Origin: Candidatus Hydrogenedentota bacterium | GTDB lineage: Bacteria > Hydrogenedentota > Hydrogenedentia > Hydrogenedentales > SLHB01 | DNA length: 64,000 nucleotides | Assembly (NCBI GenBank): GCA_045863295.1 | Contig: BTWA01000020.1 | Span: 1-64,000, forward strand | Reading direction: 5' to 3' | Part shown: positions 1-64,000 of the stretch, piece by piece | How the letters are laid out: the number at the start of each line of letters is the position of its first letter | How positions within the stretch are numbered: position 1 is the first letter of the stretch | Position numbers and translations under genes: made by a program | Notes under the pieces: model-generated | Told to the model about the DNA's origin: nothing | Seen by the model: only the letters and a program-made list of their open reading frames with translations | Databases searched by the model: none

Positions 1-1
1 C

Positions 2-310
2 ATCCCGGCCCCTTCCGTCCACGCCCAGCGCATGCAAGAGGTAGCGAAGCAACCAGTCAAAGCTCAGACTGGGGTTGAACAAAAGTACCGGTCGTATGTT
101 TGTGCTTTGCACGTGCTCAAGGTAGGCGCGCAGCACCGTGGTCTTTCCGGTTCCCACTTCGCCCGTTAAGGCCATAAAGCCAAGCCGCTTTTGTATCCCA
201 TACAACATCATTGCCAAAGCTTCCCGATGATTCTTGCTCATGTAGAACACGCCGGGTGTGGTCGTGATATGGAAGGGCTCGCGGGAAAGCCGGTAGTAGT
301 TCAGATACAT
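2..310 (-). CDS. ExeA/GspA-family AAA ATPase, N-terminal part (runs off the window edge)
   Basis: Hand translation (not in ORF track): MYLNYYRLSREPFHITTTPGVFYMSKNHREALAMMLYGIQKRLGFMALTGEVGTGKTTVLRAYL; ExeA-type MYxxYYxLxxxPF start and Walker A GEVGTGKT; ATG overlaps the end of the upstream gene. Confidence 0.85.
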   Translation of the reverse strand, partial: MYLNYYRLSREPFHITTTPGVFYMSKNHREALAMMLYGIQKRLGFMALTGEVGTGKTTVLRAYLEHVQSTNIRPVLLFNPSLSFDWLLRYLLHALGVDGRGRD

Positions 311-1887
311 GCCTTGTATTCCTTGTCGGACACGGTGGCAAGCACGGGAACGCCCACCCAACGTTCGATCTGCTCGGGCGCATTGATTGAATCGTCGAAG
401 TACTCGATCGTGAATGCCACCGATATTGCGGCGAACAGCGCCAGAAATACGCCCAATACAAGATTCAGAATCTTATTGGGCTTCACGGGACTCATGGGAT
501 AGGTCGCGGGCTGCACTATACCCACGTTGGACACTTTGTCTATGTCCATCGCGTTCGAAATCCTCGCGCGTTGCAGGCTGCTTCGGTACTCTTCGTAGTC
601 TTTCGCGGCAAGCTCCACTTCCCGCTCAAGCATGACAAGCTCCTGCTCGCGCGCACCCAGGCCGGCGAGCACCGCCTTTTGGGACCGCAATTCCGCTTCT
701 TGGACTTCGATCCGGCCTTCGTACGAAGCAGCCTGGGCATTTTCGTTTTCCAGAGCTAGCTTGAGTTCCTGATAACTGGAATCGATGCCGGTCGTTACTT
801 CGGTATGGGTCTCGGTCTCTCCTTCCAAGGCCTTCTCTGCTTCGGCAATCTGCTTGCGGATGTCGATTAGCGGCCGGTGCGTTTCCGGATAACGTGCCGC
901 CAAATCCGTCTCATTGAGCTTCAGTTCCAGCAGCTTTTCCTTCAGGGCATCGGCGGCAAAATTGGTCAATCCGGTGGTTCGGCTCAATTCCAAGGTTGGC
1001 TTCCGTCCGGACAGCGCCTCCGACATGCTTACGATTCGCTGCTGTGACGCGCTGAGTTGTGCCTTGCTTTCAGCCAATACCTCTTCCAACGCGCTCACCT
1101 GCTGCAATAGAACCGTCTTCTGCTGCTCCAGGCTGGTAATTCCATGCTCGGCCCGGAACGCGGCAAGCTTTTCCTCGCTCGTCGTCAATGCGTCGTGATA
1201 ATTCTTGGTCTGCTCTTCAAAAAACTCGGGCGAAGCCTGCGTGGCATGGACCCGGATATGATGCTCTTCAAATGCGCTCACAAGCTCCGCCAACGCCTGT
1301 TGCGCCAGCGACCGGCTCGGCGCGTCGTACGTCACCGAGATGATGTGGGTCTTTGCCTCCACGCTTACCGCTGTGTTTTCCAGTACGGTCTTGACGGCTT
1401 CCTCGCGGGGCGTTAGCGGAGTTGCCAAATCCAGCGCGACCAGCAGGCCGGTGCCCGCCTCGCCCGTTTCCCGCACTTCCCTCCGAAGGGATCGAAGTTC
1501 CTGCTGCGCCTCTTTCATCGCCGGCACCGGCGGTTCCACGTCGGGTCGCTCATCCGGCTTCTCCAAGAAGACGCTTGCGCCAAGCTTTTCCACCACCTGC
1601 TCGGCAATGGCGCGGCTTTTCAAAATGGACAACTCGGAGTTGACTTCCGTTTCCGCGTCGCGCGACGAATACATCGTGGGTCCGGTCACTGACGGGTCAA
1701 CCGACAGATTTTCCCGCCCCATGCGCAACAGCAGCTTGGCCTCAGAACGGTAGATTTCCTGCGTCAAGAACGTGTACAACCCGACGGCTGTCAACACCAA
1801 CAGGAATACCGTGCCTATCGACACTTTGTGCCGGAAGGCGACATAGAGGAGGTCGCGGAGCGAGTTCTTTACTATGGCGTGGCTAAT
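301..1887 (-). CDS. Polysaccharide chain-length determinant / co-polymerase (GumC/Wzz type, no fused kinase)
   Basis: Two TM segments flanking a long coiled coil, C-terminal PxxPVKPNK motif; directly downstream of wza. Start extended from 1824 to a probable ATT at 1887 to include SLRDLLYVAFRHK (see findings). Confidence 0.85.
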   Translation of the reverse strand: MSHAIVKNSLRDLLYVAFRHKVSIGTVFLLVLTAVGLYTFLTQEIYRSEAKLLLRMGRENLSVDPSVTGPTMYSSRDAETEVNSELSILKSRAIAEQVVEKLGASVFLEKPDERPDVEPPVPAMKEAQQELRSLRREVRETGEAGTGLLVALDLATPLTPREEAVKTVLENTAVSVEAKTHIISVTYDAPSRSLAQQALAELVSAFEEHHIRVHATQASPEFFEEQTKNYHDALTTSEEKLAAFRAEHGITSLEQQKTVLLQQVSALEEVLAESKAQLSASQQRIVSMSEALSGRKPTLELSRTTGLTNFAADALKEKLLELKLNETDLAARYPETHRPLIDIRKQIAEAEKALEGETETHTEVTTGIDSSYQELKLALENENAQAASYEGRIEVQEAELRSQKAVLAGLGAREQELVMLEREVELAAKDYEEYRSSLQRARISNAMDIDKVSNVGIVQPATYPMSPVKPNKILNLVLGVFLALFAAISVAFTIEYFDDSINAPEQIERWVGVPVLATVSDKEYKACI

Positions 1888-2702
1888 GTTGCTTCTCCCA
1901 CGTTGGCCGATACGTTGCTGAATGTGGACAGCAAATCGGCCGCGCGTTGATTTCTGCTCGCGTCATCGTCGTCGTCCAAGTTGTCGGTATGGCTAAAGGT
2001 ATATTGGAAATGAAGATTGCGCGGGATGATTTTGTTGATGTACTGCTCGACCCATTGATCGACCTTGTCGATGTTGGTTCTCGGCACATACACGATATCC
2101 CGGGGAGCCAGCTCAAAATTCGCGGTTTCGGGAGATTCCAGCATCTCTCGCATATCGATCGTTGTCGCGTATTGCTGATTGCCGCTTTGGCGGATGATCA
2201 CCACGGTGCTGAGGCGGGCACTGTCTTTGCGCGGGCCGCCCGCCTGCATCACCGCCTCCAGCGCGGTCAAACGGCCTTGAATTGGCACCAATCCCGGCGA
2301 ATAAACTTCGCCACCGACGTACACGCGATGACTGTCAAGCGACCGCACGACAACTGAAATTTCCGGCTCGCGAAGCTTGTCTTCGTACTGTGTCAACAGA
2401 CTCTGCCTAAGTTCTTCGGGTTCCATGCCTTCAGCAATGACGTCTCCCACAAGCTGCAGGGAGATTTTGCCGTCCGGCCGGATGGCTTGGCTGTTTTCAT
2501 TCAACTCGGGCCAATACAGGAATTTCACTTCCAGAACATCGCCCGGCTTCAGCAGTACCTTTGGATCTTCTGCAACCGGAAACGACGCGGTGGGTTCGGG
2601 CGTGGTCACGCAGCCGAGAACCAGCGTCATCGATGCAATCGAAATGACTGCCATCGCAACACGTGTTGGTCTGCGACCGCTTGTGGCATGACTCAGGGTC
2701 AT
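1872..2702 (-). CDS. wza: Polysaccharide export outer-membrane lipoprotein
   Basis: Lipobox LVLGC; LKPGDVLEVKF, IRPDGKISLQLVG, VYVGGEVYSPG and LAPRDIVYVP (Poly_export + SLBB). Start at ATG 2702 after AAGGTG. Confidence 0.9.
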   Translation of the reverse strand: MTLSHATSGRRPTRVAMAVISIASMTLVLGCVTTPEPTASFPVAEDPKVLLKPGDVLEVKFLYWPELNENSQAIRPDGKISLQLVGDVIAEGMEPEELRQSLLTQYEDKLREPEISVVVRSLDSHRVYVGGEVYSPGLVPIQGRLTALEAVMQAGGPRKDSARLSTVVIIRQSGNQQYATTIDMREMLESPETANFELAPRDIVYVPRTNIDKVDQWVEQYINKIIPRNLHFQYTFSHTDNLDDDDDASRNQRAADLLSTFSNVSANVGEATLATP

Positions 2703-2881
2703 GAATAGGTACACCTTTCTCGTTCCGCAATTCATAGTCGAGGAGTAATGGGGCCAAGCTTCAACAGCATTTGCTTGTGTCTTCGCCGTGCCTGTCGAGT
2801 GTATTACCGCAAGTTCAGAAAGGAGTCTTCCCCAATCGATTAGTTCTACAACTTCAGAACCTATGTGACCGGCTGCTCTTG

Positions 2882-2897
2882 AGCAAGAAGCGGGCCA
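2882..2897 (-). promoter_or_regulatory. Sigma54 (-24/-12) promoter upstream of wza
   Basis: Minus strand reads TGGCCC-GCTTC-TTGCT versus consensus TGGCAC-N5-TTGCW, with exact GG-N10-GC spacing, ~180 nt upstream of wza in a long intergenic region. Confidence 0.6.
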
Positions 2898-3240
2898 TAT
2901 TCAAACAATCGTGTATCCGACGCGATGGAGAACGGAAGTGTTTGTGCGGTGCGTCGAGTTGCAAGGAGTATGGTGTGCAATGATTTGCGTGTTGTTTGGG
3001 GATTGCTAAATTGCTGCGAAATTATTGGCAAGCCCCCAGCGCACGAAAGAGTTTTCATTCTCGCAAACTGTCAGAAATCGTGACATTCTGGCGGTTTTCA
3101 GGCAGACAGGCTACATAAAAGTAGGACATTTTGGTGTAAAAACTGATGTTCATTCCGACCGTTTGCGTCGATTCGCATGCAGCCAAATGCGAAACCGGTA
3201 TCTAGCACGAAAACGTGGACTGCGAAATCTCATGCACCCA

Positions 3241-3280
3241 ATAAAAAGGGTGCATCAATCTCATTGATAGATGCACCCTT
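3241..3280 (-). terminator. Intrinsic terminator downstream of UDP-xylose synthase
   Basis: Stem AAGGGTGCATC / GATGCACCCTT (3246-3256 / 3270-3280) followed on the minus strand by a T-rich tail (TTTTTATT). Confidence 0.75.
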
Positions 3281-3384
3281 CATTTGAAAAGTCACCGGCA
3301 TGTAGCTTCCGGTGCTATTGCGATTCATTGATGCGCGGGTGATGCTTACGGTCGCATTCGCAAGCGCGCCTCGCGCAATTCAAC

Positions 3385-4332
3385 TTATTTAGTCCCTTGC
3401 TTCACAACCTTTTCGAAATATTCGATCGTCTTGGGGAGACCTTGTTGCAGAGAGATCGTGGGTTCCCAACCCAGCTTTTCTTTCGCCAAGGCGATGTCAG
3501 GCCTGCGGCATTTCGGATCGTCTGAAGGAAGCGGCCGGAATTCGAGTTTGCTCTTGCCACCGACAAGTTTTAGGACTTCATCCGCGAGTTCGAGCATCGT
3601 GAATTCACCCGGATTTCCAAGATTCACCGGACCGGTAAAGCCATCTGTATCCATCATGCGGATAAATCCTTCCACCAGATCGTCCACGTAACAGAAAGAG
3701 CGCGTCTGGCTGCCATCGCCGAAAATCGTAATGGGTTCGCCGCGCAGGGCTTGCACCACGAAATTGCTCACGACACGCCCGTCGTTGACCAACATGCGGG
3801 GTCCGTAGGTGTTGAAGATGCGCACAACGCGGATATCGACGTTGTTCTGCCGGTGATAGTCGAAGAAGAGCGTCTCCGCGACGCGCTTGCCTTCGTCATA
3901 GCAACTGCGCAGCCCCACCGTGTTGACGTTGCCCCAATAGGATTCCGGCTGAGGATGAACTTTGGGATCGCCGTATACTTCCGAGGTGGACGCCTGCATG
4001 ATGCGAGCGCCTACGCGCTTGGCCATCCCCAGCATGTTGAGCGCACCCATGACGTTGGTCTTTACCGTCTTGACGGGGTTGTGCTGGTAGTGTACGGGAG
4101 ACGCCGGGCAGGCCAGATTATAGACCCGATCTACCTCCAGCAGAATCGGTTCAATAACGTCATGCCGGATCAGTTCAAAGTGCGGATTGGGCAAAAGATG
4201 TTCAATGTTCACCTTACGGCCGGTGAAAAAGTTATCGAGACAGAGAACCTGCTCGCCGCGTGCCAGAAGACGTTCGCACAGGTGGGAACCCAGAAAGCCG
4301 GCTCCGCCTGTAACCAGATTGACGAGTGCCAT
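3385..4332 (-). CDS. uxs: UDP-glucuronate decarboxylase (UDP-xylose synthase), extended SDR
   Basis: [50 protein letters not shown] and [10 protein letters not shown]. Confidence 0.95.
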
Positions 4333-4550
4333 GAGCGATTCCTCATATACAAGGTTGGGTCAATGCGGTGGACTGGAAGTGCACGCGCTTGCGTGCGAGG
4401 CCACCGCGGCTAGGAGCGGTATCGTATTCGCAGAGCACGGTGCGAGTCAACGGTTCCGTCAAATTCAAAAAACATGCCGCGCGGACGTGACCGCGCGGCA
4501 TATTTTGCCGTACTGTTTCTATGCGACGCCCAAAGGCCCCGCAACGTGAT

Positions 4551-5771
4551 TTAGTTTCCCGGCAGTTCAAACGAGTCGATGGATTCGCCCTTGTGATTGA
4601 TGGCTTCGAACTTTAGACCGCTGGCACTCACGTCCACGATCCAAAAATGGGCCATCGCCAATTGCTTTTCGTTGTACCAACGAAGTGCCGGCTCAACGGT
4701 GCGGGCGGGACGGCCAAAACAACCATCCCCAATATACACCGTGCCATTGTCGTTTACCTGTCCACCCACAATTGGTTTGGTCCGTTTAAACACGTGATCG
4801 TGATGCTCCAGCCCAACCGTCAGTCCGTATTGATCGAACAACGGTCCCCAATGTTCCCTGCCCAGCTTGGATCCCGCGCCTTCAAAGTCGCGATGCGCGG
4901 GATACAGCGGCACATGGTAGGCCGCGAATTTGTATTGCACATTTTGGTGCGCTTCCAATTCTCTTTTCAGCCATTCGGCCTGAGCGCCGCCGTGCGGCAC
5001 AACGTGACCACTGTCCAAAAGGAATAAGACGAGGTTGTCGCCGACCTTGCGCGTGTAATAGATATTTTCGCCCTGGCGGCCAAAAAGACTAGTATACCAC
5101 GGCGCGGTGATCGCGTAATCGTCGCCGCGGTAGTCATTGGTTTCATGATTGCCGATGGCCGTGACAATCGGAATCATTCGGCCATCGGTCGTCACCATAT
5201 GCTTGTCCCAATTGTCCAGCCATTTATCCCATTTGGCGAATTCGCCGAGCAGTCCGTTTACATACGCGATGTCTCCCCCGATGAGCCCAAAATCGGGATC
5301 CGCTTTTCCTGCATGTGTAAGCAAAGGAATTACCAGACCGTCCACGCCCATGTCCCCGCCGTTCACAAAACGCACGGGATTCGTGCCGCCGGGAAGGGTC
5401 CGGAATTTACGCTCTTTCGTGTAACCAAACTCTTCCTGCCCTGCTACGAAATAGTACGTCTTGCCGGGTTCCAACCCGCTGAGCACACCAACGTGCATCG
5501 CGCGCTCATCGCTTAGTTCCATCAACGTCTGCACATGAGGTGCCTTGACTTGATGTGCGTACTTGTCTTTGTTGCCGTCGCGAGGTTCGGTGTCGTAGTA
5601 GACAACGACGTCGGATGCGCGTTCCGGCAAAATCACATTCACGTCAATCGTCGTTTCCGGCGCTCCGGAATAGGTTAGATACACGTGGCTCGGTTCGGCG
5701 ACGGCGAGCGGGACGATTGCGATCAAGCTTGCGACGACAGCCAGCAACAGTAACTTTCGAATTTTGATCAT
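4551..5771 (-). CDS. Secreted purple acid phosphatase-family metallophosphoesterase with FN3-like N-domain
   Basis: Signal peptide; LSGLEPGKTYYF; metal motifs GDMG, GDIAY, GNHE, YHVP and EHHDH. Confidence 0.85.
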   Translation of the reverse strand: MIKIRKLLLLAVVASLIAIVPLAVAEPSHVYLTYSGAPETTIDVNVILPERASDVVVYYDTEPRDGNKDKYAHQVKAPHVQTLMELSDERAMHVGVLSGLEPGKTYYFVAGQEEFGYTKERKFRTLPGGTNPVRFVNGGDMGVDGLVIPLLTHAGKADPDFGLIGGDIAYVNGLLGEFAKWDKWLDNWDKHMVTTDGRMIPIVTAIGNHETNDYRGDDYAITAPWYTSLFGRQGENIYYTRKVGDNLVLFLLDSGHVVPHGGAQAEWLKRELEAHQNVQYKFAAYHVPLYPAHRDFEGAGSKLGREHWGPLFDQYGLTVGLEHHDHVFKRTKPIVGGQVNDNGTVYIGDGCFGRPARTVEPALRWYNEKQLAMAHFWIVDVSASGLKFEAINHKGESIDSFELPGN

Positions 5772-5911
5772 GATCACCAAATCCCTCATTGATTGTAATG
5801 ATTAACATGCAAAGTGCAGGATGCGCCCGATACGGTTACTATAATGCTTTCAGACCGGTCATTGCCACTCATCCGGACCCGTTGATGGACCGCGACGTCA
5901 CGCCAATGGGA

Positions 5912-7054
5912 TTACCGGTTGACCACCCAGGCTTCGTCAAACCGTGCAAAGACGATTGATTCGTACGGATGCTTTTCACCCCGCTCATACAAGCAGCCCA
6001 TCTCATCGCCAAGATCAATTGGGCACGAGTACGCCGAAGGTCCCGTGTACACGGATCGGGCATGACTCCACGTGGCCCCATCGTCCATGCTCAGACGTGC
6101 CGTCATGTTTTCACGCTTAAGGCTCGCGGGGTTCGTAAAGAGCAACTTTCCCGGCGTGCCGCTCTGTGGCCATGCCACACGCACAAGACCGGCCTGACAG
6201 ACCGGTTCGATTAACGCCTTGTCGTCCACCGGATTCGACCAAGTGGCGCCGCCGTCAGCGCTCCGGGCGACGCTGCGAAGTTGCCGGCGGAAATAGGCGC
6301 GCATGTTCAAGAGCATCGCTCCGGAGGGCGCGGACAATTCCACGACTTGACATTCGTTTACGAATGGCCGCACAACGCCGCCCAAGTGCCAGGTTTCGCC
6401 ATGATCGTCGCTGTAAATGACATGCGATCCAAAACCAAACCCGCCTTCGCCTATTGAATGCTCGGCATCGGGATAGCTGTGGTCGCACGGCACAACCAAC
6501 CGCCCTACATGCGGGCCGTGTTTCAATTGAATGCCTACCCCCGGACCCGTCGCATACCATCCCCATGATGGATCTTTCGTGCTCTGCGTGATTTCCTGGG
6601 GCGCTGTCCACGTGTGTCCGTCGTCATCGCTTTTCATCATCCAGACTGTACGCGTCGATTCGGATTCGCCACGGATTATTGCGCCTTCCTTGTCGTGTCC
6701 AAGGTTGTGCGTCATAAGCAGCAGGATGGCGCCCGTGGTATCATCCACGACCGGACAGGGATTGCCGCATGTATTGGCGCCATCGTCCCACAATACCTTC
6801 ATTTCTCCCCAAGTGGCGCCGCCGTCATTGCTTCTACGAACAATCAGATCAATGTTGCCCGCGTCGCCTTGCCCTTCTTTGCGCCCCTCCGCGAATGCCA
6901 GCAGTGCCCCCTTGGGTGTTTCGATGACGGCCGGAATCCGGTAGGTGTGATATGGCCCCTGCCCGGCTTGATAGACGACTGTTTCGCGCAGTTCCGCGCC
7001 ACGAGCATGAATAACGGCCGCGCATGCCAAAACGGCCAGTAATCCCCGTTTCAT
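5912..7054 (-). CDS. Secreted sialidase (GH33)
   Basis: YRIP motif and Asp-boxes SNDGGATW, SDDDGHTW, SDDHGETW, SADGGATW, SMDDGATW; SAYS; signal peptide. Confidence 0.9.
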   Translation of the reverse strand: MKRGLLAVLACAAVIHARGAELRETVVYQAGQGPYHTYRIPAVIETPKGALLAFAEGRKEGQGDAGNIDLIVRRSNDGGATWGEMKVLWDDGANTCGNPCPVVDDTTGAILLLMTHNLGHDKEGAIIRGESESTRTVWMMKSDDDGHTWTAPQEITQSTKDPSWGWYATGPGVGIQLKHGPHVGRLVVPCDHSYPDAEHSIGEGGFGFGSHVIYSDDHGETWHLGGVVRPFVNECQVVELSAPSGAMLLNMRAYFRRQLRSVARSADGGATWSNPVDDKALIEPVCQAGLVRVAWPQSGTPGKLLFTNPASLKRENMTARLSMDDGATWSHARSVYTGPSAYSCPIDLGDEMGCLYERGEKHPYESIVFARFDEAWVVNR

Positions 7055-7323
7055 CGTACTGCCACTCCTCTCGCCGAGTATTCGGCGACAGCCCCTTCGG
7101 CCGCGCCAATTCCTGGACCAATGCCGTAACCGGATTCAATAGGGAAAGCTGCCTGTATGTCAAGTATTTACAGCCACGGGAATTGGCACGCGTTTGAGAT
7201 GGGTTGTATAGTGGTATCGAATACATGGTCGTGAGTCCGCATTCGCATCTCGACGTGATTGGCGAAGACCACCGGGCAGTGCATGCAATCCGGTTAGCGG
7301 ACACTACCTAGCTGCGAGGCGAT

Positions 7324-8607
7324 ATGAACAAGCGATTTACAGGGTTGTTGGCTGTCTGTGCGGCTTTGGTTGCAACCGCCGGATTTTACATCGGGTCGGG
7401 CGGGTTTAGTCTGGGCTGGTCCACGCCGGTGGCAAGCGCAGGTGATAACACGGCCGAATCCTCGCCGGCCGCAGAGCCGGACCACGTATCGGAGAACGCA
7501 TCCATGATAAAAGTTCGTGTCATTGGACAGGACGGGCAATTGACCCAGGCGGTGGAACTGCCCAAGCTAATCCTGAGTGACGAAGAATGGAAGAGTCGAC
7601 TGACACCGGACCAGTTCATGATTCTTCGTGCAAAAGGCACGGAGCGGCCGTTCTGCGGCACGCTTCTGGACAACAAGAAGGAAGGATACTATCTGTGCGT
7701 GGGCTGCAAGTTGCCCTTGTTTCAATCCGGTCAGAAATTCAATTCCGGCACGGGCTGGCCCAGCTTTTATGCGCCCGTGGCAGAGGAAAACATTACCGAG
7801 ATATCCGACTCCAGTCACGGCATGATTCGCACGGAAATACTCTGCGCCCGGTGCGATGGACACCTCGGCCACGTATTTGAGGATGGCCCGCCCCCAACCG
7901 GCCTGCGCTACTGCTTGAACTCCGAGTCGCTGACATTTGTCGATCAGGCAGACGCGAAATCGGCCGCGGAAGTCATCCCCGCATCCGTAACGGAGTCAAA
8001 GCCGGACAAGCCCAAAGTCGGCGGACGCCTGCCTGCGCCTGAAAAGGACACGGCCTTGGCCGCGGCGACGGGAAAGAATCGCGCCGTATTTGCGGGTGGC
8101 TGCTTCTGGTGCACCGAGGCCGTCTTTGAAGACATTGACGGCGTGTACGAGGTCGTATCCGGATACACCGGAGGCGAGGCAAGCACGGCGAACTACAAGG
8201 CCGTGTGCAATGGCGATACCGGCCATGCCGAAGCCATTCGGATCGAGTACGATCCCGCCAAAGTTACGTTTGGCCAGTTGCTGCGTATCTTCTTCGCGAC
8301 GCATAACCCGACCACATTGAACCGCCAAGGGCCTGACTCCGGAACCCAATACCGTTCCGCGATCTTCTTCGCCGACGAAGAACAGAAAGCAGTGGCCGAC
8401 GCGTACATCAAGCAGCTTACTGCCGCCGGTTCATTTTCGAAGCCCATCGTCACGACGTTGGAACCGTTAACGGAATTCTACGATGCGGAGGAGTATCACC
8501 AGGACTTCGCCAAAGTGAATCCCGCGCATCCCTACGTGCAAATGTGGGCCATGCCCAAATTGGAGAAGTTGAAGGAAGCGTTTGCGGAGCATATGAAGGA
8601 AGAGTAG
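7324..8607 (+). CDS. msrAB: Exported bifunctional peptide methionine sulfoxide reductase (MsrB-MsrA fusion)
   Basis: MsrB GTERPF, GWPSF, HLGHVF, RYCLNS with two CxxC; Msr[28 protein letters not shown]-terminal hydrophobic leader. Confidence 0.93.
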
Positions 8608-8642
8608 GCTGATTCACATTCTTTTTGGAAACATCCCCGCGG

Positions 8643-9362
8643 TCATTCCGCGGGGTTTTCGTTTGCCGGCAAGGAGACCGGCTTCGCCTTGAGCCGGACA
8701 TTGATATAGATATGGCAACGATCCTTCACGCGAACAGCCCCAAGAAAAGCGGAGTATGGCTCGATGTTGAACCGGGTTAGATAGATGGGCGCGACGGCAA
8801 CGAGGGAAAGCGTGTCTCCTTCCTTAATCGCGTCGTAATACACCGGCAGATCCAACGTCACCCCTTTAATGGTCACGGAGACCTCAGCCGAATTCATGTA
8901 TTCCTTGTCGCTGTACACGCGCGGCTTCAAACCCGCGGCTTTTACGGTCGCCGTGATCTCTGGATATGCCGTTGCATCCAACTGCGCATCGGAGAGCATC
9001 GTCTGTTGAACGTTCTTGCGATCCTCCTCTGGCACCGTGGAAAAACCTTCCTTTAGAATCCATGTCTCCTTCACCTTTGGCCACCACTTGGCCTGCAAAT
9101 CCGGATCGTCCGCCGTCAACGACGCGGTTTTTGCCTGAAAGGTACACCTCAAGGAGGAATCGACGCCTTCGTCCATGGAGGCCGACATTTCGTAATCGGT
9201 TGCAACGACAAAATGGTTATGGGCAAACCGGGATGCAAGGCCCTCCTTGTACGTGACTATTGCGAACACGGACTCCGCCCTGTCTACTTCATATTCCGTG
9301 GCAAAGGAAGCCGCCGCAAATAGTCCCATGGCTGTTGCGGCAAGTGTGCGAGACGTGATCAT
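8643..9362 (-). CDS. YceI-family secreted protein
   Basis: Signal peptide; YEVDRAES, AHNH, LDATAYPEIT, VTIKGVT, FNIEPYSAFLGAVRVKD. Confidence 0.7.
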   Translation of the reverse strand: MITSRTLAATAMGLFAAASFATEYEVDRAESVFAIVTYKEGLASRFAHNHFVVATDYEMSASMDEGVDSSLRCTFQAKTASLTADDPDLQAKWWPKVKETWILKEGFSTVPEEDRKNVQQTMLSDAQLDATAYPEITATVKAAGLKPRVYSDKEYMNSAEVSVTIKGVTLDLPVYYDAIKEGDTLSLVAVAPIYLTRFNIEPYSAFLGAVRVKDRCHIYINVRLKAKPVSLPANENPAE

Positions 9363-9541
9363 ACAGCACCCTCCCAGACTTCTTGACGTATGTGCAGATG
9401 TTTGCCTTTGAAGATGTATTCTCCGGGCATCGGGAATGGAGTCCGGGATTCAAAAGGGCACTGTCTGCGGAACAAGGCCATTCGGGCAAGTGCGCTACTT
9501 TCCATGAATTCGACACGGACAATCACCAACAGGAACGCGGC

Positions 9542-9799
9542 TTACTCCTGGATTGACTCCTCATCCAGGTCGATCAGGGTCTTATCGCCAAGTGTCCCGT
9601 TGTGAAAGAGCACGCGTATCAGGATGCGCCCGCTGCGCCATTCGTAGAGATCGGTCTCGACTCGATTGGAAGACAGACCGGGCATGACGTCAGCATCGAT
9701 GGAATCGAGCAGCCGCTGCGGCTCGCCAAGAATCGAACTGACCTCGTCAAATCCCATGCCCGGCGTTAATCGATCAAATTCCGCCTGTGTGCATGCCAC
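9542..9799 (-). CDS. Small hypothetical protein (BLIP/SmpA-like repeat)
   Basis: GTG start after GGAGGT; FDRLTPGMGFDEVSSILGEP and YEW pattern. Confidence 0.6.
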   Translation of the reverse strand: MACTQAEFDRLTPGMGFDEVSSILGEPQRLLDSIDADVMPGLSSNRVETDLYEWRSGRILIRVLFHNGTLGDKTLIDLDEESIQE

Positions 9800-9832
9800 G
9801 AATGCGCACCTCCACGCAGCGGGCCAACAGGG

Positions 9833-10453
9833 TCAGTTGGTCACCGCATACTTGGCCTCGGCCGTCAGTGGCGGGGCCGTCTCGCCCTCTGCAACGACCG
9901 CGTCCGGAGTCGCCAGTGGGTCGCCGTTAATGCCGAATGCCGTAATTCCCAAGGTATACTCGCCCGCGGCCGCGCCCGCCGGCACGGTAGTCTTTCTCGA
10001 CCAGATGCCGTCGCCGGCCACCGCATCCCCTTCGAGCCCGTTGTCGTACAAATCAAAGGTGGCTTCGGCCGCGGTGGAATCCTTCACTGCGACTGTGTCG
10101 ACTACTTTGTTCGTATCCACAATCGAAATAGAGACAAGAATTTCTTCGCCCGGTTTCGCTGACTGCGGTTCGACCTTGGGGTCGACCAAAGCGAGAGTAG
10201 GTGCGGGCGGTGGCGCCACCCCGTCCTCCTGCACGGCATTCGAGTCCATCACGCTGTGCAGATTCATCTTCATGGGTTCACCGTACTGCCCTGAAATGGC
10301 CCCCAACGCCTTCATTTGTTCCAAGATTAGTTGAATCTCTTCGAGGCTGCCCGTAAGGGTTACCGAAACCGTGATTTCGCCGTTCGCCCGGACCACAAAC
10401 ATCCCGGCCAGCAAGGTTGCCCCGATCATCCACTGCAGCAGGTGTCTCTTCAT
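9833..10453 (-). CDS. Secreted hypothetical protein with Ig-like domain and LYDxG-D-x-GDGxWS motif
   Basis: Signal peptide MKRHLLQW...VRA; LYDNGLEGDAVAGDGIWS resembles the choice-of-anchor X / calcium-loop motif. Confidence 0.7.
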   Translation of the reverse strand: MKRHLLQWMIGATLLAGMFVVRANGEITVSVTLTGSLEEIQLILEQMKALGAISGQYGEPMKMNLHSVMDSNAVQEDGVAPPPAPTLALVDPKVEPQSAKPGEEILVSISIVDTNKVVDTVAVKDSTAAEATFDLYDNGLEGDAVAGDGIWSRKTTVPAGAAAGEYTLGITAFGINGDPLATPDAVVAEGETAPPLTAEAKYAVTN

Positions 10454-10646
10454 GGTATGTGCCTCTCCGTCAATGGTTTTCCCCTGGCGTGATTGCATGA
10501 AAGCTTACTCCCCCAAAAGCGCAGGTGCAAGGCGTAATCACCCCCGTACAAATGAACGCGCGCGTGTCAAAGGCATCACCGCCGCGCCAAACCGGCGCAC
10601 ATCCCAACCCAAAGGGGCGGCTTGGCCAAATTACTTACAGCTCGGT

Positions 10647-12353
10647 CTACTCCGGGTTGCGACGCAAAAGGAGCAAGTCGTGCTCTTCGCCATCCAGCCA
10701 AGATACATACGTCTCCTCACCAATCACCTCCATGCCGCCACGCGGCATGAACGCAATGGCATATTCATCGTCCAGAATCCACCAGCCCTTGTCGCCCTGG
10801 GCCTGAAAGCTGGTGGTGTTGTGCAGACGCATAAACTCGTCGCTTGTGTACATGCCGTTGAATTCGTAACCGCCGTCAATCTGGTCAACGGTCGCGCCAA
10901 ACTCGCGCTGCAGACGGTCGATGCCGCGCCATCGCGCCCGGTTCCACGCCATGTAGTCTTGAAGGCAGGCCAGTGAAAAGGCGTATACGGCCAAACAGCA
11001 GGCCGCCGCGGGCAACAGGGCGGCATAGCCGGCCCGCCTCGCGAAACCGGCCGCCACAAATATCGCCGCCAACGGAACCAGCGGCAACAAATAGCGGTCA
11101 AAATAGATCGGAAGCAGCGGATTGTAGTGCGCGGCGGCAATGAGAAATGCAAGCACCGCAAGATACATTCGCTGCGCGCCGCGTACTTCCAGGACCGGCC
11201 TCCGGTGCCCGGACTTGCCACGCAGCCACTGCCCAAGCCAGCCGCGACGGGCAAAATCCACCAACAGGATCGCCCCGCAAGCATACCCCGCGATTGTCAC
11301 TCCCCAGCGCCACGACAGCCCGTAAGTCACGGGCGACCACTCGGATATGTTTGCATAGGCCCCGCGAAGGGTGAGCGGGCCAAAACCCACGTCGCGCACC
11401 ATGTTCGCCAATAGCGGAAACGAATTTGAGGCAACGCCGGACACGTACACCCAGGTCAAAATGACATACGTGGCAATCACCAGCCATTGCCAGACAGCCA
11501 GTTTCTCCCGCCTCGTTGAAACCGATATCCAACGCCCCACAACGAGAGGCAGCACGAATAACCCGGCATACAACAACACGATGAGCACCATGCGCCAGGC
11601 CATGTGAAACTTGATGTACATCGAGGTTTGGCCGAACACATTCATGTGCTCGTATTCGCTGTTTTGGAGCAGCATGGCGCCCACGCCAAGTATGGCGCCC
11701 CACATCCAGGGCGCCGCGAATGAAAGCGCATGCTGCATCGTCCAGGGGGTCTTGAATCGTTTGCGGTAGACCAAAGCGACCAGAACCATGGTCACGAACG
11801 TCATAACGCCAAATTGCCGGGTCAACGTCGAAAGGGCGCCAAACGCTCCGCCCCACATCAAGTCACTCGTGTGTCCGGTACGGATTGCCCGAAGATAAAA
11901 AAACGTCGAAAGCACAATCGTGCACACAAAAGGAACGTCGGTCATGAATGTATAGGAAAGGTTCAGAAACCAGGGGTTTGCCAATACCGTGCAGGTGGCC
12001 AGGGCCGCGACACTCCGCCGGCAACCCAGTTCGCGCGTGGAAGCGAAGACCGCCCAACCCGTGACAACCGCGGAAAACAGGGTCGACAGGCGCAGTGCAG
12101 AGAAACTGTAACCAAACAACAAGGCGAATGCCGCGCCGAAGTAGGCATGGGCGATCGAAATCGCCGCCGCAAACGGATGCCCGGGATATTGGCCATCCAG
12201 CGCATATTCAACTTGTTTCGCATACACCCAGTCATCGTTCAGCGGGAATTCCGCGACCGGACTGACCAGGCTTACTGTGACGACAAGCCAAAGTACGGGA
12301 ATTCCCCAGGCGAAAAACGCGTCGTTCACATAGCGGCGCAGAATAGGTGGCAT
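10647..12353 (-). CDS. Multi-TM GT-C fold glycosyltransferase (ArnT/PMT-like)
   Basis: First loop EFPLNDDWVY (DD motif), TFMTDVPF, FDRYLLP, about 12 hydrophobic segments. Confidence 0.8.
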   Translation of the reverse strand: MPPILRRYVNDAFFAWGIPVLWLVVTVSLVSPVAEFPLNDDWVYAKQVEYALDGQYPGHPFAAAISIAHAYFGAAFALLFGYSFSALRLSTLFSAVVTGWAVFASTRELGCRRSVAALATCTVLANPWFLNLSYTFMTDVPFVCTIVLSTFFYLRAIRTGHTSDLMWGGAFGALSTLTRQFGVMTFVTMVLVALVYRKRFKTPWTMQHALSFAAPWMWGAILGVGAMLLQNSEYEHMNVFGQTSMYIKFHMAWRMVLIVLLYAGLFVLPLVVGRWISVSTRREKLAVWQWLVIATYVILTWVYVSGVASNSFPLLANMVRDVGFGPLTLRGAYANISEWSPVTYGLSWRWGVTIAGYACGAILLVDFARRGWLGQWLRGKSGHRRPVLEVRGAQRMYLAVLAFLIAAAHYNPLLPIYFDRYLLPLVPLAAIFVAAGFARRAGYAALLPAAACCLAVYAFSLACLQDYMAWNRARWRGIDRLQREFGATVDQIDGGYEFNGMYTSDEFMRLHNTTSFQAQGDKGWWILDDEYAIAFMPRGGMEVIGEETYVSWLDGEEHDLLLLRRNPE

Positions 12354-12429
12354 TCAAACAACTTTCATGAATCGGGCCCCGGACAAACGGATAATCCGCC
12401 ATTATGCCGCGGGGCGTGCCGCCAGACAA

Positions 12430-12458
12430 TTTAACCGATGGACAAGGACCGTTATAAT
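12430..12458 (+). promoter_or_regulatory. Candidate sigma70 promoter of the opp operon
   Basis: TTTAAC-17 nt-TATAAT, 45 nt upstream of the oppA GTG. Confidence 0.45.
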
Positions 12459-12503
12459 GGCCCTTCGCGCGTCGCGATGGAAACCTTTCGGGAGTAGCAT
12501 AAC

Positions 12504-14129
12504 GTGAAAAGATTCCTGGCCGTCTGCTGCAGCTTGGGCATGCTTCTGGCTCTGCCGGGGTGTGGCTCGGGAAAAAACACCGATGTGCAGAATGTGCTGC
12601 GGGTCGGTTCGGACGGCGAACCCGCCTCCCTGGATCCCTATCTGGTCACCGGACATACCGAGCATCGTATCTTAACTTCGCTCTTCGAAGGTCTCACCAC
12701 GGCAAACCAGAAAACGTTGGAGGTTGAGCCCGGTGTGGCCGAATCATGGGAAGTCACTCCCGACGGCCTCACATACACGTTTAAACTCAACCCCAACGCC
12801 AAATGGTCCAACGGCGAACCCGTAACGGCACACGATTTCGTCTATGGCTGGAAGAGGCACCTCACCGCCAAACTGGCCAGCGAATACGCGTATATGCTCT
12901 GGTGCCTCAAGAACGGCGAAAAATACAACAAAGGCGAGGTGGCGGATTTCAACGAAGTTGGCGCGAAAGCTGTCGACGACACCACGCTCGTGGTGAATCT
13001 GGAATACCCGGCACCCTACTTTCTTTCGATGCAGATTCACTACTCCTGGTTCCCCGTGCATCAAGCCACGGTTGAAAAGTTCGGCCCCATGGACGACCGG
13101 ACTAATCGATGGATCTTGCCCGGTAACATGGTATCGAATGGACCGTTCAAGTTGATCTCGTGGGAACCCAATCAGTCCATCCGGGTGGAAAAAAATGAGC
13201 ACTATTGGGACGCGGCCCGGATCAAGCTGGAAGCGGTCGAATTCTACCCAAGCGACGACTTGTCTGTTCAGGAGCGCCGCTTCCGATCAAAAGAAGTCGA
13301 TGTCATCGAAACCCTTCTGGCCACAAAAGTGGATACGTATCGCAAAGAAAACCCAGACGTGCTGTTTATAGAGCCGTTCGTCGGCACCTATTTCTACCGG
13401 TTCAACACGACCCGGCCGCCGTTTAACGACGTACGCGTGCGCCGCGCATTGGCTATGGCCATTGATCGTGAATCCATCTGCCGCGACGTTTTGTACAATG
13501 TCGTCGTGCCGGCCGCCGCTTTCACGCCCCCGGGTTTGGCCGGGTATACGGCGGAAGCGTCCATTCCATATAACTTGGAAGAAGCCAGGAACCTGCTCAC
13601 GGAAGCTGGCTTTCCGAATGGCCAGGGCTTCCCCGCGGTCGAAATCCTGTACAACATTAGCGAAGATCACCAGCGAATCGCCGAAGCCATTCAGGACATG
13701 TGGAAGAAAAACCTGGGCATCAATGTGGGTCCGGCCAATAAGGAATGGAAAGTCTATCTGTCGTCGTTGACCACATTGAATTACGATATTGCCCGCTCGG
13801 CCTGGATCGCGGACTTCATGGACCCCATCAATTATCATGAATGCTTTATCACCGACGGCGGCAATAACCGTACCGGATGGTCCAATGCGGAGTTCGACCG
13901 GCTCGTGAGCGAAGCGCGATTTGAACTCGACCAAACCAAGCGGTACGCTGCGCTGCAACAGGCTGAAAAAATCATGATGGAAGAAGCTCCAATTGCACCA
14001 ATCTATTCCTACCGGCAGCGCTTTCTGAAATCGCCCGACGTCAAAGGACTGGATGCGAATGTGCAGGGATACTTGAATTACCGCTACATCTATGTGGAGC
14101 GGACAGCGCCCGAATCGACAGGCAACTAG
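12504..14129 (+). CDS. oppA: Oligopeptide ABC transporter substrate-binding lipoprotein
   Basis: Lipobox ALPGC; EPASLDP, LFEGL, PGVAESW, KWSNGEPVTAHDF, DVRVRRAL, WIADFMDP. Confidence 0.93.
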   Translation: MKRFLAVCCSLGMLLALPGCGSGKNTDVQNVLRVGSDGEPASLDPYLVTGHTEHRILTSLFEGLTTANQKTLEVEPGVAESWEVTPDGLTYTFKLNPNAKWSNGEPVTAHDFVYGWKRHLTAKLASEYAYMLWCLKNGEKYNKGEVADFNEVGAKAVDDTTLVVNLEYPAPYFLSMQIHYSWFPVHQATVEKFGPMDDRTNRWILPGNMVSNGPFKLISWEPNQSIRVEKNEHYWDAARIKLEAVEFYPSDDLSVQERRFRSKEVDVIETLLATKVDTYRKENPDVLFIEPFVGTYFYRFNTTRPPFNDVRVRRALAMAIDRESICRDVLYNVVVPAAAFTPPGLAGYTAEASIPYNLEEARNLLTEAGFPNGQGFPAVEILYNISEDHQRIAEAIQDMWKKNLGINVGPANKEWKVYLSSLTTLNYDIARSAWIADFMDPINYHECFITDGGNNRTGWSNAEFDRLVSEARFELDQTKRYAALQQAEKIMMEEAPIAPIYSYRQRFLKSPDVKGLDANVQGYLNYRYIYVERTAPESTGN

Positions 14130-14135
14130 CGCCGC

Positions 14136-15059
14136 ATGTTCCGGTTCATACTTCGGCGGCTTCTCGAAATCATTCCCGTCTTTTTTGTCATCGTGACAAT
14201 TGTTTTCTTTCTCGTCCGCCTCGCTCCCGGAGGTCCGTTTGAACAGGGCGAACGCTATGTCCCGCCGGAGGTCCTGGAGCAAATACGCGCCGCGTACAAT
14301 CTGGACGCGCCGCTTTACATCCAATATGCTGACTATCTCAAAGGCCTGCTCCGGTTGGATCTCGGACCATCCATGCAGCAGCCCACCCGATCCGTGACCG
14401 AGTGGATCGTGTTGCGTGTACCCGCATCACTGGAATTGGGCGCGTACGCCTTGTTGGTCGCATTGTTGGTCGGGCTATGCGCTGGCGTCGTCGCGGCATT
14501 GCGCCCAAACAGCGTGACCGATTACGGACCCATGTCGCTCGCCATGATCGGCATTTGCATCCCTACCTTCGTGTTGGGTCCGGTGCTGGTGCTGATCTTC
14601 TCGCTCTGGCTCGACTGGCTTCCTGTCGCCGGATGGAACAACCCCCAGGACAAGATTCTGCCTTCCATCACCTTGGGCGCCGCCTATGCCGCGTATGTAG
14701 CGCGGCTCGCACGGGGCGGCATGTTTGAAGTCCTCGCGCAAGATTTCATTCGCACGGCGCGCGCCAAGGGCCTGAGCGAAGCCCGTATCGTCCTTAAACA
14801 TGCGTTGCGAGGCGGCATTCAGCCCGTGGTTTCGTTTATCGGCCCCGCGGCCGCCGGCCTGATGACCGGTTCGTTTGTGGTCGAAAAAATATTCCAGGTG
14901 CCAGGTCTCGGCAAACAGTTTGTAGAAGCCGCCTTTAACCGCGACTACACCATGCTCATGGGCGCAATACTCTTTTACGCGGTTTTAATCCTGCTCTTTA
15001 ACCTGATCGTCGATATCTGTCAAGCCTTGCTGGATCCGCGGGTGCGGCACGATGCTTGA
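14136..15059 (+). CDS. oppB: Oligopeptide ABC transporter permease
   Basis: MFRFILRRL, APGGPF, DFIRTARAKGL (EAA loop), NRDYT, LDPRV. Confidence 0.93.
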   Translation: MFRFILRRLLEIIPVFFVIVTIVFFLVRLAPGGPFEQGERYVPPEVLEQIRAAYNLDAPLYIQYADYLKGLLRLDLGPSMQQPTRSVTEWIVLRVPASLELGAYALLVALLVGLCAGVVAALRPNSVTDYGPMSLAMIGICIPTFVLGPVLVLIFSLWLDWLPVAGWNNPQDKILPSITLGAAYAAYVARLARGGMFEVLAQDFIRTARAKGLSEARIVLKHALRGGIQPVVSFIGPAAAGLMTGSFVVEKIFQVPGLGKQFVEAAFNRDYTMLMGAILFYAVLILLFNLIVDICQALLDPRVRHDA

Positions 15060-15945
15060 CGCCGCCCGCACAGTTCCCACCGCGGAACCAATCGAAAAAG
15101 GCACCTCGCTCTGGAAGGACGCATGGCGCAGGCTGCGCCGCAACCGGCTGGCCGTGTTTGGTCTCGTGGTGCTCGTGTTCATGATCGCGGCCGTGCTCCT
15201 GGGGCCGTTCGTGTCGCCCTACTCATACGAAACGCAAGACCGCTCGCTGGGAGCCACGAGTTCCTCCGCGGCCCACTGGTTCGGCACGGATACGCTGGGC
15301 CGCGATGTGTTGACGCGCATTCTCTATGGCGGGCGAATTTCGTTAATGGTGGGGTTCGCCGCCACTGCTGTCTCGCTTACGATTGGCGTGCTGTACGGTG
15401 CCATAGCCGGGTTTCTGGGAGGCCGTGTGGATCGCGCCATGATGCGCGTGGTCGACATACTCTACACCCTGCCGTTCACCATCATTGTCATTATTCTCAC
15501 CGTGTACCTGGGCAAGAGCATCGTGCTCTTGTTCATGGCCATTGGTGCGGTGGAATGGCTAACCATGGCCCGAATCGTGCGCGGTCAGGTCATGTCGCTA
15601 CGGCAGAAGGAATTCATTGAAGCCGCATATGTCATGGGCCTGAGCAGGCGTAGGATCATCCTGCGGCACCTCATTCCAAACACGCTGGGACCGATCATCG
15701 TCTATACGACATTGACCATACCGCAGGTCATGTTATTGGAGGCGTTTGTCAGCTTTCTCGGGTTGGGTGTTCAAGCCCCGATGAGTTCCTGGGGCGTCAT
15801 GATTCAGGACGGCGCGAACGTGATGGAGGAATACCCGTGGTTGCTGCTGTTTCCCAGCCTCGCGCTGTCGCTCACGCTCTTCTCCCTCAATTTTCTGGGA
15901 GACGGTCTGCGCGACGCGCTCGATCCGAGGATGGCAAAGGACTAA
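15052..15945 (+). CDS. oppC: Oligopeptide ABC transporter permease
   Basis: SLWKDAWRRL, HWFGTDTLGRD, EFIEAA, SFLGLG, GDGLRDALDP. Confidence 0.93.
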   Translation: MLDAARTVPTAEPIEKGTSLWKDAWRRLRRNRLAVFGLVVLVFMIAAVLLGPFVSPYSYETQDRSLGATSSSAAHWFGTDTLGRDVLTRILYGGRISLMVGFAATAVSLTIGVLYGAIAGFLGGRVDRAMMRVVDILYTLPFTIIVIILTVYLGKSIVLLFMAIGAVEWLTMARIVRGQVMSLRQKEFIEAAYVMGLSRRRIILRHLIPNTLGPIIVYTTLTIPQVMLLEAFVSFLGLGVQAPMSSWGVMIQDGANVMEEYPWLLLFPSLALSLTLFSLNFLGDGLRDALDPRMAKD

Positions 15946-15951
15946 TCCCGC

Positions 15952-16995
15952 CTACTCTGACAACACCTTCGCGTTGCGCACATGGCCGACGGCGTCGTCA
16001 TAGGAGATAACGCCCTTCATGTAGAGCTCTTTGATGCTCCGGTCCATCGTGATCATGCCGCTCTTCGTGTTCGTTTCCATGATGCTGTAAACCTGGTGTG
16101 TCTTCCCCTCGCGAATAAGATTGGCCACGGCCGTGTTGTTGATGAGCAACTCACAGGCCATCACGCGGCCTTCCTGGTCAACTCTCGGCAAAAGCCGTTG
16201 CGATACCACCGCCAACAGCGTCATCGACAACATAAACCTGATCTGTTGCTGCTGCTCGCCGGGAAATACGTCTATCACGCGGTCCACTGTCTGAATCGCA
16301 TCGTTCGTGTGCAACGTCGCCATCACCAAGTGGCCTGTTTCCGCCGCCCGCAACGCCGCCTGAATGGTTTCCAAGTCCCGCATTTCGCCCACCAGAATCA
16401 CGTCGGGATCCTGGCGCAACACATATTTCAACGCGGTATGAAAGTCGTTGGTATCGCCGCCCACTTCACGCTGATCCACAATGCTCTTCTTGTGATGATG
16501 CACAAATTCGATGGGATCTTCCGCCGTAATGATGTGGCATTCGCGGGTATCATTGATTCGGTCGATTAACGCGGCCTGGGTCGTCGTCTTGCCGTGCCCT
16601 GTAGGACCCGTTACAAGAATCAGCCCCTGCTTAGCCTGTGTAAATTTGGCGATTGCCGCAGGCAATCCAAGGTTTTCCAGTTGCGGAATGTCCTCGGGAA
16701 TGGGACGGAACGCAGCGGTTACCGCGCCCTTCTGATAGTACACATTCACGCGAAAGCGGTGCTTCCGGCCCACCGCCAGCGACAGGTCAAGCTCCTTGAC
16801 CTCCTCAAACCGCTTGCGCTGTTCCGGTGAAAGGACCGTATAAATCATCTTCTTGGTCTCTTCCGGCGTCAGATTGTCGTTGCGCGTCCGCAACATCCGG
16901 CCATTGACCCGAAGCATCGGCGGCGCCCCCGCGCTGATTAGCAGGTCGGACGCCTTTTCCTTCGTTACCATGTCGAACAGCGTTTTCAATTCCAT
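15952..16995 (-). CDS. pilT: Type IV pilus retraction ATPase (PilT/PilU family)
   Basis: ASDL, RFRVNVY, GPTGHGKTTT, EDPIEF, LRQDPDVILVGEMRD, AETGHLV, TLHT, AVANLIRE. Confidence 0.9.
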   Translation of the reverse strand: MELKTLFDMVTKEKASDLLISAGAPPMLRVNGRMLRTRNDNLTPEETKKMIYTVLSPEQRKRFEEVKELDLSLAVGRKHRFRVNVYYQKGAVTAAFRPIPEDIPQLENLGLPAAIAKFTQAKQGLILVTGPTGHGKTTTQAALIDRINDTRECHIITAEDPIEFVHHHKKSIVDQREVGGDTNDFHTALKYVLRQDPDVILVGEMRDLETIQAALRAAETGHLVMATLHTNDAIQTVDRVIDVFPGEQQQQIRFMLSMTLLAVVSQRLLPRVDQEGRVMACELLINNTAVANLIREGKTHQVYSIMETNTKSGMITMDRSIKELYMKGVISYDDAVGHVRNAKVLSE

Positions 16996-17086
16996 GGAAG
17001 ACAATCCCTCGACGTGCTGTGTGTGCTGAATGACCCCATTGAGAGCGGCCCATCATACCCGCCCCCGGAAACGCGATGCAATCGAG

Positions 17087-17959
17087 TCAACGAATGATAA
17101 CCACTTCCTCTTCCAGCGCAACACCATGCACTTCCAGCACGGTCTTCTTGGCGTGCGCCATCAACCACAAAATGTCAGCGCTGGAAGCGTTGTTGTCGTT
17201 CATGATGAAGTTGGCGTGCTTTTCGCTGATCACCGCCCCTCCGTACCGGGTGCCCTTGAGTCCGCAGGCCTCGATCAGCCGTCCCGAGTGATGCCCGGGA
17301 GGATTCTTGAACACGCTGCCGCAACAATTGCCTTTGGGCTGGGTGTCTTTGCGCCGCTGAATGTAGTGATCGTAAATGGCCTGCTGATCCGCCTCGGCCC
17401 GCGAAAACTTGAAGACGCCACCCAGAATCAAATGGCCCTTGGGACAAAAGGTCTGCCCACGGTAACCATACAGTGACCCGTCCATCGGCCGGATCTGCGG
17501 CCCCGCCGGGCCAACGACCTCCACCGACTCCATCAGCATGCAAGTCGAACCGTTCACCGTGCCCGCGTTCATGTAGATCGCGCCGCCAACCGACCCCGGA
17601 ATACCCGTAAGGCCGCCCACTAAGTCGTAGTTGTTGGGAATCATCACCTCACGAACAAGCGTGTCGAGCACCGCGCCGCATTCCACGTCGTAGCGATCGC
17701 CGCCCAGCGGCCGGATACCCGTTAGACCGGTTGTAATAAGTACGTTCCCGTCAAACCCTTCGTCACAAATCAGCACGTTGGATCCGCCGCCCAACACAAG
17801 GTGGCGATCTGGCTGAGCGACCATCCATGCAAACGCGTCCCGGGCCTCTTGCAACGTACGAGGCAGCAGTGCAAGCTTGGCCGCGCCCCCCACTTTGTAC
17901 AGCGTGAGGGGAGCCAGCGGATAGTCTTCGATTGCGAAATCAAACGGAAGGGTTTGCAT
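17087..17959 (-). CDS. murB: UDP-N-acetylenolpyruvoylglucosamine reductase
   Basis: KVGGAA, LGGGSNVL, GIPGSVGGAIYMNAG, GSVFKNP, SEKHANFIMN, LEEEV. Confidence 0.93.
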   Translation of the reverse strand: MQTLPFDFAIEDYPLAPLTLYKVGGAAKLALLPRTLQEARDAFAWMVAQPDRHLVLGGGSNVLICDEGFDGNVLITTGLTGIRPLGGDRYDVECGAVLDTLVREVMIPNNYDLVGGLTGIPGSVGGAIYMNAGTVNGSTCMLMESVEVVGPAGPQIRPMDGSLYGYRGQTFCPKGHLILGGVFKFSRAEADQQAIYDHYIQRRKDTQPKGNCCGSVFKNPPGHHSGRLIEACGLKGTRYGGAVISEKHANFIMNDNNASSADILWLMAHAKKTVLEVHGVALEEEVVIIR

Positions 17960-18011
17960 GCGCCATACGATACCTGAAACCGGCTACCGGTTCCCAACCG
18001 GACCAACCGGT

Positions 18012-20390
18012 TCAGGGCATGGGCAAATACGTGGCTCTTCCGGTCTTCGCATCGGCGGTTAGCATTTCGGGATCCGATACGGCCTGAATCGGCACGTACT
18101 GCTGAGCCGCCCAGACCGGCATCAAATCGCTGTAGTGCGCGCTTCCCGGATCTTCGCTTTGGCCGCCTGGATACACACCCACGCTTTGGGCCGGCTCACC
18201 GAAATCCACAATCAGCCGGTATGAAGCGCCGCCGCTCACCGCGCCACCGCCGCTGCCCGGATTCACAGTAAAGCGCGTGCCCGGAACGGGACCCGCCTCG
18301 CGTTCCAGACCCGGAATGGGCAAGAGCCCGCCGATCTTGAGTACGTTGATATTCCTCCATGCCCATTCAGTCAAATCGTTCCCAAAATCCTTCGTCAAGG
18401 ATTCAACGGCTGCTCCAAAGGACTTCGCAATGATCTCGTCGCGCATCTCGCGCGCGGGAGTCGTTCGATCATCAAACCAAACCGATTCCGGCATCTCCAA
18501 CGTCATGTATTCCAATACTTCCAACATGGGTTCGCGTCGGTTGTTCCCGGAAAACCCCCACGATCCGCCCGGCTGCTCTATGCCGCGCGAAGTCCATTCG
18601 TCGTCCCACACCGCGCTCCTGTACGCATCGAACCAACGCATCCAGATTATGGGGCCGATTGCATCGGCATCGGCCACGTGGTCCCATTGACTGACTGCCG
18701 CAAGCACTCGCACGGCAAAGGCATCTTCCGGAACGCGTGCCTGCATCACCCGCAGAAACAAAGGCAGATTCACGTCCGCCGACTTGTCTCGTGCATCCGT
18801 CTGGATCGCCTTCATCGTCTCAACCGTTAACCCGCTCGCGGCTTCCAACAACTCGTAGATCCGCCGTTCCCTGTGATTGCTGTCCCACATCCAGCCGAGA
18901 TAATGCGGGAATCCTATTGGAGCAGGCCGCGCATTCGCCGAGGCTACAAAACCGCTCTCCGGATTCACCGCCAACGGAAGTTCGTCGCGGGGAATGAATG
19001 CCTTCCAGTCATGAGCGCCTGTGGATCCGTCCATGGGAATCCGCCCCTCGCCCGGTAACCGCACGGGCAGCTTGCCGCAGGGATGAAGCGCAATGGTGCC
19101 GTCCGCATCGGCATACACCAAATTCAGCGCAGGCACGTCCATCATGTCGCAGCCCGCGAGCCACTCCTTTAGATTGGTCGCCCGATTCATCGTGTACAGA
19201 GCGCCTGCGTCGTTCGTCACACCCAACCCCGTCCACGCAAGTGAAATCACGCGGCCTTCGCGGCTGATTACGGGACCATGCACCGTATAGTCCAGGTCGA
19301 CCTGCTTCGGCTCCTGGCCTTTGACCGGTATCGATTCGGTGACCCTGACCATGGTCTTCCATTCACCCATGTGCTGATACTTCAATGGGTCAGCAGGATC
19401 GACCGTCTCCACGTAGTAGTCGACGGCATCGGCCTGCATGTTGGTAATGCCCCATCCCAGCCGATCGTTGTGGCCAATGATGACAAACGGCGAGGTCGGA
19501 AACAGACACCCCGCGACGTTGAAACCGTCTACGCTGATGTGCGCCGAATACCACAGCGAAGGTAGCTTGAATCCAAGATGCGGATCGCTGCACAGCATCG
19601 GCTTGCCAGAGGCGGTCTTACTCCCTGCAACGGCCCAGTTGTTGCTCCCAAAAGCAATGCCCTTTTCGGTCAACGCCGGCGCCATGGCCTCCATTGCTGC
19701 CGCATAGGCGTCGCTCGCGCCGGGAACAGCCTCCAGCGCGGCCGTACGCACAGCCGAACCGTCCGCTTGCTCCAACACCGCCGGTATTTCGTAGGGCCGC
19801 TCCAGCGGCCACAGGCTCGCCACGGCCTCCGCCCCCAACTTCTCCACCATCATGCCAAACCAAAGGTCCGAATCGGTGCCACCCTGGTCCCAGCCCATGT
19901 ACTTGGAAAACGTCAGGCTGTCCACCGGAGTCCACGGAGCGGGCACGAATCCGGCTTCTTTAAAGAACGGAGGCAGTCCGTCGGCACCCATTTCCGACAC
20001 CCGCTGATTCACGCCCTCCGAATAGGCAATGAGTTCGTCTTTCATCGACTGCGGCACCACGTCGGAATTCCATGCGGCTTCGCACGAACGCCGAATCCCC
20101 AATTGCCGCATCGCGATGTCGTCTTTGAGTTGGCTCTCGCCCAGGATCTCGGCCATCTGTCCCGATGCCTGCCGCCGGAACATCTCCATTTGCGTCAGCC
20201 GCTCGGAGGCATGCAAATACCCCAGCACCCGCGCCGCGTCCGTCCAACTCGCGGCGTACACATGCGGTATGTCGTACTGATCGCGGTATACCTCTACCGG
20301 AGCAGAAAGGCCGGCGATTCGAACTTCGTCGCCGTGCGCACAGAGCATCGAAACGATGAGTAACCCCGCAAGAATGGCAAATAAACGCAT
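18012..20390 (-). CDS. Penicillin acylase family Ntn hydrolase
   Basis: RDQYDIPHVYA, G/SNNWAV autoprocessing site, SDPHL, TVHGPVI, ASANA, PGGQSEDP...HYSD; signal peptide. Confidence 0.9.
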   Translation of the reverse strand: MRLFAILAGLLIVSMLCAHGDEVRIAGLSAPVEVYRDQYDIPHVYAASWTDAARVLGYLHASERLTQMEMFRRQASGQMAEILGESQLKDDIAMRQLGIRRSCEAAWNSDVVPQSMKDELIAYSEGVNQRVSEMGADGLPPFFKEAGFVPAPWTPVDSLTFSKYMGWDQGGTDSDLWFGMMVEKLGAEAVASLWPLERPYEIPAVLEQADGSAVRTAALEAVPGASDAYAAAMEAMAPALTEKGIAFGSNNWAVAGSKTASGKPMLCSDPHLGFKLPSLWYSAHISVDGFNVAGCLFPTSPFVIIGHNDRLGWGITNMQADAVDYYVETVDPADPLKYQHMGEWKTMVRVTESIPVKGQEPKQVDLDYTVHGPVISREGRVISLAWTGLGVTNDAGALYTMNRATNLKEWLAGCDMMDVPALNLVYADADGTIALHPCGKLPVRLPGEGRIPMDGSTGAHDWKAFIPRDELPLAVNPESGFVASANARPAPIGFPHYLGWMWDSNHRERRIYELLEAASGLTVETMKAIQTDARDKSADVNLPLFLRVMQARVPEDAFAVRVLAAVSQWDHVADADAIGPIIWMRWFDAYRSAVWDDEWTSRGIEQPGGSWGFSGNNRREPMLEVLEYMTLEMPESVWFDDRTTPAREMRDEIIAKSFGAAVESLTKDFGNDLTEWAWRNINVLKIGGLLPIPGLEREAGPVPGTRFTVNPGSGGGAVSGGASYRLIVDFGEPAQSVGVYPGGQSEDPGSAHYSDLMPVWAAQQYVPIQAVSDPEMLTADAKTGRATYLPMP

Positions 20391-20438
20391 ACAGCTCTCC
20401 CTCAAATCGATTGAAAACGGCCCCGCTGAAGGCCAAGT

Positions 20439-20891
20439 TCAAGTTTGAAAAATCCTCTCCAACTCTTCCAGGTCGTACTTGTCTTGTGGTCGGTTAGTCG
20501 AACGTTTGTTCTTGACAAGTTCCGTTTTGCCAATAAACCGGGCGGAAACATCTCCGTAATGCCCGCGAACGATATTGGGCCGTGCCTCCATAAAAGTCAC
20601 GCCATCAATCTCGTTGAGCAAGTCGACGCGGAGCGGTGGGACGCCAAACGTCAAAAGGTTCTTCGTGAAAAATGCTTCTTCCGGCAGATCTTTGGACTCG
20701 AATCCAAACGCGATCAACGCCTTTCTCAGAAGGGCCACATTTTCCGGTGTGCGATCAAAGAATAGGTCAATATCCTTTGTGAGCCTCGGGTAACCGTGAA
20801 ACGCCACCGCATATCCGCCCACAATCATATAGTCGACGTTATTCTCTTCGAGTAATCGTAACAACTCTCTGAAGTCGGGATGGGTATTCAT
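20439..20891 (-). CDS. Stand-alone nucleotidyltransferase (Pol-beta superfamily)
   Basis: MNTHPDFRELL...IVGGYAVAFHGYPRLTKDIDL (GG/DxD), RVDLL, KNKRSTNRPQDKYDL. Confidence 0.85.
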   Translation of the reverse strand: MNTHPDFRELLRLLEENNVDYMIVGGYAVAFHGYPRLTKDIDLFFDRTPENVALLRKALIAFGFESKDLPEEAFFTKNLLTFGVPPLRVDLLNEIDGVTFMEARPNIVRGHYGDVSARFIGKTELVKNKRSTNRPQDKYDLEELERIFQT

Positions 20892-21024
20892 ACAGGAATT
20901 TTCCAGCCTCCATTCGCAACAACTCCAGCTCGTCCAGGCGTTGTTCGGGGGTGCAGCTTCGCCAATATGCGCGATCCTTTTCCGCCTGTTCTTCATGCGT
21001 CGTTATAGTCAGCTTGAATCTCAT
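20839..21024 (-). CDS. 61-aa protein overlapping the nucleotidyltransferase (putative partner)
   Basis: DRAYWRSCTPEQRL...RLQRVVTI; its 3' end overlaps the NTase start by 53 nt. Confidence 0.65.
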   Translation of the reverse strand: MRFKLTITTHEEQAEKDRAYWRSCTPEQRLDELELLRMEAGKFLYEYPSRLQRVVTITRRE

Positions 21025-21161
21025 ACCCTGAAGTCTACCTTAGCGACTTAGAACAGACAAATTGCCGCGGGCATCCTTTGGCCCGCCGGAACGCGTGAAC
21101 GCGGCTTGATCGTGATTTCGCCACGCATTCACACTACAATCATTTGAGGGAGGTGCCTGTG

Positions 21162-22877
21162 ATGTCTTTGGTCCCCACGCCCATGCAATTTGCCTTTACG
21201 GCAGCCTTGTTTTTTACTTCCGGGTTCTACGCAACCGCCGCGCCGCCAACCCCTGCCTCCATAACGTTTCACAACCCCACGCGAGACCACCGGTTCTATC
21301 ACGCCGCTGTGAATCTGGCGCCCAGCAATCGCGCCTATACGGTCGAGACCGTCGAGGTCAACAATTACCCTGAAGTTTTCGTCGCCCTCGTGGATGGCGC
21401 CATTACGCAATACAATGGCACGCGCGTTGAACGCACCTGGAATGGCCGCATTCCCGAAGGCAAGCCCGCCACATTCATAGTGCGTTGCCCGTGGACAAAC
21501 GGCCAGAATATCGAAGTCGTGCTGCACGGCGCAGATCAGGAAACGAAAGATTCGTTCGAGTGCACCGTGCAAGGCGTCGCCCCCAACGAAGGCGGCTTTC
21601 CATTTCCCGGCTGGAAAGAACATCGCATCCTTTGTTTGGTCGAGACCTACGGCATTCCGCGGGAAAATGAGCCGTACCTGTTTTTCCTGTCCGATGAAGC
21701 ATCGCGCGTGAAATCATGGGAAAGAGAGCTTCGCATCGCGTTGTTCGACCCCGACTCCGGACGCGCCACCGAAATCCCCAGCCAGGTGCTCTACGAAAAA
21801 CGCCGCTTCGACACGCCCATGGAAGAAAAAGCGTATAGCACCTGCCAGGCGGCATTCCTGGCGAATGTGCCTTCCAATTCGGGCACGTGCTATCTGATCG
21901 CCTACGGCAATCCGGACGCGCCGGCAACGCAATACGAGACCGACCTGAAAGTACGTGGCGCAAGCGGCACCCCCCAGGAAACCAACTTTGGCGAGGTTGT
22001 GATCGACAACGCCTTCTACGAGATCCAACTCCACCATGCCAGCGGCCAACTCAACGGATTCACGTCCAAACAATTCGGCACAGGCACGAACCGCAAATTC
22101 GGGTATATGCCGGACAGCGGCTATCCCCTCCACTACAACCCCGACGTATGGGTGCGCAACCGCTCTTGGACCCACACCAAAGGTTGGAATCCGCCGCCCA
22201 AGATGCGCGTCGAAACCGGCCCCGTCGCCGTGGTCGTCCGCCGTTGGGGACACCTGCCCCGCGCCACGGAGATCGAAGTCGAAGTGGTCTACCACTTTTT
22301 CAGCAATACGCCCTATGTCCTCGTCGAATCCACCATGGACGTGATGCAGGATGTCGTCGTAAACGCCCTGCGCAACGAAGAAGTCGTCTTCTCGCCGTCC
22401 ACGGAGGTCGATCACGCCGGCTGGATGCGCACCACAGGCGAAATCGGGTACAAACCCGTCGTGCAGGAAGAAGGCCTCACCCCCGGCATGATCCAAATCC
22501 TTGAAGCCGACGCCCCCTTCGTATGCCTCACGCGCGAAACCGACGGACTCGGCATGGCCAGTATCCGACTCAGCCAGCACGCCGGCAGCCGTGGCGACCA
22601 ATCACCCGTCGTCGCCAACACCATGACCGTCCTCGCCGACTATGGCTGGGACTTCCGCTACTGGAGCCGATCCCTCATCTACCCCTGGGGCGATTTTCAC
22701 GAAGACCGCCCCACCATCGCCAATGCAGGCACCTACTACGGCGAACGCAGCGCGTATTGCCTGTTCCCGCTGGGCGAAGGCGAAGCACCCGAAGCCCGCT
22801 TGAAGTATCTCGCGGACTTGCACAACCGGTTCACGCACCCGCTACGGATCGACCACCAAGGCGCGGGACCGTGGTAG
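21162..22877 (+). CDS. Secreted hypothetical protein, possible beta-supersandwich C-terminal domain
   Basis: GAGGGAGG RBS, signal peptide, long ORF with strong codon bias; IDNAFYEIQL and ETGPVAVVVRR resemble galactose-mutarotase-like sandwiches. Confidence 0.7.
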   Translation: MSLVPTPMQFAFTAALFFTSGFYATAAPPTPASITFHNPTRDHRFYHAAVNLAPSNRAYTVETVEVNNYPEVFVALVDGAITQYNGTRVERTWNGRIPEGKPATFIVRCPWTNGQNIEVVLHGADQETKDSFECTVQGVAPNEGGFPFPGWKEHRILCLVETYGIPRENEPYLFFLSDEASRVKSWERELRIALFDPDSGRATEIPSQVLYEKRRFDTPMEEKAYSTCQAAFLANVPSNSGTCYLIAYGNPDAPATQYETDLKVRGASGTPQETNFGEVVIDNAFYEIQLHHASGQLNGFTSKQFGTGTNRKFGYMPDSGYPLHYNPDVWVRNRSWTHTKGWNPPPKMRVETGPVAVVVRRWGHLPRATEIEVEVVYHFFSNTPYVLVESTMDVMQDVVVNALRNEEVVFSPSTEVDHAGWMRTTGEIGYKPVVQEEGLTPGMIQILEADAPFVCLTRETDGLGMASIRLSQHAGSRGDQSPVVANTMTVLADYGWDFRYWSRSLIYPWGDFHEDRPTIANAGTYYGERSAYCLFPLGEGEAPEARLKYLADLHNRFTHPLRIDHQGAGPW

Positions 22878-22900
22878 CGCAACAACATGCAAGACCGAAT

Positions 22901-23063
22901 TTGGACTGCGGCAGCCGCGACGCCGCTTTAGTACGATTCGCACATGGCAGCGGAAACGAAACTGTAACCCTGCGTATGCAAATCAGACTTACGATCAACA
23001 GGCAAATGAAACCAATCGGTAGACTTCAGATACCAAAGCTCCGTCTCGGCCGTCGCACTCCAA
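22901..23063. repeat. Inverted pair of degenerate ~31-nt REP-like elements (family B)
   Basis: 22901-22931 TTGGACTGCGGCAGCCGCGACGCCGCTTTAG aligns to the reverse complement of 23033-23063 (TTGGAGTGCGACGGCCGAGACGGAGCTTTGG). Confidence 0.65.
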
Positions 23064-23100
23064 GATAGGCCAATTCGTATCAACCAACGCATGCATCGTT

Positions 23101-23194
23101 TTCCGGCCTGAAAGGCCAAAACATGATAGCCCAGGGCAACGCCCTGGGTTAACGAAAACTCATCCCCCCAATACGCCCTGTAAGGGCAAAACAA
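23101..23194 (+). repeat. REP-like unit A1 (three hairpins)
   Basis: GGCCTGAAAGGCC-AAAACA-TGATAG-CCCAGGGCAACGCCCTGGG-spacer-GCCCTGTAAGGGC-AAAACA; abuts the transposase stop codon. Confidence 0.9.
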
Positions 23195-23200
23195 AAAGTA

Positions 23201-23653
23201 TCAATCCCACACCGTGGCCTCGTCATATTTCATGCGATACCGTTTCAAAAATAACCTAAACTCATCTTGGAACGACAACTTGCGATGATGCTCTTCCTGC
23301 CCTTCGATGTATGCCCGAACACGTGCCACCTGTGACTGGCCAATCGAAAACGCACCGTATCCGTTCTGCCAATGAAAACAGTCAAGGCGGCTGTCCTGCG
23401 TCTTTATCCATTTGGACGATCCCTTTTTCAATGCCTCAACCACATCGCATAAAGCGCAATTTTTTGACAGGACGAACAGGGTATGAACATGGTCCAACGC
23501 GCCCCCAATAACGATGGCCGGACAATCCAGTTTCTGAAGAATTCCTGCTTGATAGGCAAACAGTTTTGGACGTAAGAGAGCGGACAAACTCGCATCACGA
23601 TTCTTTGTGCTGTAAATGAGGTGGATAAGATTCATCGCCAACGATTGCGCCAT
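23201..23653 (-). mobile_element. tnpA: IS200/IS605-superfamily Y1 HUH transposase, probably REP-associated (RAYT-like)
   Basis: IHLIYSTKNR, HUH motif DHVH, KKGSSKWI, WQNGYGAFS, catalytic YIEGQEEHH; no tnpB; flanked by inverted REP units. Confidence 0.9.
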
Positions 23654-23665
23654 GATTTCGAACCC

Positions 23666-23755
23666 TTGTTTCGCCCTTACAGGGCTGAGAAAACGTTACG
23701 TTCCAGTCTACCCAGGGCGTTGCCCTGGGCTATCATGTTTGGGCCCTCCGGGCCG
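23666..23755 (-). repeat. REP-like unit A2 (inverted relative to A1 and A3)
   Basis: TGTTTCGCCCTTACAGGGC...CCCAGGGCGTTGCCCTGGGCTATCATGTTTGGGCCCTCCGGGCC is the reverse complement of unit A1. Confidence 0.9.
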
Positions 23756-23994
23756 CGACGATACTTCCCGCAAAGTGCGCAGAATGACCTTAAGAACACC
23801 GTCCATTTAGGCGTTAAATCGTTTAGGTGACCGCGTTTCACAAGAATCACAACGCTCTGCCGCCCGCGATCAACGGCCGTCGGGTCTGCAAGGCCGAAGC
23901 GTAAACGCAAACCGTCACCTAGGTATACGATCTAAGGCCACGATGGGCACGTTTCGCAAAGTCCAACCACCCTGCGCCTCCGTGGCCAAAGGCT

Positions 23995-24090
23995 TTCCGG
24001 CCTGAAAGGCCAAAACAGGATAGCCCAGGGCAACGCCCTGGGGTACCAACCACACATCTAGTCCCCATTCGCCCAGTAAGGGCAATACAT
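23995..24090 (+). repeat. REP-like unit A3
   Basis: TTCCGGCCTGAAAGGCCAAAACAGGATAGCCCAGGGCAACGCCCTGGG...GCCCAGTAAGGGCAATACA. Confidence 0.9.
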
Positions 24091-24096
24091 TTCCCG

Positions 24097-24399
24097 TCAT
24101 CGCAACACCCATGCAAATGTCCAAAACCCCAAACCATTCGTGGCAACGCACACAGCCACGCGCAAGACCGGAATGACTACGAGATAGGAATCATCCAAAG
24201 CACTGGTGACTCTCGATCGAAATAACCAAAACATAACCGACCATAGGACAGCCAAGCCAACGCCAAAGATGATACCGTTTCCAACCGCATTAGCCCGCTG
24301 AGTCTCGGCCGCGAACCCCAAGACGATGCCAGAACCCGCGCTCACGGCAATCCACCTATATGGCGGAAACTTACGCACTCCAGATTTGCCGATGTTCAT
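24097..24399 (-). CDS. Small membrane protein, hypothetical
   Basis: 100 aa with about three hydrophobic segments; ends just before REP unit A3. Confidence 0.55.
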   Translation of the reverse strand: MNIGKSGVRKFPPYRWIAVSAGSGIVLGFAAETQRANAVGNGIIFGVGLAVLWSVMFWLFRSRVTSALDDSYLVVIPVLRVAVCVATNGLGFWTFAWVLR

Positions 24400-24441
24400 G
24401 CTATTAACCTTTTGAATCGATGCCAGCCATTTGCACTGTGC

Positions 24442-24960
24442 TCACTGTGCTCGACAAATCGTGATGTCTCCACAGTCAATTCGGCGCGCCGCATCACCAC
24501 CACTATCGGTCTCATTAGGTAGTCGTTTGCTCGCCGGTTCGAATCCATCTTTCACAAAAAGGAGTATGTACTCGTGCGGTTGATAGTTGCCGCGTTCAAC
24601 TTCTGCTACAGCATCTTCGATCATTGCTTCCGATCCGTTCCCGGTTGCTTTCACAGTAATGCACTCGCCATAACTAACATCAAATGTGAAATCGCCGTCG
24701 ACGCCGCTTTCTCCGAGCAGCCGGCTGGCAGGTTGTGTACCGTGGTCACTCTCCAAGTAAGTCAGCAACAACACATCCACCCCCGGCAGACCGTTGCCTT
24801 CCTCATCACACAAGTGTCCGAAAAGCTGGTACGATATTTGGTACGTTAGATAGACGTTATGGGATTCCGTGGAAGACGCCGTATTACGTGTCGCACAGCC
24901 CTGAGCAAGAATGACGAGCGCGACAACCGCAAAGGCCAATACGTGACGGCAAAGCCTCAT
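24442..24960 (-). CDS. Hypothetical lipoprotein with prealbumin/carboxypeptidase-regulatory-like domain
   Basis: GGGAGG RBS, lipobox LAQGC; GHLCDEEGNGLPGVDV, DGDFTF, FVKDGFEP. Confidence 0.65.
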   Translation of the reverse strand: MRLCRHVLAFAVVALVILAQGCATRNTASSTESHNVYLTYQISYQLFGHLCDEEGNGLPGVDVLLLTYLESDHGTQPASRLLGESGVDGDFTFDVSYGECITVKATGNGSEAMIEDAVAEVERGNYQPHEYILLFVKDGFEPASKRLPNETDSGGDAARRIDCGDITICRAQ

Positions 24961-25144
24961 GGCAATTACCTCCCTGTCGCCTCTAGACCCCGTACCTCGC
25001 GCCGAAGTTACCCGGACAATACCAAAATCCACTCCCTATTTGACCCTCCTGGCCCCCTTTCCGGTATACTCTTGAATCCGGAGGCCGTTGATTCCTCCGG
25101 ATGCTTTCAAAACCCAGGCATTCGAGGTGGAGTCTTCCCGTCCC

Positions 25145-26650
25145 ATGGCCCAGTATTTTAACGAAACGTCCCGCACGTTCAGCGAATATCTGCTGATCCC
25201 CAATAAAACGACCAAAGACTGTATACCCCAGAACGTCAGCCTGCGGACGCCCCTGACCAAGCACAAGCCCGGCGATCCCCATCTACACCTGAACATCCCC
25301 TTTGCCTCCGCCATCATGCAGGCCGTCTCCGACGACACCATGGCGATCGCCCTGGCCCGCTGCGGCGGCATCTCGTTCGTATTCGGCTCCCAATCCATCG
25401 AATCCCAGGCGGAAATGGTACGCCGTGTGAAAAAATTCAAGGCGGGCTTCGTCACCAGCGACGCGAACCTCCGGGCCGACTCCACCATCGCCGACGTCGT
25501 CACGCTGCTGGAAACCGTGGGCCATTCCACCATGCCGGTGACCGAGGACGGCACGCCCAACGGCAAGCTGATGGGCATCCTCACCAGCCGCGACTACCGC
25601 CTGAACAAGTGCGACCCCGGCGACCCGGTAAGCAAGTTCATGACCCCCTTCTCCAAGCTTGTCTACGGCGAGGAAGGCATCTCGCTCAGCGACGCCAACG
25701 AGCAGATCTGGGATCACAAGCTCAACTGCCTGCCCATCATCGACAAAAAGCAGCGCCTTGTTGCGCTCGTCTTCCGCAAAGACTACGACGACCACAAAGA
25801 AAATCCAGACGAACTGGTGGACGATCACAAGCAACTGGTCGTGGGCGCGGGCATCAATTCGCGCGACTTCCAGGAACGCGTGCCCGCGCTGATCGAAGCC
25901 GGCGCTGACATCCTGTGCGTGGATTCGTCCGACGGATTTTCCGAATGGCAATACGACACCATTCGCAACATCAAGAGACAATTCGGCGATCAGGTCAAAG
26001 TCGGCGGCGGCAATGTGGTTGAAGAAGAAGGCTTTCGCTACCTCGTGGAAGCCGGTGCGGACTTCGTAAAGGTCGGTATCGGCCCCGCCTCGATCTGCAT
26101 CACGCGCGAACAAAAAGGCATCGGCCGCGGTCAGGCCACTTCCCTGATCGACGTGGCGCGCGCGCGCGACAAGTACATGAAGGAAACGGGCGTCTACGTG
26201 CCGCTATGTTCCGACGGCGGCATCGTGATGGACTACCACGTGGTCCTCGCCCTCGCCATGGGCGCCGACTTCGTCATGCAGGGCCGCTATTTCGCACGGT
26301 TCGATGAAGCCCCCGGCCGCCGCATCCGCATTCGCGGCAGCTACATGAAAGAATACTGGGGCGAAGGGTCCGATCGCGCGCGCAACTGGCAACGCTATGA
26401 TATGGGCGGAAAGACCGGTCTCACTTTCGAAGAAGGCGTCGACGCCTACGTGCCCTATGCCGGCCGCCTTAAGGACAACCTCGACCTCACCGTCAGCAAA
26501 ATAAAATCGACCATGTGCAACTGCGGCTCGCTCACCATCCGGCAATTGCATGAAACCGCCCGCATCACCGTCGTCTCCGCGACCAGCATCCGCGAAGGCG
26601 GCGCGCACGACGTGCTGCTCAAGGAAAGCGATTTCGCCACTGAGCCGTGA
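25145..26650 (+). CDS. guaB: Inosine-5'-monophosphate dehydrogenase with CBS pair
   Basis: [21 protein letters not shown] region, [43 protein letters not shown]. Confidence 0.95.
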
Positions 26651-26676
26651 CGGGATTTTGTTCAGGGGAGTCCGGT

Positions 26677-27717
26677 ATGTCGATGATCCGTCTGCCAAAG
26701 GCCGCAAGGGCCGTTGCCGCCGCAATCCTTATCACCGTTTGCGGTGCATTCGCGCAAGATTTCCCCAAACCGGTTCACACCGGCATCCACGGACTCATAC
26801 CGCAAAGATTCGACACGTACGACGTCATTCTCGAACCCGACAAAAACGAACCCGAATGGTGGGCTGGCGCGCCGAGCGTTGTGCGCGGCGACGACGGTGT
26901 GTTCTGGCTGGCCGCGCGCATGCGCAGCCCGGATCAGCCCCGAGGCTTGCGCGGATACGAAATCCGAATCCTCCGCAGCGACGACGGCATCCACTTCACC
27001 AAAGCCCTGAGCATTCACCGAGACGACGTGCCCATCCCCGGTTTCGAACGCCCGGCGCTCGTCATCGATCCCGCCTCGCGGAAATTCAAACTGTATGCAT
27101 GCGGCCCATGGCAAAATGGCCCATGGTCTATCGTCAAGTTTGCCGATGCGGAATCTCCGGACTCGATCGATCCAAAATCCGCGCATCCAGTCATCCAGGC
27201 GCCTGCACGCGAATACGATCGCGACGTGCGCGTGCATGAATTCAAGGACCCTGTCATTATCCAAGCGGGCGGTAAATACCACGCCTATATGATCGGCTAC
27301 GTGCGTCAGAATGAACGCATTTATCACTACGAAAGCGTGGACGGCGAATCGTGGTCGCCTGCCGGCGAACCTTACGCCGCGGTGATGGACCTCACGGGTT
27401 GGCACGACTTCTTTGTGCGCCCCTCCAGCATCCTCCCCGTCGGCGCAGGCTATCTGTTTGTTTACGAAGGCTCCAGCACCACCTGGCGCGATCCCGTCTA
27501 CAACATCGCAACGGGAATCGCCTTCACCTTCGACCTCCATACGATAACCGATTTGACCCCCGGCGAGCCCCTCGTCTTCAGCACCACCCCCAGCGAGCAT
27601 TTCATCACATGGCGATACTCAACCTGGCTCCACGTCAACGACGAGATCTGGGTCTACGCCGAAGTCACGCGCCCCAACCAGTCCCACGAAATCCGGCTGT
27701 TCCGGCTGGAACCGTGA
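26677..27717 (+). CDS. Secreted beta-propeller glycoside hydrolase-like protein (GH43/GH32 clan-like)
   Basis: Signal peptide; WAGAPSV, RSDDGIHF, FERPAL, FKDPVII, SVDGESW, FVRPSS. Confidence 0.65.
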   Translation: MSMIRLPKAARAVAAAILITVCGAFAQDFPKPVHTGIHGLIPQRFDTYDVILEPDKNEPEWWAGAPSVVRGDDGVFWLAARMRSPDQPRGLRGYEIRILRSDDGIHFTKALSIHRDDVPIPGFERPALVIDPASRKFKLYACGPWQNGPWSIVKFADAESPDSIDPKSAHPVIQAPAREYDRDVRVHEFKDPVIIQAGGKYHAYMIGYVRQNERIYHYESVDGESWSPAGEPYAAVMDLTGWHDFFVRPSSILPVGAGYLFVYEGSSTTWRDPVYNIATGIAFTFDLHTITDLTPGEPLVFSTTPSEHFITWRYSTWLHVNDEIWVYAEVTRPNQSHEIRLFRLEP

Positions 27718-27863
27718 GTGGAAGTGACGGCCATCAATCGACTGTGTGTCAACGTCACAATGCGTTTCCATGGTACCCCCCAACTCTTGAACGCCCCGTT
27801 ACCCAATTCTGATATGCTTCTACCAATCCAGTTCCAATCAGAAGCGGGACGCCAATTTCCATC

Positions 27864-29675
27864 ATGGCCCAATCATTGACTCGCCGCATCCTGATCCGGC
27901 CGTGCTGGCTGGTATATCCGGCGCTGTTTCTACTCGTCGCGGGCATCTACAGCCAAACCATCCACTTCGAGTTTCTCAATTACGACGACAACCTCTACGT
28001 GACACAAAACGACCATGTGCAACGTGGCCTGTCTGTTGCCAACATCCTATGGGCGCTCCAGGAACAAGGCCCGGGGTCCTGGCATCCACTAACGCTGATT
28101 TCCCACATGACCGATGTGTCCCTGTTCGGAATGAAGCCGGGCGCGCATCACGCGGTAAATGTCTTCTTCCACGGCCTCAACGCCGCGTTGCTATTGTTCG
28201 CGTTGCACCGCCTCACCGGAGACTTCTGGCCAAGCGCGGCCACGGCGGCCTTGTTCGCGGCACACCCGTTGCGCGTCGAATCTGTTGCGTGGATTGCAGA
28301 ACGCAAAGACGTATTGAGTGCCTTCTTCTGGATACTCGGCCTTATCGCCTATGCCTCGTACGCACGCAAGCCCGGCCTCCTGCGCTATACCGCCGTGCTG
28401 GGCGCATTTGTCCTCGGACTGATGGCCAAGCCCATGGTGGTCACGTTTCCCTGTGTCCTGCTGTTGTTGGATGTCTGGCCTCTCCGCCGCATACCCTGCG
28501 AAGAACGGCCCAACTACAAACAGGCCACCCGGCTCGTTTTGGAAAAGCTACCGCTGTTTGCCTGCGCGGCCGCCGTGGCGCTGCTCACGGTCGCTGTTCA
28601 GGCGGACGAAAAAGCCGTAAGCTCACTTGACAAACTCGCATTGTCGATTCGCGTCAACAACGCGCTCGTCTCCTATGTCGACTACGCCCGCCTCAGCGTC
28701 TGGCCGTCGGGACTCTGCGGCTTCTATCCACACCCGCTCGATTCATTATCGGGTTCGCGGATTGCGGTTGCCGTTGCGATACTCGTTGCCGTTTCACTGG
28801 CAACGATGGCGTTGGTTCGCAAAGCACCCTATTGGTTTACGGGCTGGTTCTGGTTTCTCGGCACGCTCGTCCCTGTCATTGGCATTGTGCAGGTGGGCAC
28901 GCAAGCCATGGCGGATCGCTATTCGTACATCCCCCAAATCGGTCTCATTGTCGCAGTCTGCTGGACCCTGCACGCGCTCACCAACGCGAAACCCTGGCGC
29001 ATCGCCGTCGCCGCACTGGCGGTGATTGCCGCCGTGTCGGCTCTGAGCATCGCCGCGCACCGGCAGACGGTTCACTGGCGGAACAGCGAGGCCCTCTTCA
29101 GCCGCGCCCTCGCCGTTACAGAAAACAACGCGCTCGCCCACTTCGGTATCGCGCAGGTGCACTACGATCGCGGCAACGACGAAACCGCCGTCAATCATCT
29201 CCGCCAGACACTCGCCATCGATCCGACGTGGGCCGAGGCCTACACCCAACTCGGGATCATCGCGGAGCGGTATGGCAATACCGATACCGCCAAGGCGAAT
29301 TACGAGACCGCCCTTCAGTTGGACCCGGACGAAGTTCGCGCCCTCATCAATCTGGGCGTATTGTTGCTTCGCGAAGGCAACACCCAACGGGCCTACAGCC
29401 TGCTCTACCGCGCGTACGAAATCGCCCCCGGCAACCCCGAAATATCCCTCAACATCAGCGGCGTGCTGCTCGTGGAAAAACGGTTCGAGGAAGCCTTGGC
29501 CTACCTCGACGCCGCCACGCGACGCTGGCCGGACCATGCAAATCTGCACGTCAACCGGGGTGTGGCCCTTCGTCAATTGGGACAAGCCGCCGCGGCTCAA
29601 GCGGCGTTTGACCAAGCCCTCGCACTCGACCCGGACAACGCCGATGCCAAACGAAACCTTGGCCTCGCCGAGTGA
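27864..29675 (+). CDS. TMTC-like GT-C membrane protein with C-terminal TPRs
   Basis: FLNYDDNLYV (DD), WHPLT, HHAVNVFFH, LFAAHPLRVESVAWIAERKDVL, ADRYSYIP, W...LF, then several TPRs. Confidence 0.88.
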   Translation: MAQSLTRRILIRPCWLVYPALFLLVAGIYSQTIHFEFLNYDDNLYVTQNDHVQRGLSVANILWALQEQGPGSWHPLTLISHMTDVSLFGMKPGAHHAVNVFFHGLNAALLLFALHRLTGDFWPSAATAALFAAHPLRVESVAWIAERKDVLSAFFWILGLIAYASYARKPGLLRYTAVLGAFVLGLMAKPMVVTFPCVLLLLDVWPLRRIPCEERPNYKQATRLVLEKLPLFACAAAVALLTVAVQADEKAVSSLDKLALSIRVNNALVSYVDYARLSVWPSGLCGFYPHPLDSLSGSRIAVAVAILVAVSLATMALVRKAPYWFTGWFWFLGTLVPVIGIVQVGTQAMADRYSYIPQIGLIVAVCWTLHALTNAKPWRIAVAALAVIAAVSALSIAAHRQTVHWRNSEALFSRALAVTENNALAHFGIAQVHYDRGNDETAVNHLRQTLAIDPTWAEAYTQLGIIAERYGNTDTAKANYETALQLDPDEVRALINLGVLLLREGNTQRAYSLLYRAYEIAPGNPEISLNISGVLLVEKRFEEALAYLDAATRRWPDHANLHVNRGVALRQLGQAAAAQAAFDQALALDPDNADAKRNLGLAE

Positions 29676-29847
29676 CCCCAATCTGTCACCTTTTCGCGCG
29701 CTCACACGTTCTATCAGGGATGATCGGCTTGATGCCGCTGGGGTATTCTTGTCCACTTGATACGCACGCATCGGCCCGTGTCCCGGCAATGAAAAAAGAA
29801 GCGGCGGCAACCGGCGATTTTGCCGCCTAATCGAACGGGTTGTACTT

Positions 29848-31047
29848 ATGAATCGTAAAGGCTATCGCGCGTCCACTCTACGCTCCATGGCAAGGACCGT
29901 GTTGGCGCGCTTGACCCACCGATCGACCCAGGCGGCATGGCTGGCCACGCTGGTATTCGTCTTCGGTTGCAACGGCTCCGGCGGTACAGACTCGACCGGT
30001 GTCGAGGAAGCTCCCGCTGCGGCCGCACGCTCCGAGCCCGAAGGCGTACTCACGCTGACTCAGCCTGTCGCGCCTGTACCACCCAGAGTGGAAGGTCGCG
30101 GCGAGAACCTCGTGACCAACGGCGGATTCGAAGCCGAAGGTGAGGGAGTGCCGGGGTGGGAACTCGCCGAGGATGTCGCCAAGTCAATCCAGGAAAGGAA
30201 CACGTGGTTTACCGAGGGCACCAAAAGCATGGCATTTCGCCTGTCTGCCCAGGGCGGAGTCTTGCTGAAACAAACGGTGCCGGTCAACGGCGGCAGCCGG
30301 CACCTGCTCCGGGCCAACGTGTTCACGTCGCAGGCCACCGGTTCCATCCGTCTCGCCGTCGAGGCTGACCGCCTGCCCGCGTTCACGACCGAGTCAGTGA
30401 GCGGAAGTCCGGATACGTGGCGCCTCTTGGAGACTGCAATCGATTTTCCGGCAACAGTCGAATCCGCGCAAGTCTCGGTCTTGTACGAACCGGCCCAAGA
30501 CCAGCCGGATCCGGGCTCCGTTTGGATCGACGACGTTCAACTATTTGCCGCGGCTTCGCGTGATGCCAAGAACTTCGTCACCAACGGTGACTTTGACAGC
30601 AGCGACGGCTTGCTCTTCCAATGGATTGGCGCGGACCAACTCGTTACCTCACTCAGCACCGAAGGAGTCAACAGCCGGGACCGGCACAGCCTCCTTCTGG
30701 AATGCGCACCCGACCGGAACATCGGGATTTATCAGGAAATCAAAGGGTTGACTCCCGGCGCCTCATATCGCCTTGCCGGTTACATCCGATGCAAGGACTT
30801 GGCGGGAGATGCCTGCTTGGAAGTCCAGCACGGTGTCAAAGGTTATCAAGCCTTCATGGATCGGTCGCCAGCCATAACCGGCACACAACCATGGACACCG
30901 CTGTCGCTGGACTTCACCTGCCCCGCGGACACGTCGCACGTAAACATATTTCTGCGGCGGCCCGGCGTCGCATCCGCCCCGGAAGCCAAGACCGGCATGC
31001 TGTGGTTTGATCGAATCAGCCTCGTTTCCGTGGCCAACACTCCATGA
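29848..31047 (+). CDS. Lipoprotein with two CBM4/9-like carbohydrate-binding domains
   Basis: Lipobox VFGC; NLVTNGGFE...VWIDDVQL and NFVTNGDFD...LWFDRISL. Start may be ATG 29887. Confidence 0.78.
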   Translation: MNRKGYRASTLRSMARTVLARLTHRSTQAAWLATLVFVFGCNGSGGTDSTGVEEAPAAAARSEPEGVLTLTQPVAPVPPRVEGRGENLVTNGGFEAEGEGVPGWELAEDVAKSIQERNTWFTEGTKSMAFRLSAQGGVLLKQTVPVNGGSRHLLRANVFTSQATGSIRLAVEADRLPAFTTESVSGSPDTWRLLETAIDFPATVESAQVSVLYEPAQDQPDPGSVWIDDVQLFAAASRDAKNFVTNGDFDSSDGLLFQWIGADQLVTSLSTEGVNSRDRHSLLLECAPDRNIGIYQEIKGLTPGASYRLAGYIRCKDLAGDACLEVQHGVKGYQAFMDRSPAITGTQPWTPLSLDFTCPADTSHVNIFLRRPGVASAPEAKTGMLWFDRISLVSVANTP

Positions 31048-31080
31048 TCGCGATACAAGGCGACAGATCTCGGGCCGCCC

Positions 31081-33948
31081 ATGAATAGCGCCTCCACCGC
31101 AACGCTGGGGCGTTGGATCCTCGGCGCCGGATTTGCTTTGGTGGTGCTGGCCTTGTCACCCCTGACGCAGCAGCCGGCTTTGGATATCAAATTCCTCCTC
31201 GGATCGTGTGTTGCCGCAATCGCCGTGCTGCTGTCGATTCCGGCCGGCCGGTGCGCGCGGCCGGCGGGTGGATTTATCGCTTATTTTGTGTTTGCTTTTC
31301 TCGCCTGGGCGGCGTTGTCGGTGTTGCAATCACCCAATCGCGGCATCGCGCTGAACCAACTTTCGCAATGGCTCTTGTGCGGCTGTCTCTTCTACGCGGC
31401 GCGACAATTAATTCGCACACGTGACCATTTCGAATCGTTGATCACCGCGGCCTGCGGCGCGATCTTCATTGCTTCCATCTATGGCTTCATGCAAAAGACG
31501 GGATACGACCCTTTCCCCTGGGGCGAAGCCGTTAAAGAAATGGAAGAATATCGAAACCTGCCCGCAACATATGGCAATCCCAATCTCGCCGGCCATGCGC
31601 TGGTGCTCGCAATCCCCTTGGCAGTGTACCTGTGCACGCGCCACTTCTGGATGGTGCTGCTTCTGCCCGTGTATGGGCTGCATCTGTACTGGACTCACCA
31701 GCGCGGAGGCGTGCTGGCCATGGCAGGCGCCGTAGCGTTGCTGGTTATTGCAGCGACAGCGCTCCGCCTCCGGCTCAAGCCGGGCACCTACGTGGCGACG
31801 ACGATCGGCTCGTTCGGTGTCTTGGTCGCGGCAACGGTTTTCATGGTTGCATGGTTCTCCATCGGCCGGTACGGCACACCGCTTCCGCCGGATTCCTCCA
31901 TGCTTCTGCGCTACAATGCCGTGCAGGGTGGCGCCGAAATGATCCTGCAAAAACCGTTGACCGGTTGGGGTCTCGGTTCGTACGCCATTCAGAATCCACC
32001 CTTTTGGACCCCCTTCGAAGAGATCTGGTTCGCCACCGAAGGTTTTTACAACGAGCACGTGCATTGCGAGCCCATGGAATTCGCAATCGAAATGGGATTC
32101 CCCGGCGTGCTGGCCTATCTGGGTGTGCTTCTTGCCGGCAGTTGCACCGCCCTGAGTCTCGCGCACACACCAGCAAACCGCACGCTAGGCCTGTCCATGG
32201 CTGCATTCTTCACGGTGTTCGGGTTGGACAGCGTCTTCGGCTTCAACGCGCACGCACCGGTTTCCGCCATGTTGTTCTTCATGGTGGCCGGAGCACTTGA
32301 CGGTATTGGCGTCGAACGCACGCCGTTTTCCGGCTCACGCGCATCTCTCGCCAGACTGCTTCCATATGGCGTCGCCTTTGTAGCCCTGCTCCTCGTCCTC
32401 TGGAACGTTCAGGTGTTTCGCTCCATGGCTGTGTTGAAAAGGGCTATCGACGGGTCAGCATCGGGACTCGCATTTCGATCGCCAGCGCTATTCGCAACGA
32501 GTGAACGCATCACACCATGGCACTGGCAGGCCCCTTTTGAGTACGGGCGAATGCTGGCCCGGCAGCACAAGTATGACGAGGCGGAGACTGCCTTGGGGCG
32601 CGCACTTGAGGACAACCCCAATTTCGTACTTGCGCACACTTCGCTCGGACGCGTCCAACTGGACAAAGCCCAAACTCTAGATCCCAACACACCTGAGTTC
32701 AGCGAAGCCCTCGCTGCCGCGCGGGAAAGCGCCGAGGCCGCAATCGCCATGTGCGCGCCACTCCCGGAAGCCCACGAACTGCTCGCCGATGTCGCCCTCG
32801 CGCCCCTCGAGAAAACACACGTGTGGCCTCCAGCAAAGTCCAACGACGCCAGCGTTCCCAAGGACGTTGTGACGGCCGCGGAAAAGCACGTTGCGCTCGC
32901 CATTGCCAATTATCCGGAGAGCCCGGAAGCCCAATACGCCAAACTGGTCGATCTGCGATTGGCCTTGGGCGACTCGTCAGGCTCCGAATCCGCGATCTTG
33001 CGATTCATTGACGCGTATCCATCCTCCTATGAGGTGTGGAAAAAGACGGCACGTTGTATCGAACGCATCGACTCCGCCACTCGTTTGCACCACGCGATAC
33101 TCCACCAGATCGATTATTTCCAAGGCATTCGCTCCAAAAACGACGACCCCGCACTTCGCACACTGTTATCGGGCATGTATTGGTGCAAGTCCGCCATCGA
33201 GGAATCGCAAAAAGGAGATTACGCCTCCGCGGAGGCCTCGTTGCGCCGATCCGTCGCCATCGCTCCATCGAATCCGGACGCATGGCGCGCGTACAGCCGG
33301 TTCGCTCTACGACACAACCAGCATGCCGCATTCAAACGTGCCATCCGGCTGGCCCGGGACTCCGCTGAAGCCGGCCTGCCCGTCGGCGTGGCCGCACTTT
33401 CGACTGCCTTTCAAGGTGGCACTGAAAACCTACTGAAAGCGGCCACGGAAGCCGCTCAGGCGGCGATGCAATTCGCCAATCGTGTCGGACTCGCGAATGC
33501 CGCTGAACCCGTGGAAGCGGAAGTCGCATGGGTCGCGGATTGGCTGCTGATGGAGTTGCGGCAACTGAGTACGGACGATTCGGCTGCCGCGGATCTCGGT
33601 GTAAATCTCGGCGTCATTCTTGCCATTGCAGGCCGAACAAACGAAGCCGTGACCCTGTTCGATTCGTGGAACCCTCGTCTGCCCGCGAACGATCAAAACA
33701 AGGCCACAACGTATTGGCACCACGCGCTCATGCGTGAAAACCGTTTTCAAGATGCGGCCATGCTTGCGAGGCAGGCTCTCGAAAAGGATCCACAAAATGT
33801 GACGTTGATGGTACTCGAAGCACGCTCCCTCACCTCGGCGGGTTCGCTTGCGGATGCCGCAAGCCTTTATGAGAAAATACTGGCAACGGAGGATTTGGAC
33901 CCGCAAATGCGGGGCCTTATCGAAGCCGAATGGCAATCAGCGCAATGA
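31081..33948 (+). CDS. O-antigen ligase (Wzy_C)-family membrane protein with long TPR tail
   Basis: ATYGNPNLAG, THQRGG, R...KPLTGWGLGSY, HVHCEPMEFAIEMG; ~500-aa helical TPR-like C-terminus. Confidence 0.85.
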   Translation: MNSASTATLGRWILGAGFALVVLALSPLTQQPALDIKFLLGSCVAAIAVLLSIPAGRCARPAGGFIAYFVFAFLAWAALSVLQSPNRGIALNQLSQWLLCGCLFYAARQLIRTRDHFESLITAACGAIFIASIYGFMQKTGYDPFPWGEAVKEMEEYRNLPATYGNPNLAGHALVLAIPLAVYLCTRHFWMVLLLPVYGLHLYWTHQRGGVLAMAGAVALLVIAATALRLRLKPGTYVATTIGSFGVLVAATVFMVAWFSIGRYGTPLPPDSSMLLRYNAVQGGAEMILQKPLTGWGLGSYAIQNPPFWTPFEEIWFATEGFYNEHVHCEPMEFAIEMGFPGVLAYLGVLLAGSCTALSLAHTPANRTLGLSMAAFFTVFGLDSVFGFNAHAPVSAMLFFMVAGALDGIGVERTPFSGSRASLARLLPYGVAFVALLLVLWNVQVFRSMAVLKRAIDGSASGLAFRSPALFATSERITPWHWQAPFEYGRMLARQHKYDEAETALGRALEDNPNFVLAHTSLGRVQLDKAQTLDPNTPEFSEALAAARESAEAAIAMCAPLPEAHELLADVALAPLEKTHVWPPAKSNDASVPKDVVTAAEKHVALAIANYPESPEAQYAKLVDLRLALGDSSGSESAILRFIDAYPSSYEVWKKTARCIERIDSATRLHHAILHQIDYFQGIRSKNDDPALRTLLSGMYWCKSAIEESQKGDYASAEASLRRSVAIAPSNPDAWRAYSRFALRHNQHAAFKRAIRLARDSAEAGLPVGVAALSTAFQGGTENLLKAATEAAQAAMQFANRVGLANAAEPVEAEVAWVADWLLMELRQLSTDDSAAADLGVNLGVILAIAGRTNEAVTLFDSWNPRLPANDQNKATTYWHHALMRENRFQDAAMLARQALEKDPQNVTLMVLEARSLTSAGSLADAASLYEKILATEDLDPQMRGLIEAEWQSAQ

Positions 33949-34760
33949 CAAACCGTGTAGGTAAACTCAACCACCTATCTGTACTGAAAATGCGGCTATT
34001 CGTATTCCTCGCCCTAGCCGCATGCTTCGCCGCCTTTCAATCTGCATTTAGCCATTGGGGGCGCACGTGGGCCATTGCGTTGTATAAACCGCTGCTGGAG
34101 GAATCCGTTAACGCGGCCATTGCAGACGACAACTATGGCCTTGCAGAGTCTGTCATGGTGCGCGCGTTAAAAACGTCGCCGGAATACGCCTCCAGCATTC
34201 TGGATTTCACAGGCAGCGCCCTGCGAGTCATGCCCTTGCTGGCACGAGAATTGGATCACGTATATGCCGACGGCCCACATGAAAACGGCGTAATGCGCGC
34301 ACGCGTACTGTTCGCGTCTGGCGCGCATGCCGACGCGATCGACGGATTCCCGGACTCGGATAAAACGGACGGCGGATGGATTATCACCCACATCAAGCGG
34401 ACCAACTTGATGAAACAGGATCGCTATCGGGATGCGGCCGCGTTGCCCCCTGATCCGGTAAACAACAAACTCGAAGCGCCCGCTGGACTCACATACTCTA
34501 TCGGTCAATGGACAACAGAGGTGAACGTCAATGCCGAAGGCTTCGCCGCTGTCGCGGCCGGCGATTTTGAAAGCGCCGCCCCTGCGCTCGAGCGCGCAAC
34601 CGCCGACCCGGAAACAGCCGTAAGCGCCTGGATCAATTTGGGCATTCTGGCAGAAGCGGCCGGCGACCCCGTGAATGCTTCGGCAAACTACGCGCAAGCC
34701 GTCAATCAAGGCGTGTCGCCCGCGCTCGCCGCCCGTCGGTTGCTCGCTCTCAATCCTTAG
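33945..34760 (+). CDS. Membrane-anchored TPR protein
   Basis: ATGA overlap with upstream gene; N-terminal TM; AWINLGILAEAAGDPVNASANYAQAV TPR. Confidence 0.7.
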   Translation: MTNRVGKLNHLSVLKMRLFVFLALAACFAAFQSAFSHWGRTWAIALYKPLLEESVNAAIADDNYGLAESVMVRALKTSPEYASSILDFTGSALRVMPLLARELDHVYADGPHENGVMRARVLFASGAHADAIDGFPDSDKTDGGWIITHIKRTNLMKQDRYRDAAALPPDPVNNKLEAPAGLTYSIGQWTTEVNVNAEGFAAVAAGDFESAAPALERATADPETAVSAWINLGILAEAAGDPVNASANYAQAVNQGVSPALAARRLLALNP

Positions 34761-34959
34761 CCCGCATTTTGCACCACGCTTAAATCATGCGTGGAAGATT
34801 TAAGTACAGTCTCCGTGGCGCAAAATGCTCACACAGAATTCCTTACGCTTGAAATGCTGAGGATATTTCACATGCACACTGTAAGTGCGCCAGTTTTGGT
34901 AACAGGCCGGTTGAATTGTTGGTACACAGTTTATTGGACAAATTCGTGAAATATCCGGG
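34761..34959. mobile_element. 199-bp MITE-like element, copy 1
   Basis: Imperfect terminal IRs CCCGCATTTTGCAC / GTGAAATATCCGGG, flanking TTAG direct repeats (34757-60, 34960-63); homologous copy at 50470-50668. Confidence 0.75.
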
Positions 34960-36225
34960 TTAGTTCGTGTCGCTCCGCGTCCGCGCGTTGATCGTCCCCA
35001 TCACAAAACCCAATAGGATCGCCAGCCCGGAAATCTGAATAAAGGGCATAATCTGGCTAAACGCCAAATAGACCAGGGTGACCGCCCCCGTCGAGAACAC
35101 CCGGCTCTTGTACTCCTCATCACGCGCCGATCGATACGCGGACACCCACTGCACGCCAATCGCACTCCACAACCAACCAAAACAAGCGAGACCAAACCAA
35201 CCAAGCTCAATCCAAAAACTGATGGGCACGCTGTGCACGGTCGAGCCAATGGGCTTACCAAGCGGATCCGTCAGGTCCTTCCCTATCGCATGTGCCGTGT
35301 CCAGCCCGTGCCCGAACCAGCCCCCACGGACAGCCTCCTCGCCCGCGCGGGCGTAATGCATTACACGGGAAGCGGTGGATCGATCGCCAGCCTGGGCCCC
35401 CTCATATACCCTGCGCTGCACGGACTCAATAAAATCCGGCTTCATGGCCCACAACCCTAAGGCCCCTGCGGCGCCTATTGCTCCAATTAACAACGCGAAC
35501 GTCATCCGGTGGCGAGTCAGCATCAGCCGCCACAACACAATCACGGCACTTATCGCCCATCCTGTGCGCGACATGGTTAGCGCCAAACCGGCCGCAATGG
35601 CTATCCCCCCAAGAATCGCGGCCGCTTGGCGGATACGCGTGGACCATACAGCGGGTTCAAACAACAGACAGGCAAGACCAAACACCAGGAACAACGCTTG
35701 CTGATTGGCATCAGGATGACCAACGCATATTCGCCGGATGCCCAAGGTCAACGTCGCCATATCGACGGTGGGCCGGACACCCAGTTCGGCGCTGGCCAGC
35801 ACCGCCAACACCCCGCTGAATGCCGCGCCACCAGCGAAAACAGGCGCAAACGCGCGAAGCGCCGGCGGTTCGGAAATCGCCGTTGAGACCGCATAAAACA
35901 AAACCGCATACTGAACAAAAAGCGTCATGCCCCGGATCGACGCATCGCGATCGACGGAACCGGGAATGGACAGCGCGCAAGCCAACGCGAACAGCGCTAA
36001 CGCACCGTCTATGCCGGTCGCTGCAAACGGCGCGCGTTTGCACAAGACGCGCCTCGCCATCACCACCGCAATCAACAGCAGGCCGCCCGCTTTCACAACC
36101 GTGACCGAAGTGCCTGGAACAACAATTGCCGCCTGCGCCGGCAACGAAAACGCCACCAGACACAACAGAAAATACTCGGCCTGCGACAGAAGGACGCGCA
36201 CTGTGCGCAGCACGTTATTCTCCAT
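34960..36225 (-). CDS. O-antigen ligase/polymerase (Wzy_C)-family membrane protein
   Basis: About 11 TM segments; HPDANQQA, TMSRTGW, SRVMHY, FGHG, VHSVPISFWIELG. Confidence 0.82.
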   Translation of the reverse strand: MENNVLRTVRVLLSQAEYFLLCLVAFSLPAQAAIVVPGTSVTVVKAGGLLLIAVVMARRVLCKRAPFAATGIDGALALFALACALSIPGSVDRDASIRGMTLFVQYAVLFYAVSTAISEPPALRAFAPVFAGGAAFSGVLAVLASAELGVRPTVDMATLTLGIRRICVGHPDANQQALFLVFGLACLLFEPAVWSTRIRQAAAILGGIAIAAGLALTMSRTGWAISAVIVLWRLMLTRHRMTFALLIGAIGAAGALGLWAMKPDFIESVQRRVYEGAQAGDRSTASRVMHYARAGEEAVRGGWFGHGLDTAHAIGKDLTDPLGKPIGSTVHSVPISFWIELGWFGLACFGWLWSAIGVQWVSAYRSARDEEYKSRVFSTGAVTLVYLAFSQIMPFIQISGLAILLGFVMGTINARTRSDTN

Positions 36226-36234
36226 GGCTGCCTG

Positions 36235-37380
36235 TCATGGCCCGCGCTCGCCGCAATCGTACGCAATGGCCGGCATATCCGATGCAACTCCGGAAGCTTC
36301 GCACACGGTGACAACCCCGTCCATCCGTAACACGGCAAACACATAGGCATTGGGCATTACGGTCTCCGGAGGAATGCGCGAAACGCCCACAATCGATTCA
36401 AGCGCGGCGCGCGCCTCACGGGACATTTCGCCGACCGCGCGCCCAGAAGCCATGCCAAACACAAAAGGATACGGCTGCGTGGCACGCCACCAGGCTTCCA
36501 GCGTTTCCCTTTCGTTGCTCAGCGCCTTCAACGAAATCGTCTCCCGGCATACAATGGCCGGCGAATTCGGATCAACAGCGGCCAGCAACCAGCCATCCGC
36601 CTGTTCCGAAGCGCGCATCGGCCCGAACTGAACGCGATACCGGTTACCCTCGGCGTCGCCGGTCGCGATCAATTTCCAGGACATGCCCAACCCGGGCCGC
36701 CCCGCGGATAGGCCGCATGCCGTCGGGCCAATCAGGCCCACCGCGCGCGCAAGTTGGCCGTCGGAAAGTCCGGCCTCCGCAATTCGGACCGCAGGAATCC
36801 GAAACACATCGGAAAAAAGCTCCGATCCGTCCAGGCAACGAATAGCCGCGCCGTCACCCGGCATCACACGCAACAACGAATAGAATTGGGGCCAATCGTC
36901 CAGGCTCGCTGCAACGCGCGCCGATCGCAACAAGCCCAGTGGAGTGGCCAACGTAGTGGGATTACGTTGAGCAATCTCACCCAAAAGAGTAGTCAATTCG
37001 TCCCGCGTCGGCGGTGGAAGAACGGCAGGGCCGCGCGTCCGTGTTCCCGATGCGGCCCAGATCAAATGCTCAAGTGCGACATCGGGCAGATCCACCTCCA
37101 GGCGGCAACGGCTGATCTGAAAATGCGTCCGCGCATCAAACGGATGGCTGTACAACATTTGCCCGGCCGCCTGGGCCGCCTCCGGCCACTGCCCGGCCTC
37201 CATAAGGGTGTTCACGCGCTCAGCCTGCGCCGCTGTTCCTCGTTGCCCGCCATAGCGAGAAGAGGCCTGATAAAGCACCGTCAGAACAATTGCGGTACAG
37301 ACTGCAAGCCACGCTATCGCCTTCTCTCGAAAACTTGATGGGCGCGTTACCTCGATCCGTTCCGGCGCATGCTCGGTCAT
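36235..37380 (-). CDS. Membrane-anchored TPR protein with possible degenerate ILEI/GG-type C-domain
   Basis: ATGA overlap with upstream gene; one TM, TPR (AGQWPEAAQA...HPFDARTHF); C-terminus GWLLAAVDP...EARAALESIVG...AYVFAV. Confidence 0.65.
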   Translation of the reverse strand: MTEHAPERIEVTRPSSFREKAIAWLAVCTAIVLTVLYQASSRYGGQRGTAAQAERVNTLMEAGQWPEAAQAAGQMLYSHPFDARTHFQISRCRLEVDLPDVALEHLIWAASGTRTRGPAVLPPPTRDELTTLLGEIAQRNPTTLATPLGLLRSARVAASLDDWPQFYSLLRVMPGDGAAIRCLDGSELFSDVFRIPAVRIAEAGLSDGQLARAVGLIGPTACGLSAGRPGLGMSWKLIATGDAEGNRYRVQFGPMRASEQADGWLLAAVDPNSPAIVCRETISLKALSNERETLEAWWRATQPYPFVFGMASGRAVGEMSREARAALESIVGVSRIPPETVMPNAYVFAVLRMDGVVTVCEASGVASDMPAIAYDCGERGP

Positions 37381-38627
37381 GAAACCGATTCCATACGCAA
37401 GGCATCGAACCAAATCTCCCCCAGGGTCTCGGGTTCGCTTCCTTCGGCAGGGCGACGCAACATGACAAGCAGACTCGCGGTATCACGGGGAACCTCGAAT
37501 TGCAGCGTCAGCGGTGTCCAGTCGCGCGTCCCCGTCAACAACGCACTTCGTGTCAAGAAACCCGCGCGGTTGTCCGCGTCACACACTTCAATGCACGCCC
37601 CCATCCCACCGGCATCGCGTGTGCGCACCCAACCGGTAATCACATAACGGCCCCCCGCCATCACCGGCACTTCCTGCCATAGCCCCAGGTTCTCGCGGGC
37701 CGGAAGCGACACGCGCAACGCTTGCCGCCCTTCCAACTTCACATCCCGATCCACCGCAACCGATGCGCGATCGCTTACCTCTCCCAGCCAATACCGGCGA
37801 CCCAATTCGCCCGCCTCAAAGCTACCGTTGGACAGCGTGCTGTGCCGCTCCGGGAAAACATACACGCCATCAATCCATACAGTTCCATGGGACCCGTCTG
37901 CAATCAGGGCAAATCGGATCGGCGCTGTCTCCGCTACAAATGGCAAAACATACTGCTTCCAGTCGGCAACGCCCGTCACAAGCTCCGTCGTATGGGTGCT
38001 CCCCACGCCCGCCCGGACTCCCGCACCGGTTACCGACTCCGCGCGGATCCAGCAACTCAATTGATAGGCATACCCGGGTATGACGGCAATCGGTTGCGCA
38101 ATCAATTCCTCGGCGCTTGAATCAAATTCGATCCGCACCGACGTCCTGCCGTCGACCGGCTCCGAACCAACCACGGCCGCGCGCACGGCTGGCGCGCCGC
38201 CCACATACCAAGGCGTGTCCGGATCCATCAACGTTTCCAAACCCGGATCGGTGACAATGGCATTGTCGCGATCTACGACCGTGCCGGCCTTGTGCCCTCG
38301 CTCCGCAAGAATCCACTGAAGGCGCTGCAGACAATTCTGGCGCGCCTTTTCCGATTCGATGCCCAAACGCAACGCCGTCCGGTACGACTCCACAGCCTCG
38401 TTCAGCCGCCCTTCCGCCTGAAAGAGTATTCCCTGCCGCAGCACCGTAGACGCGTCCGAAGCCTCCGATCGGGCAATCCAATCCAGCCCAAAACGGCTGA
38501 AGACCAGCACGAATCCGATCAGCAGAAGCAACAAGAGAATGGAAAATGCGATGGAAACCGCAGGCAGCCCACGGAAAGCCAACGGAGCATTCGACTCGAC
38601 CGGTTCTGATGGGACAGGGTTGCTCAA
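37377..38627 (-). CDS. Membrane-anchored TPR + two CBM4/9-like domains
   Basis: TM, TPR (GRLNEAVESYRTAL), IVTDPGLE...VWIDGVYV and LSNGSFE...IWFDALRM. Confidence 0.78.
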   Translation of the reverse strand: MSNPVPSEPVESNAPLAFRGLPAVSIAFSILLLLLLIGFVLVFSRFGLDWIARSEASDASTVLRQGILFQAEGRLNEAVESYRTALRLGIESEKARQNCLQRLQWILAERGHKAGTVVDRDNAIVTDPGLETLMDPDTPWYVGGAPAVRAAVVGSEPVDGRTSVRIEFDSSAEELIAQPIAVIPGYAYQLSCWIRAESVTGAGVRAGVGSTHTTELVTGVADWKQYVLPFVAETAPIRFALIADGSHGTVWIDGVYVFPERHSTLSNGSFEAGELGRRYWLGEVSDRASVAVDRDVKLEGRQALRVSLPARENLGLWQEVPVMAGGRYVITGWVRTRDAGGMGACIEVCDADNRAGFLTRSALLTGTRDWTPLTLQFEVPRDTASLLVMLRRPAEGSEPETLGEIWFDALRMESVS

Positions 38628-38859
38628 AGTGACTTCACCCGTATATGCAATGCACCAAGAATACGAATGCCCCTGATGGTAAATGTTCCACCGATGACAA
38701 ACAAACCCCGGCCGCGCGGCTTCCTTTCACGTGCGGCAACTCCGCCGCACATTGTGCGCGGCCGCCCGTATTGATTACTCTTCCTATCTGCGAGGTTCCG
38801 GCGCGGTTTACCCGCCGGTAGAAGGCCGCGCGAAGTCCCGTGGCTATGGAATACAACGC

Positions 38860-40281
38860 GTGACGGGTACAAAGATCAAAACGAATCGCATCGGATCGGA
38901 ACCTGCAAACGATCGCATCCGGCCGGGTGGAGCGATCAGAGCACTGCTGGGCCTGGATCTGCTGGGCGCCGCCGCCAGTTCCTTCGCGGCTCTGACTATT
39001 CGATTTGCAGGCGCTCCGCCATGGCAAAATGTCGAGCCTTATGTCTACACATTTGCCGTGCTGCTCGCGGTGCGCCTCTTCGCGGCATACGCATCCGGAC
39101 TCTACGATTTCCGCCACAAACTCACCACCGTCGATCACGGTTTCGCCGCTGTCGGCGCCGCATTTTGGGGCGTCGCTACCGGTTATCTTATGCTCACTGG
39201 CATTAGTTTCTACTACCGGCCCGAATGGGAACTGTCGCGATGGGTCGCACTACTCGATTTCCTCTTGCTGGCGGCGTGGTTCGCCGCATCCCGTTCCGCC
39301 GCGCTCGCATGGCTGCGCCGCCGCGGATACGAGTTGCGCCTCGCGCTCGTGGGCGACCCCACTGCCTGCCGCGAACTTGCGCAAGAAGTACACCGCGAAG
39401 CCCCGGTTTCCATCCGGCTTGCAGGCTACTACACAACCAGCGAATCTCACCAAGACTCCGGCGCGCTCGGCTCCATGACGAATCCCGGCACCGCCGCCGA
39501 ACTCGAACTCGCCGACCAGATTATCCTCGCAGGAATTGACCCCTCCCTGACCGTCGCCCCTGTCACGCTGAGCCGCATCGACCCGCGCAAAACCGAATTC
39601 TTCCTCTTTCCCGGCCTCGACCTCTCGCTCCTAGCGGGCACCCGCATCATGCGTGTGGCCGGGCTCCCCGTTGTCCCTTTACGCTCCGCCTACCTGTACA
39701 GTGCGTACCGGCCCATCAAGCGCATCGCCGACGTGCTCGGCGCTGTGGTTCTGCTCATCGCCGCCTTGCCCGTGATGGCCGTGGCCGCCGCCGCCATCCG
39801 ATGGACCTCCCCGGGACCAGCCCTGTTCGTACAGGATCGCGTCGGGCTGAACGGCTCATCGTTCCGCATGATCAAATTGCGCACCATGATCCCCAACGCC
39901 GAGGCCAACAGCGGCGCCATTCTCTCCACCGAAGGCGACCCGCGAATTACGCCCCTCGGCCGAATTCTCAGACGATACCGGATCGACGAACTCCCCCAAC
40001 TCTGGAATGTCCTCCGGGGTGAAATGAGCTTCGTCGGACCCCGCCCCGAACGCCGGGAATTCGTCGACCAATTCGTTCAAGAAAATCCACTCTACGAATG
40101 GCGTTTCCAAGTCCGCCCCGGCCTCACAGGACTCGCCCAAATCCACGGCCGCTACGACACCGACTACAAACACAAACTCCGGTACGACCTCGTCTATATC
40201 AACACCGTCTCGTTCCCCACCGACGCCCGCATCCTGTACGCAACCATTCGAACCGTCCTCACCGGCCAAGGCGCACTGTAA
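38860..40281 (+). CDS. Large polyprenyl-phosphate sugar phosphotransferase (WcaJ/WbaP type)
   Basis: Four N-terminal TMs, Rossmann-like middle, KRIADV, QDRVG, IKLRTM, DPRITPLG, IDELPQ, MSFVGPRPE, PGLTGLAQ. Start uncertain (GTG 38860 chosen). Confidence 0.92.
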   Translation: MTGTKIKTNRIGSEPANDRIRPGGAIRALLGLDLLGAAASSFAALTIRFAGAPPWQNVEPYVYTFAVLLAVRLFAAYASGLYDFRHKLTTVDHGFAAVGAAFWGVATGYLMLTGISFYYRPEWELSRWVALLDFLLLAAWFAASRSAALAWLRRRGYELRLALVGDPTACRELAQEVHREAPVSIRLAGYYTTSESHQDSGALGSMTNPGTAAELELADQIILAGIDPSLTVAPVTLSRIDPRKTEFFLFPGLDLSLLAGTRIMRVAGLPVVPLRSAYLYSAYRPIKRIADVLGAVVLLIAALPVMAVAAAAIRWTSPGPALFVQDRVGLNGSSFRMIKLRTMIPNAEANSGAILSTEGDPRITPLGRILRRYRIDELPQLWNVLRGEMSFVGPRPERREFVDQFVQENPLYEWRFQVRPGLTGLAQIHGRYDTDYKHKLRYDLVYINTVSFPTDARILYATIRTVLTGQGAL

Positions 40282-40390
40282 TCGCAGTCAAAAACAACAT
40301 ATCTATCCCCATCCCTTTCGTCCCTTAGGCCCCTTCTACCCATCGCGAACCCGTACCTCCTTGTATCGTCACTTTTATTGCAGGGGTGCG

Positions 40391-41593
40391 TCAGGCGGGC
40401 GCGTTCGGAGTTCCATGCAATGCCTCGTGGTACACGTTGAGGTATTGCTGCGCGATGGCGTCCCAATTGTATTCCCGGAGCACGTGGTTGCGGGCGCTTT
40501 CGCCTAGTCGTGCCGTCTCTACGGGATTCTCAATAAGCTTCGTAAGTTGCGCCGCCAAATCGGCCAAATCGGCCTTTTTGAACGTAACTCCATGCGGAGC
40601 CGGATTGCCTTCGGGATCGCCGTCCGGATACCCCAGACGAGGCGGGTCAATCACCTCGACCACTTCGGGAATGTCGCTGGTCAGACAACAACGCCCATTG
40701 CCCATGGCTTCCAGCAACACAATAGGGAGACCCTCCAAATCCGACGGCAGGCAAAACAGATAAGCATTGCTGAAGGCCTCTTCCTTGTCCGCACCGTAGA
40801 GCGCGCCTGTGAACACGATGCGGTCGTCACCCTCGGCCAGCGTGCGCACGGTCGTGTAAAACTCGCCAGCGTGGCGGGCGTCGCCCACGATCGCAAGTTT
40901 CATGTCGGTGTCCACCGCGCGAAAGGCCGGCACCAGGTATTGCGCCCCCTTCTCCGGCACGATGCGGCCAAGGTAGAGAATGTACTTGCCGGGCTCAAGG
41001 CCGTGTTTCGAAAGAGACTGCAACGGACGATGCGGTATGGCGGGAACGCCATTGGGAATATAGACCACATCTTTCCCATACGCCTCGGGATAGTGACGCT
41101 CCAAAAAGCGCGACACCACCGTGGTACGGTTCGGAAAGTGCAACGCACACCATTCGCCGATACGCAGCACAGTCTTCGCAACCGTGCCCCACTTGTCCCT
41201 GCGATAGTCGAGACCGTGAAGCGTGCAGACTGTCTTTCGGCCAAAAAGACGCGGAATCCATGAAAGAACCGCCGGACCCATGGAGTGAAATTGAATGACC
41301 TCGCATTGCCAGATGGCCACGATCATGGAAAGAAACGAATGCGTAATCGCTTCCAAATGCTTGGTGTAGATGGCGGGCAGGCTCACCAGTTTGACGCCAT
41401 GGTATTCCTTCAGTCCATCGGTGTTGTATTTCTTGCGCACATACACCGTGACGTCGTGACCCGCCGCGGCCTGGCGCGTGGTGACTTCCTCGATGAGCTT
41501 TTCCACGCCGCCCGCCGTGCCGCTGGAGGCCCCCCCAATGGTGATGAGACCAACTACGCCAATGCGCATGGGTTTGTGTGCCACGTCAACCAT
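40391..41593 (-). CDS. Glycosyltransferase family 4
   Basis: GGVEK, HGLDYRRDKW, YIPNGV, LGRIVPEKG, EGLPIVLLEAM. Confidence 0.92.
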   Translation of the reverse strand: MVDVAHKPMRIGVVGLITIGGASSGTAGGVEKLIEEVTTRQAAAGHDVTVYVRKKYNTDGLKEYHGVKLVSLPAIYTKHLEAITHSFLSMIVAIWQCEVIQFHSMGPAVLSWIPRLFGRKTVCTLHGLDYRRDKWGTVAKTVLRIGEWCALHFPNRTTVVSRFLERHYPEAYGKDVVYIPNGVPAIPHRPLQSLSKHGLEPGKYILYLGRIVPEKGAQYLVPAFRAVDTDMKLAIVGDARHAGEFYTTVRTLAEGDDRIVFTGALYGADKEEAFSNAYLFCLPSDLEGLPIVLLEAMGNGRCCLTSDIPEVVEVIDPPRLGYPDGDPEGNPAPHGVTFKKADLADLAAQLTKLIENPVETARLGESARNHVLREYNWDAIAQQYLNVYHEALHGTPNAPA

Positions 41594-41596
41594 CGG

Positions 41597-42856
41597 CTAC
41601 ACCGACGCCGCGGCGGGGGTCCGGCCAAGTACACGGTTGTAGACCTTCATCACCTGCTCGTATTGATGGGGCGCGTCGTATTCCTCCTCGGCGCGCTTGC
41701 GGGCATTCCGGCCCAGAGTGCGCAGGCGATCACGATCGGCCACGGCAAGGCCTATGGCCCGCGCGAGATCCGGGGCATCGCCCGCGGTGAATTGAAAACC
41801 GGTTTGCCCGTCGAACACCATCTCGCCCAGCCCGCCGATGCGCGCGCCGATGACCGGCTTGCCGTAGGCATACGCCTCAATCAACGCAAGCGGACAGTTC
41901 TCATACCATTCCGACGGAATCAACACCGCCATCGAATTGCGAATCGCGGCACGTAGCGTGTCTCCAGAGAGGTGGCCGGTCAATTCAAGATTCGTCATGC
42001 CGCTTTCCTTCACGAGACCCTTGATTGCGTCTTCATAGGGGCCGCGGCCTGTAATCTTGAGTTTCACATTCGGGAACTGCTTCATGGCTTCGATGAGTGT
42101 GGGCACGCCTTTCTCCGAAGAGAGGCGGCCAAGATAAAGCAGGTAATCGCCAGGCTCGTATTGCGGCTCGTATTGATCCACATGGATGAAGTTCGGCACA
42201 TACGTGACTTTCTCGCGCGGTATGCCAAACTCGATTATCTTGTTGGCCGTGAAGCGCGCCGGCGCCACAAACAAATCATAGAGTTCGTTGTAGCGCTTCC
42301 AATGGTGCACATACATCTCCACCGTATTCACCACGCTGCCCAGCAGCGATCCCTTGTTGCAACGATGAATCGCGCATTGGATGTAGTGGTGCCCCTTGCA
42401 CCGCTCGCACACACCGTCATGGGTGAGCATCTTGTAGTTGGGGCAGACGATCTTGAAATCCTGAACCATCATCACAATAGGAATGCCGCGCTTCTTGATC
42501 TCCGGAAGAATGCTCGGTGTGATCTGGTGATGGTAGTTGTGCAAATGAACAACGTCATACGGCTCGTCATCCAGCAATCGCGCAATCTTGCGCCTCGCCT
42601 CGCCGTTATAAACCGTTTTCGCGGCAATCTTCAGCTTTCCCTGGAGGCCGCCCGGGTTCTCGTAGTTCACATGCTCGATGAAATATCCCGACTGCTCGCA
42701 CGGAATGTTTTCGGGATGCGCCATCGAAAAAAAATGGACCGTATGTCCATGATCGCGCAGCAACTCCGACAACCCGAGGTAATACAACTCCGCGCCGCCA
42801 TTGAGAAAATGAAACTTGTTGATTTGCAGAATGCGCAACGGCGCAGCCGGTTCCAA
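41597..42856 (-). CDS. Glycosyltransferase family 4
   Basis: GGAELY, HLHN, CPNY...CERC...CAIHRC Cys insert, GRLSSEKG, ENCPLALIEA. Confidence 0.92.
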   Translation of the reverse strand: MEPAAPLRILQINKFHFLNGGAELYYLGLSELLRDHGHTVHFFSMAHPENIPCEQSGYFIEHVNYENPGGLQGKLKIAAKTVYNGEARRKIARLLDDEPYDVVHLHNYHHQITPSILPEIKKRGIPIVMMVQDFKIVCPNYKMLTHDGVCERCKGHHYIQCAIHRCNKGSLLGSVVNTVEMYVHHWKRYNELYDLFVAPARFTANKIIEFGIPREKVTYVPNFIHVDQYEPQYEPGDYLLYLGRLSSEKGVPTLIEAMKQFPNVKLKITGRGPYEDAIKGLVKESGMTNLELTGHLSGDTLRAAIRNSMAVLIPSEWYENCPLALIEAYAYGKPVIGARIGGLGEMVFDGQTGFQFTAGDAPDLARAIGLAVADRDRLRTLGRNARKRAEEEYDAPHQYEQVMKVYNRVLGRTPAAASV

Positions 42857-42968
42857 AGAAAAATCTCCCGTACCCCGAAAGAATCACACAGCCCGGGCCA
42901 AAGTGTAGCAATCCCCCGCGGGAAGCATCAAACCATCCGGACCGCCGCGCCCCACCGGAAAACCCGGC

Positions 42969-43907
42969 TCAGCCCTTCTTCCGCGGCCGGCCCCGAATGA
43001 TCGACCCGTAACCTGCCGCCATTCCGGTGATCCAGGAAGTGTTGCGCTGGCGAATCGCCTGATTCAGACGCTGAAGGCTGAAGCCCAACTCGCTCCACCA
43101 GAACCACGCCCAATGATACGGAGTCTTCGGCAGATGCTTCTTGAACACATAGTAGTGATTGTAGATCTGCATCGCCGCAAGCTCTTTGTGATCGGTGCGC
43201 GCGGAAGGCGTCTCCACGTGCAACATGCCCGCCTTGGGGTTGCAGAGAATGCGTCCCAGTTTGCCGGCACGATACGAAAACTCCAAATCCTCCAGAAATC
43301 CATACCCATAAAAATGCTCGTCAAAAGTAATGCGATCGAAAATTGACCGCCGGTAAGCGCAGCAACCGCACCCCACTTCCAACTCGTGCACGTCCGTATA
43401 GCCGCTGTACCACGTGTACGAACCAAAACCCGACGGCAGCATGCGGCCTGTGCCATTGATGTGGGGCATCCCGAAAAAACGGAAAAGCGCCATGCGCGCC
43501 GGCGAAACCTGCTTGGGCAATCGGAGAATCGGACTCACGGCCACCACATCTTCGTTCCCGGACAACCGAAACACGCGTTGTATCTCCGCAATATAGTCAG
43601 GATCGAGGATAACGTCGTCGTCGAGAAAGTGAAGTATGTCGCAGGTCGCGGCGCGAATCCCCACGTTGCGCTGCAGCGTCAGCCCGGGCTCGGACCGGAG
43701 GTAATTCACCCGGACCGCAGGATTGCCCACGGCATACTGTCTGACAATCGCATCGGTGTTGTCGGAACCCGAATCAACGACCACGACTTCGTCCGGCGAC
43801 TCGGTCTGCGCGGCCAAACTTGCAAGGCACTTCTGCGTGTCGTGAACGCGATCCTTCGTGCAAATGACAATACTGCAGCGGATTGGATTGTCTTTATGGA
43901 AATTCAT
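42969..43907 (-). CDS. Glycosyltransferase family 2
   Basis: SIVICTKDR, VVVDSG, QRNVG, FLDDDV, EDLEFSYR. Start placed at ATG 43907. Confidence 0.9.
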   Translation of the reverse strand: MNFHKDNPIRCSIVICTKDRVHDTQKCLASLAAQTESPDEVVVVDSGSDNTDAIVRQYAVGNPAVRVNYLRSEPGLTLQRNVGIRAATCDILHFLDDDVILDPDYIAEIQRVFRLSGNEDVVAVSPILRLPKQVSPARMALFRFFGMPHINGTGRMLPSGFGSYTWYSGYTDVHELEVGCGCCAYRRSIFDRITFDEHFYGYGFLEDLEFSYRAGKLGRILCNPKAGMLHVETPSARTDHKELAAMQIYNHYYVFKKHLPKTPYHWAWFWWSELGFSLQRLNQAIRQRNTSWITGMAAGYGSIIRGRPRKKG

Positions 43908-44131
43908 GACTCGGTTCACGCAAATTCGTAGTGGTGCTGCCGAACACAAACGCGATTCGACCGCCTGCCAATTGGGCCATGGCCGCACGCGCACCACGCT
44001 TGCAAGTTCACCTGGTATGCTCCATGGAATAGGGTGATGGTCTTCAGCACGGCTCCGCAGCCGTTGAGCAACGATCAGACTCCCGAGTGTACCACGGCGG
44101 AACAGATTCAAACCATGGCCGAATCAAAAGA

Positions 44132-44704
44132 TCACTCCAAGGTGTTTTCCAGAATCAGGCGTACCGCCTCCGCCAAATCCGGCGCCACCGGACAATCCAG
44201 ATGAGGAAGCGGTACTCCAGCCCGATAGCGTTCCGCATCCAATCCACTCAAGACAAAGATCGGCTTGCAGCCCGCATTGCCCGCCGTGATCAGATCGGAA
44301 TAGGAATCGCCCACAAAATAGGTCTGGACTATTTCGAATCCATACTGATCCCTCGCCTGGTGAATCAGCCCAGGCTTCGGCTTGCGGCACAAACACGCAT
44401 CCTGTGCAAGGTGAGGACAACAGTAAAAGGCCTCGATCCGGCCACCCGATTCCAATGCGACCTTTTCGCGGATATGATCGTGGATTTCTTGCAGGATCTC
44501 AGGGGCCAGCATCCCCTTCCCGACACATTGCTGATTGGTGACGACCAACACGGAGTATCCGGCAGCGTTTAGATCCGCAATTGCCCGAGCGGCCCCAGGA
44601 AGGATTTCAACCGCGCTTGTCTCGAGAACGTACCCGTCCCGCACGGCCCGATTGATGACGCCATCCCGATCCAGGAGAACACATCGATTCACGTTGGTAC
44701 CCAC
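44132..44704 (-). CDS. gmhB: D-glycero-D-manno-heptose 1,7-bisphosphate phosphatase (HAD IIIA)
   Basis: LDRDGVIN, VTNQ, CPH...CLCRKPKPG, VGDSYSD. Confidence 0.92.
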   Translation of the reverse strand: MGTNVNRCVLLDRDGVINRAVRDGYVLETSAVEILPGAARAIADLNAAGYSVLVVTNQQCVGKGMLAPEILQEIHDHIREKVALESGGRIEAFYCCPHLAQDACLCRKPKPGLIHQARDQYGFEIVQTYFVGDSYSDLITAGNAGCKPIFVLSGLDAERYRAGVPLPHLDCPVAPDLAEAVRLILENTLE

Positions 44705-44804
44705 ACCCTTTCGAACAGTAACAAGCCCACGCTTTGACCGGCGGCTCGCTTCCTGTGTAGTCTACCGCTTTCCACAATTTCGGGGACTATTGCGGGAACA
44801 CCGG

Positions 44805-45893
44805 ATGCCCATGCATTTCTGTTTGACCATAGTGTCTGCCATCGCATTACTGCAAGTCGAATCGGGCCAAACTCCCGCATCCACCCAAGCCGCGATCGAT
44901 CCGGCCATCCTCGAAAAGGCAAAGGCCATCGTCGCCGAATACACGCCGCAAAAAATGGTGTGGGTGGAAGGTTTCAAAAACGGCCTGCGGGTATCCGGCA
45001 TCACCCTGCCGGAAGAGTCTGACGGCGCGCCCCAGGGCGGAATGACCGTGCGGGTGTCGCTGCCGCCATGGTTTGAATCCGATCGGCTGCTCGGCACGGT
45101 CACCCTGAACAAACCGCTTACAATCCGCCTGCTCTGGTCCATCGATCCCACGCCGCAACCCAGCCCGCGTAACGGGGCCTATGCCGTGCGCCTCGCACAA
45201 CACGACGGATATGCGCGTCTATTGCAACCAAACCCGGTCAATGTGGACACCGCCGGCCTGAACTACGGCGACGTTTTCTGGACCGATCACACGTTGCCTC
45301 CAATGAACGTCAGTCCGGCCGGTCTGTACAACGTGATCGTAAGTAACAACACATCCCCTACTCAAAACATCCCCCTGGGTCAGGTCCTCGTGCCGCCTGT
45401 GCCGGAACCGCAACCCGAAGTCGTGGAAAAACTGAAAACCCTGTATCCCCAAGGTGAAGTCCTCTCATCCGATCACGTGGTGCTGAGCCGATGGTTCGGC
45501 ATTGCAGTGCCGAATCCAAAACCCGGGTTTCAAGCCCGAAGCATCGTCATTATTTCCAGCGCGGATTGGATCGAGGAACTGCCCAATGAAACCGTGATCG
45601 CCGAAGTAACGGTGAAAGACTCGGCCGGAAAATCGTTGAAACGCAATCTGCGGTTGGGCAAGGAAACAGCGTCAACGTGGTACAACTACCACGTGCGCGG
45701 AAATCTGCAGCACGAAATGGCCCCCGTCGCCTGGTCGTGGGAACAAAACGTCGAAACCGTCAACTTCGAAGCCAACGTATACACCGGCCAATTTGAATTG
45801 GAAGAAGGCTTCGGGCCGCTGCAATCCGTGGAAGTAACCTATGCGGCGGAATCAGGACTGCTCCGGATTCGCGGCATGGCCATGTTGCCTTAG
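44805..45893 (+). CDS. Secreted hypothetical protein with beta-sandwich domains
   Basis: Signal-like N-terminus; LTIRLLW...GDVFWTDHTLP...PAGLYNVIV Ig-like pattern; good codon bias. Confidence 0.65.
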   Translation: MPMHFCLTIVSAIALLQVESGQTPASTQAAIDPAILEKAKAIVAEYTPQKMVWVEGFKNGLRVSGITLPEESDGAPQGGMTVRVSLPPWFESDRLLGTVTLNKPLTIRLLWSIDPTPQPSPRNGAYAVRLAQHDGYARLLQPNPVNVDTAGLNYGDVFWTDHTLPPMNVSPAGLYNVIVSNNTSPTQNIPLGQVLVPPVPEPQPEVVEKLKTLYPQGEVLSSDHVVLSRWFGIAVPNPKPGFQARSIVIISSADWIEELPNETVIAEVTVKDSAGKSLKRNLRLGKETASTWYNYHVRGNLQHEMAPVAWSWEQNVETVNFEANVYTGQFELEEGFGPLQSVEVTYAAESGLLRIRGMAMLP

Positions 45894-46675
45894 CTCTCGT
45901 TCGCCAATCGCCCCAACGCTTTCGCCGCACCCAGATGAGACCGGCTCTGCTGTAACGCGTTCGCATACCAGTCCCTGGCCGAGTCCGGCCGCCCTTCGAG
46001 TTCGGCTATCACGCCCAGCCAAAACGCGGAGTCGCTCCGGCTGTGCTCGGCCCAGTCCCGTTGGAACAAATCTTTGGCCCTTGTGCGGTCGCGCTCGTAC
46101 AACAGCGCATACCGGGCCGACGCAAATGGATTCGACGCTGTGGCCGCGGCCCGGGCCTGCACCCGCAATTCCTCGGGCAATGCTCGAGGGTCAGCTTCGG
46201 CTACCGCGGTACTCGCGTCCGACAATACCTCCACGGGGTTGTTCGCAAACGCATCAGGGAGTCGCGACTGACTGACTGCGCCGCCAAACCGCAGCTCCAT
46301 TTCCGAAGCAAGCGAATCGGCGGCGGCCGAGTCGGCAACCGCAATGAAATGGCTGAACCGTGGCAGGATGACCCAATCGTCCGAAAACTGCCATGCCAAT
46401 TCCGGCAATAACGCGGGGCGTGCCCGCACAACATCAATCAACAGGGTTTCGGCATTGCCGACTTTGCCCCGCTCAATATCCTCCTTGCTGATGCGAATCG
46501 TCTCGTCCAGAACGAACCGGTCCATCCGCTTGCTTAGAATGCGGTGCGCGACACTAATCATAAACGCCGAAATGATAAGTATAAGCACCAGAAGAAGCGC
46601 GGTCGCCACCAACGGACGAATCGGCTTCGGCGCGGTTGGACGGTATTTCGCGCTCTCGTCCACGGCAACCGGCAT
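45890..46675 (-). CDS. Membrane-anchored TPR protein (paralog of 33945-34760)
   Basis: Coupled to the hddA stop (GTGATG); TM; SAFWLGVIAELEGRPDSARDWYANAL TPR. Confidence 0.7.
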   Translation of the reverse strand: MPVAVDESAKYRPTAPKPIRPLVATALLLVLILIISAFMISVAHRILSKRMDRFVLDETIRISKEDIERGKVGNAETLLIDVVRARPALLPELAWQFSDDWVILPRFSHFIAVADSAAADSLASEMELRFGGAVSQSRLPDAFANNPVEVLSDASTAVAEADPRALPEELRVQARAAATASNPFASARYALLYERDRTRAKDLFQRDWAEHSRSDSAFWLGVIAELEGRPDSARDWYANALQQSRSHLGAAKALGRLANES

Positions 46676-47736
46676 CACGCCAGCTCCACCAGGTGCCAAC
46701 GCGCCTCCAGATCGGAATCGGTACGAAAAAAGGGCTCGTCATACACCACGGAAGCTCCGTCGTGATCGAAGGTGAACAACATTTCCTTTGCGCCCGCGGC
46801 CCGCATCGCCCTTGAAACCTCTTCGCGCGCGGCGCCTTCGCAATAGAGCATCAGGAAGCCGCCGCCGCCCGCGCCCGCGATCTTGCCGCCCACCGCCCCA
46901 TTGGCAAGCGCGAGACTGTAAAGCTCGTCGATATGAGGGTTGCTGATCCCCGCCGCCACGCGCTTCTTGCTCTCCCATGCCTTGTGCAGCAGTTCGCCAA
47001 ACTTCCGGAGTTGCCCGGACTGCAACACCTGAATGCCTTCGCCCACCATGTCTTTGATCTCGGACAATGCGGACACTGTGTCTTTCTTTTTGTCTTCGCA
47101 AGCTTCCTTCTGGCGGCTGAGAATGCTGGAGGATTCGCGGGAACTACCGGTGAAGAACAAAAGAATGTTAGATTCCAGCTCCCGCATCAACACCGGATCA
47201 AGATCGATGGGATGCACTGTCACCCCGTCCGCGCGAAACTCGATGTGCTTGAGTCCGCCGAACGCCGATCCGTATTCATCCTGTTTCCCGCCGGGATGTC
47301 CGAGCATCACGCTGTTGATATGGTACGCCGCTTCCGCAAGCGCGTATCGATCGAAATGGCGTTGTTGAAACACGCTCAGCGCCTTGACCATGCACACGCT
47401 CACCGCGCCGGAGGATCCCAGTCCCGTGCCCGGCGGAATCTCGGAAGCAAGAAAAATACTGGCCCCGCGATCCATGCCCACATACTTGATGGCGGAAATG
47501 GGTATCTGTAAATCGCCTTCCACGGCTTCGGGCCGGAGATCGTCGAGCGTCTGCATCACACGCAGATCGGCCGAAATCAATTGCACGCGTCGCTCAGGCA
47601 GTTCGCTGATGAGTGCGTAAAAGTATTTGTTGATGGAAGCGCTGATGACGGCGCCACCATGCTTGGAGTAATAACTCGGGAGGTCCGTACCGCCGCCGAA
47701 AAAACTGATGCGCACCGGTGCGCGAACAATGAGCAT
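46675..47736 (-). CDS. hddA: D-glycero-alpha-D-manno-heptose 7-phosphate kinase (GHMP)
   Basis: RAPVRISFFGGGTD, IPPGTGLGSS, GKQDEY, GGKIAGAGGGGF. Start placed at ATG 47736. Confidence 0.88.
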   Translation of the reverse strand: MLIVRAPVRISFFGGGTDLPSYYSKHGGAVISASINKYFYALISELPERRVQLISADLRVMQTLDDLRPEAVEGDLQIPISAIKYVGMDRGASIFLASEIPPGTGLGSSGAVSVCMVKALSVFQQRHFDRYALAEAAYHINSVMLGHPGGKQDEYGSAFGGLKHIEFRADGVTVHPIDLDPVLMRELESNILLFFTGSSRESSSILSRQKEACEDKKKDTVSALSEIKDMVGEGIQVLQSGQLRKFGELLHKAWESKKRVAAGISNPHIDELYSLALANGAVGGKIAGAGGGGFLMLYCEGAAREEVSRAMRAAGAKEMLFTFDHDGASVVYDEPFFRTDSDLEARWHLVELA

Positions 47737-47740
47737 TCCG

Positions 47741-49150
47741 CTACCCCCGAACGACCGACGCGCCCGCTCGCACGACGCCCGAAACAAGCACATTGAAATC
47801 AAAAGCCAGCGACTGATTGTCCAGGTAGGCAACATCCCACGCCAATTGATCCGACGACGCCACAAGCTGGCCGTCCGCCGCCGCGTTGAATCCGACCATG
47901 CCCGGACGCACGGCCAGGATCCGGCGTTCCCACGAATTATAGTGCAAGGCCCGCTCCAAGTCGCTTGGCCGGGGACCAACAAGACTCATGTCGCCCTTGA
48001 GTACGTTCATGACTTGAGGGAATGCATTCCACATCGCCCGCTCGCCTGTGGCGCCCGCCCCGGTGTCCGGGTGAAATAACAACAAATCGAACGGCCGGCC
48101 CTTGAGTCCCGCAACGCGCATTCGTTGCAGTACCGGCACGTGTTTGCGCGCGGCCCGCAACGAACGCCACCCATACACCACGCCGAATAAGGGAAGCAGG
48201 CTCAACGCGCCCACAAGATCCGCCGTGCGCTTCACGGCCGCGCTCATCACCGGCACTTTCAACGGCCGCAGATGGACCAACGGAATAATGCCCAACCGAT
48301 CCACTTGCAGCTTCGACGAGTACACTTCGAAAAACTCCGGCACGAGCCGGACTTCGATGCCCTGGGCCGTACAATCGGCAATGAGATTCAACAATTCATC
48401 ACTCTTGCGCGCCGAAGTGGCGATAATGATCAAATCGGGATTCAGATCCAACAGGCGCCGCGACACTTGCGACGCCGAACCGCTGCGCACGCCGTGTGCC
48501 GAGACATTCTCAAGCACAGGATTGTCGCCGCCACGATACATGAGCCCCGTCACACGGTAGCCGAGTTGAGGATTGAGGCGTATGGTTTGAAGCAGGCGAT
48601 TCGCGTTTTGTGTGCTGCCCACTAGAACAACCTTTTTCACCCCGATGCCAAAACACAACATGGCCAGCACGACGATGCGCGCACCCAACTTTGTGGCAAA
48701 GGCCATTGTGGTGGCTATGAGCCAGTAGTAGGCGAGAAACGCACGAGAACCGAACACACTCGCCTGACCGTACCCGGCCACGGAAAGCAACAGGGTCGCG
48801 ACAGACGTCGTAAGTACAATTCGGATCACGAGATCCAGCGGCAGCCACGTTCGGTGCAATTGGTATATGCCCGCTTGCCGCAACATAAGCACATACGCCA
48901 CCGACACCAGAGACAAGGCAAGTTGTGTACCGGGTCGGGAAAGTACGTCGAGAAGCGAGTCAGCGAAGGGCACGGACCCGTACCGCAGCGAATAGGCAAT
49001 GGCAAACGCCAAGACCGGTGTAAGCAAATCCGCCGCGACCAGTCCCAACAAGAACAAAGGCCTGCGGAGACGCCGCCAATACAGGATGGATCGGTCCCGT
49101 ACTTTGACGACGTTCAGGGCAACCCCTTGGTAATTCGCCATTTCCGCCAT
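47741..49150 (-). CDS. WcaJ-like sugar transferase homolog lacking catalytic motifs
   Basis: Same architecture as 38860-40281 (TMs, LGYRVTG, KRTADLV, GDMSLVGPRP, RPGMVG) but KxRxM is absent and DELPQ reads NAFPQ. Confidence 0.82.
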   Translation of the reverse strand: MAEMANYQGVALNVVKVRDRSILYWRRLRRPLFLLGLVAADLLTPVLAFAIAYSLRYGSVPFADSLLDVLSRPGTQLALSLVSVAYVLMLRQAGIYQLHRTWLPLDLVIRIVLTTSVATLLLSVAGYGQASVFGSRAFLAYYWLIATTMAFATKLGARIVVLAMLCFGIGVKKVVLVGSTQNANRLLQTIRLNPQLGYRVTGLMYRGGDNPVLENVSAHGVRSGSASQVSRRLLDLNPDLIIIATSARKSDELLNLIADCTAQGIEVRLVPEFFEVYSSKLQVDRLGIIPLVHLRPLKVPVMSAAVKRTADLVGALSLLPLFGVVYGWRSLRAARKHVPVLQRMRVAGLKGRPFDLLLFHPDTGAGATGERAMWNAFPQVMNVLKGDMSLVGPRPSDLERALHYNSWERRILAVRPGMVGFNAAADGQLVASSDQLAWDVAYLDNQSLAFDFNVLVSGVVRAGASVVRG

Positions 49151-49353
49151 GATATCCCCGGCGCTTACACCCGAGTATCGCGCCCGATAGGCATCCCTAA
49201 CTGCCATTTGGAAAGCGCCTGCCCTGAAACCCGAGCGGTTCCACGCATTCTCCGCGGACCCAATGCACCGCCGCGAATAAAGCATGGGGAACAGGCACTT
49301 GTCTAGAATATACTACCAACTAATGGGGATTTTTCCAAGCTGGGCTCCATGAC

Positions 49354-50469
49354 TTGAGGTGGGAGGACGACGAATTGGATGCCAGGACGCCGCCAAGGAG
49401 CAAGCTCCGTATCCTGCATTTGGCGGAAAGCCCCTATTTCGGGGGGATTACGTCCCATATTCTGACGGTCGCGAAGGCCTTCGAAGGACACCCGCGCTAT
49501 GAAATCGTCGTGGGAACGTTGCCGGGCCGGGGTGGCGCAATGGCCCTCCTCGATCAGGGGGCCGAGCAGGGGATTCCTGTACGCGTGGTCCCGATGAAGG
49601 CAACGTTCGACATGAGAGTGTTTTTTGGATTGCGGCAACTTGTGGCTGACCAAGGCATAAACCTCGTCCATACGCACAACTACCGGTCGACAATGATCGC
49701 ACAACTGGCGATGCTTGCCGTACCCACGGTAAATACCTGCCATGGCAAAGCCATTCAAGCCACGTGGCGGGTGCGGATGTGGCAGTGGATGGAATTGCAG
49801 GTAATGCGGGGGCGCGGCCATGTAATCGCCTGCTCAAGGGACGTGGAACAGTGGTTGGTTTCAAAGGGGGTTCCGCCCCGTAATACACGTCTGGTGTACA
49901 ACGCATGCGCGGGGCCTTCCGAAATTCCGTCGCCGCAGGTCCGATCCGAAGGCGTTACATTCCTGTTTGTCGGCCGTGTGGTACCGGGCAAAGGGGTTGA
50001 TCAGTTGGTTCGGGCCATTGCGGAAGTGCCTGGCGCCAGAGGTGTCGTTTTGGGTGACGGTCCTCTGCTGGGCTCGTGCGAAAACCTTGCCCGGGAACTG
50101 GGATCCCGTGTGCGGTTTGAGGGATTTCACAAAGACCCCGGTCCATTCTACGAGGCCGCCGATGTGGTCGTATTACCTTCGGATATGGAAGCGTTTCCCA
50201 TGGTGCTGTTGGAAGCCGCCGCGTGGGGCCGTCCCGTCATCGCGACACGCGTGGGCGGCATACCGGAGATTGTGGAAGACGAAGGGAACGGATTGCTGGT
50301 CAACCCCGGAGACGCGACGGCGTTACGGGCCGCAATGGCCCGAATGATGAACGGGGAAGATCGGGTGCGTATGGGGTTGCGGGCGCGGGAAGCGTGGGAA
50401 CAACGGTTTTCCCCCACCTCACTGGTGAGCGCGCTGGAGCGCGTCTACGATGAAGTGCTTGGCATTTAG
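49354..50469 (+). CDS. Glycosyltransferase family 4
   Basis: GGITSH, VHTH, TCHG, VGRVVPGKG, EAFPMVLLEA, VGGIPEIV. Start uncertain. Confidence 0.9.
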   Translation: MRWEDDELDARTPPRSKLRILHLAESPYFGGITSHILTVAKAFEGHPRYEIVVGTLPGRGGAMALLDQGAEQGIPVRVVPMKATFDMRVFFGLRQLVADQGINLVHTHNYRSTMIAQLAMLAVPTVNTCHGKAIQATWRVRMWQWMELQVMRGRGHVIACSRDVEQWLVSKGVPPRNTRLVYNACAGPSEIPSPQVRSEGVTFLFVGRVVPGKGVDQLVRAIAEVPGARGVVLGDGPLLGSCENLARELGSRVRFEGFHKDPGPFYEAADVVVLPSDMEAFPMVLLEAAAWGRPVIATRVGGIPEIVEDEGNGLLVNPGDATALRAAMARMMNGEDRVRMGLRAREAWEQRFSPTSLVSALERVYDEVLGI

Positions 50470-50668
50470 CCCGCATTTTGCACCATGCTTAACGCGTGCG
50501 TGGAAGACTGAAGTACAGTCTCCGTGGTGCAAAATGCTCACACAGAATAGTTTGGGCTTGAGACGCTGAGGATATTTCACGAGCACACAGCACTTGCATC
50601 GGAATGGTCAATGGCCCGATGGAATCGTCGTTACACAGTTAGCTGGACAACGTCGTGAAATATCCGCG
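50470..50668. mobile_element. 199-bp MITE-like element, copy 2
   Basis: Same length, ends and internal IRs as copy 1; TTAG direct repeats at 50466-69 and 50669-72. Confidence 0.75.
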
Positions 50669-51556
50669 TTAGCGCGGCTTCGGGGCGGCGGAATCGTTGC
50701 CTGTAACAATATTCCAGTACGCCTTTGCGCGCGCCGCGAAAAAACGGCCTTCCATGGCAATGGCCAACGGGTACAGGTCCAGCGGAAAATAGCGCGGCGC
50801 CCACAAGGGACTTGCCGCGCATTTGGCCGCCGTATACGCCACAAGCGGAAAAAGCGGCCGCCCATGCATCCGACGAATATACAGGCCCTTAACGGCGGGA
50901 TTGCGCACGCGGCGGCACGCCCCGTCCCAGTCAGTCTGGTAGCGGTGCCGGACGGCAACGCCCGGATCGTAGTAGATGGTCTTGCCTCGTTGGGCGAGGC
51001 GTAGACAAAACTCCCAGTCCTCGCTGTTGTGGCTAATATCAGGATCGAAACCGCCAAGTTCTTCGAACAAGGCGCGGGAAATGAGAAAATTCATCATGGG
51101 CACGGCGGACACGAAATGCGGCCGTGCTCCAAACCCAATCTGCGCGCGGTAGTGCAGATAGCGTTCAAGTTTTGAGTCCAGGGAGTAGGCATCAAACCCG
51201 CCGCACAGCGTGTCCGCGCGCGATCGATGACGCAGCGCAAGCATGCCCTCAATCCAGTTCGACGGCACGACGACATCGTCGTCGGTCATGAGCAGAAAAT
51301 CGCCCTTGGCTTCACGGGCTGCGGTATTTCGGGCAATGCCCGGTCCGCCGCCGGCGGACCGCACCGCACGCAACCGGCCGCCGCTCGACCGCGCGTATTC
51401 GGCAAGGATATCGGAAGTGCCGTCCGTGGAAGCGTCGTCCGAATAGATCGCCTCAAAGTCCGCGCCCGGCTGGTTCAACACCGATTCGATGTTTTCACGG
51501 AGGATCTCGCCGCGGTTGTGCGTGGCGACAATAACACTGACTCGAACAGCGGACAT
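50669..51556 (-). CDS. Glycosyltransferase family 2
   Basis: SVIVATHNR, DDASTDGT, ARNTA, TDDDV, GGFD...SEDWEF. Start placed at ATG 51556. Confidence 0.9.
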   Translation of the reverse strand: MSAVRVSVIVATHNRGEILRENIESVLNQPGADFEAIYSDDASTDGTSDILAEYARSSGGRLRAVRSAGGGPGIARNTAAREAKGDFLLMTDDDVVVPSNWIEGMLALRHRSRADTLCGGFDAYSLDSKLERYLHYRAQIGFGARPHFVSAVPMMNFLISRALFEELGGFDPDISHNSEDWEFCLRLAQRGKTIYYDPGVAVRHRYQTDWDGACRRVRNPAVKGLYIRRMHGRPLFPLVAYTAAKCAASPLWAPRYFPLDLYPLAIAMEGRFFAARAKAYWNIVTGNDSAAPKPR

Positions 51557-51620
51557 GCAGGCACTCCCGGCGAATGATCGCCCTATTGTGATAGACTGAT
51601 CGCGACGCTTCAACTCCGGC

Positions 51621-52547
51621 ATGAACCAACTGAAAGTACCGATGACCTTCGAGCCCACACGATCTTCCGGCGCGCCGCTCGTGTCCGTGATCATGCCCAC
51701 GTACCACAAGGATTCGCTCGTCTTGTTGCGCGCGGCAGTGGAAAGCATCCTGATTCAAACCTTTGCGGACTTCGAGTTTCTCATCGTTATTGACGGAGTG
51801 GTGCCGGACGAAACCCGCAAGTTTCTGCAGGAAACCTACGCGCGTGATGCGAGGGTGCGCCTAATCGCGCTACAGGAGAACCGGGGTTCGTCGCATGCGC
51901 GAAATACCGCAATCCGGGAAGCGCGCGGCGAATTCATCGCAATCATGGACGCCGACGACGTGTCCCAACCGCAGCGCTTCGAGCGGCAGTTGGCCTTCTT
52001 GAACGATACCGGCGCCGATGCCTGCGGCAGCTTTTACGACGTCATCGATTCCCACGATCGCGTGGTGGGCAAACGCGAAGTGCCCACGAGCGAAGCGGCC
52101 ATCCGCCGTGCGCTTTACTGGTTCAATCCGATTCCCAATCCCACCATCATGGCGCGCGCGAATCTGATGAAGGCGCATCCCTATCCCGAACGGTATCCCG
52201 ACGGCTCCGTGTTCTGGTACGGCGAGGATTATGCCCTGTGGGTCGGAATCATTCTCGAAGGACACCGTGTATTGAACCAGCCGGAATCCCTGCTGCGGTA
52301 CCGCGTAAACGATTGGTTCTGGCGGCGCCGAACGGGAACAGACGCGTTCTACACCGACTTCAGCGTGAAATGGAGCACGATGAAACTGTACCCGCTCTAC
52401 TGGCGGCCATGGGTGGCGCTGATCAGTTTCGTTACCGCATCGACCCGCCTTTGGCCAACGTGGACGCTGGCATTGATCTACCGCCTGCGGTCACGGCTTC
52501 GGTTTTCGCCCGATGTACGCGTTCACGATCGGACAGGGTTGAAATAG
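51621..52547 (+). CDS. Glycosyltransferase family 2
   Basis: VSVIMPTY, ARNTAI, MDADDVS, RFERQ, EDYALW. Confidence 0.9.
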   Translation: MNQLKVPMTFEPTRSSGAPLVSVIMPTYHKDSLVLLRAAVESILIQTFADFEFLIVIDGVVPDETRKFLQETYARDARVRLIALQENRGSSHARNTAIREARGEFIAIMDADDVSQPQRFERQLAFLNDTGADACGSFYDVIDSHDRVVGKREVPTSEAAIRRALYWFNPIPNPTIMARANLMKAHPYPERYPDGSVFWYGEDYALWVGIILEGHRVLNQPESLLRYRVNDWFWRRRTGTDAFYTDFSVKWSTMKLYPLYWRPWVALISFVTASTRLWPTWTLALIYRLRSRLRFSPDVRVHDRTGLK

Positions 52548-52661
52548 CCATACGCGTCAGACCGAGGGTGTCGAGGGTTGAATCGCGCGGCGCACGGTGC
52601 AAACGGAATGGTGCGCAGTGCGTAGGGTGAGTGCAACTGCGCAAAGAGCGTGTGGCTGGAC

Positions 52662-52677
52662 TGGCGCGGGCACTGCT
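52662..52677 (+). promoter_or_regulatory. Possible sigma54 promoter upstream of the gmhA operon
   Basis: TGGCGC-GGGCA-CTGCT with GG-N10-GC spacing; two mismatches to consensus in GC-rich DNA. Confidence 0.3.
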
Positions 52678-52830
52678 AGAACCGGCGCGTGAAAAACCGG
52701 GTGAAAATGAGATACTGTAGGAGTAATTGCGGAATTCGGCGCGCCGTATGTTCGAGAATGGCAAGCATGACGGACAACGGCCCGTTCATTCGTGGATGGC
52801 CAACGATTATTTACCAGTAAGGACCCGATC

Positions 52831-53412
52831 ATGTTGACCCTGGACAATTACATTGCCGGTTTGACCAAGGCCTTGAACGGCATCGACCGGAAGGCATTTG
52901 ACGCGCTCGTGGCGGAAGTAACCCGCGCGCACAAGGAAGACAAGTTCATTTACACGTGCGGCAACGGGGGCAGCGCCTCCACCGCTTCGCACATGATCAA
53001 CGATATCGTGAAAGCCCCGAACGACGCATCCGGCTGTCGGCCCATCCGCGCCATCGGTCTCACGGATTGCACGCCGCTGATGACGGCCCTGGCGAATGAC
53101 ATCAGCTACGATCAAATGTTTGCGCGGCAACTCAACGCCTGGGGCCGCGAGGGCGATCTGCTGATCGCCATTTCCGGCAGTGGCAATTCGCCGAACATCC
53201 TCGAGGCCATCAAGCTCGCGAAGCAACGCGGCATGCGCACCGTCGGGATGACCGGCTATTCCGGCGGCAAAATGGCGGAGATGGTCGATGTGCACCTCCA
53301 CGTGCCCTGCAATTGCATGGCGCAGGTGGAAGACGCGCACCTCATTCTCCAGCATTGTCTGGTGGAAGTCTTGAAAATCGTCAACGGCGGAAAGAGCCCG
53401 GCCACGATATGA
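52831..53412 (+). CDS. gmhA: Sedoheptulose 7-phosphate isomerase (SIS)
   Basis: CGNGGSASTASH, TALAND, FARQ, ISGSGNSPNI, QVEDAHL. Confidence 0.9.
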   Translation: MLTLDNYIAGLTKALNGIDRKAFDALVAEVTRAHKEDKFIYTCGNGGSASTASHMINDIVKAPNDASGCRPIRAIGLTDCTPLMTALANDISYDQMFARQLNAWGREGDLLIAISGSGNSPNILEAIKLAKQRGMRTVGMTGYSGGKMAEMVDVHLHVPCNCMAQVEDAHLILQHCLVEVLKIVNGGKSPATI

Positions 53413-54086
53413 CTTCGCCGGACAACGCGCATACGGTAACGCCCAGAAGCGATCTGACGTTCGTTTTGAGCAAGCGGTTGTTGGACCTTGTCGTCGCGGG
53501 GGGCAGTCTGCTGCTGCTCTCCCCTGTCTTCATCGCGGTGGCCGTTGCCATTAAGGTGACGTCGCCGGGCCCGGTGTTTTTCCGTGGCACGGTGATCGGA
53601 AAGAATGGCGTGCCATTCACGTACTACAAATTCCGATCCATGGTCGCGGGCGGCGATACGTCAAAGCACAAGGAGTTCATCCAGAAGTACGTGACGGAGA
53701 ACAAGGGGCAGGTGGACGAGTCGGGCAAGGAAGTGTTCAAGCTGACAAACGATCCTCGGGTGACCTCGATTGGCAAGATCATCCGCAGGGTGAGCATCGA
53801 CGAGTTTCCACAGATGCTCAATGTGTTGAAAGGCGACATGTCCGTCGTGGGACCCCGCCCGCCCGTTCCCTATGAATTCGAACTCTACGACGACCGCAAG
53901 AAACAGCGGCTTCTTGTGAAACCGGGCATCACGGGATTAAACCAGGTGCGCCGCCGCAGTCAGAGCACGTTCGATCAGATGTTCGACGACGACATGGACT
54001 ACATTCGCAACCAGTCGATTCTGCTCGATATATTCATCATGATTAAGACCCCGTGGGTCATGCTGTTCGGCGCGGGCCCCACATAA
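53409..54086 (+). CDS. Small polyprenyl-phosphate sugar phosphotransferase (PglC/CpsE type)
   Basis: ATGA overlap with gmhA; KRLLDL, YKFRSM, NDPRVT, SIDEFPQ, VGPRP, KPGITG. Confidence 0.92.
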   Translation: MTSPDNAHTVTPRSDLTFVLSKRLLDLVVAGGSLLLLSPVFIAVAVAIKVTSPGPVFFRGTVIGKNGVPFTYYKFRSMVAGGDTSKHKEFIQKYVTENKGQVDESGKEVFKLTNDPRVTSIGKIIRRVSIDEFPQMLNVLKGDMSVVGPRPPVPYEFELYDDRKKQRLLVKPGITGLNQVRRRSQSTFDQMFDDDMDYIRNQSILLDIFIMIKTPWVMLFGAGPT

Positions 54087-54100
54087 GCAAGGAGCGCATT

Positions 54101-55213
54101 GTGATCGCATTGGTTACCGGCGGTGCCGGATTTATCGGGTCCCACGTCGCGGATCGGCTCCTCGAAAAAGGCTACCACGTGCGAGTGGTGGACGCATTGC
54201 AGCCGCGCGTGCACCCCAAGGGAAAGCCGGAGTGGGTGAAACCGGAGATCGAATTCTTTCACGGCGACGTGCGCGACAAGGATCTCATGCGAAAGGCCAT
54301 GCAGGGCGTCGAAATTGTCTCGCATCAGGCGGCCTACCAGGATTACATGCCCGATTACAGCACGTTTATCAGCACAAACGTGACCAGCACCGCCTTGATT
54401 CTGGAACTGGTGACGGAGATGAAACTCGACATACGCCGGGTTTCGGTTGCGTCGTCTCAGGCCGCCTACGGCGAAGGCCGCTACACCTGCGAAGAGCACG
54501 GCCCCTTCGAAGCGCGCGGCCGATCGATGGCGCAGCTTGAAGCGTCGGACTGGGAAGTGAAGTGCCCGGTCTGCGGATGCGACACGGACAACCTGCCGCT
54601 CGAAGAAACGATGCAGAATCCGAACAACGCGTACGCGCTGTCAAAACTCTTTGAAGAAATGACCGCCCTGCGCCTCGGCCGGTTGCACAATATTCCAACC
54701 TGCGCATTGCGGTATTCCATTGTGCAGGGACCGCGCCAGTCGCTGTACAACAGTTATTCCGGCGTGAACCGCATTTTCAGTCTGCGCCTGCTGCACAACG
54801 AACCGCCCATTATTTACGAAGACGGCATGCAAAAGCGCGATTATGTACACATCAAGGACGTGGTCGAGGCGAACATGCTGGCGCTGTTCGATGAACGCAC
54901 GAAGTGGGAGCAATACAACGTCGGCGGCGACCGCGCCACCACCGTGCGCGAATTCGCCGCGGAACTCACGAAAGTCCTGAAAAAGGATATCGCCCCAAGC
55001 ATCCCCGGCGAATTCCGCGTCGGTGACAACCGGCACAGCGTCTCTTCGGTGGCGAAGCTGAAGGCGCTGGGATGGAAACCGGAACAGCCGTTGCAAGCCA
55101 TCTTTCGCGACTACATCGACTGGATCGAAAGCTTTGGCAACGTCGGCGAGTATTTCCGTGAAGCCGACCGCTTGATGCGTGAAGCAGGCAGCGTGCGCTC
55201 GGTCAAAAAGTAG
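54101..55213 (+). CDS. NAD-dependent nucleotide-sugar epimerase/dehydratase (extended SDR) with Cys/His insert
   Basis: AAGGAG RBS + GTG; TGGAGFIGSH, SSQAAYG, YALSK, RDYVH; insert CEEH...CPVC. Confidence 0.9.
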   Translation: MIALVTGGAGFIGSHVADRLLEKGYHVRVVDALQPRVHPKGKPEWVKPEIEFFHGDVRDKDLMRKAMQGVEIVSHQAAYQDYMPDYSTFISTNVTSTALILELVTEMKLDIRRVSVASSQAAYGEGRYTCEEHGPFEARGRSMAQLEASDWEVKCPVCGCDTDNLPLEETMQNPNNAYALSKLFEEMTALRLGRLHNIPTCALRYSIVQGPRQSLYNSYSGVNRIFSLRLLHNEPPIIYEDGMQKRDYVHIKDVVEANMLALFDERTKWEQYNVGGDRATTVREFAAELTKVLKKDIAPSIPGEFRVGDNRHSVSSVAKLKALGWKPEQPLQAIFRDYIDWIESFGNVGEYFREADRLMREAGSVRSVKK

Positions 55214-55308
55214 CCCAAAAAAAAAAAGACCGGGCGACTGTACGCAATAGGCAGTGGATTCCGAGCGGATGGGTCAGCGCTTGGAACGTGAATTCATGAG
55301 AGGTGCTC

Positions 55309-56709
55309 ATGCCCAAGGCAAGCGATGTCCGGGTAACCGGCGCCACGCTGTACTTCCTTCCGGTGAAAACCCGCGTGCCGCTCAAGTTCGGGACCGAGGC
55401 GCTGACACACGTCACCGTGGCGCGAGTACGGATCCGGGTGTGCGACGCCCAAGGCCGGCAAGCGGATGGCTGGAGCGAGACACCGCTGTCGGTGCAATGG
55501 GTATGGCCCGGCGCGGTCGCCTATGAGACGCGCCACGAAGCCTTGAAATCGTTCTGCCGTATACTCACGAAGGCGTGGCCCGCGTCCGGTCATTGCGGGC
55601 ATCCGCTCGAAGTGGGCCATGCGTTTATTGAGTCGGACCTCACGCGTTTGGCGGCGGAGTTCAACGAGGCCCACCCCGGCCATGAACCAATGCCGCACTT
55701 GGCCGCGCTGGTCTGTTGCTCGCCGTTCGACATTGCCTTGCATGATGCGTACGGAAATCTGCAAGGCCTTCCGGTGTATCAGACGTACAACAGGAATTTC
55801 ATGAGCCTCGATCTCGCGGGATTTCTTACGCCCGAAGAAGGCAGCCATGTGTCGTTTGCCGGCCGCTATCCCAGCGACTATCTCGTCGGCCCGGAATCGA
55901 CAACCCTCCCGGCCTGGCACCTGGTCGGCGGATTGGATCCGCTGGACGAATCGGAATTGACAGGTTCGGAACCGGATGACGGGTATCCTGTGCTTCTGAG
56001 GGATTGGATCGAACGCGACGGATTGCGCTGTCTAAAGGTAAAGTTGCGCGGCAACGACATGCCCTGGGATTACGATCGGCTGGTGCGCGTCGGTGCCATT
56101 GCCGTGGAATGCGGATGCCATTGGATTACCGCTGATTTTAACTGCATCGTGACGGAACCCGCCTATGTAAACGAGATCCTGGATCGACTAATGCTGGATC
56201 ATCCCCGCCTCTACGGCATGATCCTCTACGTCGAACAACCATTTCCATACGACTTGGAAGCGCACCAAATCGATGTGCACAGCGTCTCCGCGCGAAAACC
56301 GTTGTTCATGGATGAAAGCGCCCATGATTGGCGGTTAATCCGGCTGGGCAGAGAGTTGGGTTGGACCGGCGTGGCGTTGAAAACATGCAAGACGCAAACC
56401 GGAGCGATTCTAAGCCTCTGCTGGGCCAAGGCGCACGGCATGACCCTGATGGTGCAGGACCTGACCAATCCGATGATTGCGCAGATTCCGCACGTGCTCC
56501 TCGCCGCGCACGCGGGAACAATCATGGGCGTGGAAACCAACGCGATGCAGTTTTATCCCAACGCCTCATCCGTCGAAGCAGAAGTGCATCCCGGTTTATA
56601 TACCCGGCGCGGCGGCGTTGTGGATTGGTCAACGGTTACCGGGCCGGGATTTGGGTACCGGATTGAGGCAATCCCGCGCATCCTGCCGCCGCCCGATTGC
56701 GAGGCATAA
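55309..56709 (+). CDS. Enolase-superfamily (mandelate racemase/MLE-like) enzyme
   Basis: KVKL, ADFN, YVEQP, MDESAH, ALKTCK, VQDL. Confidence 0.8.
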   Translation: MPKASDVRVTGATLYFLPVKTRVPLKFGTEALTHVTVARVRIRVCDAQGRQADGWSETPLSVQWVWPGAVAYETRHEALKSFCRILTKAWPASGHCGHPLEVGHAFIESDLTRLAAEFNEAHPGHEPMPHLAALVCCSPFDIALHDAYGNLQGLPVYQTYNRNFMSLDLAGFLTPEEGSHVSFAGRYPSDYLVGPESTTLPAWHLVGGLDPLDESELTGSEPDDGYPVLLRDWIERDGLRCLKVKLRGNDMPWDYDRLVRVGAIAVECGCHWITADFNCIVTEPAYVNEILDRLMLDHPRLYGMILYVEQPFPYDLEAHQIDVHSVSARKPLFMDESAHDWRLIRLGRELGWTGVALKTCKTQTGAILSLCWAKAHGMTLMVQDLTNPMIAQIPHVLLAAHAGTIMGVETNAMQFYPNASSVEAEVHPGLYTRRGGVVDWSTVTGPGFGYRIEAIPRILPPPDCEA

Positions 56710-56740
56710 AAAAAGCGGACCCCGCGACGAGGTCCGCTTG
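56708..56740 (-). terminator. Intrinsic terminator between convergent genes
   Basis: Stem AAGCGGACC / GGTCCGCTT with a T7 tail on the minus strand. Confidence 0.8.
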
Positions 56741-56760
56741 GAAAATCGGGAAACTGGACG

Positions 56761-58959
56761 TCAGGCGACTTTGTCCGCCGCCGGTTCCGCGGGCGTCTCC
56801 GGTTGCTTGCCCACGGCGCCCGGATTGCACTTCTCACACGCCTTCGCGCTCTTGAGCGCCTCAACGCAACATTCGTGCCCGCACGCCGCGCCGCCCGCAA
56901 GCGCCTTGGAGCAGCAACTGTCCGCGTCAAAGAATGCGGCGACTTCGGGTGCCACCGCCGCCGCGGGTTCCGCCGCGGCTTGCTGCGATTTGGGATTGCA
57001 CTTCACGCAGACTTCGCCTTTGGCCGCCGCTTCGACACAGCAAGGATGGTCGCATGTATTGCCTTCCGCGAGGGGCTTGGCACAGCAACTGCCCAGATCG
57101 AACTTGGCAATCAACGCCAGCTTCTTGCCGGCATCCGCATTGCACTTGGCACAGACCTCACCTTTCGCGGCCGCTTCCGCGCAGCAAGGATGGTCGCACG
57201 ACTTGCCCTCGGCTTTGGATTTGCCGCAACAGCCGTCGGCACTGAACAGCGCGGCAAGTTTCGCGGTAACGCCCGCATTGCACTTCGCACATACGGTTCC
57301 CGCCTTGACGGCCGCCAGACAACATTCGTGGCCGCACGCCGTGCCGCCGGCAATGGCTTTGCCGCAGCAGCTCTCCGCGTCCGTGAACAAGGCCACCAAC
57401 TTGGCGGCCATCGCGTTGCACTTGGCGCAGACTTCACCTTTCGCGGCGGCTTCGGCACAGCAGGGATGATCGCACGCTTTGCCGTCAGCCTTGGCCTTGC
57501 CGCAGCAGCCGTCAACCCCGAACAACAACGCCACGGTGGGATTCGCGGGAGCGGCCGCCGGGGTTGCTTCCGGCTTGGCCCCTTGATTCGGATTGCACTT
57601 GGCGCAAGATTCGCCTTTTGCGGCGGCCTCCGCACAGCAAGGGTGGTCACACCACTTGCCTTCAGCCAACGCTTTGGCGCAACAGCCTTCCGCGTCGTAC
57701 TTGGCCACCAACGCCAGTTTTGCCGCGGCGCCCGCGTTGCACTTCTGGCACGCCTCGCCTTTCGCGGCGGCTTCCACGCAGCACGGATGTTCACATGCCT
57801 TGCCCTCGGCCGCGGCCTTGCCGCAGCAGCTTTCGGCGTCGATCAGCAAGGCCACCGGCACGGACGGCTTGGCGGCATCCGCCGGGGCCGCTTCTGGCGC
57901 GGGGGCCGGCGCGGCCTCGGGTGCGGGTGCAGCCTCGGGGGCTGCCGCAACTTGCAGGGCCTGACCCGTGTTGACATCGAGCCCGGGAATGGCGGCGGCC
58001 AATTTCGCGGCGCCCTCAGGCGTCACGCCGCTCTGCCATACGTATAGCTTCTTCAGTTCCTTCAGACCTTCAAGCTGGGCCAGTCCGGCATCGGTTACCG
58101 ACGTGCCGAACAGGTTCAGGTACTCGAGGTGCGGCAGCGCGGCAAGATGCGCCAAGCCCGCGTCGGTAATGGCGGTGCGTTCGAGGTGAAGGCGCGTCAG
58201 ACGCGTCATGCCCGCGATGTTGGCGAGGCCTGCATCGGTCACGCCGGTGCCCGCCAGATTGAGCCACGTGATGTTGGCGGCCATGGGCGCGAGTTGCGCG
58301 AGGCGGTCGTCCTTGACGTCTTGGCCGCCTTGCTGAAAATTCACGGTGATCAACGGGCTCTTCTGATCCAGCGGCAGCGCCAGCGCGCCAAGCGTCTTCG
58401 CGGAGGCCAACGTCTCGGCGGGCAGCGGCGTCACCTCGCCGGCCAATTGCTCCAGAATCTTAAACACTTCCGAGGTGGATTCGGTTTTCGGCGCCATTTT
58501 GACGGCGGAATCCGCCGGGGCCACCTCGCCTTTAGGCTCCTCTACAGGGGCAGCCACGGTGAATGTGCCGAACGATGCGCCCGACTCGATCCATGCCTTA
58601 ATGGTGGCAATCTGTTCGGGAGTCAAGGGATCGCCTTGAGGCGGCATGATGTCCGCATCACCTGCGGGCAGTGAGATGAGTTCAAGCAGAAGACTCTCAT
58701 CCGGCTTGCTCGCAAGTACCACAGGACCGTCTTCGCTGCCTTTCTCGATGGCCTCTTTCGAATCCAGACGCAGAGAAGCCTTTTGCTTCTCCGGCCCGTG
58801 ACAGCCCATGCACCGGGCCTGGAAGATCGGCAAAACTTTCTCGGAAAAGAACTCCGGTCCAACCTCCTCGGCAGTCGCGGCGGGAAGTCCCGCCAAACCC
58901 GCGATCGCAAAGGCGCCAAGAATCAAAACGGTACTGACGTGTGTGCTAAGACGCAGCAT
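56761..58959 (-). CDS. Exported planctomycete-type cytochrome c + LRR + seven Cys/His-rich repeats
   Basis: Signal peptide; VLPIFQARCMGCHG...MPP...IKAWIESGA; LRRs (LNLAGTGVTDAGL etc.); 7x CC-x9-CxHxCC-x9-CxxCN. ATG 58959 after GGGAG. Confidence 0.88.
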   Translation of the reverse strand: MLRLSTHVSTVLILGAFAIAGLAGLPAATAEEVGPEFFSEKVLPIFQARCMGCHGPEKQKASLRLDSKEAIEKGSEDGPVVLASKPDESLLLELISLPAGDADIMPPQGDPLTPEQIATIKAWIESGASFGTFTVAAPVEEPKGEVAPADSAVKMAPKTESTSEVFKILEQLAGEVTPLPAETLASAKTLGALALPLDQKSPLITVNFQQGGQDVKDDRLAQLAPMAANITWLNLAGTGVTDAGLANIAGMTRLTRLHLERTAITDAGLAHLAALPHLEYLNLFGTSVTDAGLAQLEGLKELKKLYVWQSGVTPEGAAKLAAAIPGLDVNTGQALQVAAAPEAAPAPEAAPAPAPEAAPADAAKPSVPVALLIDAESCCGKAAAEGKACEHPCCVEAAAKGEACQKCNAGAAAKLALVAKYDAEGCCAKALAEGKWCDHPCCAEAAAKGESCAKCNPNQGAKPEATPAAAPANPTVALLFGVDGCCGKAKADGKACDHPCCAEAAAKGEVCAKCNAMAAKLVALFTDAESCCGKAIAGGTACGHECCLAAVKAGTVCAKCNAGVTAKLAALFSADGCCGKSKAEGKSCDHPCCAEAAAKGEVCAKCNADAGKKLALIAKFDLGSCCAKPLAEGNTCDHPCCVEAAAKGEVCVKCNPKSQQAAAEPAAAVAPEVAAFFDADSCCSKALAGGAACGHECCVEALKSAKACEKCNPGAVGKQPETPAEPAADKVA
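56820..57850 (-). repeat. Seven intragenic tandem repeats (~46-59 aa units)
   Basis: Recurrent SCCGKA..EGK.CDHPCC.EAAAKGEVC.KCN units, also visible in the DNA. Confidence 0.92.
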
Positions 58960-59082
58960 GGCTACTCCCTTTCCGGCTTTCATTTAGAGGGGTTGCCGGG
59001 ATAGCCCAATCCCAACCAATTCCTGCATTGTGGCACGCCCACGGGCGGCGTGGCAAGCCGGTTGGCCGGAAGGCTGGCCGGC

Positions 59083-60906
59083 CTACTGCATGGACACGCG
59101 TTGTGCGGTGCGGGTGTGCTGCTTTTGAACGGGAACGAGCGGCGGTGAGGACCCCGGGGTGAAATACCGGGCCATGTGCTCGTCAATCTTCGTTGGCACG
59201 GGAAATCCTTCGGTAAACATATCCCTGAGAAAACTGGCATCGGTGTCGCGATGGATCAACGTCCGGTAAAACGCCTCGCGTTTATAGGCGTCCAATGCCG
59301 CGAACTGCGTGCCGTCGGCCAGAGGCGTGAACGCCTCGGGCGCGGTAGCCGCCTCGGCACTGCCAGCAGGGGCGCCCCAGCGAAGCTCGGGCGGATGGTT
59401 GGGGTCAAACGAAAGGTCGTACAGTCGGCGCTCAATCTCCTGCAAGGTCAAGGTCACTTTCTCGCCTTTGGAATTGGTGTATTCAATGGATTTCGAAGCG
59501 AAGATGCGCCGTTTTTCCTGTCGCAATGCATAGGCAAAATCGGCCTGACTGTAAACGCCCTTGCGGGAAAGGCGGTCGAAATTCACCAATTCGGGCCGGC
59601 TCGCGTACCAGTCGATGGCATCGTCGATCCAACTCATCAACTGGAAATACTCGGATCGATAATCCACGTCGAGCGAAGCCGTCGAAAACGAACCCCACCG
59701 GCCCTGTTCGTTGAATACGTTCTGAAAGCGGTTCCCTTCCGGAAACGGGATGGGGCCCTGCGTTTGCACCTCATTCCAACCGGCCTGCACAAATCCCTCG
59801 CGGGTCTTGAACGCCTCGACAATCTGGTCCGCGAATGAATCCAGCATGGCCACCGGATCGATGCTCTCGGCCGTGCGCAGTTTTTCGCGAATATAGGCAT
59901 GAATGCCCTCGGGCTTGCCGGGAAACTGATCCGATTTTCCATTCATCAGCGCTTCGTACACGTCGTATTGTTCGAGCGAATAGCCAAAGGCCTTCATTTC
60001 CTCGTCGGTCATGCGCCGCACACCGGTGACTTTGCCCTCGGCATTCGTTTCCGCATAGGGGAACCGGTACTGACGGAAGCCGCGAAAGCAGCCTGCATAA
60101 GGATTGGCGGCGTTGCTCGATTGGCGCGGAGCAAGCCCCGTCACGGCATTGATGGTGTTGTGGGTGTAAATGTCGCGCGAAACGGCCGTCGTCGCATCCA
60201 GAAAGTACACCTGACCGTAAGGATCCGTATTCCCAAGCACGAGCACGTGCCCATCGTGATAATACATGACGCCCGGCACGAGATACCGGGGGTCAATGGC
60301 AACCGGTACGGTGTCGGAATGCTGCGCGTTTTGAGCGGTCGGTTCCACCCGATAGTTGCCGGTGCAAAAGCCTGTGACCGCGTCGACGAAAAACTGATGC
60401 GTGGACGAATAGTCGAAGCTGCTGGACCAGGTCACAGGCTCGTTCTTGACGGCCGTGCGCAAATCGGTGCCGTCGGTCGACCGCACATACGTGATCATCC
60501 AGGGAAGGCCACGGCGATAAGCGTAATACGAACCCAGCGAAATGGTCAGCTTGCCGCAGTCCAGGATCGTGTGCATCGCATGCATGCTGGCGGGATCGAG
60601 TTGCGGGTTGCTGGGTTCGCCGGCAAACGCGGGGTCCAACAGAAGGTTCATCTCCGGGTCGTTCAGCACGGCCTCGATCTTCGCCAGCCGTTGCTTGGGA
60701 TTGCCGCGCGACTTCACGTGAAAGATGTTCTGTACCCATTTCGAATAGTGCTGAAACTCAGCGGGAGTCCACTGGCGGTAAAGGGGCCAGGCTCCGCGCT
60801 CGGAATGTATCGTGGCCGGGTTCGGATCCTCGGTCCAGGCGGACGTCGTCACAACCAGACAGAGAATCCCAAGTGCAAGACAACTCCGGAGTGGGGATGC
60901 GTTCAC
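59083..60906 (-). CDS. Secreted hypothetical protein, possible papain/NlpC-P60-like Cys-His-Asp domain
   Basis: Signal peptide; ILDCGKL, PGVMYYHDGHVLVL, VYFLDA; C-terminal LSFDPNHPPELRWGA. Confidence 0.7.
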   Translation of the reverse strand: MNASPLRSCLALGILCLVVTTSAWTEDPNPATIHSERGAWPLYRQWTPAEFQHYSKWVQNIFHVKSRGNPKQRLAKIEAVLNDPEMNLLLDPAFAGEPSNPQLDPASMHAMHTILDCGKLTISLGSYYAYRRGLPWMITYVRSTDGTDLRTAVKNEPVTWSSSFDYSSTHQFFVDAVTGFCTGNYRVEPTAQNAQHSDTVPVAIDPRYLVPGVMYYHDGHVLVLGNTDPYGQVYFLDATTAVSRDIYTHNTINAVTGLAPRQSSNAANPYAGCFRGFRQYRFPYAETNAEGKVTGVRRMTDEEMKAFGYSLEQYDVYEALMNGKSDQFPGKPEGIHAYIREKLRTAESIDPVAMLDSFADQIVEAFKTREGFVQAGWNEVQTQGPIPFPEGNRFQNVFNEQGRWGSFSTASLDVDYRSEYFQLMSWIDDAIDWYASRPELVNFDRLSRKGVYSQADFAYALRQEKRRIFASKSIEYTNSKGEKVTLTLQEIERRLYDLSFDPNHPPELRWGAPAGSAEAATAPEAFTPLADGTQFAALDAYKREAFYRTLIHRDTDASFLRDMFTEGFPVPTKIDEHMARYFTPGSSPPLVPVQKQHTRTAQRVSMQ

Positions 60907-61106
60907 GGGTCAGCACTCTCCTTGCAGGATGCGGCAGTTCTTCTCTTCGGATCCGCTGCGTTGGCACGTGCGTGGCCTGCCAAGCGCCCGTCTAGCGTAC
61001 CACAATCGACCGTACAAGTCATCAGACCCAGACCGTGCATCCACCATATGTAGGGGCAGATGAGCAAACGGATCGTTCCGGATCGGCGCACGGGGACATT
61101 CCCCCT

Positions 61107-61136
61107 TTGACAAGGTCGCGGGGTCTGTCGTAGCGT
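61107..61136 (+). promoter_or_regulatory. Candidate sigma70 promoter of the lut operon
   Basis: TTGACA-18 nt-TAGCGT, 24 nt upstream of the lutC ATG. Confidence 0.45.
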
Positions 61137-61160
61137 GACGCCTACTTCGACGGGGAATGC

Positions 61161-61736
61161 ATGAACGACACCACGATACAACAGTTTTGCTCAGCCTTTT
61201 TGGCTGTATCGGGTAAGCCGCACCGGGCCTCCACACTGGCGCAAGCGGCGGCGCTCGTCGTGCAACTTGCCGCGCCACTCGCTCCAAAACCCGTGGCGCT
61301 CGCGAACTTGCCCGAAAAATGGATGACCGCCATCAGAGACGCATGCGGCGCGGCGGGGATCGACGTGGTGGCCCCCCCTTGGATTCATGACAATCTACCC
61401 GCAAGGATTGACGATGCGGGGCTCGGGGTGACCGGCATGGCATTCGCCATCGCAGAAACCGGAACACTCGTGGAAATAACCGAGGACGATGCGGACCGGC
61501 TTGTCTCCGCGTTGCCACGCACCCACATCGGGATCGTGGCTGCGGACACCTTGGTGGGTGCATACCGGGACGCCGCTGGGCCATTGCGGCAAGCCCTTGG
61601 CGCGGACACAAAGAAGTGTACGGTGAGTTTCATTTCAGGTCCCAGCCGAACCGGCGACATCGAATTGAAGTTGACGCTGGGCGTGCACGGACCGGAAGTG
61701 GCCCATGCCATCATCCTTGAATCCGATGAACGCTGA
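61161..61736 (+). CDS. lutC: Lactate utilization protein C (LUD domain)
   Basis: GVTGMAFAIAETGTL, RLVSALPRTHI, FISGPSRTGDIE...LGVHGP. Confidence 0.88.
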   Translation: MNDTTIQQFCSAFLAVSGKPHRASTLAQAAALVVQLAAPLAPKPVALANLPEKWMTAIRDACGAAGIDVVAPPWIHDNLPARIDDAGLGVTGMAFAIAETGTLVEITEDDADRLVSALPRTHIGIVAADTLVGAYRDAAGPLRQALGADTKKCTVSFISGPSRTGDIELKLTLGVHGPEVAHAIILESDER

Positions 61737-62251
61737 TGGGAGACCAACGACAGGTGAACACGCAGGAATTGGCGCTTGAGCTGGAGCGATGCACCAACGA
61801 CGTGCTCGCCTTGTTGGCCGCGGCGCCGGACGAGGCCATTTTTCGCAAACCCGGGGATAGCCAATGGTCTGCCGCGGAAGTGGTCGAGCATCTGATCCTG
61901 CTGGAATTCGGCGTATTGCGCATTCTTGGGGGAACCAGCCTGCCGCCCACCCGCGCCCACGATGCGGAAGTCCCCGCCATTCTGGACGCATTGGAAGACA
62001 CCACAAGGACACTCCACGCACCGCCGCCCATCGCGCCAACCGGCCGCTACCAGGACCGGGAAAAGTTGGTGACCGCGTTCAGCGGCGTTCGCGGTAAACT
62101 GCGCTTATGGCTCCCGGATCACGACGTGACGCTGCTCTATCCCGACTTCCGGCACGCCCTGTTCGGCGAGCTCACGGGGTATGAATGGATCTGCTTTGTC
62201 ATCGGCCATACGCGCCGCCACATGCAACAGATGCAACGCGCGATGGCGTGA
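61736..62251 (+). CDS. DinB-family protein
   Basis: KPGDSQWSAAEVVEHL, HALFGELT..EW, HTRRHMQQ; TGATG coupling to lutC. Confidence 0.85.
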   Translation: MGDQRQVNTQELALELERCTNDVLALLAAAPDEAIFRKPGDSQWSAAEVVEHLILLEFGVLRILGGTSLPPTRAHDAEVPAILDALEDTTRTLHAPPPIAPTGRYQDREKLVTAFSGVRGKLRLWLPDHDVTLLYPDFRHALFGELTGYEWICFVIGHTRRHMQQMQRAMA

Positions 62252-62263
62252 AGGAGTGCGCAG

Positions 62264-64000
62264 GTGACCCAGGAACGGTACAAGCGCCTGAACGCACGGA
62301 TTCAGGAAGCGTTGGACGACAGGTCCAAAAGCCGGGCACTGTTGCATTGCATGCAACGAGGACGGGATAACCGCTCCGTCCGGTTGCAGTCGCTGCCCGG
62401 AGGTGCGTCCTTTCGGGGCGAGGTGAAGGGCGTTAAAGAGCGATGCATCGCGGATCAGGAACGGCTGGTCGCCCACTTCACGGAGAATGCGGAGAAACGC
62501 GGCGTCAAGGTCTTTCGCGCGGCTTCCGGGATGCATGCGATTGAATACATGCTGCGTCTGGCGCGATCGCGCGGCGCAAAAACCATCGCCAAGTCCAAGT
62601 CGCTGACCACTGAAGAGATCGAATTAAACCAGCCGCTCACCGACGCGGGCATGCGCGTGGTGGAAACCGATCTGGGCGAACTCATTATTCAACTGGTGGA
62701 TGAAAAGCCCTATCACCTGGTCTTTCCCTCCGTGCACAAAATGGCCCCCGAAGTGGCGGAGATCTTTTCGAAGGCCACCGGTGCGGCAGTCTCTCCGGAC
62801 ATTCCTTCGATCATGAAAGTGGTTCGCACATACTTGCGCCCCATCTTTCTGAGCGCGGACATCGGGCTGACCGGCGCGAATATCGGCATCGCCGAGACCG
62901 GCGGAATCGTTATTGAAACCAACGAAGGCAATGGCCGGCTCGTATCGAGCATCGGTGACTGCCACGTCTGTGTCATGGGGCTGGAGAAGATCGTGGCCAC
63001 GGTCGAAGATGCGTTGCTGATGGTCATGGCCCATCCCGTGAGCGCATCCGGCCAGTTGCCGACAACCTATGTAACGTGGATGCACGGACACTCGCCGCTC
63101 GGCGAAGCAAGCCGCGCTCGCGAGTCCCACATTATTCTTCTGGACAACGGACGAACCGCGATGCGTGACGACCCGGCCATGCGTGAAGCGCTCCATTGCA
63201 TCCGGTGCGGGGCATGCATGAATGTCTGCCCCACGTACGGCGTGGTCGGCGGACACACGTTCGGGTACATCTATCCCGGTCCCATCGGCATCCCGTGGAC
63301 AGCGCAGGTGCACGGCATGGAGAAAGCTGCTGCGTTTGCGCCGCTGTGCATCTCGTGCGGTCTGTGCAAGGAAATCTGTCCAGCGGACATAGACATACCC
63401 ATGATGATCGCGACCGTAAAGCACAGGGACGCCAAGGTAACCCCACATTCCAAACCCGATCGCACCATGATGAAGGCGGACCGGTTCGCCCGGCTGGGGA
63501 GTGTGACGGCCCGTGTTGCCAATTGGATGTTGAAGAATCCGGCGGCTCGCGCGGGCATGGAGGCGATGCTGGGGGTATCCGCGAAGCGCGTCATTCCGCC
63601 GTTTGACCGGACGCCGTTCACCAGGCGATTTCATGCGCGAACAAGACCGGAGGGGCCGTTCCTGCGCCGGGTGGCGTTGTTCGTCGATGTGTATGCCGAG
63701 TACAACGCGCCACACTTGGCAATGAAAGCGGTGTCACTCCTCGAGGCCGCCGGGTGTGAAGTCGTGCTGCCGGATCAACGGCCCAGCGGGTATCCGTTTA
63801 TCGCGTACGGCGATTTGGATCGAGCCCGGGAAACGGCCGAGTACAACGTGGATAGGCTGGCGCCGTTTGTAAAAGATGGATGCGAGATTGTATCCATTGA
63901 GCCGACGGCGGCCTACTGCTTGCACCATTCCTACGCAGCCTTGTTGGCCGGTGACGATAGAGCGCTCCTCCTCGCAAATCACAGCCACGAATTATTTCCT
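62264..64000 (+). CDS. lutB: LutB-like LUD/2x[4Fe-4S] protein fused to a CCG-like domain (runs off the window edge)
   Basis: Hand translation from GTG after AAGGAG: KSKSLTTEEI, VETDLGE, NEGNGR, CIRCGACMNVCP, CISCGLCKEICP, then VALFVD...EPT. Confidence 0.88.
   Translation, partial: MTQERYKRLNARIQEALDDRSKSRALLHCMQRGRDNRSVRLQSLPGGASFRGEVKGVKERCIADQERLVAHFTENAEKRGVKVFRAASGMHAIEYMLRLARSRGAKTIAKSKSLTTEEIELNQPLTDAGMRVVETDLGELIIQLVDEKPYHLVFPSVHKMAPEVAEIFSKATGAAVSPDIPSIMKVVRTYLRPIFLSADIGLTGANIGIAETGGIVIETNEGNGRLVSSIGDCHVCVMGLEKIVATVEDALLMVMAHPVSASGQLPTTYVTWMHGHSPLGEASRARESHIILLDNGRTAMRDDPAMREALHCIRCGACMNVCPTYGVVGGHTFGYIYPGPIGIPWTAQVHGMEKAAAFAPLCISCGLCKEICPADIDIPMMIATVKHRDAKVTPHSKPDRTMMKADRFARLGSVTARVANWMLKNPAARAGMEAMLGVSAKRVIPPFDRTPFTRRFHARTRPEGPFLRRVALFVDVYAEYNAPHLAMKAVSLLEAAGCEVVLPDQRPSGYPFIAYGDLDRARETAEYNVDRLAPFVKDGCEIVSIEPTAAYCLHHSYAALLAGDDRALLLANHSHELFP

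Follow-up and report, generated by a model that had tools for sequence, protein, structure and literature searches.

Seven cysteine-rich repeats, each with one histidine, make up the C-terminal half of an exported cytochrome c encoded in a window of 64,000 nucleotides from a Candidatus Hydrogenedentota bacterium (positions 1 to 64,000 of contig BTWA01000020.1). The question raised by this locus is what such a repeat is, and what it does outside the cytoplasm. The original prediction took the repeats for a periplasmic metallothionein-like array coupled to a haem. From the analysis below we infer both a metal and a different role: with a probability of roughly 40%, the repeat, here called the Cys7His module, is a metal-organised mini-domain and serves its carriers as a reusable appendage, either structural or for docking/tethering.

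The gene and its cytochrome-LRR half

The coding sequence of the exported PSCyt1-LRR-7xCys7His protein occupies 56761..58959 on the minus strand and specifies 732 aa from an ATG at 58959; read from the first ATG, the ORF covers 56761..58983 (-) and 740 aa (P0001), and our residue numbering follows this longer version (ATG 58983). Judged from the sequence, the ATG at 58959 (Met9) is the better start than the upstream in-frame ATG at 58983, since a Shine-Dalgarno-like AGGGAG (58965..58970, minus strand) lies 5 nt ahead of it, whereas 58983 has nothing comparable. A sigma-70-like promoter match, by consensus only (TTGCCA-18-CACAAT with a TG extension, 59027..59056, minus strand), falls inside the 100-bp gap upstream of the gene, and an intrinsic-terminator-like hairpin with a 12-bp stem, 8 G-C pairs and a T-run (56713..56739, minus strand) begins 22 nt past the stop codon. 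A 211-nt metatranscriptome contig (library X19) equals 57754-57964 with 0 differences and could stem from DNA carry-over; in two independent studies of sludge (runs X2 and X3), short contigs agree with parts of the repeat region at 0-1 differences. Sludge, activated sludge and bioreactor are the habitat labels of the sequencing runs in which the gene occurs.

The N-terminal half has the parts that had been predicted for it, namely a signal peptide, a single CMGCH haem domain, an LRR block and a Pro/Ala linker, as judged by Pfam, sequence and AlphaFold. The signal peptide (58870..58959, minus strand) reads as Sec-type, MLRLSTHVSTVLILGAFAIAGLAGLPAATA followed by EE and lacking a twin-arginine motif; in the AlphaFold model this region is a helix (7-29) of low pLDDT. 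It is followed by a PSCyt1 domain, a planctomycete cytochrome c, at aa 58-117 (58633..58812, minus strand), which matches Pfam PF07635 with 49 bits against a cut-off of 22 and covers profile positions 1-59 of 59. The CMGCH haem motif lies within it (aa 58-62; 58798-58812, minus strand), and C58, C61, H62, M113 and P114 are invariant among 57 homologues; from the sequence, Met113 of the Met113-Pro114 pair is the likely sixth haem ligand. A six-frame search of the genome gave 3 Cytochrom_C_asm and 2 DsbD_TM matches, so that the machinery for cytochrome c maturation is present. The leucine-rich repeat block spans aa 237-316 in Pfam (58036..58275, minus strand), where LRR_8 (32.2 bits), LRR_4 (30.8 bits) and LRR_6 (29.4 bits) all exceed their cut-offs; in the AlphaFold model the solenoid shows an alternation of strand and helix from about aa 201 to 340, at pLDDT 93-98. 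A flexible Pro/Ala-rich linker with pLDDT <50 (aa 346-371; 57871..57948, minus strand) then leads to the repeats.

Seven Cys7His modules

The pattern CC.{9}C.H.CC.{9}C..CN matches the protein exactly seven times, starting at aa 386, 434, 493, 539, 585, 633 and 690, with 46-59 aa from module to module. All seven cores are 31 aa long and lie on the minus strand. Five are of type A (C-E/D-H-P-CC): module 1 (aa 386-416, 57736..57828), module 2 (aa 434-464, 57592..57684), module 3 (aa 493-523, 57415..57507), module 5 (aa 585-615, 57139..57231) and module 6 (aa 633-663, 56995..57087). Module 4 (aa 539-569, 57277..57369) and module 7 (aa 690-720, 56824..56916) are of type B (C-G-H-E-CC), and module 4 has module 7 as its nearest copy. 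Of the 51 Cys in the protein, 2 belong to CMGCH and 49 to the modules, which also hold 7 of its 12 His. The pattern did not occur once in 20,000 shuffles of residues 372-740. The predicted seven repeats with 49 Cys and 7 His proved exact in every copy.

The copies are 48-90% identical at the protein level and 58-83% at the DNA level, and at the DNA level Tandem Repeats Finder detects no array across the modules; we therefore regard them as old, diverged copies and not as an assembly artefact. A core devotes 7 of its 31 residues to Cys, a Lys beside Cys is invariant across the seven copies (CCxK, CxKC), and one Trp is the only aromatic residue in all seven cores.

Predicted structure and searches for a known fold

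AlphaFold predicts two short helices per module, each starting at a CC pair and followed by a loop. The pLDDT of a single-module model is 73.6, while modules 1-2 in the full-length model reach 87-95. The modelled helices are 7-8 residues long and span only CCxKxxA and PCCxEAAA, ending before the second Cys of C-x9-C, and the turn between the two halves comprises 4 residues (C-x-H-x-C). Between modules the full-length model has flexible linkers of low confidence. AlphaFold folds the module without metal, as it does zinc fingers. A complex modelled from the LRR block (aa 170-345), a single module and two Zn ions had a score of 0.00 (mark 0.32) and is neutral on binding.

Database searches agree with the earlier view that the repeat is an uncharacterised domain. 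Pfam at E<=10 gave no family for the repeat region (residues 372-740), and for four stand-alone homologues only weak rows, which fall ahead of the module in the N-terminal signal region (aa 1-37); NCBIfam at E<=1 gave nothing for either the repeat region or the stand-alone homologues. A profile search of PDB sequences had 0 matches at E<=10, and Foldseek against the PDB returned only rows at E above 7. VIA-align found no match at Z>=2 among 48,161 chains, a null result from a 51-residue model of pLDDT 74 that falls short of proof of a new fold. Among the open-access papers listed we found no description of a Cys7His repeat in work on PSCyt1, no exported Cys-rich array like these repeats, and no bacterial twin-Cx9C protein. 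We regard the Cys7His domain as probably new, being absent from family databases, solved structures and the literature found.

A family of small secreted proteins and periplasmic tails

The Cys7His repeat is a real, autonomous domain family. A profile search across 1.84 billion representative proteins recovered 286 relatives at E<=1e-3, 62 of them at E<=1e-10, and both stand-alone and fused homologues, which the original prediction proposed to look for, are among them. Where the genome is labelled, the relatives belong to Hydrogenedentota, Planctomycetota and Verrucomicrobiota. Many relatives are secreted proteins or lipoproteins of 60-130 aa; in others the module ends diverse periplasmic proteins. 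Among the best 150 of the 286 relatives, 82 of 137 new proteins have <=140 aa; of the matches listed, 64 of these 82 small relatives have an N-terminal hydrophobic, signal-like stretch, 10 a lipobox and only 4 an RR motif near the N-terminus. Of the four RR-bearing sequences P0104 alone reads like a Tat consensus. In the ESM Atlas only 'hypothetical protein' clusters were found, with Verrucomicrobiota commonest, and the clusters of five small homologues are unnamed or 'hypothetical protein', apart from one member auto-named 'opacity protein-like surface antigen'.

Of 483 distinct copies, 469 retain all seven Cys together with the His, a figure that is somewhat circular in that the 483 windows were chosen for matches at >=6 of the 8 ligand positions; the His is present in 475. 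In one copy the His is replaced by Met. Many non-ligand positions are conserved too. CxxC is followed by N in 414 copies, G in 16, L in 14, Q in 10, A in 10, S in 8, K in 5 and H in 2. Close homologues carry 1 to 7 copies of the module; the protein described here has seven exact copies of the CC-x9-C-x-H-x-CC-x9-C-x2-C core that marks the family, in an extracytoplasmic protein, and is encoded by the only module-bearing gene of its genome.

Fusion partners and gene neighbourhood

Among the matches listed, the 55 longer relatives are fused to PSCyt1 (23), to LRRs only (9), to DUF1579 (6) and to 3-keto-disaccharide hydrolase (2), while ThuA, PQQ, AhpC/TSA, TctC, cyclophilin and FGE-sulfatase occur once each and 9 have no Pfam partner family. 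P0175 is a YHS/TRASH fusion below the Pfam cut-off, and P0082 and P0120 have putative HMA-like 'GMT' ends. In fusion proteins of Hydrogenedentota the module lies between two haem-bearing parts. Two further roles were considered and set aside: up to 7 tandem copies, internal positions in fusions and the stand-alone forms speak against a C-terminal sorting signal, and an LRR C-terminal cap does not suit a module that a disordered linker keeps apart from the LRR and that is also found without LRRs.

In 31 of 50 related haem-bearing loci PSD1 is fused or adjacent, or DUF1501 is adjacent. The window's genome has 24 PSD1 matches elsewhere, none on the gene's own contig, and the gene adjoins neither PSD1 nor DUF1501. 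Housekeeping genes surround the stand-alone genes (ybaB-recR and dxs, M16 peptidases and rpsA, NAD synthase), and neither stand-alone nor haem-bearing loci have metal sensor, efflux, resistance or homeostasis genes as conserved neighbours. The upstream gene of 607 aa was found by tblastn in 0 of 80 related loci, and we therefore claim no operon link with it. A third neighbour 'family' that all-against-all clustering gave in 16 loci has no Pfam match and runs antisense to long genes; we discarded it as shadow ORFs.

Proposed metal ligation and role of the module

Six-frame searches of the window's genome, a 96% complete draft, with four Pfam models for disulfide oxidation had no match for DsbB, VKOR, DsbA or Thioredoxin_4, and its two DsbD_TM matches represent a DsbD-type reductant pathway. 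DsbB and VKOR are both absent from three of five other carrier genomes; VKOR is present in the remaining two, and modules could be oxidised in such hosts.

Metal ligation is the most economical explanation of the module, because the His is as strict as the Cys, the number of Cys is odd, and the genome shows no DsbA, DsbB or VKOR. A His conserved like Cys is expected to be a ligand and not part of a disulfide scaffold, while an odd number of Cys cannot be completely paired in disulfides; the latter argument had been made before on the Cys count alone, and it holds, now joined by the other two. The cofactor of a Sec-exported periplasmic protein is acquired after export. Since the signals of the family are mostly Sec-type, the same should apply here, which leaves room for metal ions and renders Fe-S clusters improbable. 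An Fe-S domain (ferredoxin, or a CCG domain of the HdrB type) was rejected, with no Pfam match, no twin arginine in the protein's own signal and RR in only 4 of 82 small relatives. The habitat labels, on the other hand, suggest exposure to oxygen, where free thiols are at risk, and this counts against a metal-loaded module. In our view the metal-binding repeat of the original prediction therefore stands as a predicted property, favoured by the His (475 of 483 copies), the odd Cys and the missing Dsb/VKOR enzymes, whereas nothing points to its coupling to the haem as a dedicated buffer.

The gene product is, by its sequence, a Sec-exported monohaem c-type cytochrome (PSCyt1) with an LRR scaffold and a C-terminal half of seven modules. 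Each module would most likely fold round metal, either at two Zn-type tetrahedral sites, one Cys4 and one Cys3His, or in one small metal-thiolate cluster; the two CC pairs would sit at the N-termini of the two short helices, with the metal sites closed by the 'knuckles' CxH and CxxC that come after a conserved Gly. The thiols should stay available because the organism shows no periplasmic disulfide oxidase. Flexible Ala/Pro linkers would space the metal-loaded beads. The same module ends many unrelated periplasmic proteins of PVC bacteria and Hydrogenedentota and, in relatives, links the cytochrome-LRR unit to PSCyt2-PSD1/DUF1501 systems.

As to role, housekeeping neighbours and many unrelated partners lead us to favour a putative role in structure or docking over that of a dedicated metallothionein, and the conserved non-ligand residues and the PSD1/DUF1501 loci favour such a role over buffering as well. 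A bolder view, which we entertain only tentatively and consider somewhat unlikely, is that the modules form a new class of Sec-exported metal-thiolate cluster, seven of which beside a haem would act as a metal/electron reservoir for PSCyt/PSD1/DUF1501 systems; no modular cluster unit of this kind, metallothionein-like or redox-active, would have been known from the periplasm before.

Alternative explanations

A periplasmic metallothionein-like buffer or store would bind Zn, Cd or Cu(I) reversibly, about 14 or more ions per protein; the haem domain would be incidental or redox-sensing, and the modules would protect or supply the periplasm. Dense Cys (7/31) flanked by Lys with nearly no aromatics is what such a protein might look like, a copy number of 1 to 7 among close homologues resembles a capacity trait, and small stand-alone secreted or lipoprotein forms, rare YHS and possibly HMA fusions, the copy with His replaced by Met and the lack of a Dsb oxidase in the genome all point the same way. 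Against this stand strongly conserved non-ligand residues and an ordered predicted fold, both unlike typical metallothioneins, and no Pfam match links the module to bacterial metallothioneins or any other family. A module attached to many unrelated enzymes, housekeeping neighbours among which metal sensor, efflux and resistance genes are absent, and a single module-bearing gene in the genome are further points against it. Weakened in this way, and also by the stand-alone forms when these are taken as part of so wide a distribution, a dedicated buffer appears unlikely to us.

Distinctly unlikely, in our judgement, is a metal-free disulfide-knotted bead, in which three disulfides and one free or inter-module Cys would make each module part of a stiff stalk or adhesive array. 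Cys-rich repeats are frequent in exported proteins, and the extracytoplasmic location, VKOR in two of the five other carrier genomes and two C-x9-C spacings that recall twin-Cx9C disulfide hairpins all suit this explanation. Seven Cys per module is nonetheless an odd number, and a residue other than Cys, the His, is conserved just as strictly. Neither DsbB nor VKOR was found in the window's genome or in three of the five carriers, the former also showing no DsbA or Thioredoxin_4 and possessing a DsbD-type reductant pathway, and the helices stop before the second Cys with a four-residue loop between them, unlike a CHCH hairpin.

A redox relay, in which metal-thiolate or thiol/disulfide centres would hand on electrons, or hold them, between the haem of PSCyt1 and partners, is more doubtful still. 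The partners would be haems or enzymes (PSCyt2-PSD1, peroxiredoxin, PQQ dehydrogenase, FGE), and PSCyt1 in 23 of the 55 longer relatives among the matches listed, the position between two haem-bearing parts in Hydrogenedentota and the AhpC/TSA, PQQ and FGE-sulfatase fusions fit such a scheme. The partner list, however, mirrors families that are abundant in PVC periplasms, so that it carries little signal; flexible, low-confidence linkers do not make a packed wire, non-redox partners (cyclophilin, TctC, LRR only) and stand-alone forms exist, and no known electron-transfer fold was matched.

Finally, we give hardly any credence to the idea, raised in the original prediction, that non-canonical covalent haem at the terminal CxxCN of each module makes the protein a disguised multihaem cytochrome: the CxxC spacing is that of CxxCH, and 2 of 483 copies and some half-modules do end in CxxCH, but the following position otherwise varies (N, G, L, Q, A, S, K) and offers no conserved axial ligand, the conserved His, part of C-x-H-x-CC, is found 15 residues further upstream, and no cytochrome family model matches the module region, so that a c-type haem site at CxxCN is not supported.

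Significance and comparison with known systems

A compact and strictly conserved domain that spans three phyla by record labels, is represented by hundreds of protein clusters, and exists both as a tiny secreted protein of its own and as a tail on many periplasmic enzymes, merits attention. If it binds metal, it would be a new extracytoplasmic metal-binding fold, in hosts apparently without the usual disulfide-forming machinery, and would bear on periplasmic Zn/Cu and thiol chemistry in such bacteria. The PSCyt/PSD1/DUF1501 genes are among the most expanded function-unknown families in Planctomycetes and Verrucomicrobia, and the module offers an experimental handle on them; its length of 31-45 aa suits direct synthesis, metal titration and NMR.

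Bacterial metallothioneins (SmtA/BmtA) bind several metal ions through Cys and His; the module resembles them in its ligand set of Cys and His, in Lys by Cys, few aromatics and small size, and a multi-ion capacity is plausible for it. It differs in being exported, where SmtA/BmtA are cytosolic, in being fused to enzymes, and in its rigid spacing, conserved non-ligands and predicted helices; with no Pfam relation to them at E<=10 over residues 372-740, we do not place it in the SmtA/BmtA family. In Csp1, a Tat-exported single four-helix bundle that stores copper in the periplasm, we see a parallel to an exported, Cys-rich, Ala-rich helical protein proposed to hold many metal ions, though the 31-aa modules stand behind mostly Sec-type signals and had no match in fold or sequence.

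In Cox17, a protein of the mitochondrial intermembrane space, a CC pair binds Cu(I). Like Cox17 and other twin-Cx9C proteins, the module has vicinal CC by C-x9-C and two C-x9-C per unit, in a topologically equivalent compartment; unlike theirs, its predicted helices, of 7-8 residues, stop short of the second Cys, and it carries a further CxxC as well as an invariant His. The twin-Cx9C/CHCH fold was rejected on the short helices, the 4-residue turn and the lack of a Pfam match. The Gal4-type Zn2Cys6 domain, a eukaryotic nuclear DNA-binding domain with CX2CX6C spacing, six Cys and a two-metal centre, is an analogy in architecture only: both are pseudo-symmetric, each half being a short helix from a Cys motif followed by a Cys loop, but the halves of the module are CC-x9-C-x-H and CC-x9-C-x2-C, it sits outside the cytoplasm and its metal is putative.

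The closest ties are to the PSCyt/PSD systems, whose function is given as unknown in the literature (PMC5615132). The passages concerned name only CBM and protein-protein interaction domains as partners, with no Cys7His module among them (PMC5615132). The window's gene stands apart from all 24 PSD1 matches of its genome, whereas related module loci are linked to these systems in 31 of 50 cases, as fusions with or neighbours of PSCyt1-PSCyt2-PSD1, or neighbours of DUF1501. The systems comprise the PSCyt1-bearing 'planctomycete-specific' cytochrome c proteins and the PSCyt2-PSD1 (DUF1549/DUF1553) and DUF1501 gene pairs of PVC bacteria, and the tie of our protein to them is its N-terminal half, a bona fide PSCyt1 domain and then LRRs.

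A cytochrome c-LRR protein ending in seven Cys7His modules

The minus-strand open reading frame at 56761..58983 encodes P0001, a protein of 740 residues when counted from the first ATG, as we number it here. The ATG at 58959, which the original prediction had taken as the start, is the better supported of the two, with AGGGAG 5 nt upstream and nothing similar before 58983. Every particular of the protein layout proposed there (signal peptide, CMGCH, LRR block, Pro/Ala linker and seven repeats with 49 Cys and 7 His) was confirmed. The signal peptide reads as Sec-type without a twin arginine (...AGLPAATA, then EE); PSCyt1, the planctomycete cytochrome c domain, lies at residues 58-117 (Pfam, 49 bits against a cut-off of 22) with the CMGCH inside it; Pfam LRR families match residues 237-316, and a Pro/Ala linker (pLDDT below 50) covers residues 346-371. 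The N-terminal half is an ordinary PSCyt1-LRR protein. The seven modules have the exact pattern CC-x9-C-x-H-x-CC-x9-C-x2-C-N and start at residues 386, 434, 493, 539, 585, 633 and 690; they hold 49 of the 51 Cys and 7 of the 12 His of P0001, and the pattern appeared in none of 20,000 shuffles of the C-terminal 369 residues. Pairwise identity between the copies is 48-90% for protein and 58-83% for DNA, with two subtypes (modules 1, 2, 3, 5 and 6 vs 4 and 7), and no DNA-level tandem array was reported over the seven copies.

A sigma-70-like promoter match (59027-59056) in the 100-bp upstream gap and a 12-bp G+C-rich hairpin with a T-run 3' of the stop codon (56713-56739), both consensus matches only, are in keeping with a gene that has a promoter and terminator to itself. 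In two other sludge studies, contigs show 0-1 differences to parts of the repeat region. The sequencing runs that contain at least half of the gene's sampled words belong to several studies and carry the labels bioreactor, activated sludge or sludge metagenome; the best-matching run may itself be the source. One contig from a metatranscriptome overlaps the gene but does not prove that it is transcribed.

An undescribed domain family

The view that the repeat is not a characterised domain was borne out. The repeat region has no match in Pfam even at E≤10 and none in NCBIfam, and a profile of the seven copies found nothing among PDB sequences at E≤10; with an AlphaFold model of one copy, Foldseek gave no fold match (best E 7.8), and fold comparison against 48,161 chains gave none at Z≥2. 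Literature searches of open-access papers and bioRxiv did not find a description of the module. The module belongs to none of the families against which it was tested (bacterial metallothionein, CHCH, c-type haem site and Fe-S domains).

Against 1.84 billion cluster representatives the same profile matched 286 proteins at E≤1e-3, 62 at E≤1e-10 and 13 at E≤1e-30, while a word-indexed search with residues 372-740 returned 65 homologues with one to seven copies each; 60 of these contain the strict motif at least once, and the other five have one copy in a looser pattern only. When every protein retrieved was pooled with the locus ORFs, 483 different 31-residue segments matched at six or more of the eight ligand positions. 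All seven Cys and the His are kept in 469 of these, the His in 475 (otherwise R in 5, K in 2 and M in 1) and the final Asn in 414, figures that are somewhat circular from the selection rule. Several non-ligand positions are also conserved, giving the consensus CCxKAxAxGKxCxHPCCVxAxKxGKVCEKCN. We conclude that the Cys7His module is an autonomous, conserved and undescribed domain, and rate it as a family with familiar chemistry, found in an unusual compartment and an unusual range of hosts. It is a genuine family with clear limits that lends itself to direct tests, and it is attached to one of the large, still unexplained gene systems found in PVC bacteria; what we infer is its function.

Distribution of the module

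Among the 150 profile matches listed, 137 proteins had not been seen before. The 82 that are at most 140 residues long mostly have just one or two modules between a signal peptide and a Lys/Glu-rich tail; a hydrophobic N-terminal stretch precedes the first CC in 64, a lipobox is present in 10 and an RR pair in 4, only one of which reads like a Tat consensus by eye. The 55 longer relatives carry, by Pfam, PSCyt1 (23, mostly with LRR, some with DUF2231 or PSCyt2-PSD1), LRR only (9), DUF1579 (6), 3-keto-disaccharide hydrolase (2), no Pfam family (9), or, in a single protein each, ThuA, PQQ propeller, AhpC/TSA, TctC, cyclophilin and FGE-sulfatase; most fusion proteins have the module at their very C-terminal end. 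One small module protein has a weak YHS/TRASH match, below cut-off. Two module proteins, P0082 and P0120, end abruptly at '...V(S/T)GMT', the start of the HMA signature GMTCxxC, with a stop codon at the first-Cys position; either a selenocysteine encoded by TGA or a contig cut short could account for this. Four small secreted proteins (P0090, P0108, P0149 and P0159) begin with a lone half-module, CC-x9-C-x2-C followed by H or N, which in three of them ends in CxxCH, formally a haem-binding motif. Such half-modules would be consistent with a full module that arose when a half was duplicated.

A scan of one genome per species gave 80 loci, assigned to phyla by record title: 40 Planctomycetota (largely Phycisphaerae), 18 Hydrogenedentota, 13 Verrucomicrobiota and 6 unlabelled. 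The remaining three, all MAGs labelled Nitrospiraceae, Klebsiella or Proteobacteria, may be mis-binned; L067 ('Klebsiella sp.') and L070 ('Proteobacteria bacterium') are probably mis-binned contigs and not a wider host range. The small module gene in both has the tail ...CEKCKGTNEEKK, as does L075, a Pedosphaera-labelled MAG (Verrucomicrobiota), and a NAD synthase gene adjoins the module gene in L067 and L075. The nearest homologues carry the source names Hydrogenedentes or Hydrogenedentota. Within this phylum the module occurs in 34 of 135 genomes (23 of the 86 high-quality ones) and is patchy by family, with 17 of 53 in the window's own family and 11 of 15 in another; in the window's genome this is the only module-bearing gene.

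Gene context

A module-bearing ORF was recovered in 77 of the 80 loci; of these ORFs, 50 contain CxxCH, 16 stand alone as small genes and 11 belong to other types. Linkage to PSCyt2-PSD1/DUF1501 is seen in 31 of the 50 haem-bearing loci. Among the 77, eight have an in-frame PSCyt1-PSCyt2-PSD1 fusion, 20 a separate PSD1 gene and 25 a DUF1501 gene within 5 kb; PSD1 often lies 28-118 bp downstream, and DUF1501 starts 13 bp downstream of several fusion genes. The fusions (L008, L009, L010, L014, L015, L017, L021 and L025; proteins of about 1200-1800 residues; seven labelled Hydrogenedentota or unlabelled, one Nitrospiraceae) are of the Rosetta-stone type, with a partner family of unknown function. 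The PSD1/DUF1501 association is found in Hydrogenedentota-labelled and Phycisphaerae-labelled loci alike, and many Phycisphaerae relatives begin with a DUF2231 membrane domain; we therefore take the module cytochrome to be functionally linked to PSCyt2-PSD1/DUF1501. A passage in PMC5615132 states that 'nothing is known' of the function of the PSCyt/PSD system. The window's gene belongs to the unlinked minority: its genome has 24 PSD1 matches, none of them on this contig.

This link is absent from all 16 stand-alone genes. Those in Opitutae-type genomes lie between ybaB-recR and dxs, next to M16 peptidases and rpsA, or next to NAD synthase, a housekeeping context, and no metal sensor, efflux or resistance genes were seen next to them.

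In the window, the upstream neighbour (59083-60906, minus strand) encodes an exported hypothetical protein of 607 residues with a signal-peptide-like N-terminus, no Pfam or NCBIfam match and no homologue at any of the 80 loci. In the ESM Atlas the clusters it falls into are named 'hypothetical protein' and come most often from Hydrogenedentota; some of its structural neighbours belong to clusters that have FGE-sulfatase or NlpC/P60 domains in another part of the protein. The convergent enolase-superfamily (MR_MLE_C) gene downstream (55303-56709, plus strand) recurs at one of the 80 loci, where it adjoins the module gene of a close relative (69% identity). Divergent from the exported-protein gene pair, a LUD-domain (LutC-like) gene, a DinB_2 gene and a long ORF occupy 61161-64000 on the plus strand; the long ORF has Cys motifs typical of Fe-S oxidoreductases and looks LutB-like by eye.

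Predicted structure and proposed metal binding

AlphaFold models one module (45 aligned sequences, mean pLDDT 73.6) as two short helices starting from the CC pairs (CCGKSKA and PCCAEAAA), each followed by a loop with CxH or CxxC, in agreement with the internal pseudo-symmetry read from the repeat earlier. Neither helix reaches the second Cys of its C-x9-C, and only four residues join the halves, so the module is not a CHCH hairpin of the Cox17 kind. When the whole protein is modelled (57 sequences, mean pLDDT 80.5), the pLDDT is 93-98 in the cytochrome and LRR parts, 87-95 in modules 1-2, 56-89 in modules 3-7 and below 50 in the linkers; with a pTM of 0.40 the model gives no confident inter-domain arrangement. 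The predicted picture is that of 'beads on a string', each bead with two pseudo-symmetric halves.

Four lines favour a metal in these beads. The His is conserved as strictly as the Cys, as would be expected of a ligand. With seven Cys per module full pairing is impossible, an odd number that the original prediction had also counted against pure intra-repeat disulfides. Six-frame Pfam searches of the window's genome (6.3 Mb, 96% complete, 2% contamination) did not find DsbB, VKOR, DsbA or Thioredoxin_4, models that in 14 control genomes matched in 6, 3, 8 and 9, respectively; the organism exports many cytochromes yet may lack a canonical disulfide oxidase. Its reductive side is represented by two DsbD_TM and three cytochrome c assembly matches. 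VKOR is present in two of five other carrier genomes and DsbB in none, and therefore the module works both in hosts that have an oxidase and in hosts that lack one. Finally, the signals of module proteins are mostly Sec-type, and Sec export excludes cofactors that need cytoplasmic insertion, leaving metal ions, haem or disulfides. In line with the earlier suggestion of two sites or a cluster per repeat, and with metal binding itself something we infer, the eight ligands in their two pseudo-symmetric halves would suit either a pair of tetrahedral sites (Cys4 and Cys3His) or a small cluster with bridging ligands. The default guess would be Zn(II) for such a Cys/His set, with Cu(I) or Cd(II) as possible alternatives. 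Lys beside Cys offsets thiolate charge in metallothioneins, and would do so here.

Role of the array

We favour the array as a series of metal-binding structural or docking beads, with a probability of roughly 40%. This is supported by the conserved non-ligand residues and ordered predicted fold, by attachment to a dozen unrelated periplasmic domain types, by the LRR/PSCyt1 context and PSCyt2-PSD1/DUF1501 linkage in two phyla (by record labels), and by the absence of metal-homeostasis genes among the neighbours seen. The dedicated metal buffer or store first proposed would share the same metal chemistry and differ in physiology; Cys density, a copy number of 1 to 7 among close homologues and the free-standing small forms speak for it, whereas the ordered fold, the many partners and the missing metal-homeostasis neighbours make it only about half as probable. 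A metal-free disulfide bead is a little less probable again, and a redox relay is improbable. Haem attachment at CxxCN, the alternative originally offered, we rate as very unlikely because the residue after CxxC is variable. The module would work like a small metal-cluster domain, such as a zinc finger or a Gal4-type binuclear cluster, or like a metallothionein, a likeness drawn by analogy only.
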